A DNA stretch of 64,000 nt from Podarcis vaucheri (Eukaryota). Made by a program: the position numbers and the translations under genes. The stretch's first letter is position 1; each line of letters opens with the position of its first letter. Below, one piece after another: positions 1-64,000 of this stretch. Location of the stretch: the NCBI GenBank assembly GCA_965113315.1, contig OZ220368.1; one strand, written 5' to 3'. The notes under the pieces are model-generated. The model did no database searches, was not told where the DNA came from, and was given only the letters and a program-made list of their open reading frames with translations.

Positions 1-114
1 TAGGATAAGATTATGCTGACGCCGGCTTAATTACATGCGTCTCCAGAGATGCAAGGCGAAGGCGGAAAGTTGTCGCACACAGCTTTAGAGATGCTAAATG
101 ATGGCATGTGTGTG

Positions 115-250
115 CATAGAATCAGAATTGGAAGAGACCCCGAGGGTCATCTAGTCCAACCCCCTGCAAAACAGGAATCCTGCCCGCAGCTGCCCCTGGA
201 TGGGCTCAAACTACCAAGCCAGCCGCACTGACCCATTGCACCAAAGAGCC
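115..250 (-). mobile_element. Degenerate tRNA-derived SINE with CR1-type tail
   Basis: Reverse complement of the tail ttcctg..gcagggggttggactagatgaccctcggggtctcttccaattct..ctatg shared with other copies in the window. Confidence 0.6.
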
Positions 251-2854
251 CTGCATAAACGTGAGTTGCATTACCCCTCCCCACAATCCCTGCTCATTTT
301 CTCTAGTTTAAAAACCATGGATGCAAAGCCTATGCTGGCTAGATTGGTGACTATATGGAAACTGACATATTAACTGGTAGAAATGAGAGCAAAAGGGTGC
401 AGGAAATTACAAGGAAGGGCCAAAGTCTCTGTGGCAGTTGCAGGTGGAAAAACCACAATTCCCGTATGTATTCCTGGGATGCCTTCCTACAGTCCGTACC
501 AGCCTTTCCCAGCCTAGTGATTTGGACTACAATTTCCATGAGCCTCAACCAGCACAGCAAGAAGGTGTCAGTTCGTGAAAGGCAGATCTTTAGCAAGACA
601 ATCCAACAGTAAGGCATGTTGGGTGGAATCCAAAATAGCACTAAGTGAACATTTAACCAGCGTGACGATTTCTACTTGTCTCTCACTCCCTCCCTCCTGC
701 ATGGGATTACCTATACCCCCTGGAAAAGACTTGGGTAGGGTGCCAGCTGTGATGAAGGGGGAGGCCTGTTGTGCAAGAGGAAATCCTTGCACAGTTGGGA
801 CACGGTACTTGAATACCACCCATTGGCTAGAATTACAGCAGAGGTATATAACGCGGCTTCTTATTTTTAATGCATGATGCATTAAGTACCGTCTGTCTAT
901 ATTGATGTGTTAGCTTGCTCCTTTTTAAAAAAATACAGAAAGTGCCTCACTTAAAATACGAAAGCATTTAGCTACGGATTCTGTGCCGACCTCCTGTCGT
1001 CGGTGGTGATTTTAAAAAAATGTTTTAGTGCTGTTCAGTAGAGGTAGTCCAGAGTAGCGGCTTTCAAGCTTGGCGGACATTGACTCATCTGCCACAAAGC
1101 CCCCTTATAGCCCTTTCCCAAGCCCCCTTGTAAGAGTGTGCAAAGGTCTCAACTGTTTGGGCTGTGTGGCTGACTTTGAACTTTTAGAATAGACATAATG
1201 TTCTTTTGCCATAGTTCCTTTAGCACATGTTTTACTTGAAAATATATGCAGTTCTGTAATGCCACTGCACAAAGTGGTTAGTTTAGATTGATGCGCCGCT
1301 GGTATATTAAGTACAAAATGAACTGTGGCAAACTTGGAAATTATGCAGTATTCTTTGTTCTTTTTGGAGGAATTGTTCGCCGGCTTCTGGGCTGCTAACT
1401 ATTGTTTTAGTCTATAAAATTTATCAGAACAATATAATAGGGTGTGAATATGTCCTTTTGCTCTCTTGACCAAAGCCTAGCTGATAGCTAGGTCCCTACC
1501 CACCCCACCCCAAAATACCATTCTGATCTTCTCATTATTAACTTTTAGTGCATTGTGTTTGTTGTAGTTTCCCTTGCAGTTTGTTAAAGGTGCTGACGGT
1601 TGTTACAAGACCCTTGTTCCCCCCCCAGTCTGTCTTCCCAAGGAACTCTGGGAATTGTAGGTCTGAGAGAGGAATCTGAGAACAACTCTCAGCACCCTTT
1701 TTATCAAGCTACAGTTCCCAGGATTCTTTGCAGTGGGCGAGCCATGGCTGTTTAAATCCCTCCTGCGAAACAAGTTTTCTAGAATGAGTCTGGGCCTTCA
1801 GATAAAGGATGCATAGAGCCACATTATTTTCTCCTGGAGAAACATAACATATTTTTGTTTAGACTTGGATTTGTGTGTGGTTGTGCTTTACCTATTCCTG
1901 TTTGGAAGGAAGTCTGCACTGTGCAGTTTGATCTTCGTTGCTAGGTAAGAATTGATGGCATCCACACTGCAGACTAAAAACTGGCTTCCACTTATTGACC
2001 ATGGTTTAGCGTGACACACAGATTGGTCCACTGTGTCCAATTACATCCGATTAGAAGTCCAGAGGATTATGATTTACGTTAAATATACACTTACAGCCAT
2101 TATTTATACCATTCTCTTCTGGGTGGAACAGTTCTAATTTTGTTTATAATTGTATATTATTGAAACCCACCTTGGGACCTTATGGTGAAGTCCGAATAAT
2201 TTTTTTATTAATACAATAAATTGCATCAAAGAAAATAGGATCGGTGTTGATGGGCCCCGCAAGGCTTTCTTTCATATACACTGCTTAGCTGTTAAGACTA
2301 ACCTGTCTCGCCTCGCTTGCCGTCAGTGCTACAGATTAAAGAACACAAGACTTCGTCTTGCTGGGTGAGACTAAAAATAAATCCACTTGGCCATATGTTT
2401 TGGGGAACCACACAAACAAGAAGGCAACAGCCCTCATCTAATCCCAGCATCTAGCCTTAAACCATATGAAACTAGCGACTGTTTCCACATATTGTGGTAA
2501 TGAGTTCCATAAGTCAATTGACCCGATTCTTAAGCAAATAGCTTTCATAGGGTGCCTCCCCTAACTTCAAGTATTGCCAGGGAAAGGGGGAGAGAATACC
2601 AGCTGTTTCCATGCTGTTCATAATTTTATAAACCTCTGCCATGTGCCTATTTGGAGCTTTTTGAAAGGAAAGGAAGAATGCTCCATTTTGTTTTCTTCCT
2701 AGGGAATCTATTAACCACATGCAGAAAGCATATCTATCTGCGAGTATGCTGTTGCTTCTTAATATACCTTTTAGCGGGCAATCTTGATCAAAATTCTGCA
2801 ATGTTAGGGAAAATAATGAGGGGTTTTTTGTGTTGCTTTGGTTTTTTTACAGTA

Positions 2855-3055
2855 CAGTGGTACCTTGGGTTACATACGCTTCAGATTACAGACTCTGCTA
2901 ACCCAGAAATAGTACTTCAGGTTAAGAACTTTGCTTCAGGATGAGAACAGAAATCGGGCTCCGGCGGCAGCGGGAGGCCCCATTAGCTAAAGTGGTGCTT
3001 CAGGTTAAGAACGGACCTCCAGAACTAATTAAGTACTTAACCCGAGGTAACACTG
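2855..3055. mobile_element. Tc1/mariner (Tigger-like) MITE, family A
   Basis: TA|CAGTGGTACCTTGGGTTA ... TAACCCGAGGTAACACTG|TA; TIRs plus TA TSD; second copy at 9735-9971. Confidence 0.85.
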
Positions 3056-4107
3056 TACGTAAGATGAACTTGCAGTGGTCTGGTGCAAATTTTGTGCATC
3101 TTCTCATAAGGAAGCACAAAAATGAAATAAAATAAACCAAAACAGTTCTAGGCTAGAAGGGAACTCATAAAAATCTAAACTGTAGTCAGAGGTCATACCT
3201 GAAATTTTATCCTCTGGCAGCTTCCTTCAGCTATTGACCAGAGAAGTAATTAACTCCTGACCTTTCATATCTGCCCATAATAGCAACATCCCATTTAGAA
3301 ACTTGGAGAATCTGCAAGCTGAGTTATAATATAGTTTACTTGGGGGCTATTTATAACTGGTGCTAACAAGGCTTTGCATATCCTGCTATTTAAAGTTGGG
3401 AACCTCATACGTCTAAACCGCTCTAGAAAGCATTTGCCGGAGCAATACACAAATGGAATCAAGTGCTGGTGTTGCACAGTAAAGAGCAAGGGTTGTGAGC
3501 CAGGAAGTTATGGGGCCAGAGGTCAGCTTAGCTATTAATTCACTGGGGTGGCAGCTAGACAGGCCCCTGTGCCCTGGCCTCATCCCCATTTTACAGTTCG
3601 GGAGGGGGTCAGCAACTGGGGGCCTGCAACAAAATGCTGTGTTGCAGTGTTTTGGTACAGGTTCAAGTCACTCGATTCCACCCTCTCCCCACCACATCCC
3701 TGGTTTCCTCCAACATATTCAACATATTCTATACCACATATTGCATGCTCAGTCCTTTCTAGTCTTTTTGGCCCTCCTCCCCTGCCGTAGGGTTTTTTTA
3801 TTTCTTTTTAAAAAATAGCTCTGCAAATGTGGGATCGTGCAGACCTTTGTGCTATTTCGGCAACCTAAGTAGTGCCACACACAGTCTGAACCACAAAAAT
3901 TGAAGGAATGATAACTTGGCTTGCCTCTTGTGTGTCTGTCATGGGGTCCCAGCACACAGGAGGCAGTGTTAGAAGCTCAGATTTATAAGCTCCTTAAACC
4001 AGGGTTGCAGCCTCCAAAACGGAATGCCTAATTGCCATTTTTGGGCCAGACGGCTTGAAAGTCTTTGTTGTTGTTGTTTGTTTCCTGAAATTCATTCTGA
4101 TTGTGCT

Positions 4108-4526
4108 GGTTGTTGTTGTTTAGTCGTTTAGTCATGTCCGACTCTTCGTGACTCCATGGACCAGAGCACGCCAGGCACTTCTGTCTTCCACTGCCTCCCG
4201 CAGTTTGGTCAAACTCATGCTGGTAGCTTTGAGAACACTGTCCAACCATCTCGTCCTCTGTCGTCCCCTTCTCCTTGTGCCCTCCATCTTTCCCAACATC
4301 AGGGTCTTTTCTGATTTCCTTCAGAATGGATAGGTTGGATCTTCTTGCAGTCCATGGGACTCTCAAGAGTCTCTTCCAGCACCATAATTCAAAAGCATCA
4401 ATTTTTCGGCGATCAGCCTTCTTTATGGTCCAGCTCTCACTTCCATACATCACTACTGGGAAAACCATAGCTTTAACTATACGGACCTTTGTTGGCAAGG
4501 TGATGTCTCTGCTTTTTAGGATGCTG
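4108..4526 (-). mobile_element. BovB (RTE clade) LINE 3' fragment
   Basis: Encodes PTKVRIVKAMVFPVVMYGSESWTIKKADRRKIDAFELWCWKRLLRVPWTARRSNLSILKEI, the typical BovB ORF C-terminus; ends gagtcggacatgactaaacgactaa(aac)n. Confidence 0.92.
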
Positions 4527-4733
4527 AAGTGTTGCTAGTGTGTGAAAATGGTCAAGATCCATAGACCTCCAGATGGTGGAGATGTCAGGCGCCACCCTGG
4601 AGTCTGGGCACCTTCACTTGGTCACAGGTAGGCGATAGCCAGGTGCACAATGTTCTTGGCGCCTGGCTAATTTCGAACTCTGAGCTCAAGCTTCTCTTCG
4701 TGTCCTGATAGGTGCACACATCTGTAGGAATAG

Positions 4734-4964
<231 letters not shown>

Positions 4965-7900
4965 TGACATAACAGCCCCAACATTGCGATGAGCACGGTG
5001 ATCTCTTATTTTAAGAAGCCCATCCATTTCCCCAGGTGTGCTTGCCTTGCCTCCCGGTATAGTAGGACGTCAAACAGGGAAAGGGAGAGATGTTAAGTAA
5101 AAGCTCTGTTTTTTATTAATTATGTTATTTCATTTATGAAGCGATTCATTAAGGAATAATGAAAAATGAACATTACAAAGCAGGCAATCCATTTTCGATC
5201 ATTAATTTTAAAATGATTTAGAGCAGATCTGCTGAGCTACAAATACTGCGCAAAACCAATAAGGAATAAAAACTTAAATGAAAACAGTGAGGTACAAAAA
5301 GATCGTTATTATAGAAAAATAATTGTTCAGTTAGCAAAGGAGGATGACTCAGTAGCAAATGGTGAATACAGAAAGCTGTCTGACAGTCAGGCTTCTGTCT
5401 GCTCATACTGTAGCAGCTCTACAGGGTCTCAGAAAGAGGTTTTTCGTATCACTTCCTGTTAACTGGAGATAACAGCTTGAACCTGGAACCTTCAGCATGG
5501 AAAGTTTATTTTGTTTTCCAGCTGTTCTGGTCTCACTCCCTTGTAGCGTGTTAACCTTCCTGGGACAGGACAGAGTGTCCAAACTGTTTAAGAAAGGGTG
5601 CCAGGTTCTCAAGCGATGCAAGGCCGTAGTTTTAGAAGGCCATGGTTTGTAAGTCAACAACAAACCATGGCTTCAAATGGTAGCTATATTAAAACAATAG
5701 TTTGCTGCTGCGCAATAAATAGTTGGGAGTAGGTGAACTTAGAAGTGACTTGAGTGGAAGATTAAACACATGCTTAAATTAATCTCCTTGATTTCAGGGG
5801 GATTTAAAAGTGCCTGGTTTTTGGCAGGTTTGTGCTGTTAGCTTAATACAGGCCTGTTCATCTCTTAACCATTATCAGTTGATTTCAAGAGCAATTTAAT
5901 TTGTAGAATAAAACAAGTATAGTTATATATGATCTTTTAAGCATGCTAAGTCTGTAGACTTCAAATGCTCAATAGGACAGATGGAAATACTAAATCAATT
6001 TGGTTAATGTCTGCCTTAATTAAACCATCAGCTCTATTGACAATGTGCTCTTCACTTGAGAATTGCCACTAGTTTCTTGGTGCTCAAAGATCTGATTGCA
6101 ACTAGAACCTTATTTTGTACTGCACAAGGCTAGCTCTTGGTGCACTTTTCTACAATTATTTCTTACAAACAAATGCACGCAGAGTCTTTCTCTTCAGCTG
6201 TGGGTATTACTCTGATTGGCTGCCAAAAAAGGTTATTTAATTTTTCTTTGAAATTGTAAAACTCCTTACTTACCCAGTGCATAAAATAGGCAGCTTTTAA
6301 ACCTGAGTTTTGAACTAGGTCTGTTTGTCTCCTGGATAATGTACCTTTCAGCAAGCGTTGTCTGTCAGACTGTGATGACCACCTTTAAGCCATGTTGGCT
6401 GTTTCTCTATTGAAAGGGAAGGCTTCACCTGAATGCTTGTTTAAACCTGGCTGATAGCTGCATTGTGAATATCACTAACAAATACAACTGTTTTTTGGCC
6501 AAAGGAGACTTCGATGCATCTATAGAATTCTACTGTATTTATGGAATTTACTGAGCAATCTTATGCAGAAATAATGTGTGTTGTGTTTTGTGGACTTAAC
6601 TCCCAGGTAGGATTGCAACCTCAAAAGTATAAATGCATTCTAGAAAGGTTTGTGGGGAAGAGAGGTGACAAGATTGACCCCCCAAGAGAGGGAGGTACCT
6701 GGTCAGAAGGATAGCAGATTTTTCTTACACCTCCAACCACTTCCAGGGTGGTTTAACACAGTTCCTCTTGCCATGGAACTGTGGGGATTTAGTAGGGCTG
6801 GGAGTTGAAAGGAGGTGGCTATTCCCCTTAAACTAGATTTCCTTTGAGGGAACCCATAACTGTTAAAAGTGGTATAATACTGTTTTAAATGTATTCTTTA
6901 GGTGGGGCCTAGATCAGAGGTCACCAGAACAAGGAAAGCAGCAATTCACAACAGCTTGTGCTCCTGTCACAAAGATGCTAACCTCCTCTAAATGCAAATT
7001 ACACACACACAGATGATTTTGAACATCATATATGACTACAAGTTTACACAGAAATTACCCTCTAATACAGTAATTGTCTTGCACAACAATTTTCATACTG
7101 AACATTTTGGAAGAGTAAGACCTTGTCTACCAAGGTATTTCACTCATTCCAAAGGAGAAGACGTTTCCATAGGATGTTCTTCGATGTTCCCTCAGATTTT
7201 CTCCCCTTTTCCATTGTAAAAATGGGGGGAGCCTGGGAGGAAGGAAACAAAGAAATCCCACTCCCCCTGAACATTTCCAGTCCTTTTGTCTACTTCAGGA
7301 ATAGAGAATCTGTGACTCTTTTGATGATGATGAACTGCAGCTCCCTTCATCCCAAACAGTTGGCCATTTTAGACAGATAGGGAGATGGAATCATAGAATT
7401 GTAGAGTTGGAAGTGACCCCAAGGGTCATCTAGTCCAGCCCCCTGAAATGCAGGAATATGGAGGCCAACAACATCTGTAGGGCCACAGGTTTCTCACCCC
7501 TGCTCTGTTCCTACCACCAGTTCTCAGATGCCCATGGCAAACTGTTTCTCTGCTTAGTGGAAACTCATTAAAACTTCAGCAGACTTGAGCGTTTATAATC
7601 TGTTACCTACGGGCAGTGATGTGGGCTCTCCAGAAAATTTTGAATCAGAAAATGTTCCGGAAAATTTCCTGTGCAAGTTAGGATAATTTCCAAATCATAA
7701 TTTGCCTCAGAAAACTTTCTGATCTAATTTATCATGTCAGATTTACTTGCATTTAGTAAACAAAACTAAAAATGTAAAGCTGCCAAGTTTGCCTAATGCC
7801 AAATTTGTGATTGGCATCCATTCCTTGGTGATACTGAATATATGAAGCATTTTTTAAAAAAAAAAATTCCCCAGCAAAATAGAGCTGTGGAAAATTTACT

Positions 7901-8289
7901 GTGGGTAAATGCCTCTGGGCCTCCACCAGACAGGTAACCCAGAGTTCTCATGTACTGTAGTTTGAGTGCCTCCATCTCCATTATATATGACTGCAGGTTT
8001 ACACAGAAATTAAAAATATGAGCCCTATTATATAAATTAAAATTAGTGTCTTAAGACAACCTGATTTGGCAGGCGTTCCTCATTGTGTTCCAGACTACCA
8101 TCAGCACCTGATGACATTGGATAGGCCATTATTTGTGTTCTTTGTCATCCAATTGTCTCTCACTTTAGGACCCCCTACCCCTCAAAAAAGCATGCTTGGA
8201 AGAGACAATGATCATCTCATTTCCGCTGTCATTTGGATATTTATTCTCAGTGGCAGTTTTTCAACTTGGGGCTCTCCCCCCCCCTTAAC

Positions 8290-8585
8290 TTTATTTGCAT
8301 TAGCCAACGGCCATAGCAACATTAAGCAAGCAATATATACAATTAAAAAGACAACAGTGGATAAAAAGGACAATCAAATGATCAAGACTATCATTCAGAT
8401 AGTGGCCCTTAATCTCATTGCACCCTCGTTAAACCTAGCAACCTTTGCTGTTATCTGATCATTTTGATCTGATAACAGAAAGAACAATGTGGCCGCAGAT
8501 GGGCGGCCTGGGATGGTGAGTAGGAGTGGGGTAATGATCTCATTCCTCAGGTCTTTATAAAGGGGACAAGACAGGATGGGGCTCA
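8290..8585 (-). mobile_element. LINE 3' fragment, probably RTE-X
   Basis: ILSCPLYKDLRNEIITPLL..FLLSDQNDQITAKVARF..AMRLR resembles the Cys/His C-terminus of RTE-X ORF2; 3' end ggccgttggctaatgcaAATAAA. Confidence 0.55.
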
Positions 8586-9734
8586 TATTTATATACTTCT
8601 TGCTTGCTTTGATAGAGGATAAAGAGGTGGTTTGTGGGGGGTTGTAAACTAGCTTATTGCACAAAGGTAAAATTCATATCCATTGCGCTGTCCATTTCCC
8701 CCTTCCTTTTTTTCTGCTCCCCACTGGCCATGTGACCCACTCCCCAAAAAAACAACCGGAAAGAAATGATAGCCCTCTGGCAGGAAAAAAAATATGCCCC
8801 CCCCCCCATTCTGAACCTTCCTCCTTCAATTGCACATGTGTTAATGGAAGAAGGCCTGAGAAACCAGAGTTTCAGCCGCCTTGTCAGGTTTTTCACATGG
8901 GAGTTCTCGGTTCTGCCACAAGTGAATGGGGTGGGGGTGGGGTTTCGCCTGCTTTGTCTTTCACAGAATGACATGGCATTTAATTGTTAGCTGGCTGAAT
9001 CTGTAATGCACTTAAAAGAGTCCATTTCCAGGACTGAAGCTGCAGGATGCAAGGATAATCAATACTCTTTCAACCAAGCAAAGGGCGGCTATACCCTTCA
9101 AAACTAGCACGACCATTTCCATCTCCTGGTGTTTGCTGGTTTAATTCTGCTTCGTAGCTCCCCATATCTCCCACCTGTGCTGCACCTTTAATCAGCTTAT
9201 TTCTAGTGTCCTTGGGAGCATGTGGTCTTAATTTCGTTCACGGCCTTCTGCAAAGCATGCTTTAATTAATACTTGTTTACTTTTTGTCCTGCACAGCCCC
9301 CGAGGGCTCGTAGCTAAGACCATAAAATAAACTTGGGATGACAAAGCATCTAATTGAAAGCTCTTCCGAATACCGGATTCCAGCTACTGCCTCCACCCTT
9401 CTCCCAGCTGGACCAGATCCACCAAGAGCCAGCCCAGAAGAAGACTTTATTATTATTTTTTTAACAGCGCTGCATGAAGTTGCCTAGGCTCTGGTGAGAT
9501 TCCAAGGGAAGGGAGTTCCATAACTGGAGCAGCTATCGAGAATGCCTGTGTGCAGATCAGCAGACAGGAATGGGGCAAACCTCAGTGCTGTCAGCAGTGT
9601 TGGAGATTATGTCACAACACGACAGGGTGTTATCCGTTGCATATCTCCTTACAGATAGTGGTAAAAGCAGACTTTGAGGAGAGCGCTTGTTTTTATTAAG
9701 GGACAGCCTCGAGAGATCTGTCAGGAGCTTGCAT

Positions 9735-9971
9735 GTACCTCAGGTTACAGACGCTTCAGGTTACAGACACTTCAGGTTACAGACTCCGCTAACCCAGAAA
9801 TAGTACCTCGGGTTAAGAACTTTGCTTCAGGATGAGAACAGAAATTTTGCAGCGACTGTGCAGGGGCAGCGGGAGGCCCCATTAGCTAAAGTGGTACCTC
9901 AGGTTAAGAACAGTTTCAGGTTAAGAACCGCCTTCCAGAACGAATTAAGTTCTTAACCTGAGGTATCACTG
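9735..9971. mobile_element. Tc1/mariner MITE, family A (left end clipped)
   Basis: Near-identical to 2855-3055; right TIR GAGGTATCACTG|TA. Confidence 0.8.
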
Positions 9972-10383
9972 TATAGCGAGACTTTTGCCTGCACAAAACT
10001 GCAGCAAGATACCTCTCGCAGTTGCTTAATCGAGGATAAACACAATAAGGGAACAGGACATGATGAAAGGTAATGGCTTCAGACCCAGGATTAAAGTGCA
10101 AACTCACCTTACCTCACCGTAAGTTAGCATATGAGTGCTAATGTAATGGCTTAACGGTTAGGTCTAGCATGGACATATCTGTTCCTAAAAAACGGAGGAA
10201 GGGGAGTGTTACCCCATGGCAGGAGCTCAGTTAAGCATTTAGCATGCAAGGAACTGTGTGCATCTGGAGTGGCTGAAACCAGAATCCACCTTAATGTCAG
10301 GTTGATCAGATGTCAGCTTGCCATACAAGCCAAATATTGTACCCAGCCTGTTACCGCTTGTGGTTTCACTGTTTTGATAACGG

Positions 10384-10510
10384 AATCATAGAGCTGGAAG
10401 GGACCACCTAGGAAACCGTCTAGTCCAACTCCCTGCAATGCAGGAATTTGTTCACCAACGTGGGGCTCGAACCCACGACTCAGAGATTAGGAGTCTCATG
10501 CTTTACTGAC
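10384..10510 (-). mobile_element. tRNA-Lys-headed SINE with CR1-type tail (Squam2-like)
   Basis: Minus strand reads gcatgagactcctaatctctgagtcgtgggttcgagccccacgttgg (tRNA-Lys-like, B box) fused to ttcctgcattgcagggagttggactaga..cccttccagctctatgattc. Confidence 0.75.
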
Positions 10511-10655
10511 AGGTTTTCCAAGCAGCAGCTGTTATGTCTGTATTTTGAAGGTTCTGATATTTTATAGATGTTTATGGTGATTTATAAGCATTTATTTTAT
10601 TTACTCTTGTTTTATCTTTTATTGTACATGGTCCTGGGCTCCTTTTTGGTTAAAG

Positions 10656-10797
10656 CAGGGTCTCCCAACCGTGGGTCTCCCAACTGCTTTTTTGGGACTA
10701 CAACTCCCATAATCCCTAGCTAGCAAGACCAGTGGTCAGGGATGATGGGAATTGTAGTCTGAAAAAACAACTGAAGACCCAAGGTTGGAGAACACTG
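10656..10797. mobile_element. hAT MITE
   Basis: 8-bp TSD GGTTAAAG (10648-10655, 10798-10805); CAG..CCAACC / GGTTGG..CTG ends; internal palindrome gactacaactcccat / atgggaattgtagtc. Confidence 0.85.
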
Positions 10798-11022
10798 GGT
10801 TAAAGGGTGATTAAGAAATAGAATAAATGTTAGCCATGAATAGGGAGAAGTAAGGGTGGCATCCAACTAATGTATCTTGTCAGGATATGGGATGGGAATT
10901 TGTCCCCATCCTTCCTACCCGCCCATTTCCTAAATCTGTTCTAGAGGTTCCCTCAGCCCTTTGGAGCAGATTTGAGGACCTGCTGGGGCGGGAGTTCTGT
11001 TGCACAGCCTTGGTCCAGTATA

Positions 11023-11349
11023 CAGTGGTGCCCCGCAAGACGAATGCCTCGCAAGACGGAAAACTCGCTAGACAAAAGAGTTTTCCGTTTTGGAGGTGCT
11101 TTGCAAAACGAATCTCCTATGGGCTTGCTTCGCAAGACGAAAATGTCTTGCGAGTTCCTGCGGGTTTTTTTTCCTCCCCCCCTTTTTCTAAGCCGCTTAT
11201 CAGCTGATCCGATCAGCAGATAAGCCGATAAAAGCAGCTAATAGCCCTAATAGCGCTAATCCGTCAAGGGGCTTGCTTCGCAAGATGAAAAAACCGCTAG
11301 ACGAAGAGAATCACAGAACGGATTCTTTTCGTCTTGCGAGGCACCACTG
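11023..11349. mobile_element. Tc1/mariner MITE, family B
   Basis: TA|CAGTGGTGCCCCGCAAGACGAA ... TTCGTCTTGCGAGGCACCACTG|TA. Confidence 0.9.
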
Positions 11350-11677
11350 TACCTGAAAGAGCGTCCCTGAAGGAGTATACACCCCCATCGTTCTGGCGGG
11401 ACACTGAGGTCCAGTGCCGAGGGCCTTCTGGTGGTTCCCTCGCTGCGAGAAGCCAAGTTACAGGGAACCAGGCAGAGGGCCTCCTCGGTAGTGGCGCCCG
11501 CCCTGGGGAACGCCCTCCCATCAGATGTCAAAGAGAAAAACAGCTACCAGACTTTTAGAAGACATCTGAAGTCAGCCCTGTTTAGGGAAGCTTTTAATGT
11601 TTAATAGGTTATTGTATTTTAATAGTCTGTTGGAAGCCGCCCAGAGTGGCTGGGGAAACCCAGCCAGATGGGTGGGG

Positions 11678-11722
<45 letters not shown>
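11350..11722 (+). mobile_element. L2 LINE 3' end with (AAT)n tail
   Basis: Degenerate GTRQRAFSVVAPALWNALP-type coding region and a 3'UTR ending cccagccagatgggtggggtat(aat)n; homologous to 36046-36476 and 50747-50978. Confidence 0.8.

Positions 11723-11754
<32 letters not shown>
11681..11754. repeat. (AAT)14 followed directly by (TAT)~11
   Basis: Read directly; the two tracts are reverse complements of each other. Confidence 0.97.
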
Positions 11755-11755
<1 letters not shown>

Positions 11756-12919
11756 ACACACATAAAACCTTGCATGGACAGGACGTGTTATTTGGATGTT
11801 GCCCCAAGGTCTGAGTCCCCCTTACTGAGTCATCACAGGGCTCCCATGTGATCTCCTCGTTTCTGTCCTCGGTGTCAGCTGACACGCACTAGGGTTCCTT
11901 AGCATCACTATGGTTAGCAGCAGAAATCATGCAATAAATTTTAGACGATACCGCTTAGAAATGCAGCTCGCTCTTCTTCGCTCCCTTAAAGCGACCCTTA
12001 ACTGGAATGCAAATTTCCTGGGAGAGAATCCCTATCTGTTGAGACTCCGGAGTCCGTTGCATGCATACACTTCAGTTTCTTAGGAAATGGCTGGTGTATT
12101 AACAGCACTGTCAGCACATCCGTCGTGCATGTTCTTGTGATTTGTCACGGAATTGCTTAACTCAGCCCTTTTTCCCTTTCAGAGTGTTTCGCTGCGCTGC
12201 TCTTGCTATAATTGTCTCTTCTCAAGTTCCCCTGATGCAAGGAAGGGTGGGGTCTTCAGATGACTGTGTGAGCCTTTGGATTCCAGAATGAAAGAATACA
12301 AGTGGAACCTGCAGTAAAAAATAATAATAATCAGTGTGGAGTCCTTCTGGCCAGGGTGCCAGCCAGCCATTCAGGACACTCCAGGAAGCTCCCTCCCCAC
12401 TTCCTGTTTTTCTGTTTCTCACACCCTTACGCTCAGTCCTCATTGGATTCCTTGAGTGCTGACAAGGATGATTGCAGGCAGGTCTCCTTGAATAGAAGAG
12501 TCCCAGAGACTCACCTGGCACCAAACATCTCTCCCCCCCCACCTGTTTATTTGCCCTGGTCCTTCAGTTTCCAGTTTCGCTAACAGTTATGGATTATACT
12601 GGTTCTGCTGCTTTGGTTAAACTGGAAGGGGGCGTAGATAAATGTTTAAATACCTGCTTTTAAAAAGCTACTTAGGATGTTGCTACAACTGGCGAAATTC
12701 GACAGTCCCTCTCAGTCTGTTTGTGGTCCTCTGCTTTGATCTGTGGTGCCTCCTCTTTTCCTTGGAGAAATCCAAGGAAAGCCACTTTCAGTCCTGATAA
12801 GCCGTGCAAGGCTATGGTGCCAAAGTCCTTCAAGGGCACCCCGGCATTGCCAAGGATGCTAGAGTCGAGGACTGGGCGTGCTGCAGCCCCGACCACCTCG
12901 TGCTTAAAAGTAGCATGCA

Positions 12920-13063
12920 AGCTCACTTGGTTGGAACGTGGTGCTGATGGCACCATGGTTGCAGGTTTGATCCCCGTTAAGGGACAGCTGCACATTCCTG
13001 CGTCGCAGGGAGCTGGACTTGATGGTTCTCGGGGGTCCCTTCCAACTCTACAATCCTGTGATT
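12920..13063 (+). mobile_element. tRNA-Ile-like-headed SINE with CR1-type tail (Squam2-like)
   Basis: gctcacttggttggaacgtggtgctgatggcaccatggttgcaggtttgatcccc head plus gggtcccttccaactctacaatcctgtgatt tail. Confidence 0.7.
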
Positions 13064-15185
13064 TCGCCTGCTGAAGAATTCTTCAGAACTCCAAAGCTTA
13101 CTGACTTGCATATCTTGGGATCCCCCTGAGAAATTGCAGAACGTGAGGAACCAGCTTATGCTTTCAAAAGATGTCTTTGGATGGGTGCAAATGACTGCCC
13201 TGCTGCTTAAAGCCAGGGCTGCCCCACACTGTGTCCCTGCATAGCTCCTTTCCTCTACCTGGTCCTTCTTCCCTGCATAGGCTCCCTGCAGCCACGCATC
13301 TCTTCCCACTTCCTGTTGGCATGAAAATCTCTCGAATGCTTCCAATACAAGAACGCGGGGAAATGCAGCAGGGGTTTCCCCCTTTCATAGGTGCATGGGA
13401 GCAGAAGTGGATTAGGGCCTGGTGATTTGCAGCAGGAGTTGGGCTCACATCTGTTTATATGCCGCTTGCTGTGTGGAGACTGGTGTGCAAGGTCTAATAA
13501 GTTGAGCCGGCATATCTGAGCTGCAGGAAGTGGAAAAGGCACGTTGAACTGGAATGTGTCCTTGACTATAGAACATTGCATAGATTTTCAGGCAGGGCTC
13601 GGCCAAACGTCTCATTGCGACATGCTTGTTGCAAGCCTAGATTCAGCTTTGGAAAAGCTGAATGTTCTGTACTCTTAAAACATGTTTGTGTTTTTTTTCT
13701 TTAAACAAAACTTAGTCTGTTGCTATTAGCAACAACTTTAGTATGTGTGCACCCCTTCACATAGTAGCGCAGACTTGGCCTTGTTCTCTTTCCTAGCTTT
13801 GGCTTTTCCTTGCTGCATTGCTGCACATTCTTTTTACGTAACAAAACACTAAGCTGCTGTAGAAAATCGTGGGTTGCTGGACATGGTAAGCCTTGCTGTG
13901 ACTTGCTAGCATGACTTGACCATGCAGGTTCTGGGCTACAGCTTGTGGTTAGCGAGGGGAGAGATGAACCAGGAAACTGGGTTCAGACAGCACACTATGC
14001 CATAGTTCAGCATACCACACTGAATGGACAAGTTCCTAAATTTTCCATTCTGGATGTTTTGTAGAATTCCCTTAGCCGTGGTTTGTGCCAGAGGCCCGGG
14101 GTTGTGACAACTGGTGGAACAGGCAGCAAAGGAATTGCTATGTCGACAACTCAAAAACTTTACACATTGGCCCTGACTGTAGCAGAAACGTAAGGCTTAC
14201 GTTCAACTCCAAAGACCTCCCAATTTTTTGACGGGGGGCAGGCAATTTTACCGGAGACCTCAAACAGAAAAGCTATTATGCCCTCAGATGTAATCATCCA
14301 TGGATGCTTGTAACTGGAAATGAGGATTAGACCAGGATTTATAAGGGAGAAAAGAAGTGATATAAACCAGATGATAATAGTGAAAAATGTGAAATTGAAG
14401 AAGTTACTTTTCTTCAGTTTGACTGCCTAGGTCACTAAACTACAACTCTATAAACTACAGCTAAACTACATTGGCCATGTTGGGTGGGGCCCGTGGGAGC
14501 TATAGTTTATAGCACCTGGAGGGATGCAACGTAGTCACCCTGGGAACTGCAGGTAGGTAAGGACATTTTGTGTATGAACTTGAGGCGCATACAATCACCA
14601 ATTTTTCCTTGATGTGGACACAGAAGCACTGCTTTTGGCTGCTCGGGAGGACTCTCCTGTAAGTGTGTCGCTATGGGAGGGGTGCAGTCAACAGGAGAGT
14701 CCCTGCTATTCCCTCATGCGCTCATTGAAGAGGAGAGGGCATTTGTTTGATTATCCTTGCAGCAAAGCATTTGTGCGCTCTTCCCTCCACGCATGAGGGG
14801 AGGATGCATGAAGCATCTGTCTTAACCGTTTGTAAAAAGAAGTAACAGCTTTCCATTTTTCAGAGGTGAGAACCTGGTCTCTGCAAACAGTAGCTTATCG
14901 GGGTAATTTGAGTAAATGCCACCCAAGAAATAACATTCCTACACAAAGTGGATGACTGCATTCCCTTCTCCCATTCAGCAGTCATGCCAAATGCCCTTGC
15001 GCTGCACAAGTCTTCATAATTCTGTAGCTTACAAGTATAAAAAAAGCTCAGGCGTTTTCATTGTGCAACTGGGGTTAAGCTTCTGAAACTAATGTTGTGG
15101 TGCTCCCAGCTTCCTTGCATCTATCGACGCTGCCAGGAATTGCTTCTGGGAACGAGCAAAGATGCTGCGGCTCTAATGGCAATGA

Positions 15186-15317
<132 letters not shown>

Positions 15318-15521
15318 TGACTTACTAAGGTGCTGCGTTGTTTTTCTTCTGTGTGAATAACATGGCAGAAAGCCTTTTAACAAGAGCCGACGAGTTGTTT
15401 AAAGGGCACAGTGTAATAGTGAGACACGGCGGAGCACCTAGCGGTATAAAAGGGGGTGGGGGCTTGGACTGGAAGTCAGACAACCTTCAAGAAATGAAAG
15501 TTGAAATAGACAAACTGGATA

Positions 15522-15855
15522 CAGTGGTGCCCCGCAAGACGAATGCCTCGCAAGACGGAAAACTCGCTAGACGAAAGAGTTTTCCGTTTTGGAGGTGCTT
15601 CGCAAAACGAATCTCCTATGGGCTTGCTTCGCAAGACAACAATGTCTTGCGAGTTCCTGCTGGTTTTCCCCCCTCCCCCCTTTTTCTAAGCCGCTAAGCC
15701 GCTTATCAGCTGATCCGATCAGCAGATAAGCCTCTAAAAGCCGCTAATAGCGCTAATCCACTAATCCTTCAATGGGCTTGCTTCGCAAGACGGAAAAAAC
15801 CGCTAGACGAAGAGAATCACAGAACGGATTCTTTTCGTCTTGCGAGGCACCACTG
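15522..15855. mobile_element. Tc1/mariner MITE, family B
   Basis: Same TIRs and TA TSD; nearly identical to 11023-11349. Confidence 0.9.
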
Positions 15856-17805
15856 TACCTTTGATTGAACTGGCAGTCTTGCTGCAAGTGCAGATGCCTC
15901 AAGATTCATAGAGGTCTGTTGAGAAGAAATCTTATTTGCTCACTTATTCACTTCAGGAAAACAAGTTAGGCAACTGGACTGTGCAAGCATATTTGGGCTG
16001 TATCCTGCTAACACGTTATTTAGGTGCAAGGATTTTCCCAGGTGCAATGGAACTTCATCCCCTCTCGTCCCCACATGCGTACCCTAAATCTGTTCTGGGG
16101 GGCGGGGTGTGCTTTTTTTGCAAAAACAGATCCCAGTTTTTTTCTTCCTTAAAAGACGAAGAAACAAAACACTGCTTCCGCCACGGCTTCCAACATTTCT
16201 GGGCATTTTATATCTCTAGCATGAACCAAACCAGCAAGAGGGATTTGTAAATAATGTTGGCCCTGTGGCATGCTTGAACACTGCAACTGCACTAATGTCA
16301 CCCCCACATCTAGCATACCCTTACAGCATAATGTAGGAATGGTGTGGCTTCGTATTCTCCACAGAGGAAGGCAGTGCTGGCTGAGCCACATCGGAAAATT
16401 ATCCATATTAGGTTGTGGTTAATACCTATGGATTTTGCATCTGTTGCTAGAGTTGGATGGTATCGCTGTGAAAAGTACTGATGAATCTTGCCCAGCGGCA
16501 AGGTCTACAATTTATTTATGCACGTTTATTTATTTTAATATTTACGGACGGCCTTTCAGGAATTAACTCTCCAAAAGTGGCTCACAACGTATTAGCATAG
16601 GGTTATATCCAACAAAGTCATTCTGTTAGTGCAAGAATATCTTGCTTGTGCAACAGGACTTTGTCTTTCTCTTCTCATGTTGCTGATCCCCCCCCCCCAA
16701 GATCTGTTCTGTGGGTTCCCCCACTTCTCCCAAGCAGGTTGCAGGCCATGGGGAGATCAGAGGGAGGGGAAGTTCCATTACACAAGTGGAACCCCTCGTG
16801 ATAACGGGGCAACTTCATTGCATATAACCAATAACGTTCACTCATAATGTAATTGCCAACAACAAATCTTCAATCTGTAAAGCACGAAAGCAGCTGCAAA
16901 ATATTCTAATAGCAGCAGGAGAGCAGTATAAATACAAAAAACAAGCAGCAAAGCCTAAGATTGTAAAAAGAACGCCAATTACATTGAAAAAGCTAAAAGG
17001 TTTTTTGGAACCAAAACAAAAATATGTGAATCAGATTTATAAATAGCATGTCCCTTTGACCCTAGCTTGTAGCATTAAAAGACATTTAACTCTTAAAGTA
17101 TGGTCCTGAGCATGAACATTGCTTATGAGAACTGGTCGACAGACCAAAATACCCCTTGAATTGAGCAGAAGTCATTTGAAATAATCTGGAATGCAGTTGT
17201 CAGTGTCCTAATAACCCTCTCTCTCTCTCGCACACACACGCACACACACACACACACAAATTGGAAATGTCAGCATTTACCTGTTCTTTAATTTGCAAAC
17301 TTGCTATCTAGGGGGTGCCGCCTCTGTGGGAGGCTGTGGTTAATCCCAGTGGCTTGCATTTGTGAACGATTTTGCCCTTTACCAGAAGCAAACAGCTCTG
17401 CTGTTTGCGATGTTCAGATTGCTTCTGGGGCACATTGCATGCAACCCACAGCCAAGCACAATAGGTGGAACCAGTTGGCCTAGCTAATAGCAGTCCCACT
17501 GCATTTTTGCTCAATGGCATGTGCTCCTCGTGGGAAACAAAACCTTATGCAAGCAGAACTAGCCTGTGCAGTTCGCCCTGTGCCATCTGGGAGCACACTG
17601 TGTGAATGTTCCATCCGAATGCTCACTGTTTGCCAATAAGCCAAGCCAAAATCTGTAGGAGCAAGCCTCACCCCTTTCTCCCCAGGCAAATCCCTCTTAT
17701 CCAAGTGGATCGCTCAACTCGTTAGAGCATGGTGCTGATAAGAGCAGGTTCAATCCCCGTATGGGGCAGTTGTGTATTCCTGCATTGCAGGGGGTTGGAC
17801 TAGAT

Positions 17806-18058
17806 CAGGGGTCAGCAACTTAAGACCCATGGGCCAGAAGTGGCCCGTGGAGGTTGTTTGACCAGCCCACAAGCCGCCCCCAAACCAAGGTGCGCGCTGC
17901 GCTAAACCGGCGTGGCGACTCGCTTCCGCGGCACTGAAAATCGTGACTGCGCAGGTTCAGACACCGAAAATTGTGGGGTGCATGCGATCAATCCAGCCCA
18001 CGGAGGGATTTCCGTGGGACCCATCTGGCCCAGGCAAGATAAACCTTGCTGACCCCTG
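17806..18058. mobile_element. hAT (Charlie-type) MITE inserted in a tRNA SINE
   Basis: 13-bp TIR CAGGGGTCAGCAA / TTGCTGACCCCTG; 8-bp TSD GACTAGAT (17798-17805, 18059-18066); host SINE spans about 17710-18095. Confidence 0.9.
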
Positions 18059-18632
18059 GACTAGATGATCCTTCCAGCTCTGCAGTTCCATGGTTCTCCC
18101 TGCCCATATCCGCCAGCGAAAAGTTGCATGGAGCGGTGGGCATGCGCCAGCCAGCTCTAATTCAACACCACCCCACCATTCCTGTTTCAAAGCATAGAAG
18201 GCCTAGGGAGATTGGGGGGGGGGGCACTTTGACACTTCATAGTCAAGTCTCTTCCAAGTGGAAAGATAGCAGGCGTCACTGCACGACTTCCCAGCTATCT
18301 TCGCCCATCTCTGCAGCATTGCAGTCGGAGGGAAACGCCGGCTGTTCCTCACATTCAGCAGAAGATGACACCATGCTTGTCATGGCTGGGAGATTCATTA
18401 AAGCCTGTTATTGGCCCTTCTGAAACTTTCTCGGAAGTGTTTCAGAATGCTAGATAGACTTTTCCTTATTTATTTATTTTTTACGAATGATCCATGTAAT
18501 GGGGGGGGGTTCACTTTGCTTCTGGAAGGTATCTTGGACATTGGAGAGACATCGGGGAAACAAACTGCATAGTACTGAAGAAGACTTCATTCTTTTAAAA
18601 TTTAACTTTTTCTTCCGTTCTGTGTGTTTTAG

Positions 18633-18734
<102 letters not shown>

Positions 18735-19359
18735 TGAACTTGACACAGCTGCTGCTTATAAGTAAAAGGTAGTGTCTGAAATATCTAGACTCTTAAACCA
18801 GCTTTATATTTCAAGGCCCAAACATAAGGCTGCGGTTTATTCAGAAACTATATTAAACGTTCAAAACAAATCTTCCCAGCAAAGAGGCATTTTTATAGTC
18901 AATTTAAAATATTTTTGTAGATTATAATAAAATTGATTTAAACATGATCGATTTACTGTGGGTGAAGCTGAATTTCTTCATTATGTTCCCTGCTTTTTCT
19001 TCTCTCACAACAGAATCATGTCATGGGCACATCATTATTAAAACTGCACCTGTGCTTTACATAGGATTGTGCATTGCAATTCTGCAGTCACAGCCATGCC
19101 TTTAGATATATGGTGGTTGTTTTTCTGGCGCTTAGTCCTCTAACAATGTAAAAGGTGGAATTACAGCATATTGCAATAGAGTAGACTGTGGACTCCACGT
19201 TTCTGCTTTTTCCCTTTTAATCCGTAAAAGTTGCAATGGCAGGAGACTAGGCTGCAAATAGTAGCTTTAGCCATTGCTCTTAGTATTCCAGACTGTGATG
19301 CAATTTCAGCGTCAGATAAGAAATAGAACATTCCACAAGTCGCCAAGGAAGGGTGTGTT

Positions 19360-19690
19360 TAGGTAACTGCTGCCTCCTGCGCTGTTTTCGCTGCGCTTGC
19401 AGCACCGAAGTGACATCAAGCCTGGGCAGTGGTGTATGGAGGTCCTGGGCTGCCCAGAGAACAAGTCGCTGATGTGGTCCAAAGCAAAGCAGCACATTTA
19501 GCACCAGCTTGGCTGCAGGAGTTGCCGGAAAGAGGCATACAAGACGCTATCCAACTGCCTTAGGGACTGCACTCTGGATTTGTGTAGGGTTTAATTCCTT
19601 AGCTTTTTCTTCTCCCGAAGATGTCACACAACGCAGTGAGGGTCCAGGATCATAGTTTTTCTTCTAGATGGGCTACCTCACCAGCTTGAC
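19360..19690 (-). mobile_element. RTE-clade LINE 5' region fragment
   Basis: Motifs gcaccagcttggctgcaggagttgccggaa, gactgcactctggatttg and ttctagatgggctacct resemble recalled reptile/avian RTE 5'UTRs. Confidence 0.4.
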
Positions 19691-20322
19691 ACAGGACACT
19701 TCCAACAATCTGAGAGGTGTTCCTGGACACTGGCTTTGCTTTTTGAACACATAAATACCCTTGTGCCTGGCTGGTCACTCAGATCTTTGGGCCCTGTTTG
19801 CAATCGCAGTTGTCAGCCATTGCAAAATGGGTGCAATGAGGAACCCATATTTAGAACTTGGGTCTTTGTGTACTGTGTGAAAAATAATGAAGGCTGGGAA
19901 CTATTGAGAGAATAAGGAAGTAGTCTGCGCAGTGATTACAAATATCCCTAGAAACTTAATACTCCTTTTCACTAGAGCACTAACATTAAGACTTCAAGTA
20001 GAATAGGTATCTGTAGGAGGCTGTTGGCACCTCTGTCTCTCACACAAGCACAACTCTCCATCTACCAACCCAGAGATGAGGGAACAGTAGTTGGGGCAAG
20101 GCAATGGGATTTCAAAAATAGTCATAGATACAGCATGCAAAGCGTTCCGGCTCCCTGGGGCTGATGGGAGTTGTAGTCCAAAACATCTGGAATGTACTAG
20201 GTTGGGGAAGGCTGACTGAGATTGTTGGCTGTCCTAAGTGCTTTGTAAAGAGAGGAACGATAGGATTTGAAGTGCCCTAAATGAAAACAAACTTTCTGTT
20301 GTTGTTGTTTTTGTCTCAACAG

Positions 20323-20499
20323 CATGATGTAGAAATAAATAAAATTATATCCACAGCTGCAACAAAGACAGAATCTTCTGTAATGTCTAAATCATTAAGT
20401 TCTTCTTTGGATGACAGCGAAGTTAAGAAAGTAATGGAAGAATGTAAGAGGCTTCAGTTAGAAGTTCAGAGGTTACGAGAGGAGAATAAACAATTTAAG
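20323..20499 (+). CDS. VAPB: VAPB exon 5 (linker and coiled coil)
   Basis: ctcaacAG|CATGAT...TTTAAG|GTaagg; 177 nt, phase 0-0; [11 protein letters not shown]...[27 protein letters not shown]. Confidence 0.97.
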
Positions 20500-21207
20500 G
20501 TAAGGTCAACCCATTGACACTTAGGACAAAGTTAAAGTATTGGCATGTATTGCAAACTGCCTGGCATGGTTGTGTTTTTGTTGGGCATTTAATAACACCT
20601 GGGGATTTGTTTCATGCTGGTTCAGACACCACTCCTAAGTAACAGAGGTGCATTCATCTAAATTATTGTGGTGGTGGAGGCCAGTACAGAGATTCCTGCT
20701 TGTGCAACAGGAATTCTGCCCTCTCCTTCCCTGCCAGGGCTGGGGGAACTCCAAGAAGAGATTTTGGGGGTGGGGGGGGAGGAGAGGGGCAGAAGCTTCC
20801 CTCTCAAAAGGAAAATCCTTGCACTGGTGCAGGCTACATAGAATACAACCAATACAGTAGTTTGTTTTAAGTCATTAATTATGTTGGGTGCTGCATCTCC
20901 CAGTACAAACAAGACACGGTATGGTTTGTGCCATTGGATACTATAGCTTGTTTGTTTCCAACAAACCACAAGCGGTAGGCCAGAAATAAGCCGAGGTTCG
21001 TTGTCCTTGGTTTACTTCTGGTTTACTGATCATGGTTTGTTTGAAATAAGCCACAATCCAGGTTCACATGATAAGCCGTACCACGCTTGTTCTGGGGTAT
21101 GGCTTATTGGGAGAAGGTGAGCAGCAGGAACATTCACAATTAAGCCATGGTTTAAAACAAACAATAGCTTTTTGTTGTTTTAACCTGGCCTTGCCCTGAT
21201 CTATTAA

Positions 21208-21559
21208 GGGACGCGGGTGGCGCTGTGGGTTAATGCGCAGAGTCTAGGACTTGCCGATCAGAAGGTCGGCGGTTTGAATCCCCGTGACGGGGTGAGCTCC
21301 CGTTGCTCGGTCCCTGCTCCTGCCAACCTAGCATTTTGAAAGCACGTCAAAGTGCAAGTTGATAAATAGGTACCGCTCAGGCGGGAGGGTAAACGGCGTT
21401 TCCGTGCGCTGCTCTGGTTCGCCAGAAGCGGCTTAGTCATGCTGGCCACATGACCTGGAAGCTGTACGCCGGCTCCCTCGGACAATAAAGCGAGATGAGC
21501 GCCGCAACCCCAGAGTCGGTCACGACTGGACCTAACGGTCAGGGGTCCCTTTACCTTTA
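21208..21559 (+). mobile_element. Sauria SINE (Squam1/POM type)
   Basis: GGGACGCGGGTGGCGCTGTGGGTTAA head, GGTCAGGGGTCCCTTTACCTTTA tail; 12-bp TSD CCCTGATCTATT. Confidence 0.95.
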
Positions 21560-22155
21560 CCCTGATCTATTGTTGTGTATTAGACAGTTGTTAGCCACTC
21601 TAAGTGCCTTTTGGCCAGAGAACAGGGCAGTAATTATTTGAGTGAATCTGTGAAATTAGTTAATGCATAAAATCTACCACAGTAGTGAATGATGGCAAAA
21701 TGAGTAACAACAAGCTTAACTAGAAGACGTGGGGTTTTTTTTTAACCATGGTTAATCTGTTAGTGACAGATTGTAGGTTCGTGTGCTGTCTTTTCCCATC
21801 ACTTCCATTCTGGTCCAAATTTCTCCTGGCTGCCCATGGTTTCTTATAGCATTGGCACTTGCATTAAACAGAGGTTAGAGCTGACTGCAGTTCCTGATCA
21901 ATCCAGCTTGGGGGGGGGGGACTGTTTTTGGATTAGCAGGAACAGTTTTTAACAGGAACTGTTTTTGTTTAGCAGGAACAGTTAGGTCAGTTTTGGGCCT
22001 GGCAGAGCGGAGTTTTCTGCTTGGAAAAGGGAGCACATTATCTCACCCCAGATTGTTTACATCTCAGCACAGAATTGAGGCTGAGCTGCTAATGCACACT
22101 TTTGCTCAGTGCATTTATTTATTTTTTTAATCTCCATAAATTATCCTTGCTGCAG

Positions 22156-22314
22156 GAAGAAGATGGACTGCGGATGAGGAAGGCGCCCCAGACAAACCAC
22201 CCGGGCTTTGCTTCAGCACCTGTTGTGAAGGAAGAGGGGCTCAGCACTAGACTACTTGCCCTGGTGGTACTGTTCTTCATCATTGGCGTCATTATAGGGA
22301 AAATCGCCTTGTAG
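22156..22314 (+). CDS. VAPB: VAPB exon 6, coding part (tail anchor, stop TAG)
   Basis: ttgctgcAG|GAAGAAGAT; EEDGLRMRK...[20 protein letters not shown], with a GxxxG motif in the TM helix; exon sizes 153/104/81/177/159 match the recalled human VAPB structure. Confidence 0.97.
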
Positions 22315-24342
22315 AGGCAGCATGCTGAGGATTGTAAATTGGATTGATGGATCTGCCATATCATTGGTATTAAATTTATTCATAACAAATGTTTAAAAAA
22401 AAATGTATGACATCTCACAGGTCTTGCCTTTTAAATTTTTACCCCTGCACAAATATAACATTAACATAACATAATCTTCTAGAAAGCATAAAACGTACAA
22501 GGAGGTTGAGCAGGAGAAGAGAGGCGAGTTACATCTTGGTTGCGAGCAGTGAGGACAAAATCATGTATTTTAACACTATAAAGGTGCATTTTGTGTGTGT
22601 GTGTGGGTTTTTCTGTTTGTTTTTTTTTAAGTTAAACTTCAAAGAGTTATTGGACCTTCATCCCAATTACTGGACTTCTCTTCTTTGGAGGGGGGAAAAA
22701 GAAAAAGTTCCTCCGTTGAAAAAGAGTAGATCCTTCTGGTTATTTAGAGGTTGGCTTTCAGGCAGGTGAGGTTGATGGCGTTATTGTAAAATAGGCTAAC
22801 CCACCATTCCTCCTCCTCTTAAATTTTAACAGTTCTGTCAAGTGGGTGTGACTTGGGTCTCAGCAGTGTAACTCCCCAAGCAGCTGTTTATTCACCCTGA
22901 ACTCTCTTTAAGTGTGACCCTGCCTCTCTATGTCCTGCGTCATTCGCAGGAGCTGTGAACCACTAACTGGGCAGCTTGGACGTTGAGGAGAGAGGACTTG
23001 GAGCAGGTTCATGATCCAGAAGGGTGCCAGCAGCACCGGGTTTCTGAAATTTGGCCCTGGCCAGTCTTATGTATAGAAAAGGGGCGACCAAAAGTTTTTG
23101 GAGGCCGTAGCAGGAGGAGTGGAAGGCGAGAGGGTCACCCACATGCTTTTTGCTCATGTCAGTCTAGTAGTGAGGAAACCTAATTGCCAGTGGTGGTTTG
23201 GAAACACAAGGAGCCTACTTTCCAGCTGTGGTCAACTCAACGGGTTACACCAGATGTGCTCCGATTTGAACTGCGGGTGTGATTTTCTTAGCCAGGCTTT
23301 GTCGGAAAGAGGAGCGTTGCAATGAGCCATCGCATTTTGTATCTCAACCCTCCCGTCTTGCTAAAATAGTTTCTTCCTGTCCCTCTGTTTCCAGTCAAGA
23401 TGGCATCATGTTTAATGGGGACCATGCACCTCTTGCCTCGTCCATCGCATCCTTTTTGCATCCTCCGCTTGCCGCATCCATCAGCAAACCTTTCCTCCTC
23501 TGCTTGCACCCTCGGCAGACTCTCACAAGCTTAGCCACATAATGCATTGCACATTTGGGGGGGAGGGAGTGGCTTTCCTTTGCCATTTACCTTCTCGTGA
23601 AGCTTTTGGAGAACAGGTTTCTGTCCTGAACTATAGAAGAAAGGCTGTCAGGGATTTGGTCTTCTGGACCTGAGAAGGAAGGGGACTTGCTGTTCTGTGC
23701 CCATCAGTAGCACAGCTTAGTTCAGTCTCTGGGGCATTCTCCGTTTCTCAACAGCTCAGTTCGAGAGAGAAATAACATGCTCCTCCTTTGCCCATCAGCT
23801 GTTTAGTGCTGGCTTCCTTGAATGGTGCTGCACCCAAGGAATAAGAGTCTCTTGGACCTATAACTGGCTGAAAAGGGGACATGTGCATGGAAGAACTTGG
23901 GGGCAAAGGTCATGAATCTTAAGCAACCTGGTTGTCTCGTTTGTGGGACGGTAGGTCTAGACCAGCCTTCCTTTCGACCACTCTCCAGCTGTTGCTAGAT
24001 CCCAGCTCTCCTCATCCCTGACCAATGGCCATGCTGGTTGAGGCTGATGGGGAGTTGGGAGAACAGCAACACCCGCAGGGCACCAGGTTGAGTACGTTTG
24101 GTTTAGCACCACTGGTATTAACATACCAATCAATGGAAAGCTGAAAGGAGCTGAATGCAGCCCCATTGAACAGTGTGGGAAATGCCACTGGACAGTCACC
24201 TGTGGGGCAGGTTGCGTGGGGCGAGGAGGGTCAATGCCTCGTTCTAAAAGGGGACCAAGCTACTGTTTGCTGTTGGTTCACGTAGCTGAGTTAAAGTCCT
24301 TTATATCCAAATGTTTAATGCATATTTAACTTATTTAATACG

Positions 24343-24533
24343 CAGTCAACTCTCAACTTACGTTCCAGGGATAGCTCATGAAGCCAAAATCTCATATACT
24401 CAAAACACATAGTCCCTGCACCTCCAAATGCTCTCCCAAGCTCACTGCAGTGGCAGGTGGGATTGCTGGTGCCCCCCTCTCTTTAATTTTTTTGTTTTTA
24501 AGTTTAAATGCACGTTAAGTTGCAAGCTGACTG
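24343..24533. mobile_element. Old Tc1/mariner (Tigger-like) MITE in the VAPB 3'UTR
   Basis: Imperfect TIRs CAGTCAACTCTCAACTTACGT / ACGTTAAGTTGCAAGCTGACTG, followed by TA. Confidence 0.65.
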
Positions 24534-24874
24534 TATTTCATCTCATGTTTCCTTTACCGTCACAGAAGTTTGACTACTGTTATAAATGGTTAAAAAAGAG
24601 AGAAAAGGCACCTGTTCAAAGTTGGTGAATAGAACTAAATTTTCCTTTTGTTGCTGTAGTAACGATGGACTCTTCCTCCTCCTGATGCTTTGGGCACGAC
24701 ATAATTCTCACTTTCGACCATCTAAACATTGGGGGAAACAGCGGTCAGGAAAACTGTTTTTGTATATAAAAATAAGTCTATGTAGGGGAAAAAATTAGTA
24801 GGAATTAGTTCTATGCTGTTAAAAACAAAAAGACCAATCCTGTTTGACTATGTAGCATCTTTAAAAAAAAATCA

Positions 24875-24880
24875 AATAAA
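24875..24880 (+). terminator. VAPB proximal polyadenylation signal
   Basis: AATAAA right after the block tgtttgactatgtagcatct, followed by GT/T-rich sequence (gttctgtccctgttttgattg); the block resembles the recalled end of the human short VAPB 3'UTR. Confidence 0.65.
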
Positions 24881-25473
24881 TCTACCCCCAAACGAATGGA
24901 GTTCTGTCCCTGTTTTGATTGCTTCATTTTGTGCTTCAATGCTGCGAAAGTGAATTGTCCGTAACGAGACCTTAAGTTGCCTAGTTTTGATTACCACTTT
25001 TTCCTAACTTAATTTTGTTTCCAAACACATAACAAGTAGCAACTTAAGTAAGAATGTGACTTACCTTTTTTTGAAGAGGACGTGTCATGCACAAATAGGA
25101 AAAAAAAGTCTTCTCTACGGAAGTTATGGATGGACAGCATTGAGTTGCTTACAAGTGATCACCACTATAAAAGTCTGCCACCTATAAGATTGCTTCTGCT
25201 GTTTGGATCACAGATTTAGCCTGCAGCTTTTACAGCCTTCATCTTCCGGGAGTTGACAATGCTGTCCATCATACCTGTGGTGCTTTTAACCATTGCAGTA
25301 CTGCTGCAGGAAGTGCAGTTTTCTATGGGTTCATGCCACCGTGCAGGTAAAGGCCCACAGCCAAATAGAACTAGGCCATGAGATTAACCCACAGAAATCA
25401 AGGGTGCTTTAGTTGAGATTGCTGCGTTGCAGGAGGGTTGGAGTAGATGAACTGAGGATTTGGTCATGTGGAA

Positions 25474-25752
25474 ACTAGCTGCACCAATATTGGATAGGGA
25501 GAATCTGTCTTGTCAGCAGTACATGTGAAAAGGATCTAGGGGTCTGACTCAACATCAGGAAGAGCTTTCTAAGAGCTATTTGATGGTGGAACAGGAGGTT
25601 GTGGACTTTCCATCCTTGGACATTTTAAAGCAGGTTGGATCGCCATCTGCCTTGGGTCCTTTAACTGAGATTCTTGCATTGCAGGGGGCTGGACTAGATG
25701 ACCCTTGGAAATCCCTTCCAACTCTACACTTCTAGGAGTCCATGATTCTAAG
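25474..25752 (+). mobile_element. CR1 LINE 3' fragment, internally deleted
   Basis: gcagtacatgtgaaaaggatctaggggtct, aacatcaggaagagctttct and cccttccaactcta..catgattcta are CR1 ORF2/3'UTR hallmarks. Confidence 0.75.
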
Positions 25753-26867
25753 AGTTCGCTCACAGCATTTTCTGTTCAGAGTATTCTGGGGGTTTTATTA
25801 TTCAACATAGAGTTGACCCAATTCCAAACACCACTTCATGCTTCAATCAAAACTGTTATGCATTTATGACCTACTACTGTTTCTGAAATGAAAATGGAAG
25901 AAACTGCAAAGGATGTGTGCATTTATTTTGGATGGAATAAATAGCAAGAGCTAATTACACACATCTGGTGTCTGTTTCGCAGACTGAACACACACACATT
26001 CAGATTTGTAGTACCAAATCTGTTTTTAGGGTTTGGTTGTGGGGTGGTTTTTTTAATCCATTTGGACATTGAACCGAGACCTTCGGCATTAATTGGTCTG
26101 TATAAACATTTTGTCTAAATTTTAGAGAACTGAGGATTTGGTCATGTGGAAGTTGATTACACTGCTAAAGCCTAGGCGTCAGCCCCGTGAGAAGGAAAAC
26201 AGACCTTTCCTAGCACTAATAGCAGGTTCTGATGTCTTGCTCCTTGGCCTGACAAGCTTTTGATGACACGTAGACTTAACTGGTTGTGCTGGCTGCAGTT
26301 GCTGGGCTTTATAGCCCCAAACAACTAGCAGGCAAAAAGTTAGCCAAGTGGGACTATAAAGAAGGATTAGCAACTAGGAATTTTAACTGTGTCTTCTCTT
26401 GGCTATTATATTGTTGAGACTCATCCCCAGGTCACTAAAGATGAGTGGTGGGATATGCATTCAATAAACACAACAGACAAATAAACCACATTTAGTATCT
26501 ACTGAGTTATGTGGCTTGAGGAACCTCTTAACCACTATTTGGTATTATCAACCACAGAGAGCAGCGAATGAACATTGGCTGAAGAAATGCAACTATGAAG
26601 TCTTTGATCATGTAAATCAGTCAGTGAGGACGCTGTTAAGGGCTGCATTCTACATGGCAGGTAGTGTGCCTTGTTTTTGCTTCCCCTCAGTGCACTGCCG
26701 GAAGAGAGGAAAACAAATGGCTTTTTGCTCAAAAATCTGATCGCCTGCAAGAGGGCCTTTTTTCTTATCCTGTCACTAATTGCTTCATACATTTTGGCCC
26801 TTCCCCACTCCTGTCGTCGTGCTGAACATTCCTCACCCACATGGAATTGGGCTGCAGGTTCTCTTAC

Positions 26868-27098
26868 CATAGCTGTCAAGCGTCCCTTATTTGGCGGGAC
26901 AGTCCCTTATCCCAGTGCCATGTCCCGCTGCTGTCTTACAGATGAGGCTTTGTTTGGCTGCTGGCTGGGCTTTCTGCCTTTGGCTCGGAGGAGCTCAGAA
27001 GCTGAACATACCTGTGCCCGGAAAATCCATTATTTTGGCTGGTGATCCCTTATTTTTGAGGCTGCTGGTCCCTTATTTTCGAATCTGTGACAGCTATG
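26868..27098. mobile_element. hAT non-autonomous element (short form)
   Basis: TIR CATAGCTGTCA / TGACAGCTATG; 8-bp TSD TCTCTTAC / TCTCTTGC; deletion derivative of 57160-57687. Confidence 0.85.
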
Positions 27099-28515
27099 TC
27101 TCTTGCCCCCCACTATAAAGTTACATTTCCATGAATACACATGGTCCAGTCCAATCAAGTGTTTCATCTTCCCCAGATGGTGACTGCAAAGTTTCTGGTG
27201 GAGACCCTCTGCACTCCTGAACTCAAAAGATGGTGGCCAGAATTAAAAGCCTGGACTTTTCATAGGTAAAATATGTGTTCCCACCACTGAGTAATGACTT
27301 CTCCCCATATTTCTGGTTCCATTTACTTGAAATAGATTTTCACATTTACCAGGACACACAGAAACATCCCAGGCACCAGACCCTAGCTGTGTTAAGACAC
27401 CACACTAACCCAAGAGTTGAAAATCTGCGTCCTTCCATATTATGTTGGACTCCATTGGTCATGCTGGCTGTGCTGATGGGAAGTGAGATCCTCCAGGAAA
27501 CCACCAGTCTTACCCACCTGCCAATCAGCTGATGTTAGTCCAGTCAGCCGATGCTGTCAGCTGACGAGTTGGGTGGGGTTAAATTCTGTGCTGATTGCAT
27601 ACACCGATTCCCCTACTGGGAACAGGCAGTTCCTGGGCAGCCAAAACAGCAGAATTTAACTGTCCAATCCTGGGTTCTGCTTCAAAATGCAATGTAGGGC
27701 TGTTTGAAAGTCCTTTTGCATTGTTCCTTGACACTCTGGTTTTCATAGGTTTAAATAGCAGTGTAGGGCTCTTTGCAAAAGGGCTTTTAAATAGCCCTGA
27801 GCAGCATTTTGAATTCCTAGCAATCGGGGCTTAGAAATGGAAGTATCATAGTGACATCAGGTGACTGACAGATCAAATTTGGCCTGTCACAGGTGGGGAA
27901 ATAAGGATCTGGCCCTCTAGCCAGAAAAGGTACCCGCATTCTAACAGAGATCTTGAATTGCAGAGAAATGGGCCAGCAAAAGGGAAAAGTGGAAGTACTT
28001 TATGTAATTTTGTCAGTGCCTATAACAAAATGTAGCCATTTTTAGAAGTTGGGCAGCTGTTTTATATACATGGCTTGGGAAAAAAAAGTTCCCTGTGTAG
28101 AAAAAAAAGTTAACATGCTGTAATACATTTTGTGCTTTAAAAATTTGTACATTAGGATAAGCATTACATCTGAATCAGTTAATGCACAATTCCCCACTGG
28201 TACTTGTATAAAAACCCATCATTAATCTACATATTAGCCAAAAATGTTGTAAATATACCATGTAAATTGTAGTTGCATAGCTGGAGGGTTTTCTCTCTCT
28301 TTTTGGGGGGTGGGCAGGCTAGTTCAGTGATTTGGAGAAGACACACAGGTCCAAGGAGATCTGATTATTTCAGGAATCTACTCTATAGCTAAAAAGGAGT
28401 CAGTGGTTTTGAGACAATACAATGCCATGCACATTAGCCTGAGTTACTGAAGATTGTCATGGTCGTTCTTTCTCCCTTAAGGATGTTTTTAACATATAGC
28501 TCCTTATTGCCAGAA

Positions 28516-28521
28516 AATAAA
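28516..28521 (+). terminator. Candidate distal VAPB polyadenylation signal
   Basis: AATAAA downstream of an AT-rich, TGTA-rich, repeat-poor stretch (28000-28280) typical of 3'UTR ends. Confidence 0.35.
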
Positions 28522-28855
28522 AATTGCTTCATAGAATGCAACGGCTGGAACTCTACAGCTCCAAGGAATAGCTGCCAAGCAAGTTTTGATCAGACGAGAA
28601 ATCACGAGTTTTCGCCTGTTGCCAGCAGCTGTGTATTTCAGAGTTAACTCAATTGGATGTTGCTTTGTTGACTGATTAAGGATGCCAGAAAACTCATACT
28701 GGGTTATTTTTCACAGTGGAGTAGAACAGCTGAGGCTGTAAACAAATGCCCTTTTGAGCATTTTTCTGTTTACCAATAGTTGTTATCTTTCTTTGCAGGT
28801 GTAGTAGGATCATCAGGTATGTGGGGCAGGGTGGGAAAAGTCAGTCTTCACAAAA

Positions 28856-29037
28856 GGAAGGCCGCAGCTCAGTGGTAGAGCATGCACTTTGAATGCAGAA
28901 GGTCCCAGGCACAATCCCTAGCATACCCAGGTGGGGCTGGGAATGCCCCATCTAGAACTTGCAACACCTGCCAGGGAGACACTACTGAGAAAGGCGGACC
29001 AATAGTTTGACTTTGTCTAAGGCAGCTTCCTTTGCCT
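28856..29037 (+). mobile_element. Old tRNA(Ala/Cys-like)-derived SINE
   Basis: gctcagtggtagagcat..gcagaaggtcccaggc head and taaggcagcttcct tail; homologous copy at 62902-63090. Confidence 0.65.
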
Positions 29038-29740
29038 AAATCTGGCTTGCACAATTCATTGACCTTATGTGAACTGGTTTCTTCCAATCCCAGCACCTCG
29101 GTTGAGTTCCACATACATGGCTAAATGAATTGCACCTTGTACCTGGTCTGGCTTTTAAATTGTGACTGTCTTTAGCATTTTATCACCTTTATTCCTAAGG
29201 ACTAGATTCACGCTCTTTTTCAGAATAACCAAGGGCCTCATATAAACAAATCCACGGCACCTACAAAGCGGACATTGTGGCCAGGTTCGCACGTAATGCA
29301 AAACCATTGTTTTAACACTGCATGAGCAGGAAGAAGCCCAGGCAAAGGGCTTGGCAGGGCTCTCCTCTCTCCTCCCACATGACCAGCAACAAATGCTTTT
29401 GCTAGTGTGTAGTTTCGCCTTCTGATAATCCTGGCTTGTCATGCCATACAAAAGAGAAATGGTCGTTCAAAAGAAACTGGTCCGTTACGTGAGCCAGCTT
29501 CATAATTTCTTCTTTTGACCTAAATCCCTAAGGAACTTGAGACTTGGCTACCTGGAAAAGACTCCTTATCCCATTTAAACCTTTCTATTCACTAAGATTT
29601 TTGGAGGAGGTCCTTCTGCGAATGCCATGACCTATATTAATCCATCTTGCAGCATCCAAAGGCAAGGGCATTTCCTTGGTGGCTTCTACATTGTAGAAGT
29701 CTCTGCTCTGAGATAAGGCACGTACTGATAGTAATGACTG

Positions 29741-29822
29741 TTTAAAACTGTGTTAAAACTCTATATTTATTCACCCATGCATTTAAAACTGTGTTAAAAC
29801 TCTATATTTATTCACCCATGCA
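29741..29822. repeat. Perfect 41-bp tandem duplication
   Basis: tttaaaactgtgttaaaactctatatttattcacccatgca present twice (29741-29781, 29782-29822). Confidence 0.97.
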
Positions 29823-30767
29823 TTTTCAGGCTATTGGTCTGCAGTTGTAGCTATTTCCCTGCCTAATGTATTTGGATAATTGATGATTGTATCCTGCATT
29901 GGAATTTACTTTTGAATTAAAAGGCGGTCTAAAAATATTTGAAACGAAATGTTTCGAAGTTGGCCTGTCTTTAAAATGACCAGATTAAAAAACAAAACAA
30001 ACCAACAACTATGGTCCCTGGTTTGCTTGAGAGAACAAGGAAATATTAGCATGAAGTAAAACTAATCTCCAACAATCTGCCTGCTTGTGCGTATTAACTC
30101 TGTGCTATGGTATAGCTTTATGTGCAAACCCAGCCTCTGGGGTTGTTCTGTGCTGACCAAATTTACACCCTCACCTCCCCTGTTTAAGATAAGCAGTTGA
30201 ATATGCAGGTACATTTCCTCACACATGGTACATTATATGGAAGCTGGATAACAGGATCCCCAATTCCAACTTTTATACTATTAACAGTTGGTATACATTG
30301 TGAACAAAATAGTAAATGATATGTCTCTATGACGCTAATCCAGAGCAACGAAACTGAAATTGTCCCATGAAAGCAGAATTGCTTCTTGATACATGAGAAT
30401 TATTATTTTTTGTTTGGGTGGGTGGGGAGAAGAGGGTGAAGGTCTATCCTACAGCTACTGAAACGGGCCATTCTGGTGCGTTAGGTACAATTTAAGCCAC
30501 CTGATCAGAAGCCGAAGGATGCCCTCTACATCAGAGACCAAGCAGCCCAGTTCAGATGCCCGTCTCCATACTTAGGCAGGTATGAAAGGGGAAAGCACAT
30601 CCAACAGGCGTCACCTATCATTAAGAAAAAATGAGAGTGCGTATTGGCAAGGTAGAAAGCGAAACAGTTTCCCCAGTGTGCTCATTTTGTTGTGCATACA
30701 TGTAAGTCTGAACGCTAAGGCTGCCTGGATTCCATGCAGCAGCTCAGTGACCAAAACATCTGGATTT

Positions 30768-31580
<813 letters not shown>

Positions 31581-31747
31581 TCATTGCTTGTTTAAAAACG
31601 GGCATGTTCTTTACCAAGGGAAGCTGCATTCCGCAAAGGGGAAGGAAGAGATTCAGCAGAAAACGTTAACTTCTGTTAGGGCATGAAAGACTAGAGGGAG
31701 GGAGCAAGGCTAAACTGTCCTTTTCCCTGGTTGTACCAGCCTCTTAA

Positions 31748-32098
31748 GCACGCGGGTGGTGCTGTGGGTTAAACCACAGAGCCTAGGACTTGCCGATCAG
31801 AAGGTAGGCGGTTTGAATCCCTGCGACGGGGTGAGCTCCCGTTGCTCGGTCCCTGCTCCTGCCAACCTAGCAGTTCAAAAGCACATCAAAGTGCAAGTAG
31901 ATAAATAGGTACTGCTCCGGCAGGAAGGTAAACGGTGTTACCGTGCGCTGCTCTGGTTCGCCAGAAGCGGCTTAGTCATGCTGACCACACGACCCGGAAG
32001 CTGTACGCCGGCTCCCTCGGCCTGTAAAGCAAGATGAGCGCCGCAACCCCAGAGTCGGCCACGACTGGACCTAATGGTCAGGGGTCCCTTTAACTTTA
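31748..32098 (+). mobile_element. Sauria SINE
   Basis: Full length; TSD TAC(C/T)AGCCTCTT. Confidence 0.95.
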
Positions 32099-33387
32099 CT
32101 AGCCTCTTTGCTCTACTATTAGTAAAACATGTTTGCTGTTTTATTCTTCTTCTCCAACCAAAAAAAATAAAATCATATAGGTTTAGATTTTAAGGATAGA
32201 AAAGACCAGGGGTGTGGGAAGGTGCTTAAAAGACTGCAGGGGGAGGCAGAGACCCACAACAACAAATGTACATTTAGATCTCTCAGCAAATTTAAATCTC
32301 TCATCAAATTTAGGTGGTGATTTGGGTCTCACCAGCTCTATCCTTTGCAGGAGGCTCATAATGACTTATTTAAATTATCTGGCAAAATATAAGATGCAGC
32401 TACTTTTACTGGCCTAGGCTAAATTGTGAAATCCTGCAGGTTTTAGTATTTGAACGCCAGATAGGTGCCAACAGGGAGAAGGGTGTGGTGGCAAATACAG
32501 ATTTTTTATATCAAAACATCAGAAGCCTGTGTCGGAATTCTACAGGGCAGGGGAAAGGTTTAACTTTTCAGAGTGGTATCTGGTAGTTTATTTAATGGTA
32601 TAAAAGCAATTTCCTCTCTACCCCACTATGAGGAGCTAGCCTCATTTAATGTGGAAGTAATGTACATATTTTCATCTGACGTACACTAGGGGAATATAAC
32701 CCGAAATGTTTCTAAGTCAGCATTAAAAACGTGTTCCTGTACTAATTATAGAAATGGGCAACATAACAATTTACAGCGAAGCGTATCTGCTTTCATAAGC
32801 CTGGGCTGCTGCATACAGTTGATTTCTGAAAGACGCCAGCCGTGTTTGCATGGGAATGAGATTTTAGTAACTCTGCACTTAGCAGGCAATTTGCATGTGC
32901 GCTGACTGAAGTCTGCAATAACCAAGCCATTTTCAACTCGCCTTACCGCAGCTGTCACTCTCGAGGAGCGTTGACGGTACACAGGGCATTGCAGCTAAAT
33001 ATTCCCAGCCTTTTTATTTTTAAAGCAGGAAATACTTTAATACTGGGAGATAATTTCCCAAGAGTGGTTTTTCTTTAAAACATATTTAAGAGAAAATCAA
33101 AGACGTTCCTCTGTGCAGAGCAGGGGGCTTGGAAGAAACCTCTGTTGTTTGTGATTGGTTCTGACCCACCAGCCGCCGGCTCTGGAGCAATTCGGCTGAC
33201 TTGGTGGCTGATCTCGAGGTCGGTAAGCGAGCTGAACTTCTATGGGAGTGCAAGAAAAATGCAGAGAGGCAATTGCTGCCTTACACTGGCCGGGCTATGA
33301 ATCCCAGACTCCAGTTCTCATCACTCTTTAGGCCACAATGGCTGAGGCTGATGGCAGCTGCAGTCCAATATCTGGAATATACCAGGT

Positions 33388-33737
33388 AGGATGCGGGTGG
33401 CGCTGTGGGTTAAACCACAAAGCCTAGGACTTGCCGATCAGAAGGTCGGTGGTTCGAATCCCCGCGACGGGGTGAGCTCCCGTTGCTAGGTCCCTGCTCC
33501 TGCCAACCTAGCAGTTCAAAAGCATGAAGCGCAAGTAGATAAATAGGTACCGCTCCGGCAGGAAGGTAAACGGCGTTTCTGTGCGCTGCTCTGGTTCCCC
33601 AGAAAGCAGCTTAGTCATGCTGGCCACATGACCCAGAAGCTGTATGCCGGCTCCCTCGGCCAATAAAGCGAGATGAGCACCGCAACCCCTGAGTCGGTCA
33701 CAACTGGACCTAATGGTCAGGGGCCCCTTTACTTTTA
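33388..33737 (+). mobile_element. Sauria SINE
   Basis: Full length; 7-bp TSD ACCAGGT; splits an older hAT-like MITE end (tctggaatat-accaggt-tggaaaggc). Confidence 0.95.
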
Positions 33738-34684
33738 ACCAGGTTGGAAAGGCCAATCTCAATTTACAGTCTTTCCCAGTCCTGCTACCCAATATTTTTT
33801 TTAAACTCAAAATGCCTGGGAATGAAGTTGAGACCGGCGTACAAAAGAAAGTTATCTTCTACCTTGAACAATAGACTTCTTTCCTTTTAAAAGTGACAGG
33901 ATGCGTGGAAACGTTTTTGGCTTCACAGGCCAGATCCTTAGAGTGTGCCAAATTTGGCAGGTGGGTGAGGCCTCCCACCTGTCGATCACATGACATCATA
34001 GCACCACATGACTGACCACGTGAGTGGTCTCACTTACCTTGTGTAGGGTTTCCAAGTGCACAACAGTTAGCTCTCTGTTGGATACTTGGGAACCTGCAGT
34101 GGCTTCAAAGCCCTTTTGCTGTTTGCAAAGGGCTTTAAGGCAGCCCCCATGCTCCCATTTCAGCCTCTGGAGATTCTTATCCGGATCTACTACCCACAAC
34201 CACTCACTGAATAAAAGGAGAAGCGTGGAGCTGCTTCAAAGAGTGCTTTTGCAAAGTGCCTTATTAAACACAGGCTCAGCAGCTGATGAGTGGAGATGAA
34301 ATCCTGATGGGCTAAACCCCCTCCCACCCATCAGCTGATGTCACCAATGGGTGTGAGGAAAATTGCCTCATGGAAACTGGAACCTCCTTGGCAGGCCACG
34401 ATTGGCACAGAGACTGGCTGTTCTCCAATCTTGTTCTAGCCTCAAAGAATTTATGCTCCTTCTGACCCTTCTCCAAAGCTTGCCATAACCTGCCGTGCCC
34501 GTCCTTTGAATTATCTGCACATGCAAGTAAATACAAAGAGGGAACATACAACACTGTTGGACCATGTAGTCTATGTAGCTCAGAGTAGTCTGCACTGACG
34601 CGGACAGCAGCTCTCCTACCTCTCCTTGCCCTTCCCCGGGAGCCACCGGGAAACGAACCCAGGACCCCTTTGCATTCTAGAGAG

Positions 34685-34688
<4 letters not shown>

Positions 34689-34720
<32 letters not shown>
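34689..34720. repeat. (AC)16 microsatellite
   Basis: Read directly. Confidence 0.97.
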
Positions 34721-34721
<1 letters not shown>

Positions 34722-35693
34722 GGAGCTACTGTCCTCCCCCAAAGATTGGTAGCAAATAAATAAATAAAGGGTGGCCACGAAAGCAAGCCAAAAATCTGCA
34801 GACTCCTCTTCCTTGCCAAAAAACCTTTCTCACTTCCACTTACGTGAAACTCTTTCGAAGGAGGCAAGTGACACTGTCTAACTCTCCCCAGGCAGTGACA
34901 TCATCCGCCAGCAACAAGCCGCGTAGAACTGTGAGCTGATTAATTGCAGCATTGCAGTGAAGTCACTGTATTTCAGCGCACCTCAGCTTGGGTTTTAAAT
35001 TAATTTTCTTTTTTTTTAAGAAAGCAATTCGTGTTTACCATCTGGTTTAGCTCATATGTATATGGTTTTGGCCCAAGATGACTTGGCTTTAATGCCAATC
35101 TGAGCATGTGCCTCGGAAAGGTGGTTGTTTTTCGTCCTTCGCCTCGTCCTTCAAGAATCCCAGTGGCTGCAATATTGTGTAGGGGGGGGGCTGCTTTTCC
35201 TCCCCTCTCTTCACCTCAGCCCTGACTTTGGTCCCATCTGGCAACGGTCATGAGCCCTTTTCTGCTCATTGCTCCTTGTCCTATCTTGCAGTTCAATCAC
35301 ATTTCTCAATTGATTAGTTATGATTTTGATTAAAAAATACGCTCTGGGCATGAAACCAAGCTCCTGACAAAAAATTGGGGGGTGGGGTGGAGAGAGAAAG
35401 AAACCAAGGCCGGCTTGTTTCAGCTGCACTGGAAGTTGCGTTCTGTATATCCCAGGCCTGCCGCCCGTAATTACATTCAGGGCTATTTCCTCTGGTAATG
35501 GCATTCTCTGCTAAGGGATAATGGTTTATTGGATAATGTTTCTCTGCCCCCCACCCTTTTTCTGCTCCTCTTTTTTTCATAAGAACTAGAGGAGGACCAG
35601 TCAGAACTGAGACCCCATAAGGTAACATCAGTGTCCACTGAGCCTGCCATCCCCTCCAGACCAGGGTTTGGGGGGGTATTATTATTCTTATTA

Positions 35694-36041
35694 GGGACAC
35701 GGGTGGCGCTGTGGGTTAAACCACAGAGCCTAGGACTTGCCGATCAGAAGGTTGGCAGTTCAAATCCCCGCGACGGGGTGAGCTCCCGTTGCTCGGTCCC
35801 TGCTCCTGCCAACCTAGCAGTTCGAAAGCACGTCAAAGTGCAAGTAGATAAATAGGTACCGCTCCAGCGGGAAGGTAAACTGCGTTTCTGTGTGCTGCTC
35901 TGGCTCACCAGAAGCGGCTTACTCATGCTGGCCACATGACCCAGAATCTGTACGCCGGCTCCTTCGGCCAATAAAGCGAGATGAGCGCCGCAACCCCAGA
36001 GTCGGTCACGACTGGACCTAATGATCAGGGGTCCCTTTACC

Positions 36042-36045
<4 letters not shown>
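35694..36045 (+). mobile_element. Sauria SINE
   Basis: Full length; flanked by (TAT)n on both sides. Confidence 0.95.
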
Positions 36046-36086
<41 letters not shown>

Positions 36087-36476
36087 TACACCACACCCAT
36101 CTGTCTGGGTTGCTCCAGCCACTCTGAGCGGCTCCCAAAAGAATATTAAAAACACGATAAAACATCAAACATTAAAAACTTCCCTAAACAGGGCTGCCTT
36201 GAGATGTTTTCTACAAGTCAGATAGTTGCTTATTTCCTTGACGTATGATGGCAGGGCGTTCCACAGGGCGGGCGCCACTACCGAGAAGGCCCTCTGCCTG
36301 GTTCCCTGTAATCTCACTTCTTGCAGTGAGGGAACCGCCAGAAGGTCCTTGGAGCTGGAGCTCAGTGTCTGAGCTGAACGATGGGGGTGGAAATGCTCCT
36401 TCAGGTCTACTGGGCCGAGGCTGTTTAGGGCTTTCAAGGTCAGCACCAACACTTTGAATTGTGTTTGGAAACGTAT
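36046..36476 (-). mobile_element. L2 LINE 3' fragment with (AAT)n tail
   Basis: RFQTQFKVLVLTLKALNSLGPVDLKE...GTRQRAFSVVAPALWNALPSYVKE..KHLKAALFREVF is an L2 ORF2 C-terminus. Confidence 0.88.
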
Positions 36477-36527
36477 ATCTGAGGGGCGCAGTCCTTCCTG
36501 GGCAATTTTGTAATGGCCAGGTCTGCT

Positions 36528-37258
<731 letters not shown>

Positions 37259-38623
37259 CTATATTGATGAATGTGCTAGAAAAACGGAAACTTCATTACT
37301 TGTTTTCTGATTGTTGCATAGCATAACTTGGAGCTCAAAGGGAATTCCAGTTGGGAAAACACTGACAGATTGTCACAATAGGCATGGGCTGCTATGGCTC
37401 AAGAATCACGTTATGCCAACAAATTGTTGAAATATGTGGCATATAGGAATGAAATATGGTCATCTTACTATCTTAGCTTAGGAGGTTTTAAGAACTGGGA
37501 TGGGGAAACAGAATGGGTGTGTGAGAGGGTCTTTTCTGTGGTGGCCTCCCTTCTGAGATGCATCTGGGTTTGACACTGTATGTATACAGTTCAACATCAG
37601 AGACCTTTTTGCAGAGACCTCTGGTGGTGGAAGATGGGATCATAATTTATTGTTACATGGTGTATTTGAACTGACCTGTATGTGACCTACTCTTAGACTG
37701 TGTGGTGAAGGGCCGGCTACGAAGGTCCATTAATTAACAAATGTTTTATGCATTTTTCCTTGAAGATATGCAAAGTTTTCATTAGCATTTTGAATTCAGG
37801 GCATCTCAAGAATGTCTTTCAAACGGAACAAACAAAGCAAGGCAAATTGGTGTACCATATCTAATTTGATATAATTCAACCAACAACATTTAATTATCTA
37901 AATTAAATTTCCTTGGTCATAAAGGAGAGCCAGTGTGGACCGCTGCCTAGACTAACCCCATGGGTGCTCCCCAATGCTTCTTGGAGGAAGGATGCAATAT
38001 TTATTTCAAGTACACAAACTTCTTTTTTTTAAAAGCAGCAACCCATGGAGCTCCCCTCAACTCCCCAGAGCAGATTTTACAAGGCATGCAGGGCTGGGAA
38101 GTTCCACTGCAAAGCTAAAACTCCTTGTGCAAGTGGAGCGGTTTAACTGGATACCACCCATGTAAACTGTCCCCCACCCCAAACTGAATGCGGCCTAATG
38201 AACACATATTTTGGCTTACCAGGTGCTTGGATCCCCTGTGCCTGTTTTTTTTACAGCCCCAGGTAGGCAATATCAGCAGCAAATAGGATTATCAGGTCTC
38301 CAGTGGGCAATCCCATATGGCTAGTGAGTAGCAGATAGTTACAAGTTCGGCAGGGCCTGAATTTTATTAAGTTCTGGTGCTTCACTTTGGGCAGGCCTTA
38401 TAGAGATTGGCCCCCTCCAGAGGATAGAGAGGAAGTCAACATAGTGCTAAACAGATGGCTCCATCAGCATTCCTGCTTGCCTCATGGAACAATCTGCCCT
38501 TTTCACATAACTTGTGTGCCGTTCCAGGGCGAGATTGATATATGAATAAATATGGACAGATACCGTCCTACCTACTACTACTAATGCTTATAATTTTATT
38601 ATTTATGCTCCACCCATCTAGCT

Positions 38624-38758
38624 GGAGGAAGGGTTGATAAAATTATTGGACTTAGCTGAGATGGCAAAGTAAATGTGTTTAATCAGTGAAAAATCATTAT
38701 TGATATTTATTAAGAATCAGAAACCCTTTATGCATGAACTTGTAATACCTGGATTTGA
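38624..38758 (+). mobile_element. Old L1 ORF2 C-terminal remnant (host of the younger L1)
   Basis: EEGLIKLLDLAEMAK*MCLISEKSLLIFIKNQKPFM..ELVIPGFE is homologous to EEWQMKVMDYMELAEMT; continues as gaagattga after 40651. Confidence 0.65.
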
Positions 38759-40651
38759 GAAAAATTTAACACCGATTGAGAGAGAGAGGTTTCAGAATGA
38801 GACAGGTTTAACAATGGTTAAGAAAGTGAAATACCTGGGGATTAACATGACAGCAAAAAATGGGAATTCATTTAAAGACAATTACGAAAAATGCTGAAGT
38901 GAAAAAAGATTTAGAAATTTGGTCAAATTTGAAGCTTTCACTGCTAGGCCGTATTGCTGCGATAAAAATGAATGTATTGCCTAGAATGTTGTTTCTGTTT
39001 CAAACATTGCAAATTTTGGACAAAATGGATTGCTTCAAGAAGTGGCAGAGAGATATCTCTAGATTTGTCTGGCAGGGCAAGAAGCCTAGAATAAAATTTA
39101 AAATACTAACAGATGCAAAGGAAAGAGGTGGATTTGCCCTGCCAGACCTTAAACTTTATTATGAATCAGCAGCTTTTTGCTGGTTGAAAGAATGGCTGCT
39201 TCTTGAAAACACAGACATTTTGGATTTAGAGGGTTTTAATAATGTATTTGGATGGCATGCATACTTGTGGTAAGATAAGGTCAAAGCACATAAAGCATTA
39301 AAAAACCGTATTGTCAGGAAAGCATTGTTTAATGTTTGGATAAGATATAAGGACCTACTGGAAAACAAAACCCCAAGGTGGCTGTCACCGATGGAAGCGA
39401 AAGCTCAGAAAAAGCTCAATATGGAGGTCAAATGGCCGAAATATTGGGAAATTTTGGAAGAAGAGGGAGATAGACTGAAATTGCAGAGTTTTGAGAAATT
39501 AAAAAACAAAGTGCGAGACTGGCTTCATTATTATCAGATAATGGAGGCATACAATTTGGACAAGAAAATTGGCTTCCAGGTGGAAAAATCAAAATTAGAA
39601 ACAGAACTGCTAGAACCCAAAACTAAGATTTTGTCAAAGATGTATAACTTGCTGTTGAAATGGAATACACAGGATGAAACGGTGAAATCTGCTATGATTA
39701 AATGGGCACAAGACGTTGGGCATAACATAATGATGGCTGACTGGGAACAGTTATGGACCACAGGTATGAAATTCACGGCATGTAATGCCTTAAGAGAGAA
39801 TATTATGAAAATGATATACAGGTGGTACATGACACCAGTCAAGCTTGCAAAAATCTATCATTTGCCCGATAATAAATGTTGGAAATGTAAAGAAACTGAA
39901 GGCACATTCTTTCACCTTTGGTGGACATGCCCAAGGATTAAGGCTTTCTGGGAGATGATTTATAATGAAATGAAAAGGGTATTTAAATACACCTTTCTGA
40001 AGAAACAAGAGGCCTTTCTTCTGGGCATTGTCGGCCAATTGGTGTCAAAGAAGGACAGAACTTTTTTTATGTATGCCACAATAGCAGCAAGAATACTTAT
40101 TGCAAAGTATTGGAAGACACAAGATCTACCCACTCTGGAAGAATGGCAGATGAAGGTGATGGACTATATGGAACTGGCGGAAATGACTGGCAGAATCCGA
40201 GACCAGGGAGAAGAGTCGGTGGAAGAAGATTGGAAGAAATTCAAAGACTATTTACAGAAATATTGCAAAATTAATGAATGTTAGAATGATGTCAGAATGA
40301 AGTTAAGTGGTTTAAGCAGCAATGTTATAAAGGTGTATGTAAAATGGATCGTTAACAGATGAGAATCCAAAGTTATAATATATTATGTTAAAGGACTAAG
40401 ATAAAAACAAAGAGGGAAAGAAATTGCTGAATTAACTAACTGAATTGGAATACAAAAAAGGGAGGTGTGAGGAGGTCAGGGAAACAAGGAAATGAATGTA
40501 AGGTATGGAAAGACTGATGTATTTTTTTAAGTGTTTTTTATCTTTTTTGTATTTTTTCTTTTATTTTTACTTTTGTCTTTCTTTTCTTCTTTTTTTATTC
40601 ATGTAATTTTTTTTCTTTGAAACCTTAATAAATATCATTTTTTAAAAAAAA
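38759..40651 (+). mobile_element. 5'-truncated L1 LINE (ORF2 3' half, 3'UTR, A tail)
   Basis: VKYLGI, LSLLGRIAAIKMNVLPRMLFLFQ, GGFALPDLKLYY, CCHC knuckle CWKC..TFFHLWWTC; frameshift near 38895 and stop at 39271-39273; AATAAA at 40627 plus A8; TSD GATTTGA. Confidence 0.95.
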
Positions 40652-41107
40652 GATTTGAAGATTGAAAAAATATTGGCTTATAGAAAATAGAAGAGTCGCA
40701 GAACTCCCACTCCTATTTAAGATTTCCAAATTCTCTGTTTGCAAGTTAAGGAGTACTTTTTCTATAAAGAGAAACAGAAAATAAAGTCCCCTGGCCGCAA
40801 GGAGTCATGCACAGGCCCCGCAAAGAGAAGTGATGAACAAAGTACACACTGGAAATATTTCCTAATAGACCATCCTCTAACACAGAACTCTGAACCTGGA
40901 TAGCTCAGTTGGTTGGAGTATGGTGCTTTAGTGTATGAGTGGCACTGCTAGATTTGGGGCTCCGTGCAGTTGCCAAAGAAGGCAAAGCAATTTGGAGCTC
41001 AGACGTTCACTGTCTTTCAAACTGGAATAAGCAACAAAAGAAAGAAATGTTTTCTATTAGTCAAAATTCCCCACCTGCAATTAAATACAGAAGAGATAGT
41101 GTATTCA

Positions 41108-41507
41108 ACAGCTTTTTTATATATATAAACATTTTGTTGATTTTCACAAAATTATAAACAAAACAAACAAATAAACAAACAAACATGGATCATAACCTTA
41201 TTAAAATTACACTTATTAACATTATTAAGCGACTTCCTCGCTTCCCCTTGGTTGAATTTCCATGCACTTCCTTTTAATGCTTTTCCAAATCAAAGTTCTT
41301 ATAAAATTTAACTAAAACATTAACATTGTTATATCTTTTAATTTTAAAATTAAACATATTGATTCATCACTTAACTTATATGAAATCCTAAGCCAATTAA
41401 GTATCTGCAAGCTATTTCCAATTAATTTAATTTTACATATTTAACTAAATAACCATTAAATTTTGTCCATTCTTCCTGATACTCCTCCTCCTTCTGGTCG
41501 CGGACTC
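41108..41507 (-). mobile_element. Short 5'-truncated L1 of a different subfamily
   Basis: 13-bp TSD GATAGTGTATTCA (41095-41107, 41508-41520); starts VRDQKEEEYQEEWTKFNGYLVKYVKLN*, homologous to the ORF2 end of the 38759 L1; A-rich tail. Confidence 0.85.
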
Positions 41508-41562
41508 GATAGTGTATTCAGGAACTGCACATTTACCCTTTACACTGCTACAAACTCCTTAC

Positions 41563-41737
41563 CCTGTTGAAATCCAGTGACCTTCCAGCCTGGGAGGCAG
41601 GACAGCTGAAATTCTAGCACCATCCTGGAGGTGGCGCAATTGATGCTGGCACTGCGGCTCCCACCGCAGTTTTCCTGGACCGAGCTGGTCTGTGTGAGAT
41701 GGAGGGACATCCCACAGCTTCTTCCCAGATGTGTAAG
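41563..41737 (-). CDS. APCDD1L: APCDD1L exon 2
   Basis: (ct)n tAG|CTTACACA...ACAGG|GTaagg; 175 nt, phase 1-2; YTSGKKLWDVPP...LRWEPQCQHQLRHLQDGARISAVLPPRLEGHWIST(G); joins exon 3 in frame. Confidence 0.94.
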
Positions 41738-42189
41738 CTAGAGAGAGAGAGAGAGAGAAATCAGATTTTTTTAAAAAGACACACATACAGGTGCTCTTTC
41801 ACCTAATAAAAAGCCCCCTCATCACGGCATCTGCCTACAGGCATTCTTTGCCTCTCTGGTAATTTATAGATGTAGAATTTACAGATGCAAAATTTAGCTG
41901 CAAAATACACTGCGCTCTCTGTCTTGGCTGCAGTGAAGACAAACTCCTTAGATTATGTCACTGTTGTGCCCATTTTACAAATGGGAAGCGCGGCCTGATA
42001 GAGAATGAACGAGAGAGAGAGAGAGAGAGAGAAAGGGAAACTGGCTTCCTTGCAGAAGATGTTAGGACTGCAACTTTTAATCATTTTTAAAATATTACTA
42101 AAAAAATGTGAGTTGTAATTAGCACTGCACGAACAGAGTTTCACTTGCACAAATGGACTCCCCCTCCCCTCCTTGTGCACAACTAAGTG

Positions 42190-42472
42190 GCCGTGTTCAC
42201 ACTGTACGTTTAAAGCATCATGATACTACTTTAAGCACTCGTGGCTTCTCCCAAAGAACTCTGGGAGCTGTAGTTTGTGAAGGACGCTTGGAGTTGTTAG
42301 GATACCCTGTTCTCCTCCCAGAGCTACAATTCCCAGTGTGGCTGAGCAATCGATCCCTCATCACAGAGAACTCTGGGAAGTATAGCTCTGAAAGGAGAAT
42401 GGGGGGGGGGGGTGTCTCCTAACAATCCCCAGGACCCTTAACAAACTATTTTTCCCAGGACTGTTTGAGGGG
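42190..42472. mobile_element. Old palindromic MITE
   Basis: Internal inverted repeats ctgggagctgtagttt / aaactatttttcccag and cagagctacaattcccag / ctgggaagtatagctctg; related pieces near 1640-1755 and 6760-6890. Confidence 0.5.
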
Positions 42473-43856
42473 AGAAGATGAGGAAGTCATCTGTGAAAGC
42501 CAAACACCAGACTTGCCTCTAGTTTAATAATTCTATTTGCAAAACTTCTCCCACAAACATTTTTTTTTGTGTGTGTGTGCACACCGTTTTAATGCATATG
42601 TGTATTTGTGTGCACAAATTTAATTTAATAAACTGATTGGTTTCAGGTTTCTTCAACTAGGCAGCAGCCCCATTATAGGTTTTCATGATTTGTGTTTTTG
42701 GTATATACCCTTTCTCTCTCTGAAAGTTTATCAAGTGGAAAGGTGAGATATAAGTATTTTATATGAAAGAGATTAAATAAATCCATCCGTCTAATCTGTG
42801 GCACAACAACAAGGCTATCTCTCTCTCCTTGGATATCTAGCCAGGTGGCTCTAGATTAGACTTCTTTGCCTCTGTTTCCAACAGTGTGGTTCTAATTTAC
42901 AGGATACATAACTTTCTAGTACTCAGCAAGAAAGACCCTGGCCATTTCAGTGGGGGTGCTGGCTTAGCTCTAATTTAAGCACCAGGATCACAGATCTATT
43001 TGCTATCCTCTGGCTAAATATAGAGCAACTATGTAGACAGTTGGAAAAAAAAGCATTTGCTTCCAGAAAGGGAGACCTGAAGGTCCGGGTCTCAAGGAAG
43101 GCCAACAGGTGGCAACGGAAACAGGAGCAGAGAAACGTGAAAAGGCCACAGTCCCCAAATCTGAGTAGCACCCAGCAGATCGTGAAACAGTTTCTAACAC
43201 TGCACTGTTGGCAAGAGAACAATATAATTACTTTTTGAGAAATGCATAAAATACTTCATTTTTTTAAAATGCATTTTTAATAACATGCAATAACCTAAAT
43301 ATGTAATTGTATACTGAACATCATAGAAATGATAAAAAATATGTGATAATGCATATAATAGATATTACTAGATATTGTTACAGGTCATGGGTGCTGGGGT
43401 TTGTGGGTGCAAGTCGCACGCAATTCTTAGAATTAGTAAAAGTTAGAAGTAATCAAGGTTTGATTAAACTGTGCCAAACACAGAAAATTCTGGATTTAGT
43501 TTATGCTAATGAGCCAGGCTAACTGAGCAGGGCCAGATGAATGTAAGTAATGTCCATAAAGAACAAAGACCAGCAATGGCCCGTCAAGGAAACCATCAAG
43601 AGAGAGTGGACACTGCCAGACCAGGAGGGGAGAGACCTCCTTCCAGCTGTGTGTTACTGGAGACCAAAGGGCTGCAGGATTTCGGTGTGGCTGGCCTAAG
43701 CGAACAGAAAAATGGCCAGTTTTGCAAGCAGAACACAATGCGGGCTGGAGGGGGAAAGCTGCAACAAAGAGACGCAAGATGGCTTTCTGCTGTTCTCTGA
43801 ATGCCGTGCTGCGCCGGGGATGTGGAATCCCATCACGTGGGTTCAGGTTGTAGATA

Positions 43857-44077
43857 CAGTCGTACCTTGGAACCCAAACACCTTGCAAGTCGAAGGTTTT
43901 GGCTCCTGGACACAGCAAACCTGGAAGTGAGTGTTCCGGTTTGCGAACGTTCTTTGGAACCCAAACGTCCGACACGGCTTCCGCAGCTTCCGATTGGCTG
44001 CAGATTGGTTTTCCGAACATTCTGGAAGTCGAATGGACTTCCGAAACGGATTGTGTTTGGCTTCCGAGGTACCAAAG
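43857..44077. mobile_element. Tc1/mariner MITE, family C
   Basis: TA|CAGTCGTACCTTGG ... CCGAGGTACCAAAG|TA; homologous to 55963-56197. Confidence 0.75.
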
Positions 44078-44282
44078 TAAGTGTAAATAAGCAATAGATC
44101 ACTGTCTCTCTGTTGTGCCTCATTCTCCCAGAAGGGAACGCAGACTCTGGTAAACACACCTGCAACCCCTGGAATCTTCCACCTGGAGATTGGGGTTGGC
44201 ATGTAACAATACCATATAAAACAGTGAAGAAGTGATTTGATAATACATTTAAAATACTGTTAGAAAGCCTAACAGTATTTTA

Positions 44283-44633
44283 GGGACGCGGGTGGCGCTG
44301 TGGGTTAAACCACAGAGCCTAGGGCTTGCTGATCAGAAGGTCGGCGGTTCGAATCCCCATGACGGGGTGAGCTCCCGTTGCTCGATCCCAGCTCCTGCCA
44401 ACCTAGCAGTTCGAAAGCACATCAAAGTGCAAGTAGATAAATAGGTACCACTCTGGCAGGAAGGTAAACGGCGTTTCCGTGTGCTGCTCTGGTTCGCCAA
44501 AAGCGGCTTAGTCATGCTGGCCACATGACCTGGAAGCTATACGCCGGCTCCCTCGGCCAATAAAGCGAAATGAGCGCCACAACCCGAGTCGGCCACGACT
44601 GGACCTAATGGTCAGGGGTCCCTTTACCTTTAC
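44283..44633 (+). mobile_element. Sauria SINE
   Basis: Full length; TSD TAGAAAGCCT (44261-44270, 44634-44643). Confidence 0.95.
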
Positions 44634-46143
44634 TAGAAAGCCTTTATGGTGTGTCTCTGGGGATCTGTTGCTGGGGCTCGTGAGAAGGAGAATAATGTTG
44701 CAATCAGGCTTGTGGGTTTAATGTCTGTTTCCTCATTTGTTCCCTTCCCAAAGCGAGGTCTAGGGAGATCCCCAAGTTTCTGGGAACATATGGCTCCGTC
44801 AGCCATTACATGCAGCAAGACATTTTAAAAGGCTGACTATTTTGGTGTGCTAACCAAATCAAGATCCGAGTTACACAAAGCTCCGCAGCGGCCAGAGTGG
44901 AACTATTAAAAGCTGAGCGCGCGTACAAACAGAACCACTTTGAAACGTGTCCAATAAACAATCCCGTTTTAATTTAATAGGTTTCTAGCCTGCCCGATCT
45001 CTAGACACTCCCCCCTCCTCCCAACCCTGCCTCCTCTCCCTTGCCAAATTTACTGCTGATGGGCAACAGCTGAATTGCAACACAGGAACATAAAGCCTTT
45101 CCTGTTGCCCTTTTACAAGGACAGTAATCTTGTCACTTACCTAATTTCCTGTAGCAGCGGATGTTACTGGCTTAGGCAATGGGAGAATAGGCAGCCAAAC
45201 CAAGCCTTTAACTTGATAGTTTTGAAAAAAAAATACACAACAGAAGTCGTTGAGGCTTCTACTAGTGGAAGAGAGATAGTGCCCTGGTCTCTAACACCAG
45301 TGTCTTTTTCTGAATAAGCTTTTCCTCCAGGTTTTCAGTCATTTGAGCTAACCCCCTGCCACTCCTCCTCCTCCTCCTCCTCCTCCTCCTCATTATTATT
45401 ATTATTAATTATTCTCTAAGTTTGAATCAATGTAGAATAAGGGACAAACTGTGGACCAGGACTAAGGAAGCTGGTTTTCACATTCCTTTTGGGCAATAAA
45501 CTTTCCAAGGTGGCCCCAGACCACATTTCAGAAGTATTTCTCTTACAGCTTCTATTTGCCCATCTGTAAAATGGGGACATTAACGAATTTGATTTTTCTC
45601 TGCCATAAACCGCTAGCTGGCTAGGGTTCTGAAAAATGAGGTGGGAGCTGCTGCTAAAAACACGAGTTCTGTAATCTATTTGAATGTCTTGCATTTGTTT
45701 TTCACCTACAGTAGGTATCTGTTTTTACATACATACATATAGAAATAATTTTTCTCATGGTTTGGCTTGTTTTCCTTATGAATGGAGTGTTAATATGCAA
45801 CTTATTGTACCTGTTTATATGATTTTTGGAACTTTTGTATATTGTTGGTTTTCTCTGTTTATTTTTACTACTCCACACAAACACCCACCCCTCACCCCCC
45901 GCCTGCTCTTGGATTGAAAATATTCAGTGACGAGTGGGTTAGAAATACTGTAAATAACAAACAAACAAACAAACAAACAAACAAACACTATTTTGATGGG
46001 CACTTCCTGTAGATTGGCCACATATCCTACTATGCCTAGGACTCTCTTTGAAGTGCTGTTCAACGACAGTCTTGTATTTGAAAGAGCCCTCTGTTATTTG
46101 AAGTCCAGGTAAAAGACAGCGAACCATAAGAAAGAGCCTTGAC

Positions 46144-46452
46144 CCGGGGTCCCCAAACTAAGGGCCATGGACCGGATAAGGCCCGAGGGACTCGTTTATC
46201 CTGCTGCCTGCTGCCTGCTTCTACCAGCACTGCACTGTTGCCCACTTCCAGGTCTGAGGAGCACTGGAAATAGCTTCTGCACATGCGTAAGCGTTATTTG
46301 TGCATGCGCAAGTGTTATTTCCGGTGCACATACAGGTTGGAGGAGGCCTGTGCACATGCACACAAGCTATTTCCGATGCTCCTCTGACCCGGAAGTGCGC
46401 TGGAAGTGCGCTGGAAAGAGCCCTCCGCCCGGTGTAAGTTTGCTGACCCCTG
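46144..46452. mobile_element. hAT MITE
   Basis: CCGGGGTCCCCAAACT / AGTTTGCTGACCCCTG ends; 8-bp TSD GCCTTGAC; internal inverted repeat. Confidence 0.85.
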
Positions 46453-46469
46453 GCCTTGACATTCCCAGT

Positions 46470-46652
46470 CCAGTGTGGTGTAGTGGTTAGAGTGTTGCAC
46501 GATAGACCAGGGTTCAAACTCCCACTCAGCCAGGAAGCTCCCCGGGTAACCTTGGGCCAGTCACCGCCTCTCAGCCTAACCTAGCACCACAGGGTTGTGG
46601 TGCAGATTAAATAAGGGGAGATCTATGCATGCTGCCCTCAGCTCCCTGGAGG
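46470..46652 (+). mobile_element. Squam3-like tRNA SINE
   Basis: ccagtgtggtgtagtggttagagtgttg..gggttcaaactcccactcagcc..ccttgggccagtcac..ctctcagcctaacct..cacagggttgt. Confidence 0.75.
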
Positions 46653-47692
46653 GACACCAATGTTGGAACATTGTGGGAAATTAAACCGGTGGGTGGCTCA
46701 CAGTGGCCAGCAACCTATACAGGGAACAAGTGGGGGGGCAGCAACCGCAGTGGGCCCTCTTGGGGTTTTGGAGGCGCAGTAGCCTGTCCCAAGATGCTGG
46801 ATCCTGCCACAGGCTGTGAACCCAAAGACTTTATTTTACTTAAATGAGTAAAAATACATCCCTGCTACAAACAGTAATAAAAAAAAGTCTCAATGTGCAG
46901 TGCTAATGGACCAGAATCACTTACTGTTTACATCAGTATATACACACTTGAATCAGTGTAGTTATTCCAGATGTTTACTACTGATGGCTTAGCGCCGAAA
47001 TGTTTGCGCATGCTAACATTTCTGAGCCAATGTGTGGCGCTGCTCTTTGACTGAATCCTTATTATGTCTCCTTGGCAGAGGCAGCAAGCCGGCATTGTTT
47101 TGAATCACAGACACTTTGGCAAGATAATCACAGGGCTCCGACACATTGAAGAAGGGAAAAGGTTGTGTTTTCTTTCTTTCCTAATAGAAGATAAGACTTG
47201 GCAAAGGGGAAAAAGTGAAAGCGCAACCGGCTAAGATGTTTTTACTTCTGGGAGAATCTGTATTGCATTGTGCTTGTGGCAGTGAAGCTTCTAACATCGA
47301 CTGAATGAAGTGAGAACGCTCATAAAAATTCCAACTGGTCAAAGAACAAAGCTCAGAGAATATTTGCAGTCCAAATTCTTTCAGGGGGGGGGGGAGGTTG
47401 TCAGTTTGGCTGGGACTGAATCCTCAGGCAAGCTAAAGGCAAGGAGTCCAGAGGCAAGGTGGCTGCAGGAAGGGAACAGAGCAGGCAATGGACTGAGAGA
47501 ACAAGGCTATCAATGGCTTCTAGCAAGGGTAGATGTAGTTGAAATCCACTGCCAGAGCCAGTGAATCACAAATGAAGAGAGTACACCTGGTTGGCTGTTG
47601 TGAGAACAAGATGCTGGACTGGACGGGCCTTTGGCCTGATCCAGTAGACTCTGCTTGTGCCCTTTGGACGGAGGGCCAGGAAGCAAAGTGCA

Positions 47693-48343
47693 TGTGCTGG
47701 GCCTGGGGGTAACCTGAGCAATGCGGTCCAGGTCCAGTCCCGAATCCAAGGGTTCTGTGAGGAGTCAGTCCGACAGGGCCAAGGCAGGACACGAGGCAGG
47801 AAACCAGGCAAGGTCAGGCACAGGATCACAGGCAGGTTCTGGCAAACAGCAACGTTGCTCCTGCAACCTGGGGATGGATCCGACAGCCTTTTATCTCTGA
47901 TGGGGTAACGGCCGGTTCTGATCCCCTGGTGACTTACCTCCCTGTCTCGCCCGAAGGCGAGCACTCCTCCTGCGAGTACTCAGTTCTCTCCTTCTCTCAG
48001 ACTTTCGTCTCTGCAGCTCGGGAGATGTCGGTGGGTTACTAGACCCAGAGGCCGCCTCCGCCTCTCCTGACCGAACCGGTAGTGGAGCAGCTGTAAGTGA
48101 TGGCCCGGCTGAAGGCAATGAGGTCATCCCCACATCTGGAGCCAGGGCAGGCTCAGGCCCCTGACTCGGCACAGCTGGTGCTTCGGCCCAGCTGGTGGAA
48201 CAGGTTGCAGGGGAACCTGTGCAGACTGGGGCTCTTCAGAATCAGGCCCCAGACTCAGTTCAGATTCCGCTTGAGGCTAAGGATCCGGTTCAGACTGAGA
48301 CGACTCTGGTTCCAAGTCCGAGCCCGAGTCCCAGGCCATCACA
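47693..48343 (-). mobile_element. Solo LTR (651 bp)
   Basis: TG...CA ends with inverted termini TGTGCTGGGCCTGGG / CCCAGGCCATCACA; 5-bp TSD GTGCA (47688-47692, 48344-48348); TATA-like GATAAAAG on - strand at 47895-47888; GC-rich compared with flanks. Confidence 0.85.
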
Positions 48344-49471
48344 GTGCAGTTAGTATGGGCCCTAGCAGAGCTGATGTACCTGGACGCACAACTCCCCCAT
48401 CAACTGACCTGGCCATCTTAATAAAGGCAACGCGTTCCAAGAAACAATGAAAGGTGGGGTTAAGGAGCTCTGTTTCACATATATGGAAGAGATAGGGATG
48501 GAGAAGAATTTTGGAAATGGGAGAGTTGGAAACGAACTCCAATTTCAGAAATCACCAGGCCATTAATAGCCAAGTCCAACCTCGGCTCCTAATGGTTCAG
48601 CCCCAGCCTTCTTGCCTCCCAATTTTCCTCCTTCTACTGGGGGAGAAATAACAGCAGCTGAGGCTAAAGCCAAGATATGGAAGCTGCCTTATACCAGATC
48701 AGACCATTGGTCCATCTAGGTTAGGACTGAAGAGCAGCGGTTTTAGACAGCCCTTCCTAGAGGTGCTGTCGATAGAATTTGTGACCCTTCCCTTCCCCAC
48801 AACATGAACGCTGGGGGCTGAAAAAACCCCCAAAACCAACCCTCCCTTCTCATTAGCTAGGAGGAATGAAAGAAAGAAGAACATCTCAAATTTAAGCTAA
48901 CGGCCATTGTCTGTTTTTCTGCAGTCAGTAATGACTTTTGAGCCCAAGACTCATTTTCCAGAAGGAATAATTTTATAAAAACAATGGTTCCTAGATCTGG
49001 AGGGTTCAAGCATGTTTGAATGCTTTCATTTCCGTGAGCTGGAAATGTAGAAAGAGCTTTAGACACCTTCAACTGACACTGTCCCTTAACCAAATTAAGT
49101 CTGGGAAATGTTGGCAGTGCGGGTTTGGAGAATTTCTGGGGAAAGCCGGAAATAATCCCAAGAATACTGAAAGGAAAAAGTCCCTTTTGGTAGGATAGAG
49201 GAGTTTTAAGCATAAAGCTCTCTGATACAAACTACGGAAGTGATAGTAGAAATCTATGTTGTACTTCCAGACTTCGCCACAAGGGGGCAGTTTAAGGAGA
49301 AATGCTCACCAGGCAACTGTCATGGCCAAAGGTCATGATGAGAATGACTTTTAGCACACCAAGAATGAATATAAAGGAGAAGGAGATAGCTGAATTATGG
49401 TGATCATAAAAACCTTTGAGTGGCGATTATTCTGAATCAGGCCAATGTTCCACCTAGTTTAGTAATAAATA

Positions 49472-49507
<36 letters not shown>
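49472..49507. repeat. (AAT)12 microsatellite
   Basis: Read directly. Confidence 0.95.
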
Positions 49508-49508
<1 letters not shown>

Positions 49509-50746
49509 GGTGCTGGGGATTGAATGGAATGCATTATCTGAAATCCTGAACAAAAGCACTCCATGCCGCAACATTTTGTTGCAGGGCCCCACTTGTACCT
49601 ATTGACTCTTTTAAATTGCTGTTAAAAACTGTGCAGGCACGAACTTGAGACCAGCTCTTTCAGTGCTAAGCACACAAACAAACACTAACAAATACAAAGT
49701 CTGAGGGAATAATTACACATCACGGACATACAAACATGCCACAAACATGCATTTTGAATCCCCACAGGGGGAAAAGACAGCATTGTGGGTGTTTAGATTG
49801 CCATTTTGAGTGGAAAAGCAGGGAAATCATTAAACTGTAGCCTCCCTCCTCCAACCTGACCCTTTCCAAAGTTGCTTTTCTCTAAGTGGAAAATCAGCTA
49901 GCAGGCTTGTCACATGCAAGTGAGAAGCATGCATTTTATTTTATTTATTTAAAATATTTATATACCGCACATCACAGCAGTTTACAACAGTATAATAAAC
50001 CTAAAGCCAAACAATAAAATCATAAAAAGCTTTTTAAAAAGGTAAAAACAATTATCAACAGTCCAGTGTGGGGGGTGTACTCCTAACTGCCTGCACATGC
50101 CCTAGAGGACTAGAAAAGTTTTCAGCGGGCATTTAAAAATTGGCACAGAAGTTAAATCCTTAGATAACCCACAGAACCACCAGGAAACACATCCAGTTGT
50201 TATGTACTACTCCAGCTAGTGGCTGCGACAATGTATATTTATTTAACTAAAAATATTGTTATTTTGCCACTCCACACTCCATAGGGTGGCTGGGAATTGG
50301 ATGGTTGTTCCACAATGGGCAACTGTGTGGCAAACTTAGGTTGACCCCTGGGGCAAGGAAAATGTTCAGAGCCCCATTTTTAATCTAATTTAATTTTTTT
50401 GGGGGGGAGGGAGCAGGGGAATCCAAGCTACCATAACAGTACATGGGAGAAGTGTATGGCACAAGGAAGGATGAGAAAACGGGCTGAAATGTCTGTGAAG
50501 GAAAAATAACTGAGGTGGGGAGGTGAAATAACTGAAAGAAAAGTAACCACGGAACAATAGCAATTCAGCTGGAAATTAGGAACAGGATGTTTTGGCTCAA
50601 AACTGTTGTTGTTGTTGTTGTTTAACTGATCACTTTAACTTATAAATGGCTTTCTGTGCAATCATCTCAAGGCAATGTGAAATTAGAACAGTGAAACAGT
50701 TTTTAGGAAACCTAAAACGGCAGTTACTTTTAAAGCGAAGTTAAAG

Positions 50747-50978
50747 ATGGCCTTCTTGGTAGCAGCGCCCGCCCTGTGGAACGCCCTCCCACCATATGTC
50801 AAGGAAATAAACAACTATCTGATTTTAGAAGACATCTGAATGCAGCCCTGTTTAGGGAACATTTTAATGTTTGATGTTTTATTGCTTGATGATGATGATG
50901 ATGATGTGGCCGGGGAAACCCAGACAGATGGGCAATTACTATTATTACTATTACTATTATTATTATTACTATTATTAC
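50747..50978 (+). mobile_element. L2 3' fragment with (GAT)n and (TAT/TAC)n tracts
   Basis: gcgcccgccctgtggaacgccctccca..gcagccctgtttagggaa..gggaaacccagacagatggg matches the other L2 copies. Confidence 0.8.
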
Positions 50979-52189
50979 CACCATACAAAATAGACATTTG
51001 TGACAAGGGCCCATTTATCTGGCTGGGAAAGTCTGCAGATAAAAAAAAAGATCTTCCGACTGTTTCCAGAAAATGCTATCCCACAAAACGGTGGCAGCCA
51101 CACGAAAAACCCTGCTCTGAGTTACTGCGGAGCGAACTTCTGAGATCTTTGGAGCTTGCAGGAGAAGCTATTCCCATAGACAACAGCGACGGACTGGCTA
51201 TGTAGGGGATAAGGCAGTCCCTCAAAGGGGGCTTTCCTTTCAGCCAGAACTCAAGTTCTGGCACCTCTCTGGTGGGCGCCATTGCCATTCTAAGAGAACA
51301 AGAGTGGTGAGTTTGTGATGAGTTCCAGCACCTCTTTTTCTAGAAAAACAGCGTTGTCGTCAAGGAACCTGTTCCTGAGCTGCCTAGGGCCTCCTTCAAC
51401 ACCTTGAACTTGCCCCAGACTGCCAGTCTGTTGAGACTCCAGACGGGCTTCTAAGCAGCGGCTGACTGGCCAGTTGTCGGGGATATGGCAGCAACAGATT
51501 TATTGCACCAGTCAGTGGCTGAACTGCACAGATTTCAAGGTTTAAGCTCTGTTCTTAAGTGTGGACAATACAGAACTAGATGGGTCCGACTCTGAATAAG
51601 GCAGGTTTCCATCTTTCTAAGTTCAAAAGAAATGGAGCTATAACAGGAAGCAAGACAGACTGTTTTTGAAGTTACATTCCTTTCAAGCCGATAGAAGACG
51701 TATGTTATCCTTGCATACCCAAGCATGGAAGCTCCATATTAATGGCCATTGTGGTCTCTTCTACGTTGATACATAAAGACTTGCCCTCCCTCGTTCTTCA
51801 TCTCCTATGGTGCTTTCTGAAGAGCGCAACTATTAATCAGGTTGCCAGAAGTATTTCCAGGGTCTAAGTAATTAATAGTGATCGCAGGCCTGGAAGCAAA
51901 AGGACCACCTACCACATAATAGTAAAATAAACAGGGGCTTCATCCCAAGCAACACAAAACAGGGGTACTGGCAAGACTTGAAGGTCCAGCCAAAGGAATT
52001 ATGAGAGGTTTTTGTTATGAGGTATGATAAAAGGAGCTTAGTAACATACAGGCTGGCTGGCTGACAAGCGAATGGTATAGAAATGATAGAAACCGATAAA
52101 TATTCAAAGGGTACAGGCATGCAAGAGTGGGGATTTTTTAAGGGGAAAGAGAAAGTGACCAGTCCAGGGTGGAACTGCAAAAGGCAATA

Positions 52190-52574
52190 CAGTGGTGCCT
52201 CGCAAGAAGAAATTAATTCGTTCCACAAGTTTTTTTCTTCTTGCGATTTTTTCGTCTTGCGAAGCACGGTTTCCCATAGGAATGCATTGAAAATCAATCA
52301 ATGTGTTCCTATGGAGACCGTGTGGGGACAGAGGGGAAGCGCCGCACGCCTTCCCCTCTGTCCCCTCTTTTGAAGCAAGGGGCGGAGGGGAGAAGATCGC
52401 TTCTCCCCGTTGCCGCCCCTTGGTTCAAAAGGGGTCCGGGGTGCGGGGGCAAGCTTCGTTTTGCGAAGCAAGCCCATAGGGAAATTCGTCTTGCGAAGCA
52501 ACTCGAAAACGAAAAAACCTTTCGTCTTGTGAGTTTTTCGTCTCGCGAGGCGTTCGTCTTGCGGGGCACCACTG
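52190..52574. mobile_element. Tc1/mariner MITE, family B variant (inverted)
   Basis: TA|CAGTGGTGCCTCGCAAGA ... TCTTGCGGGGCACCACTG|TA. Confidence 0.88.
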
Positions 52575-54553
52575 TACATTGTTGGGAAAGTAAGGGGAAA
52601 ATATTTGACACTTCAGCTCTGCCAGAGACTGCAGGGAAAGGTCTCAAGAGTATTTGGTTCCCTGTTGTACAATTCAGAGCGCCACATAAAGCGTTCAGGG
52701 AATAGTACTATTTCAACAGGTAAAGTGACCGCGAGCAGCTTCTCATTTTCCTGCACAGAGTATTTGCTTAACTTTTGCCACTATGATCCACGGGACCTTA
52801 AAAACATTATTCGAATTTATATTCACTGAAAGGGTTTTTTTAATACCGCTTTTCATTTTCCATAAAATACCAGGGCATTGTAAAACACACCAAATCCAAC
52901 AGGAAGGCCACACCCACCCTTGCTTTATGCCACGCGGTTTCTTATTCAAGTCTCAGAACCCGGATGCTTAAGAGCATGATGCTGATAATGCCAAGGTCGC
53001 AGGTTCGATCCTTGTATGGGACAGATGCATAAGTGTGAAGAGCGCTGTTATTATTTCTGCATCCTTTCAAATAGCCCACTACCCATATAGGAGCTCCAGC
53101 ATCAGTACATACAGGGTGGGTATGGTAGACGTTGCCAAAACAGCAGGGAAAAGGATCTCTTCTCATTGGATCCTCCACTTGAGGTTGGATCGCAGAGGGG
53201 GAGGTCTGATATTATCCTATGGCCCCAGGGACACATTCTGAGGGGGTCACAAGACTGCAGCCTTATTGACTAATTGAATGTACTGCAGATGGTTAAGGAA
53301 ATGTGTTTCAGCTGTGAACTCAGTGGCTCCCAACCCTTCTACGATTACATTTCCATGCTTTATGAACCCCGTCCCCCCCAAAAAAAAAACCCTCCAAGGG
53401 CATGGCGCTTGCTTTTATGTTGCTGGAGATAATTTGAAAGATTCCCCAAGCAGCTTGCAAATTGCATTAATGTGCCCCAAGAGTGTCCCAGGAGTACAGC
53501 TCGCACGGCAAGGGAATATGGAAAGAGAGATATTTTTCCCCCCATCCAGAAACTGCACTTTGCACAGTCAAAGTGCATTAGATGCTGTCATGGCAGAAGG
53601 CACCTCGAAAGGAAAAAACACAAGCTTGGAAGGCTATTAAAGTGACGCATGCCACACAGCACCAATGACACAAACCAAAATAAAGGAAGAAAGGCAACAT
53701 GTTTGGCTAGAAGGAGAAAAATGGCTTGTCCAGTCAAAGCATAGAATTGGCATTGTTTCAATAGGCAGACTGTTTCAGGGAGGGGGGGCGCAATCTCTTA
53801 GGGTGTGGTTTCTAGATAGTCTGAAATTTCAGCCTACTGTTTTGCCTGCCAACATGGGCCAATGTTTGATGCATTCCAGCTCCCTTGAACGCAGCCGACA
53901 GACGCTCAAATTGAAGCTGACGTTCAACCTGCCCTCTGCATAATCTAATAACAGAGCTTGTGCTCCTTCAAATTATAGCAAAGTTTAGGACTTCCTCACC
54001 ACAAATGCAGGCTGTCATTTAGATTTTTCATTTGACGTATCCAGGTGGCCTAATTTGGGGAGTGGGGAGGGCAAGCTTGATTTTAGTAACATGAAGAATA
54101 GAAGGTCCCGGTTCGCGTTAAGGGGAAATGGCGCTGAAAATGAACACCCAGAATACGCTTCCCAGGTCTTCACATCAACATTTCGTATCTACAGAAGAAA
54201 GAACTGCGGCAAATCATTGCAATGTATTGGCTCCAGATCCTGGATGCCCCTTTTTGGTGCGGACACCGTGGGGTTCTGCTGTCAGAAGAGACAACCAAGC
54301 TTCTCTCTTCTCCACCCCTCAGCACCCAACTTTATTTATCTATTTAGCTGGCAAGATTTATATTCCGCTTAATCAACAAAAACTCTTCACATGAGGCAAT
54401 ATATTGTTGTTCTTTATTAAATCTGCATGCCGCCATTCTTCCGAAGGGTGTTCACAGGGCAGCTCCCAACATAAAAATACAGAATGTAAATGTAAAACAC
54501 CTAAGAAAAACAAAAGCAAAACAAACCAATAATTCCCCTCCCTACCTCTGACC

Positions 54554-54901
54554 GGGACATGGCTGGCACTGTGGGTTAAACCACAGAGCCTAGGGCTTGC
54601 TGATCAGAAGGTCAGCGGTTCGAATCTCCGCGACGGAGTGAGCTCCCGTTGCTCAGTCCCTGCTCCTGCCTACCTAGCAGTTCGAAAGCACACCAGTACA
54701 AGTAGATAAATAGGTATCGCTCCAGCGGGAAGGTAAATGGCATTTCCATGTGCTGCTCTGGTTCGCCAGAAGCAGCTTAGTCATGTTGGCCACGTGACCT
54801 GGAAGCTGTACGCCGGCTCCATTGGCCAGTAAAGCGATATAAGCGCTGCAACCCCAGAATCATCTGCGATTGGACTTAATGGTCAGGGGTCCCTTTACCT
54901 T
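54554..54901 (+). mobile_element. Sauria SINE
   Basis: Full length, more diverged; TSD TACCTCTGACC. Confidence 0.93.
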
Positions 54902-54911
54902 TACCTCTGAC

Positions 54912-55365
54912 CAGGGGCAGATCTACTATGAAACTAAGGAAGTTTAAGCTCCAGGGCCCCTAATGTCAGAGGTGTCCCAGAAGGGACTTTAAGTCCATCA
55001 TGCTTAATAATTTTGGGTCTAGCAGACCCAATTTGAGCCACACGACTCAAATCATTCTATGATGTATAATGCATGTATATAACATTTCCCTAATTTTCAT
55101 CCTCCCTCCCATAACTCACAAAAATATAAGGCATAGGAAATTTTTATTCACACCAGTGCCTTTGACGTGTGAGATAATCCAGTACAGTACAGCAATTTTA
55201 TTCAAAATCTGAGATGTAGCAGTTAATTTCTTTGTAAAAACACTGTGGTGATCTGTCGTGGAACAACTCCGTTGAAGAAGTGGTTACCCAGAACTTGTTG
55301 CTGGTTGTGAAGGGGCCCCCTTAACGGTTCAAGCTTCAGGGCCCAAAAATGTAGGTCCGCCACTG
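54912..55365. mobile_element. hAT non-autonomous element
   Basis: CAGGGGCAGATCTAC / GTAGGTCCGCCACTG ends; 8-bp TSD CCTCTGAC / CCTCCGAC; subterminal repeats aagct(c/t)cagggccc. Confidence 0.75.
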
Positions 55366-55962
55366 CCTCCGACTGCTGGACTGTTGGTGTTGACCCATGA
55401 CACTTTCCATTTATTTTAATTTGTACTGTTTTAACATTTTGATATTTGCTGCCCTGGGCTCTATCAGGAGGAAGAGCAGGGTACAAATTCCATCAGCATC
55501 CTGCACTTTGTTCCCACAGTGGCCAACTAAACGGTTGTAGGAAGCCCAAAGGAGGACATGAGACCGACCTGAAGGTTCTAGGGACTGAACCTGAGAGCTT
55601 TCTGTCCACTGGGATATGCTATTTTTACGTCGTCTTGAGGAAATGCACAAACACAATACAGAAATCCTTCTCTCTGCCAGCACCTGAGGATCTGATGTTA
55701 TCATGCATTGTGAAACGTGGTTATACCGTTTGGATGTGCTTATGCTGTGCAAGTTACTCTGGAATATTACTTATTTCTTAAAACAAAACTGTAGTTTTTT
55801 TTATCACCCAAAATGCACTTTATTCCAGCGAGCTCTACATTGCACCACAAACTGCACATTCCTCCTTTGCCATTCACAAAGACCAGGTATTCTAATCTTG
55901 AGAATGGTAACAGAAGGCAAATTGTTGTTATTTATTTATTTTATTTTTATTAGGTTTATATA

Positions 55963-56197
55963 CAGACGTACCTTGGTTCTCAAACGCCTTGGTACTCGTA
56001 CGTTTTGGCTCCCAAACACCGAAAACCTGGAAGTAAGTGTTCTGGTTTTTGAATGTTTTTCGGAACATTCGACGCAGCTTCTGCTTGGGTCCAGGAAGCA
56101 CCTGCAGCCGATCGGAAGCCACGCCTTGGTTTTCGAACGTTTCGGAAGTTGAACAGACTTCCAGAACGGATTACGTTCAAGAACCAAGGTACAACTG
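55963..56197. mobile_element. Tc1/mariner MITE, family C
   Basis: TA|CAGACGTACCTTGGTTCTCAAACG ... CGTTCAAGAACCAAGGTACAACTG|TA. Confidence 0.85.
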
Positions 56198-56286
56198 TAC
56201 TGCCCTTCATTATAAGGGTGTTGTTACTGGTGTATCTGTGCTATTGTATTGTATTGTATTGTATTGTATTGTATTGTATTGTATTG

Positions 56287-56635
56287 TAAAGGTAAAGGGA
56301 CCCCTGACCATTAGGTCCAGTCGTGACCGACTGGAGTTGCGGTGCTCATCTCGCTTTATTGGCCGAGGGAGCCGGCGTACAGATTCCGGGTCATGTGGCC
56401 AGCATGACTAGGCCGCTTCTGGCGAACCAGAGCAGCGCATGGAAACCGTGTTTACCTTCCCGCTGGAGCGGTACCTATTTATCTACTTGCACTTTGACGT
56501 GCTTTCGAACTGCTAGGTTGGCAGGAGCAGGGGCCGAGCAACAGGAGCTCACCCCATCGCAGGGATTCGAACCATGACCTTCTGATCGGCAAGTCCTAGG
56601 CTCTGTGGTTTAACCCACAGCGCCACTCGCGTCCC
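56287..56635 (-). mobile_element. Sauria SINE inside a (TATTG)n microsatellite
   Basis: Reverse-complement full-length copy; (TATTG)n at 56242-56286 and 56636-56649. Confidence 0.95.
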
Positions 56636-57159
56636 TGTATTGTATTGTACTATAAACACTGTGACCATCAGTGTGCACAGTGTTTATAGTACAAGAATAG
56701 GAAGGTAGATAAACTACTCTCAATTCCTGGGTCTACAGAGAACTGTTTTATTAACCTCTTTTCCTGGGGTTTATGTGGGTTTGCCTGGCTTAACCCATCC
56801 ACCAGTTTCTCAGGTGAGAGGTACCAGGGCCTCCCCCTTCACTCTTGCATCCTTTGATATGGGATCTGGTTCCTCTCCATGAAAGATTCCAAGTGGCTGT
56901 GCTGTGCGCTTGTGTGGTTACCAGAATTCCATGGGCAGGGCAATTCCTCCCATCCGATCATTACCCTGCTGGGAGTGAGCACCACAACCAAGTAGGGACA
57001 ACTTGAACATCCACATTTTGGAAATGGCAATATCTGCGACGTTCCCAGGGATCCGCAGCCGTTAACACGAATGCAACACTCCTCGTTAATCTCACCTTGT
57101 TTTCTTCTCTCACCCAGGCTCTAGAGAACCAGTGCAGAAAAGCTCTTGCAGGTGCAAAA

Positions 57160-57687
57160 CATAGCTGTCAACCGTCCCTTATTTGGCGGGAAAGTCCCTT
57201 ATCCCAGCACTGTGTCCTGCTGCTGTCCCTTATTGATGATGTCCCTTAAATTTCCCAGGTTTCAAAGGAAGCAGCTCCTCTCCCTCCCTGCCTGCCAGCC
57301 AGGGAGGAGGGAGGTTCCAACTGTGTTGCTTGGCTACATTGCTCACCCAATAAGGAGTCTAAGAACGACTGGGGGGGTGGAGCTTGCATGCCTTGTGCCG
57401 ATCAAATCGGCCATGTTGCCTGAGGACTCGCCTTTGCTCAGCGCTTCCCAGCGGAGAGGTGATGGTGGTTTCCCTTGCTGCATCCCCTTTGCCAGGTTGC
57501 TGCGCTGTGGGAACCACCGCTTGAGACTTTGCTTGGCTGCTGGGCTGGCTGGGCTTTCTGCCTTTGGCTCGGAGGGTCTCAGAAGCTGAACACACCTGTG
57601 CTTGGAAAATCCCCTCTTTTGGCTGCTGATCCCTTATTTTCGAGGCTGCTAGTCACTTATTTTCAAATCGGTAAGTTGACAGCTATG
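57160..57687. mobile_element. hAT non-autonomous element (long form)
   Basis: 13-bp TIR CATAGCTGTCAAC / GTTGACAGCTATG; perfect 8-bp TSD GTGCAAAA. Confidence 0.92.
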
Positions 57688-58726
57688 GTGCAAAACGATC
57701 TGAAAGACTCGGGTTGGAGATTCCAACATATGACTCTGACCACCCTCCACCTGACGTCATACCCACCAACATTCATTTTAAAGCTTTATCATGGCGGATG
57801 AATCCCAAGCAACTGAGCCATGATCTCAACTGGCATCCCCCAAACATGACTTCAGCCGAGTGTTTAGGGTGTGGTTTGAATGGCAAAATAGAGATGTCAA
57901 TGTCAATACACTGAGCGTGGACTTCATGCCGGTGGAATGCTTTCAACCAGCCGAGATGTCCAGATTTAATGGGATGCCATTTGCCTGGATATGTCGCCGC
58001 CGCAAATTAACGAGACCAACTCACGGGGTGGCATATGCAGCAGCAAGAGAGAGATGCCTCTGACCTAGCCAGAGGAGACACTCATAGCAGCTTATGCAGG
58101 CTGATGATATCATCCGTCTATGCCAGCACAGCACCCTCCGCACTGAAAGAACTGGATCAGGCACACCCATCTCCAGCAGGATAAACACACAAAATAATAT
58201 TTATTCAATCACAACGGTGCACTGGGTAATGCCAAATGGAACAAGGCTTATAATAGTGCTAGGTCTACAGAGCAAGAACACAAAAGGTTGAAACTGGACC
58301 CCCACCGCAGCCCCCAGAAGAGAATCTGCAGCCAAAACAACTGTAGAGCAGGTGAAACTTCCTCTTCCTGCTCTACATTTTGCAAGAGAGGTGAGCCACA
58401 AGTTCATCCCTGGACTTCTGGGTGGTGTGGGGAGATTAGAACAGACAAAGAGAAAACACTATGTTGATGCGGCTGACGTCTGGGCTAGGGAGGGGTGTGT
58501 GTCAGTGTCTGAGCTTTTACTTTTATCTGCTGGTTAGTGGGTGGAAGCATCATTTTGGATTTATTTATTTATTCATTTATTGCTACTTTGCTGCCCATGT
58601 TGCTGTCCCTGCTACTGGGCAGAAGCTGCTCCTTGCGTTTTATTTACACGCTGTATGGAATGTTAACGTTTTGTAAGACCCTTTTCCCTTTCCGTTTTCT
58701 TTTATAGTTTTGTATACGTTCTTCAG

Positions 58727-59051
58727 GACATGGGTGGCACTGTGGGTTAAACCACAGAGCCTAGGGATTGCCAATCAGAAGGTCAGCGGTTCGAATCCCC
58801 GTGACGGGGTGGGCTCCCGTTGTTTGGTCCCAGCTCCTGCCCACCTAGCAGTTCAAAAGCATGTCAAAATGCAAGTAGATAAATAGGTACTGCTCCAGCG
58901 GGAAGGTAAACGGCATTTCCGTGTGCTGCTCTGGTTTGCCAGAAGCGGCTTAGTCATGTACACCGGCTCCCTTGGCCAATGAGGCGAGATGAGCGCCGCA
59001 ACCCCAGAGTCATCCGCGACTGGACCTAATGGTCAGGGGTCCCTTTACCTT
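58727..59051 (+). mobile_element. Sauria SINE with a small internal deletion
   Basis: 14-bp TSD TATA(C/T)GTTCTTCAG; lacks about 23 bp after tagtcatg. Confidence 0.93.
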
Positions 59052-59609
59052 TATATGTTCTTCAGTGTAAGCTGGATGGAGGTCTCTTAGGTGACAAGCA
59101 GCTTATAAGTCTTAATAAATAATACTTTACTTTTTTTTTTTTTTTTTTTACAAAACTATAGATTAAATTAAGTTGCAAACGGAATCAAAATCTCATTTGA
59201 AGGGGGAAAAGGTCTTCAGTTCCTGGTGGGAAAGAAATGGGAAGGAAGATTAACCTAACTCAGGGCTACCCAAACTGCAGACCACAGGCCACCAGCGGCC
59301 ACATGCTTCATTCAGGCGGTCTGTGCTATGTCTGTAAAAATGCAATTTGAAAAAGACCGTACAGCATCTAGCACAGCGCATTGCAATTGCTACAACAAAA
59401 CCCTCAGCAATTTTCAAGTGGTTCATATGTGTGGGGAGTTTGGGGACCCACTGACCTTACCTTTGGAGCAGGGAGTTCCACAACGGAACACTACCACAGA
59501 AAGGCTCCTCATGCGCTGCCATCAACCATGCGTCCGACAGGAATGGCGCAGGCCAGTGGGCCGCAATGGCTGTTCTGAAAGGATGGGCTGAGTCACATAG
59601 AGGTGACGG

Positions 59610-59756
59610 CAGTGGTGTAGCGTGGGGGGTGCAGGGGGTGCCGGCCGCACCGGGCGCAACATCTGGGGGTTAGGGTTAGGGGGCGCAAATCCACGGGTTA
59701 GGGGGTGCAAATTACTTGCCTTGCCCCGGGTGCTGACAACCCACGCTACGCCACTG
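59610..59756. mobile_element. hAT MITE containing TTAGGG motifs
   Basis: TIR CAGTGGTGTAGCGTGG / CCACGCTACGCCACTG; 8-bp TSD GGTGA(C/T)GG. Confidence 0.88.
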
Positions 59757-59967
59757 GGTGATGGTGCTTCAAGTAGCTTGGCCGCAAACTATTTAGGGCT
59801 TTGAAAATGACAACTGCACCTGAATCACACTCAAAAACTAAGTGGAATCCAGGTGACTCCATCTTTCAAACAGAAGATCGTAAACAGGCAACCAACAACT
59901 CCCTGCAAGTAAAGAGCTTGCAAAACAGGGTAAGAGCTGAGCTAGGACATCTTTTCCAATATCTCCC

Positions 59968-60102
59968 CTCAGCTCAGCCAGGTAGAGCGTGAGACACTTC
60001 ATCTCAGGGACTTGGGTTCGATTCCCCACCATAGGCAAAGATTCCTGCATTGCAGGGGGTTGGACTAGATGGCCCCACCCATGGCCCCATCCAACTCAGT
60101 GA
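59968..60102 (+). mobile_element. tRNA-Lys-headed, CR1-tailed SINE interrupted by a Sauria SINE
   Basis: gctcagccaggtagagcgtgagacac..gggttcgattcccc head; tail ccatccaactc resumes as ..gatactatga after 60457. Confidence 0.75.
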
Positions 60103-60456
60103 TAAAGGTAAAGGGGCCCCTGACCATTAGGTCCAGTCGTGACCGACTCTGGGGTTGCGGCACTCATCTCGCTTTATTGGCCGAGGGAGCCAGCGTACAG
60201 CTTCCGGGTCATGTGGCCAGCATGACTAAGCTGCTTCTGGCGAACCAGAGCAGTGCACGGAAACGCCATTTACCTTCCCGCCGGAGTGGTACCTATTTAT
60301 CTACTTGCACTTTTTGGCATGATTTCAAACTGCTAGGTTGGCAGGAGCAGGGACCAAGCAACGGGAGCTCACCCCGTTGCGGGGATTCAAACCGCTGACC
60401 TTCTGATCGGCAAGTCCTAGGCTCTGTGGTTTAACCCACAGCGCCACCCGTGTCCC
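60103..60456 (-). mobile_element. Sauria SINE
   Basis: Reverse-complement full-length copy; TSD TC(A/G)GTGATA. Confidence 0.95.
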
Positions 60457-62901
60457 TTCGGTGATACTATGACGTAATAAAGAAACTACGCTTGGCTGCT
60501 CCAGTCTTGCTTCCTGGTGCTGCTAGAGCTCCCCCTCCACCCACCAGCCTACAGCAATTGTTCTCAGGGAACAGTTTTCCACTTCTCTGCTCAATCCCAA
60601 ACCCGTTTAACATCTCAAGAAGATGCTGCAGTCCAGGAATATGGAACCTGCTGATGTTGCTGGCCTGCAGCTCCTGTGATCCCTGAACATTTGCCAAGCA
60701 GGCTGGTGCTGATGGGAATTGGAGTCCAAGAACATCTGGAGGAGCAAGAGCTCCCCAATATTGGCCGTATTTTGCCAGGGGATGCCTGCGCAGCTACTCC
60801 TGGTGTCTCATCCTGCCCATCCTCCAAGGATGGAGGACCATGCGAGGACTTACACCAACCACCCCTTTGTCTGCCCTGGTCTTGCAAGTGGGGGTACCAG
60901 ACCCACAGAAAAGGACCTCTCATTTTGAAATAAAGCACCGCTAATCTCGAGTCATTAACTTCTATTTAAGTCGAACACATATCTGTGCTATGTCTCCTGG
61001 AAATCCAAATACCCATTTATCATTGACAAATTTTAAGCCTCACGAGGGAATGTGGTAAAGAATGACAGAGTTGTACTGGATTTCTCTGATGATGGATGGA
61101 AAAACTACATGCACGCACATTCTATATAATAGTAATAACAACTCTCATTTCTCTGAACACCAAGCTACCGCCACCGATTTTGGGTCCCTCACTCACCAAG
61201 TAACTACTATTTCTTGGAAATGTCATCCGCGACATGGTCAAAAATCTTACCTACCCTTTCATTAAAGTATTGAAATTCCAATGGACTGCACCAATGTTTT
61301 TTGATGCAATCCAGACTGTTTTAACATCAAAGGATCCATACTGGTTGCTTGACGACGCTTAAAAGTTTTATGTCTGAAAACAATTTGGGTCAAACTCGAC
61401 TTAAGATTAACAGTTGCGCATAATTATTTCATGTGGGGAAGAGTTTAATGAAACAATGCTGAGCAAACACATCACACTTAATAAGCAAAATGCATACTTT
61501 CCAGCTGCCGGTCATGTTTAATTTGGACGAAGTCTTTTTTTTTTATTCATATATTCTGTACAGTACTTCAAAAAAAAAAACTGAGCAGAGAAAAATACCA
61601 ATGATTAATGTATTTTTTGGATCCTGTGATCTGAAGCCGTTTGTTCTTTACTCTAATGATAGCTTTTGGATAGTACAAAGTACATGGATCCAGATAAAAA
61701 CAGGATTCAGATAAAATAGGCGGAGGGAGATGCAAGTGAAATGAAATATATTGTGGTTTCTATATTTTCTCCACAAGCGCAGATTGATGAGTAAGGAGAT
61801 TTTCAAAAGCCAGAAATTGCTAGGAAGAAAAACAGCGCTGGGACCCTATTCTATAGGAGGCTGTGTCTGGCAGAACAAAGTTTGGAAACAGGTTTGGCTT
61901 GCAGCGATTTTCTAAATCTCCTCCCCGCCCACTCCAGCAGTACAGCTTGACACCGTTGCTTATATAACCAAAACAGCACCATCGACACTGAAGAAGAAAA
62001 TGTTAGCAAGCTCAGGAGAAAACTTCAAGGTGCGCAGAAGCATTTTTCTGTTTTAGAAAACGGGGAAAAAAACAAACTTCCCTCTGAGAAATTAGCATGC
62101 TCAGTAGTCACAAAATGCAGACTATGAATTGGGGGGGGGAAATGGGAAAGGAAATGGAATGGAGTATCTTGGAACAGGGTGTGGCTGGCTAGCACACTGA
62201 TAAACATGGCCCACCTCACACTGTAACATTTTGCTGCAGGTACCACTTGTAATTTATATACAACGAATAGTGTTGCAGAAGTTCCAATAAAATCTGTGTT
62301 GAGTTGGCTCAAAGGTGCGCACATATACGTGCATACACAAATGCCTTTTCGAGACTATAGCATCTCAGAGCGCAAGTGGGAATTTTCCGTTAGGAGGAGA
62401 CCACCCCTACAAAGAAAAATCTCCTTGCTTGTAGAAAACTAGCATATCAGAGGAAAGGGTTATATGGGAATCATTTCCCCTTATGTGTCAGTTTTCTACA
62501 TGCAGGGATGCCTGAAAAAAATGGGTAGCTAGCATTTGGAAATGCAATTCTCCCATCGGCAGCCTGAAATGGTATAGTCCTAGGGGGATTCTACCATTTA
62601 ATTTTCATTTTTGCTGAATGTGATCAGCTTCAAGTTTTGCTGAATGTGCCGTTCCTATTTCCACCTAAGTGCCATTTAATTGGAATCAGACTGTTGCACT
62701 CCTCCTCCTGTGAGCAGCTGTGCTTTCAGATACACACAGCTGACGAAATCAAACATGGGTCCTAGCAGTGGCAAAAAATGCCGTTTGTCTACTTGTGAGA
62801 CTCCTGACCAGAACTTCCGACTAGCTCGCGAGCACCTAGAGCTGTGCCTTCGAAGGCCAGGGCACTACTCAAGTGGAGACAGGCTTCTCCCCACTCCAAC
62901 A

Positions 62902-63090
62902 GGGAAGGGCAATAGCTTAGTGACCGAGCATCTTCTTTGCATGCAGAAGGTCCCAGGCTCCATACCAAACATCGCCAGGTAGAACTGGGCAAGATTCCCT
63001 ACCTGAAACCTGGGAGGGATGCTGCAGTGTAGACAACACTGAGCAAGATGGAGCAATGGTCTGATTCTGTACAAGGCAACTTCTACGATG
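62902..63090 (+). mobile_element. Old tRNA-derived SINE
   Basis: Homologous to 28856-29037 (tgcagaaggtcccaggc, cagtgtagacaacactgagc, aaggcaacttc). Confidence 0.65.
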
Positions 63091-64000
63091 CAATTTTTGA
63101 TCCTCAAGCCCTGGGATATCTTTGCAGCAGTTTGTAGGGGAGCTTTTTCAGCTAAAGGGCAGAATTCTTTTCAGGACAAGCTTCTGGAGTAGACTGGAGG
63201 CAGAACCAGAGGGAAAAGAGAATGGAACACATCCCTCTTTATCCTCCCTCCAGGCAAGCAAAGCGGCTTTATCAGAGTTCAAGGATATGGTCCAGCCCAG
63301 CAGAAACGCTCAAGGAGGGTGTGGTCTGGGGGAGAGTGCCAAGGGCCGCACAGAAATTCCTGGAGGGCCACATCTGGTCCCCAAGGTTCTCCACCCCTGT
63401 GCTAAAGCAAGAAATTCATTTTCCAGACAACCTGAGCAAAATCAGACCACATGAAAGAGAACTTCTAGAATGTAAGCCTTTTTCGGATAACTTAAAAGAA
63501 ACACTCTAAGTATTATGAACTCGTGATCAGGATTTGAACTATGAGCAACGAAAGGTATTAGAGATCACTGAATTGTTGTTATGGTATTAAGAGACAGATG
63601 TTAGGGTGCAGCAAAGGGGGAGAAATTAAAAAACACCGTGGGAAATGGGGTGGAAAGTCGATGAAACAAAAAGAAATCATGATGTATTAGAATGTATGTG
63701 TTAATTTTTGGAAAATCCAATGAAATATAATTAAAAAACAAAACAAAGCAGGATTTCTGCAACAGTTTAATTGATTATTAAACCAATAAATTGGACTGTG
63801 ATTGCCCGGAGATAAGACAACTGCTGCAGTAATTAATCCCAGGCCGAGAGGGGTACCAAATGATGCACCTCCTAAATTCTGCCTGCTCTTGCGCGAAGGA
63901 AGGATGCTGACGACAACCAACATCTCCAGTCTCCAAATTCTAATAAAACGTACTAGCGTTTCAATGAAACCGAGAGATTCACAGCCAATAAAGTGTATCT

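Follow-up and report, generated by a model that had tools for sequence, protein, structure and literature searches.

A solo long terminal repeat (LTR) of 651 bp lies on the minus strand of the window, the 64,000 nt stretch of Podarcis vaucheri DNA (contig OZ220368.1) analysed here. It has TG...CA ends and the pentanucleotide TGCAC on both sides, which bears out the original prediction of a solo LTR. The features are as follows.

47693..48343, minus strand: solo LTR, 651 bp, TG...CA, assigned to a Tf1/sushi-type Gypsy chromovirus (from the target-site duplication, the copies, the polypurine tract and chromodomain next to a sister LTR, and Pfam)
48344..48348, minus strand: upstream copy of the 5-bp target-site duplication TGCAC (from the sequence)
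47688..47692, minus strand: downstream copy of the duplication TGCAC (from the sequence)
47891..48339, minus strand: decayed U3 reading frame, very probably the Pol/integrase C-terminal tail in full elements (from copy, junction and selection comparisons)
48277..48279, minus strand: premature TAG of the window copy, which closes the first frame after 20 codons
48184..48203, minus strand: 20-nt insertion private to the window copy, which shifts the frame and is absent from three sister copies
47954..47971, minus strand: RRSARL codons, an HMGN-like motif (from the sequence; motif as defined in the available text of PMC12487698)
47932..47937, minus strand: GTAAGT, splice-donor-like, within the frame; the homologous site is apparently used in one Podarcis muralis gene model (P0001)
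47889..47895, minus strand: GATAAAA, TATA-like, overlapping the stop codon and common to all five subfamilies
47855..47864, minus strand: probable RNA start and self-primer; full elements have the 10-nt complement at their primer site, and the window copy has one mismatch to it

Exons of an APCDD1-family gene are found in the window at 41.6 kb, 36527–37258 and 30768–31580 on the minus strand (Pfam APCDDC). The solo LTR is about 6 kb upstream of the first located exon, on the same strand, and is probably in intron 1 of this gene. Two consecutive long frames at 38851–40284 on the plus strand resemble the 3′ part of a LINE ORF2; Pfam gave no match to them at E 0.001. Many copies of a 300-nt SINE-like repeat are also present in the window.

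The U3 ATG is at 48339, LTR position +5, in the context gtgATGg. The original prediction had placed a well-positioned ATG 4 nt inside the LTR end, followed by a single TAG and a frameshift near 48185. The TAG is seen at 48279–48277, and the frameshift corresponds to the 20-nt insertion at 48203–48184. The second frame, a stop-to-stop ORF at 48235–47891 (minus strand), contains SPELQRRKSERRRELSTRRRSARLRARQG; after RRSARL it terminates at a TAA within GATAAAAG, the TATA-like sequence, also as foreseen. The reconstructed length of about 149 amino acids does not hold. The frame of the subfamily is 142 amino acids long, and the extra length is the window copy's own insertion. The frame in this solo copy is likely dead, since it is broken and there is no Pol upstream of it.

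The original prediction regarded this frame as the remnant of an intact ORF, and other copies in the P. vaucheri assembly agree with this. A DNA search (40 of 1594 candidates scored) and a protein search (150 of 5343 candidates scored) were carried out. An open frame of 139–142 amino acids starts at +5 in 19 of the 30 best DNA matches, and an exact 5-bp duplication flanks 20 of the 30. Copies of the window subfamily diverge by about 9.6% (15 compared). A search with an internal piece gave 29 sister loci, about 75% identical to it. Each of the 29 has its ATG at +5, and 20 have an open frame of 108, 114 or 116 amino acids ending ...RRSARLKAR.... A fifth subfamily with a 129 amino acid frame comes from a sample selected by the motif (30 loci examined), in which 14 of the 26 copies with a recognizable start are open through the motif. 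The frame is thus retained in five Podarcis subfamilies at 108–142 amino acids, with RRSARL present in all five. Linker length varies by up to 34 amino acids between them and the RRSAR[LI] string is constant. The window solo LTR, with its 142 amino acid tail, is a member of the oldest subfamily among those seen. RRS[AS]R[LI] does not occur in 173,760 six-frame codons of the flanks of the 30 best copies.

Motif-bearing LTRs lean towards chromosome ends: on contig C17, 21 of 29 are within 25 Mb of an end (p 0.0002), and on C10, 11 of 19 (p 0.05). Of 100 listed matches that keep internal sequence, at least 37 are on the 41 Mb contig C41, which we guess to be a non-recombining sex chromosome.

Ahead of one copy of the window subfamily are the remains of an integrase, then a chromodomain and a polypurine tract. 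The tract and the chromodomain are directly upstream, and therefore the frame is in the sense orientation and within U3; an antisense orientation is excluded. The only internal remnant found for the window subfamily is this decayed integrase-chromodomain, about 75% identical to sister elements. A purine-run pattern before the LTR gave 15 matches, with a true polypurine tract at one place only. Nearby LTR pairs at loci L076–L079 were considered as full elements and are independent insertions. Ten sister loci were extracted with flanks, and five of these are complete elements of 5.6–5.8 kb whose own two LTRs differ at 3–8 sites; four of the five have an exact 5-bp duplication. Pfam finds Gag, protease, RVT_1, RNase H, Integrase_H2C2, rve, SH3_Tf2-1 and Chromo in a related full element, with Chromo at residues 1079–1126 of 1263. 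The complete elements, which the original prediction had sought for classification, thus belong to a Gypsy chromovirus. The related element has the protease, reverse transcriptase, RNase H, integrase order and the C-terminal chromodomain of Ty3/Gypsy chromoviruses; TG...CA LTRs, a polypurine tract before the 3′ LTR and a 5-bp target duplication are all found. An ERV, Copia or Bel/Pao origin is ruled out by its Pfam domains. The Gag-Pol overlap of L114 and L121 is at a heptamer, GGGAAAC, which we take to be a −1 frameshift signal of the PEG10 type. The copy of the 108 amino acid subfamily that was compared has one base different just past this heptamer.

The primer site of full elements is not tRNA-like. 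A 10-nt complement of it is present 30–31 nt past GATAAA in five of six elements (chance about 0.005 each). Self-priming in place of a tRNA primer site is a trait of the Tf1/sushi group in the accessible text of PMC6317226. The priming and the domain set together point to a self-priming Tf1/sushi-type Gypsy chromovirus. The same complement would set the RNA start just past the frame, at 47864 in the window, in keeping with the claim that the frame fills all of U3. With this start, neither a solo LTR nor a 5′ LTR promoter would transcribe the frame, and it would be carried on genomic RNA only by the 3′ LTR copy. No AATAAA or ATTAAA is present in the 14 LTRs checked, from all five subfamilies; Sushi LTRs have been described with a clear AATAAA (PMC3601003, text available in part).

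In 15 of 30 loci a multiple of three bases separates the chromodomain from the LTR ATG; the sole internal junction found for the window subfamily is one of these. Eight junctions are one base short and seven one base long, and these shifts are always in a G run just ahead of the polypurine tract. Genome-wide, among 96 junctions (100 of 128 matches listed, minus four unrelated ones), the in-frame length is the mode, with 48; 23 junctions lack one base, 17 have one extra and eight differ otherwise. Out-of-frame junctions make up half of those assembled, which counts against a Pol-tail fusion. On a tree of the 29 sister loci the shifted copies are scattered (12 changes, against a mean of 12.8 after shuffling), and in contigs of four public runs one-base variants make up 0–5% of summed depth, a rough measure. 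Among the matches listed, six copies in which a substitution interrupts the G run all have the in-frame length; one such copy, of the 129 amino acid subfamily, is shifted nonetheless. In the sole internal junction found for that subfamily, Pol ends at a TGA that overlaps the ATG. At the protein level, P. muralis P0002 (1240 amino acids, an independent gene prediction) has Pol and tail in one chain, and five of the six members of its cluster that pass the chromodomain read on into the tail. The U3 ATG itself belongs to the LTR terminus, TGTGATG. We conclude that the Pol-tail fusion is the working state, and that the shifts arose by slippage, at the time of insertion or later, or are assembly errors. 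Because Pol continues in frame past the chromodomain and polypurine tract, the U3 frame is read as an integrase tail, an assignment that is very probable.

Proteins of other reptiles have the same layout. In a profile search, of whose 8873 hits the best 150 were examined, and in an alignment search (31 hits), a chromodomain, GxxVM and an acidic stretch were found in proteins of Rhineura, Salvator, Crotalus, Naja, Vipera and Anolis, all of these being gene predictions known from protein sequence alone. The Anolis prediction P0168 ends RRSARIAAKQLAD, with RRSARIAAK 7 residues from the end and a linker dissimilar to that of Podarcis. P0084 ends RRSARLAAAH; a metagenome scan for relatives of P0084 found none. 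When the tails are shuffled the motif arises 49 (P0168) and 66 (P0084) times in 200,000. It is present in seven of the 64 single-chromodomain proteins retrieved, five of the seven being from Podarcis. The fish Gypsy integrases P0135, P0146, P0177, P0188 and P0191 also continue past the chromodomain, via RPRGRP, which is presumably AT-hook-like. These fish tails end SPEF, SPEY or SPVF, mostly after a G-rich stretch resembling a polypurine tract. Vertebrate chromoviruses may generally extend Pol into the LTR, the conserved end being a different one.

The tail is charge-polarized. Its N-terminal part has 70–98 residues, a net charge of −12 to −19 and about 20% proline; its end has 38–44 residues, many arginines and a net charge of +7 to +10. 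A structure model (7-sequence alignment, mean pLDDT 63) shows the chromodomain folded, the linker at low confidence and a helical stretch, SPELQRLRAERRREL, immediately before RRSARL, and the acidic tail is predicted to be disordered. Neither the tail by itself nor its exonized form had a match in Pfam, PDB sequences or Atlas. The RRSAR core with a following hydrophobic residue is found as RRSARL in the five subfamilies and as RRSARI in Anolis P0168. The full vertebrate consensus RRSARLSA is not, the next residues being KA, RA or QA. Dsup and Dot5 likewise deviate from SA after the motif (PMC12487698, PMC13347269, both in the portions available). When the last 41 residues were modelled with Podarcis H2A and H2B, the runs scored 0.01, 0.60 and 0.02, controls not being folded, and these scores are given no weight here.

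The reading that we lean towards, with some reserve, is that of an LTR-encoded integrase tail whose RRSARL would hold the integration complex on nucleosomes by binding the H2A-H2B acidic patch. Gag-Pol would be translated through the chromodomain and polypurine tract into U3 of the 3′ LTR. The integrase would then bear a long acidic spacer with an arginine anchor at its end; the anchor would grip H2A-H2B, and the chromodomain would read histone tails or DNA. Presumably the tail is translated and kept on the mature integrase. Binding of RRSARL to the acidic patch is suggested by its likeness to known binders, and such contact, in concert with the chromodomain, may aid retention in the nucleus or the capture of targets.

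RRS is also a generic basic or kinase-site string. The selected job of the tail could be that of a generic basic end, in nuclear import, DNA or RNA contact or as a phospho-site, the HMGN match being incidental. The Podarcis tail end is arginine-rich, with the net positive charge given above. The complete-looking tails of Rhineura P0043 (an amphisbaenian) and of the snakes Crotalus P0095 and Vipera P0128 have an acidic stretch and a basic end with no RRSAR. In addition, the Ty1 integrase has a long, disordered C-terminal half (PMC8487063, as far as its available text goes), the nuclear localization signal of which reportedly doubles as a targeting domain. Yet a generic basic patch would leave the serine, the alanine and the hydrophobic residue unfixed, and the exact RRSAR[LI] is constant over the five Podarcis subfamilies despite their different linkers, and recurs near the C-terminus in Anolis P0168 and P0084. 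We regard the incidental match as rather unlikely.

A separate small protein made from its own ATG, by stop-restart at TGATG or from a spliced or read-through RNA, is improbable. It would be nearest to the original prediction of a stand-alone accessory protein, which is not supported: the frame is upstream of the probable RNA start and continues Pol in frame in the commonest junctions and in database proteins. The +5 ATG is in good context in nearly all copies, and those shifted in one direction (8 of 30 junctions) end Pol at the TGA that overlaps it; this ATG, however, is part of the LTR end, and plant CRM elements likewise start TGATG (PMC3059260, in the text at hand). The shifted junctions are moreover dispersed on the tree and rare in short-read contigs. 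Several Podarcis gene models (P0001, P0003, P0012 and P0103) start from the LTR ATG and run on into other sequence, and may be tail exonizations or prediction artefacts. P0001, from P. muralis, exits the frame at the splice-donor-like site within it; no other database protein was close to the frame by itself. In four RNA runs no joint spliced to the frame was seen, at an internal depth of only about 1–4. In two stranded RNA runs, of which about 12% each was read, sense reads are about 1–4 over the internal region and about 20 over the 3′ part of the LTR; no peaks of RNA starts or ends are listed in the raw reads. The reads show that the family is transcribed, and say nothing on translation of the tail.

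Selection on the frame was estimated from open copies only, at most eight per group. Net dN/dS is 0.21–0.26 between old and young subfamilies (bootstrap upper bounds 0.37–0.45) and 0.20, 0.37 and 0.47 among young subfamilies, the interval of the last pair reaching 1.45; the simple count method leaves transitions and CpG uncorrected, and gives 0.45 already within the old subfamily. The other two sense frames have dN/dS of 1.2–2.8. The antisense mirror frame has 0.14–0.44, as expected of a shadow. In nucleotide alignments made without protein guidance, 10 non-independent pairs differ at 188 first, 150 second and 342 third codon positions (about 1058 sites each). Net length changes between subfamilies keep the frame within it, versus many other indel sizes past the stop. 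The dN/dS below 1 and the frame-preserving indels that the original prediction called for are thus present. Its interpretation is partly supported: U3 does encode a selected protein sequence, acidic in its N-terminal part and HMGN-like at its basic end. A neutral origin of the frame, simply because the LTR is rich in GC and poor in stops, is extremely improbable. The low-complexity, 60% GC sequence of the window LTR might speak for it, as might the fact that the tail by itself belongs to no family in Pfam, PDB or Atlas; it is already largely refuted by a dN/dS far below 1 in this frame and its antisense mirror only, the unguided third-position excess and the frame-keeping length changes.

In the old subfamily the last arginine codon of the motif is CGC in 16 of 30 copies and TGC or CAC in 13, a CpG pattern. 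Solo copies decay at CpG codons, those of the motif included, and therefore selection acted on the element and not on the host. Host domestication of solo copies was rejected, as the CpG codons of the motif decay after insertion.

The favoured reading, an integrase tail with an acidic-patch motif, can be carried further. Squamate, and perhaps more distant, chromovirus integrases may carry a true HMGN-type anchor encoded in U3 in addition to the chromodomain. Between lacertids and anoles the linker would have been replaced, the motif either persisting or arising a second time, and solo LTRs in their thousands would spread a ready-made, splice-competent, chromatin-binding exon through lizard genomes. 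We consider this wider proposal evenly balanced. Little is known of how vertebrate chromoviruses reach and choose chromatin beyond the chromodomain. An acidic-patch motif on the integrase would add a second tether, comparable to foamy virus Gag and MLV p12 except that it is on Pol, and mobile elements would join the short list of carriers of HMGN-like motifs. The U3 is constrained at the protein level as well as at the promoter level, which matters for LTR dating and for the interpretation of gene models that start in LTRs.

HIV nef and MMTV sag are also encoded in U3, and are separate proteins made from their own mRNAs. The lizard frame shares with them its coding in U3, but continues Pol instead. 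Entry of Pol into the LTR is already known from plant chromoviruses. In plant CRM elements Pol extends into the 3′ LTR and encodes a targeting part there (PMC3059260, PMC3605345), and some beet non-CRM chromoviruses also reach into the LTR (PMC3059260, PMC3605345, PMC6317226), as given in the available portions of these papers. A polyprotein frame that enters the 3′ LTR is thus common to both. In CRM group A a CR motif replaces the classical chromodomain, whereas the lizard element keeps a classical chromodomain upstream of the polypurine tract and adds an acidic tail of 108–142 amino acids with an HMGN-like motif and no Pfam match. It also differs in its vertebrate host and in its self-priming Tf1/sushi lineage.

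With the vertebrate Tf1/sushi (V-clade) chromoviruses the element shares Gag, protease, reverse transcriptase, RNase H, integrase, SH3_Tf2 and chromodomain, as well as the 5-bp target duplication and self-priming (PMC6317226, in the sections available). In the literature covered, which excluded Butler et al. 2001 (J Mol Evol), no selected U3-encoded tail in the Tf1/sushi group was found. Neither an LTR-encoded integrase tail in squamates nor an HMGN-like motif in a retrotransposon integrase was found in a scope outside which lie subscription papers, Repbase notes and supplements that may mention the extension. In the accessible text of a paper on LTR structure that covers Sushi LTRs, the term ORF does not occur (PMC3601003).

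RRSAR on the acidic patch has been solved for HMGN2 and HMGN5, and as RRSSR for Dsup, and RRSARI is functional in yeast Dot5 (PMC12487698, PMC13347269, in the available text). RRSARL of Podarcis and RRSARI of Anolis match the five residues resolved on the patch in these sources, and the motif is likewise in a charge-polarized chain, disordered by prediction. The lizard tail differs from the proteins so described in being acidic-first and motif-last, with KA, RA or QA after the motif, and in being part of a retrotransposon polyprotein; it is a putative binder as judged from its residues. The prototype foamy virus Gag CBS and MLV p12 tether the pre-integration complex to nucleosomes via the acidic patch (PMC9040877, PMC11054761); the word retrotransposon is absent from the main text of PMC9040877, as far as it is available. 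These viral tethers, as the accessible text has them, are Gag products, whereas the candidate tether of the lizard element is on the integrase and is encoded by the LTR.
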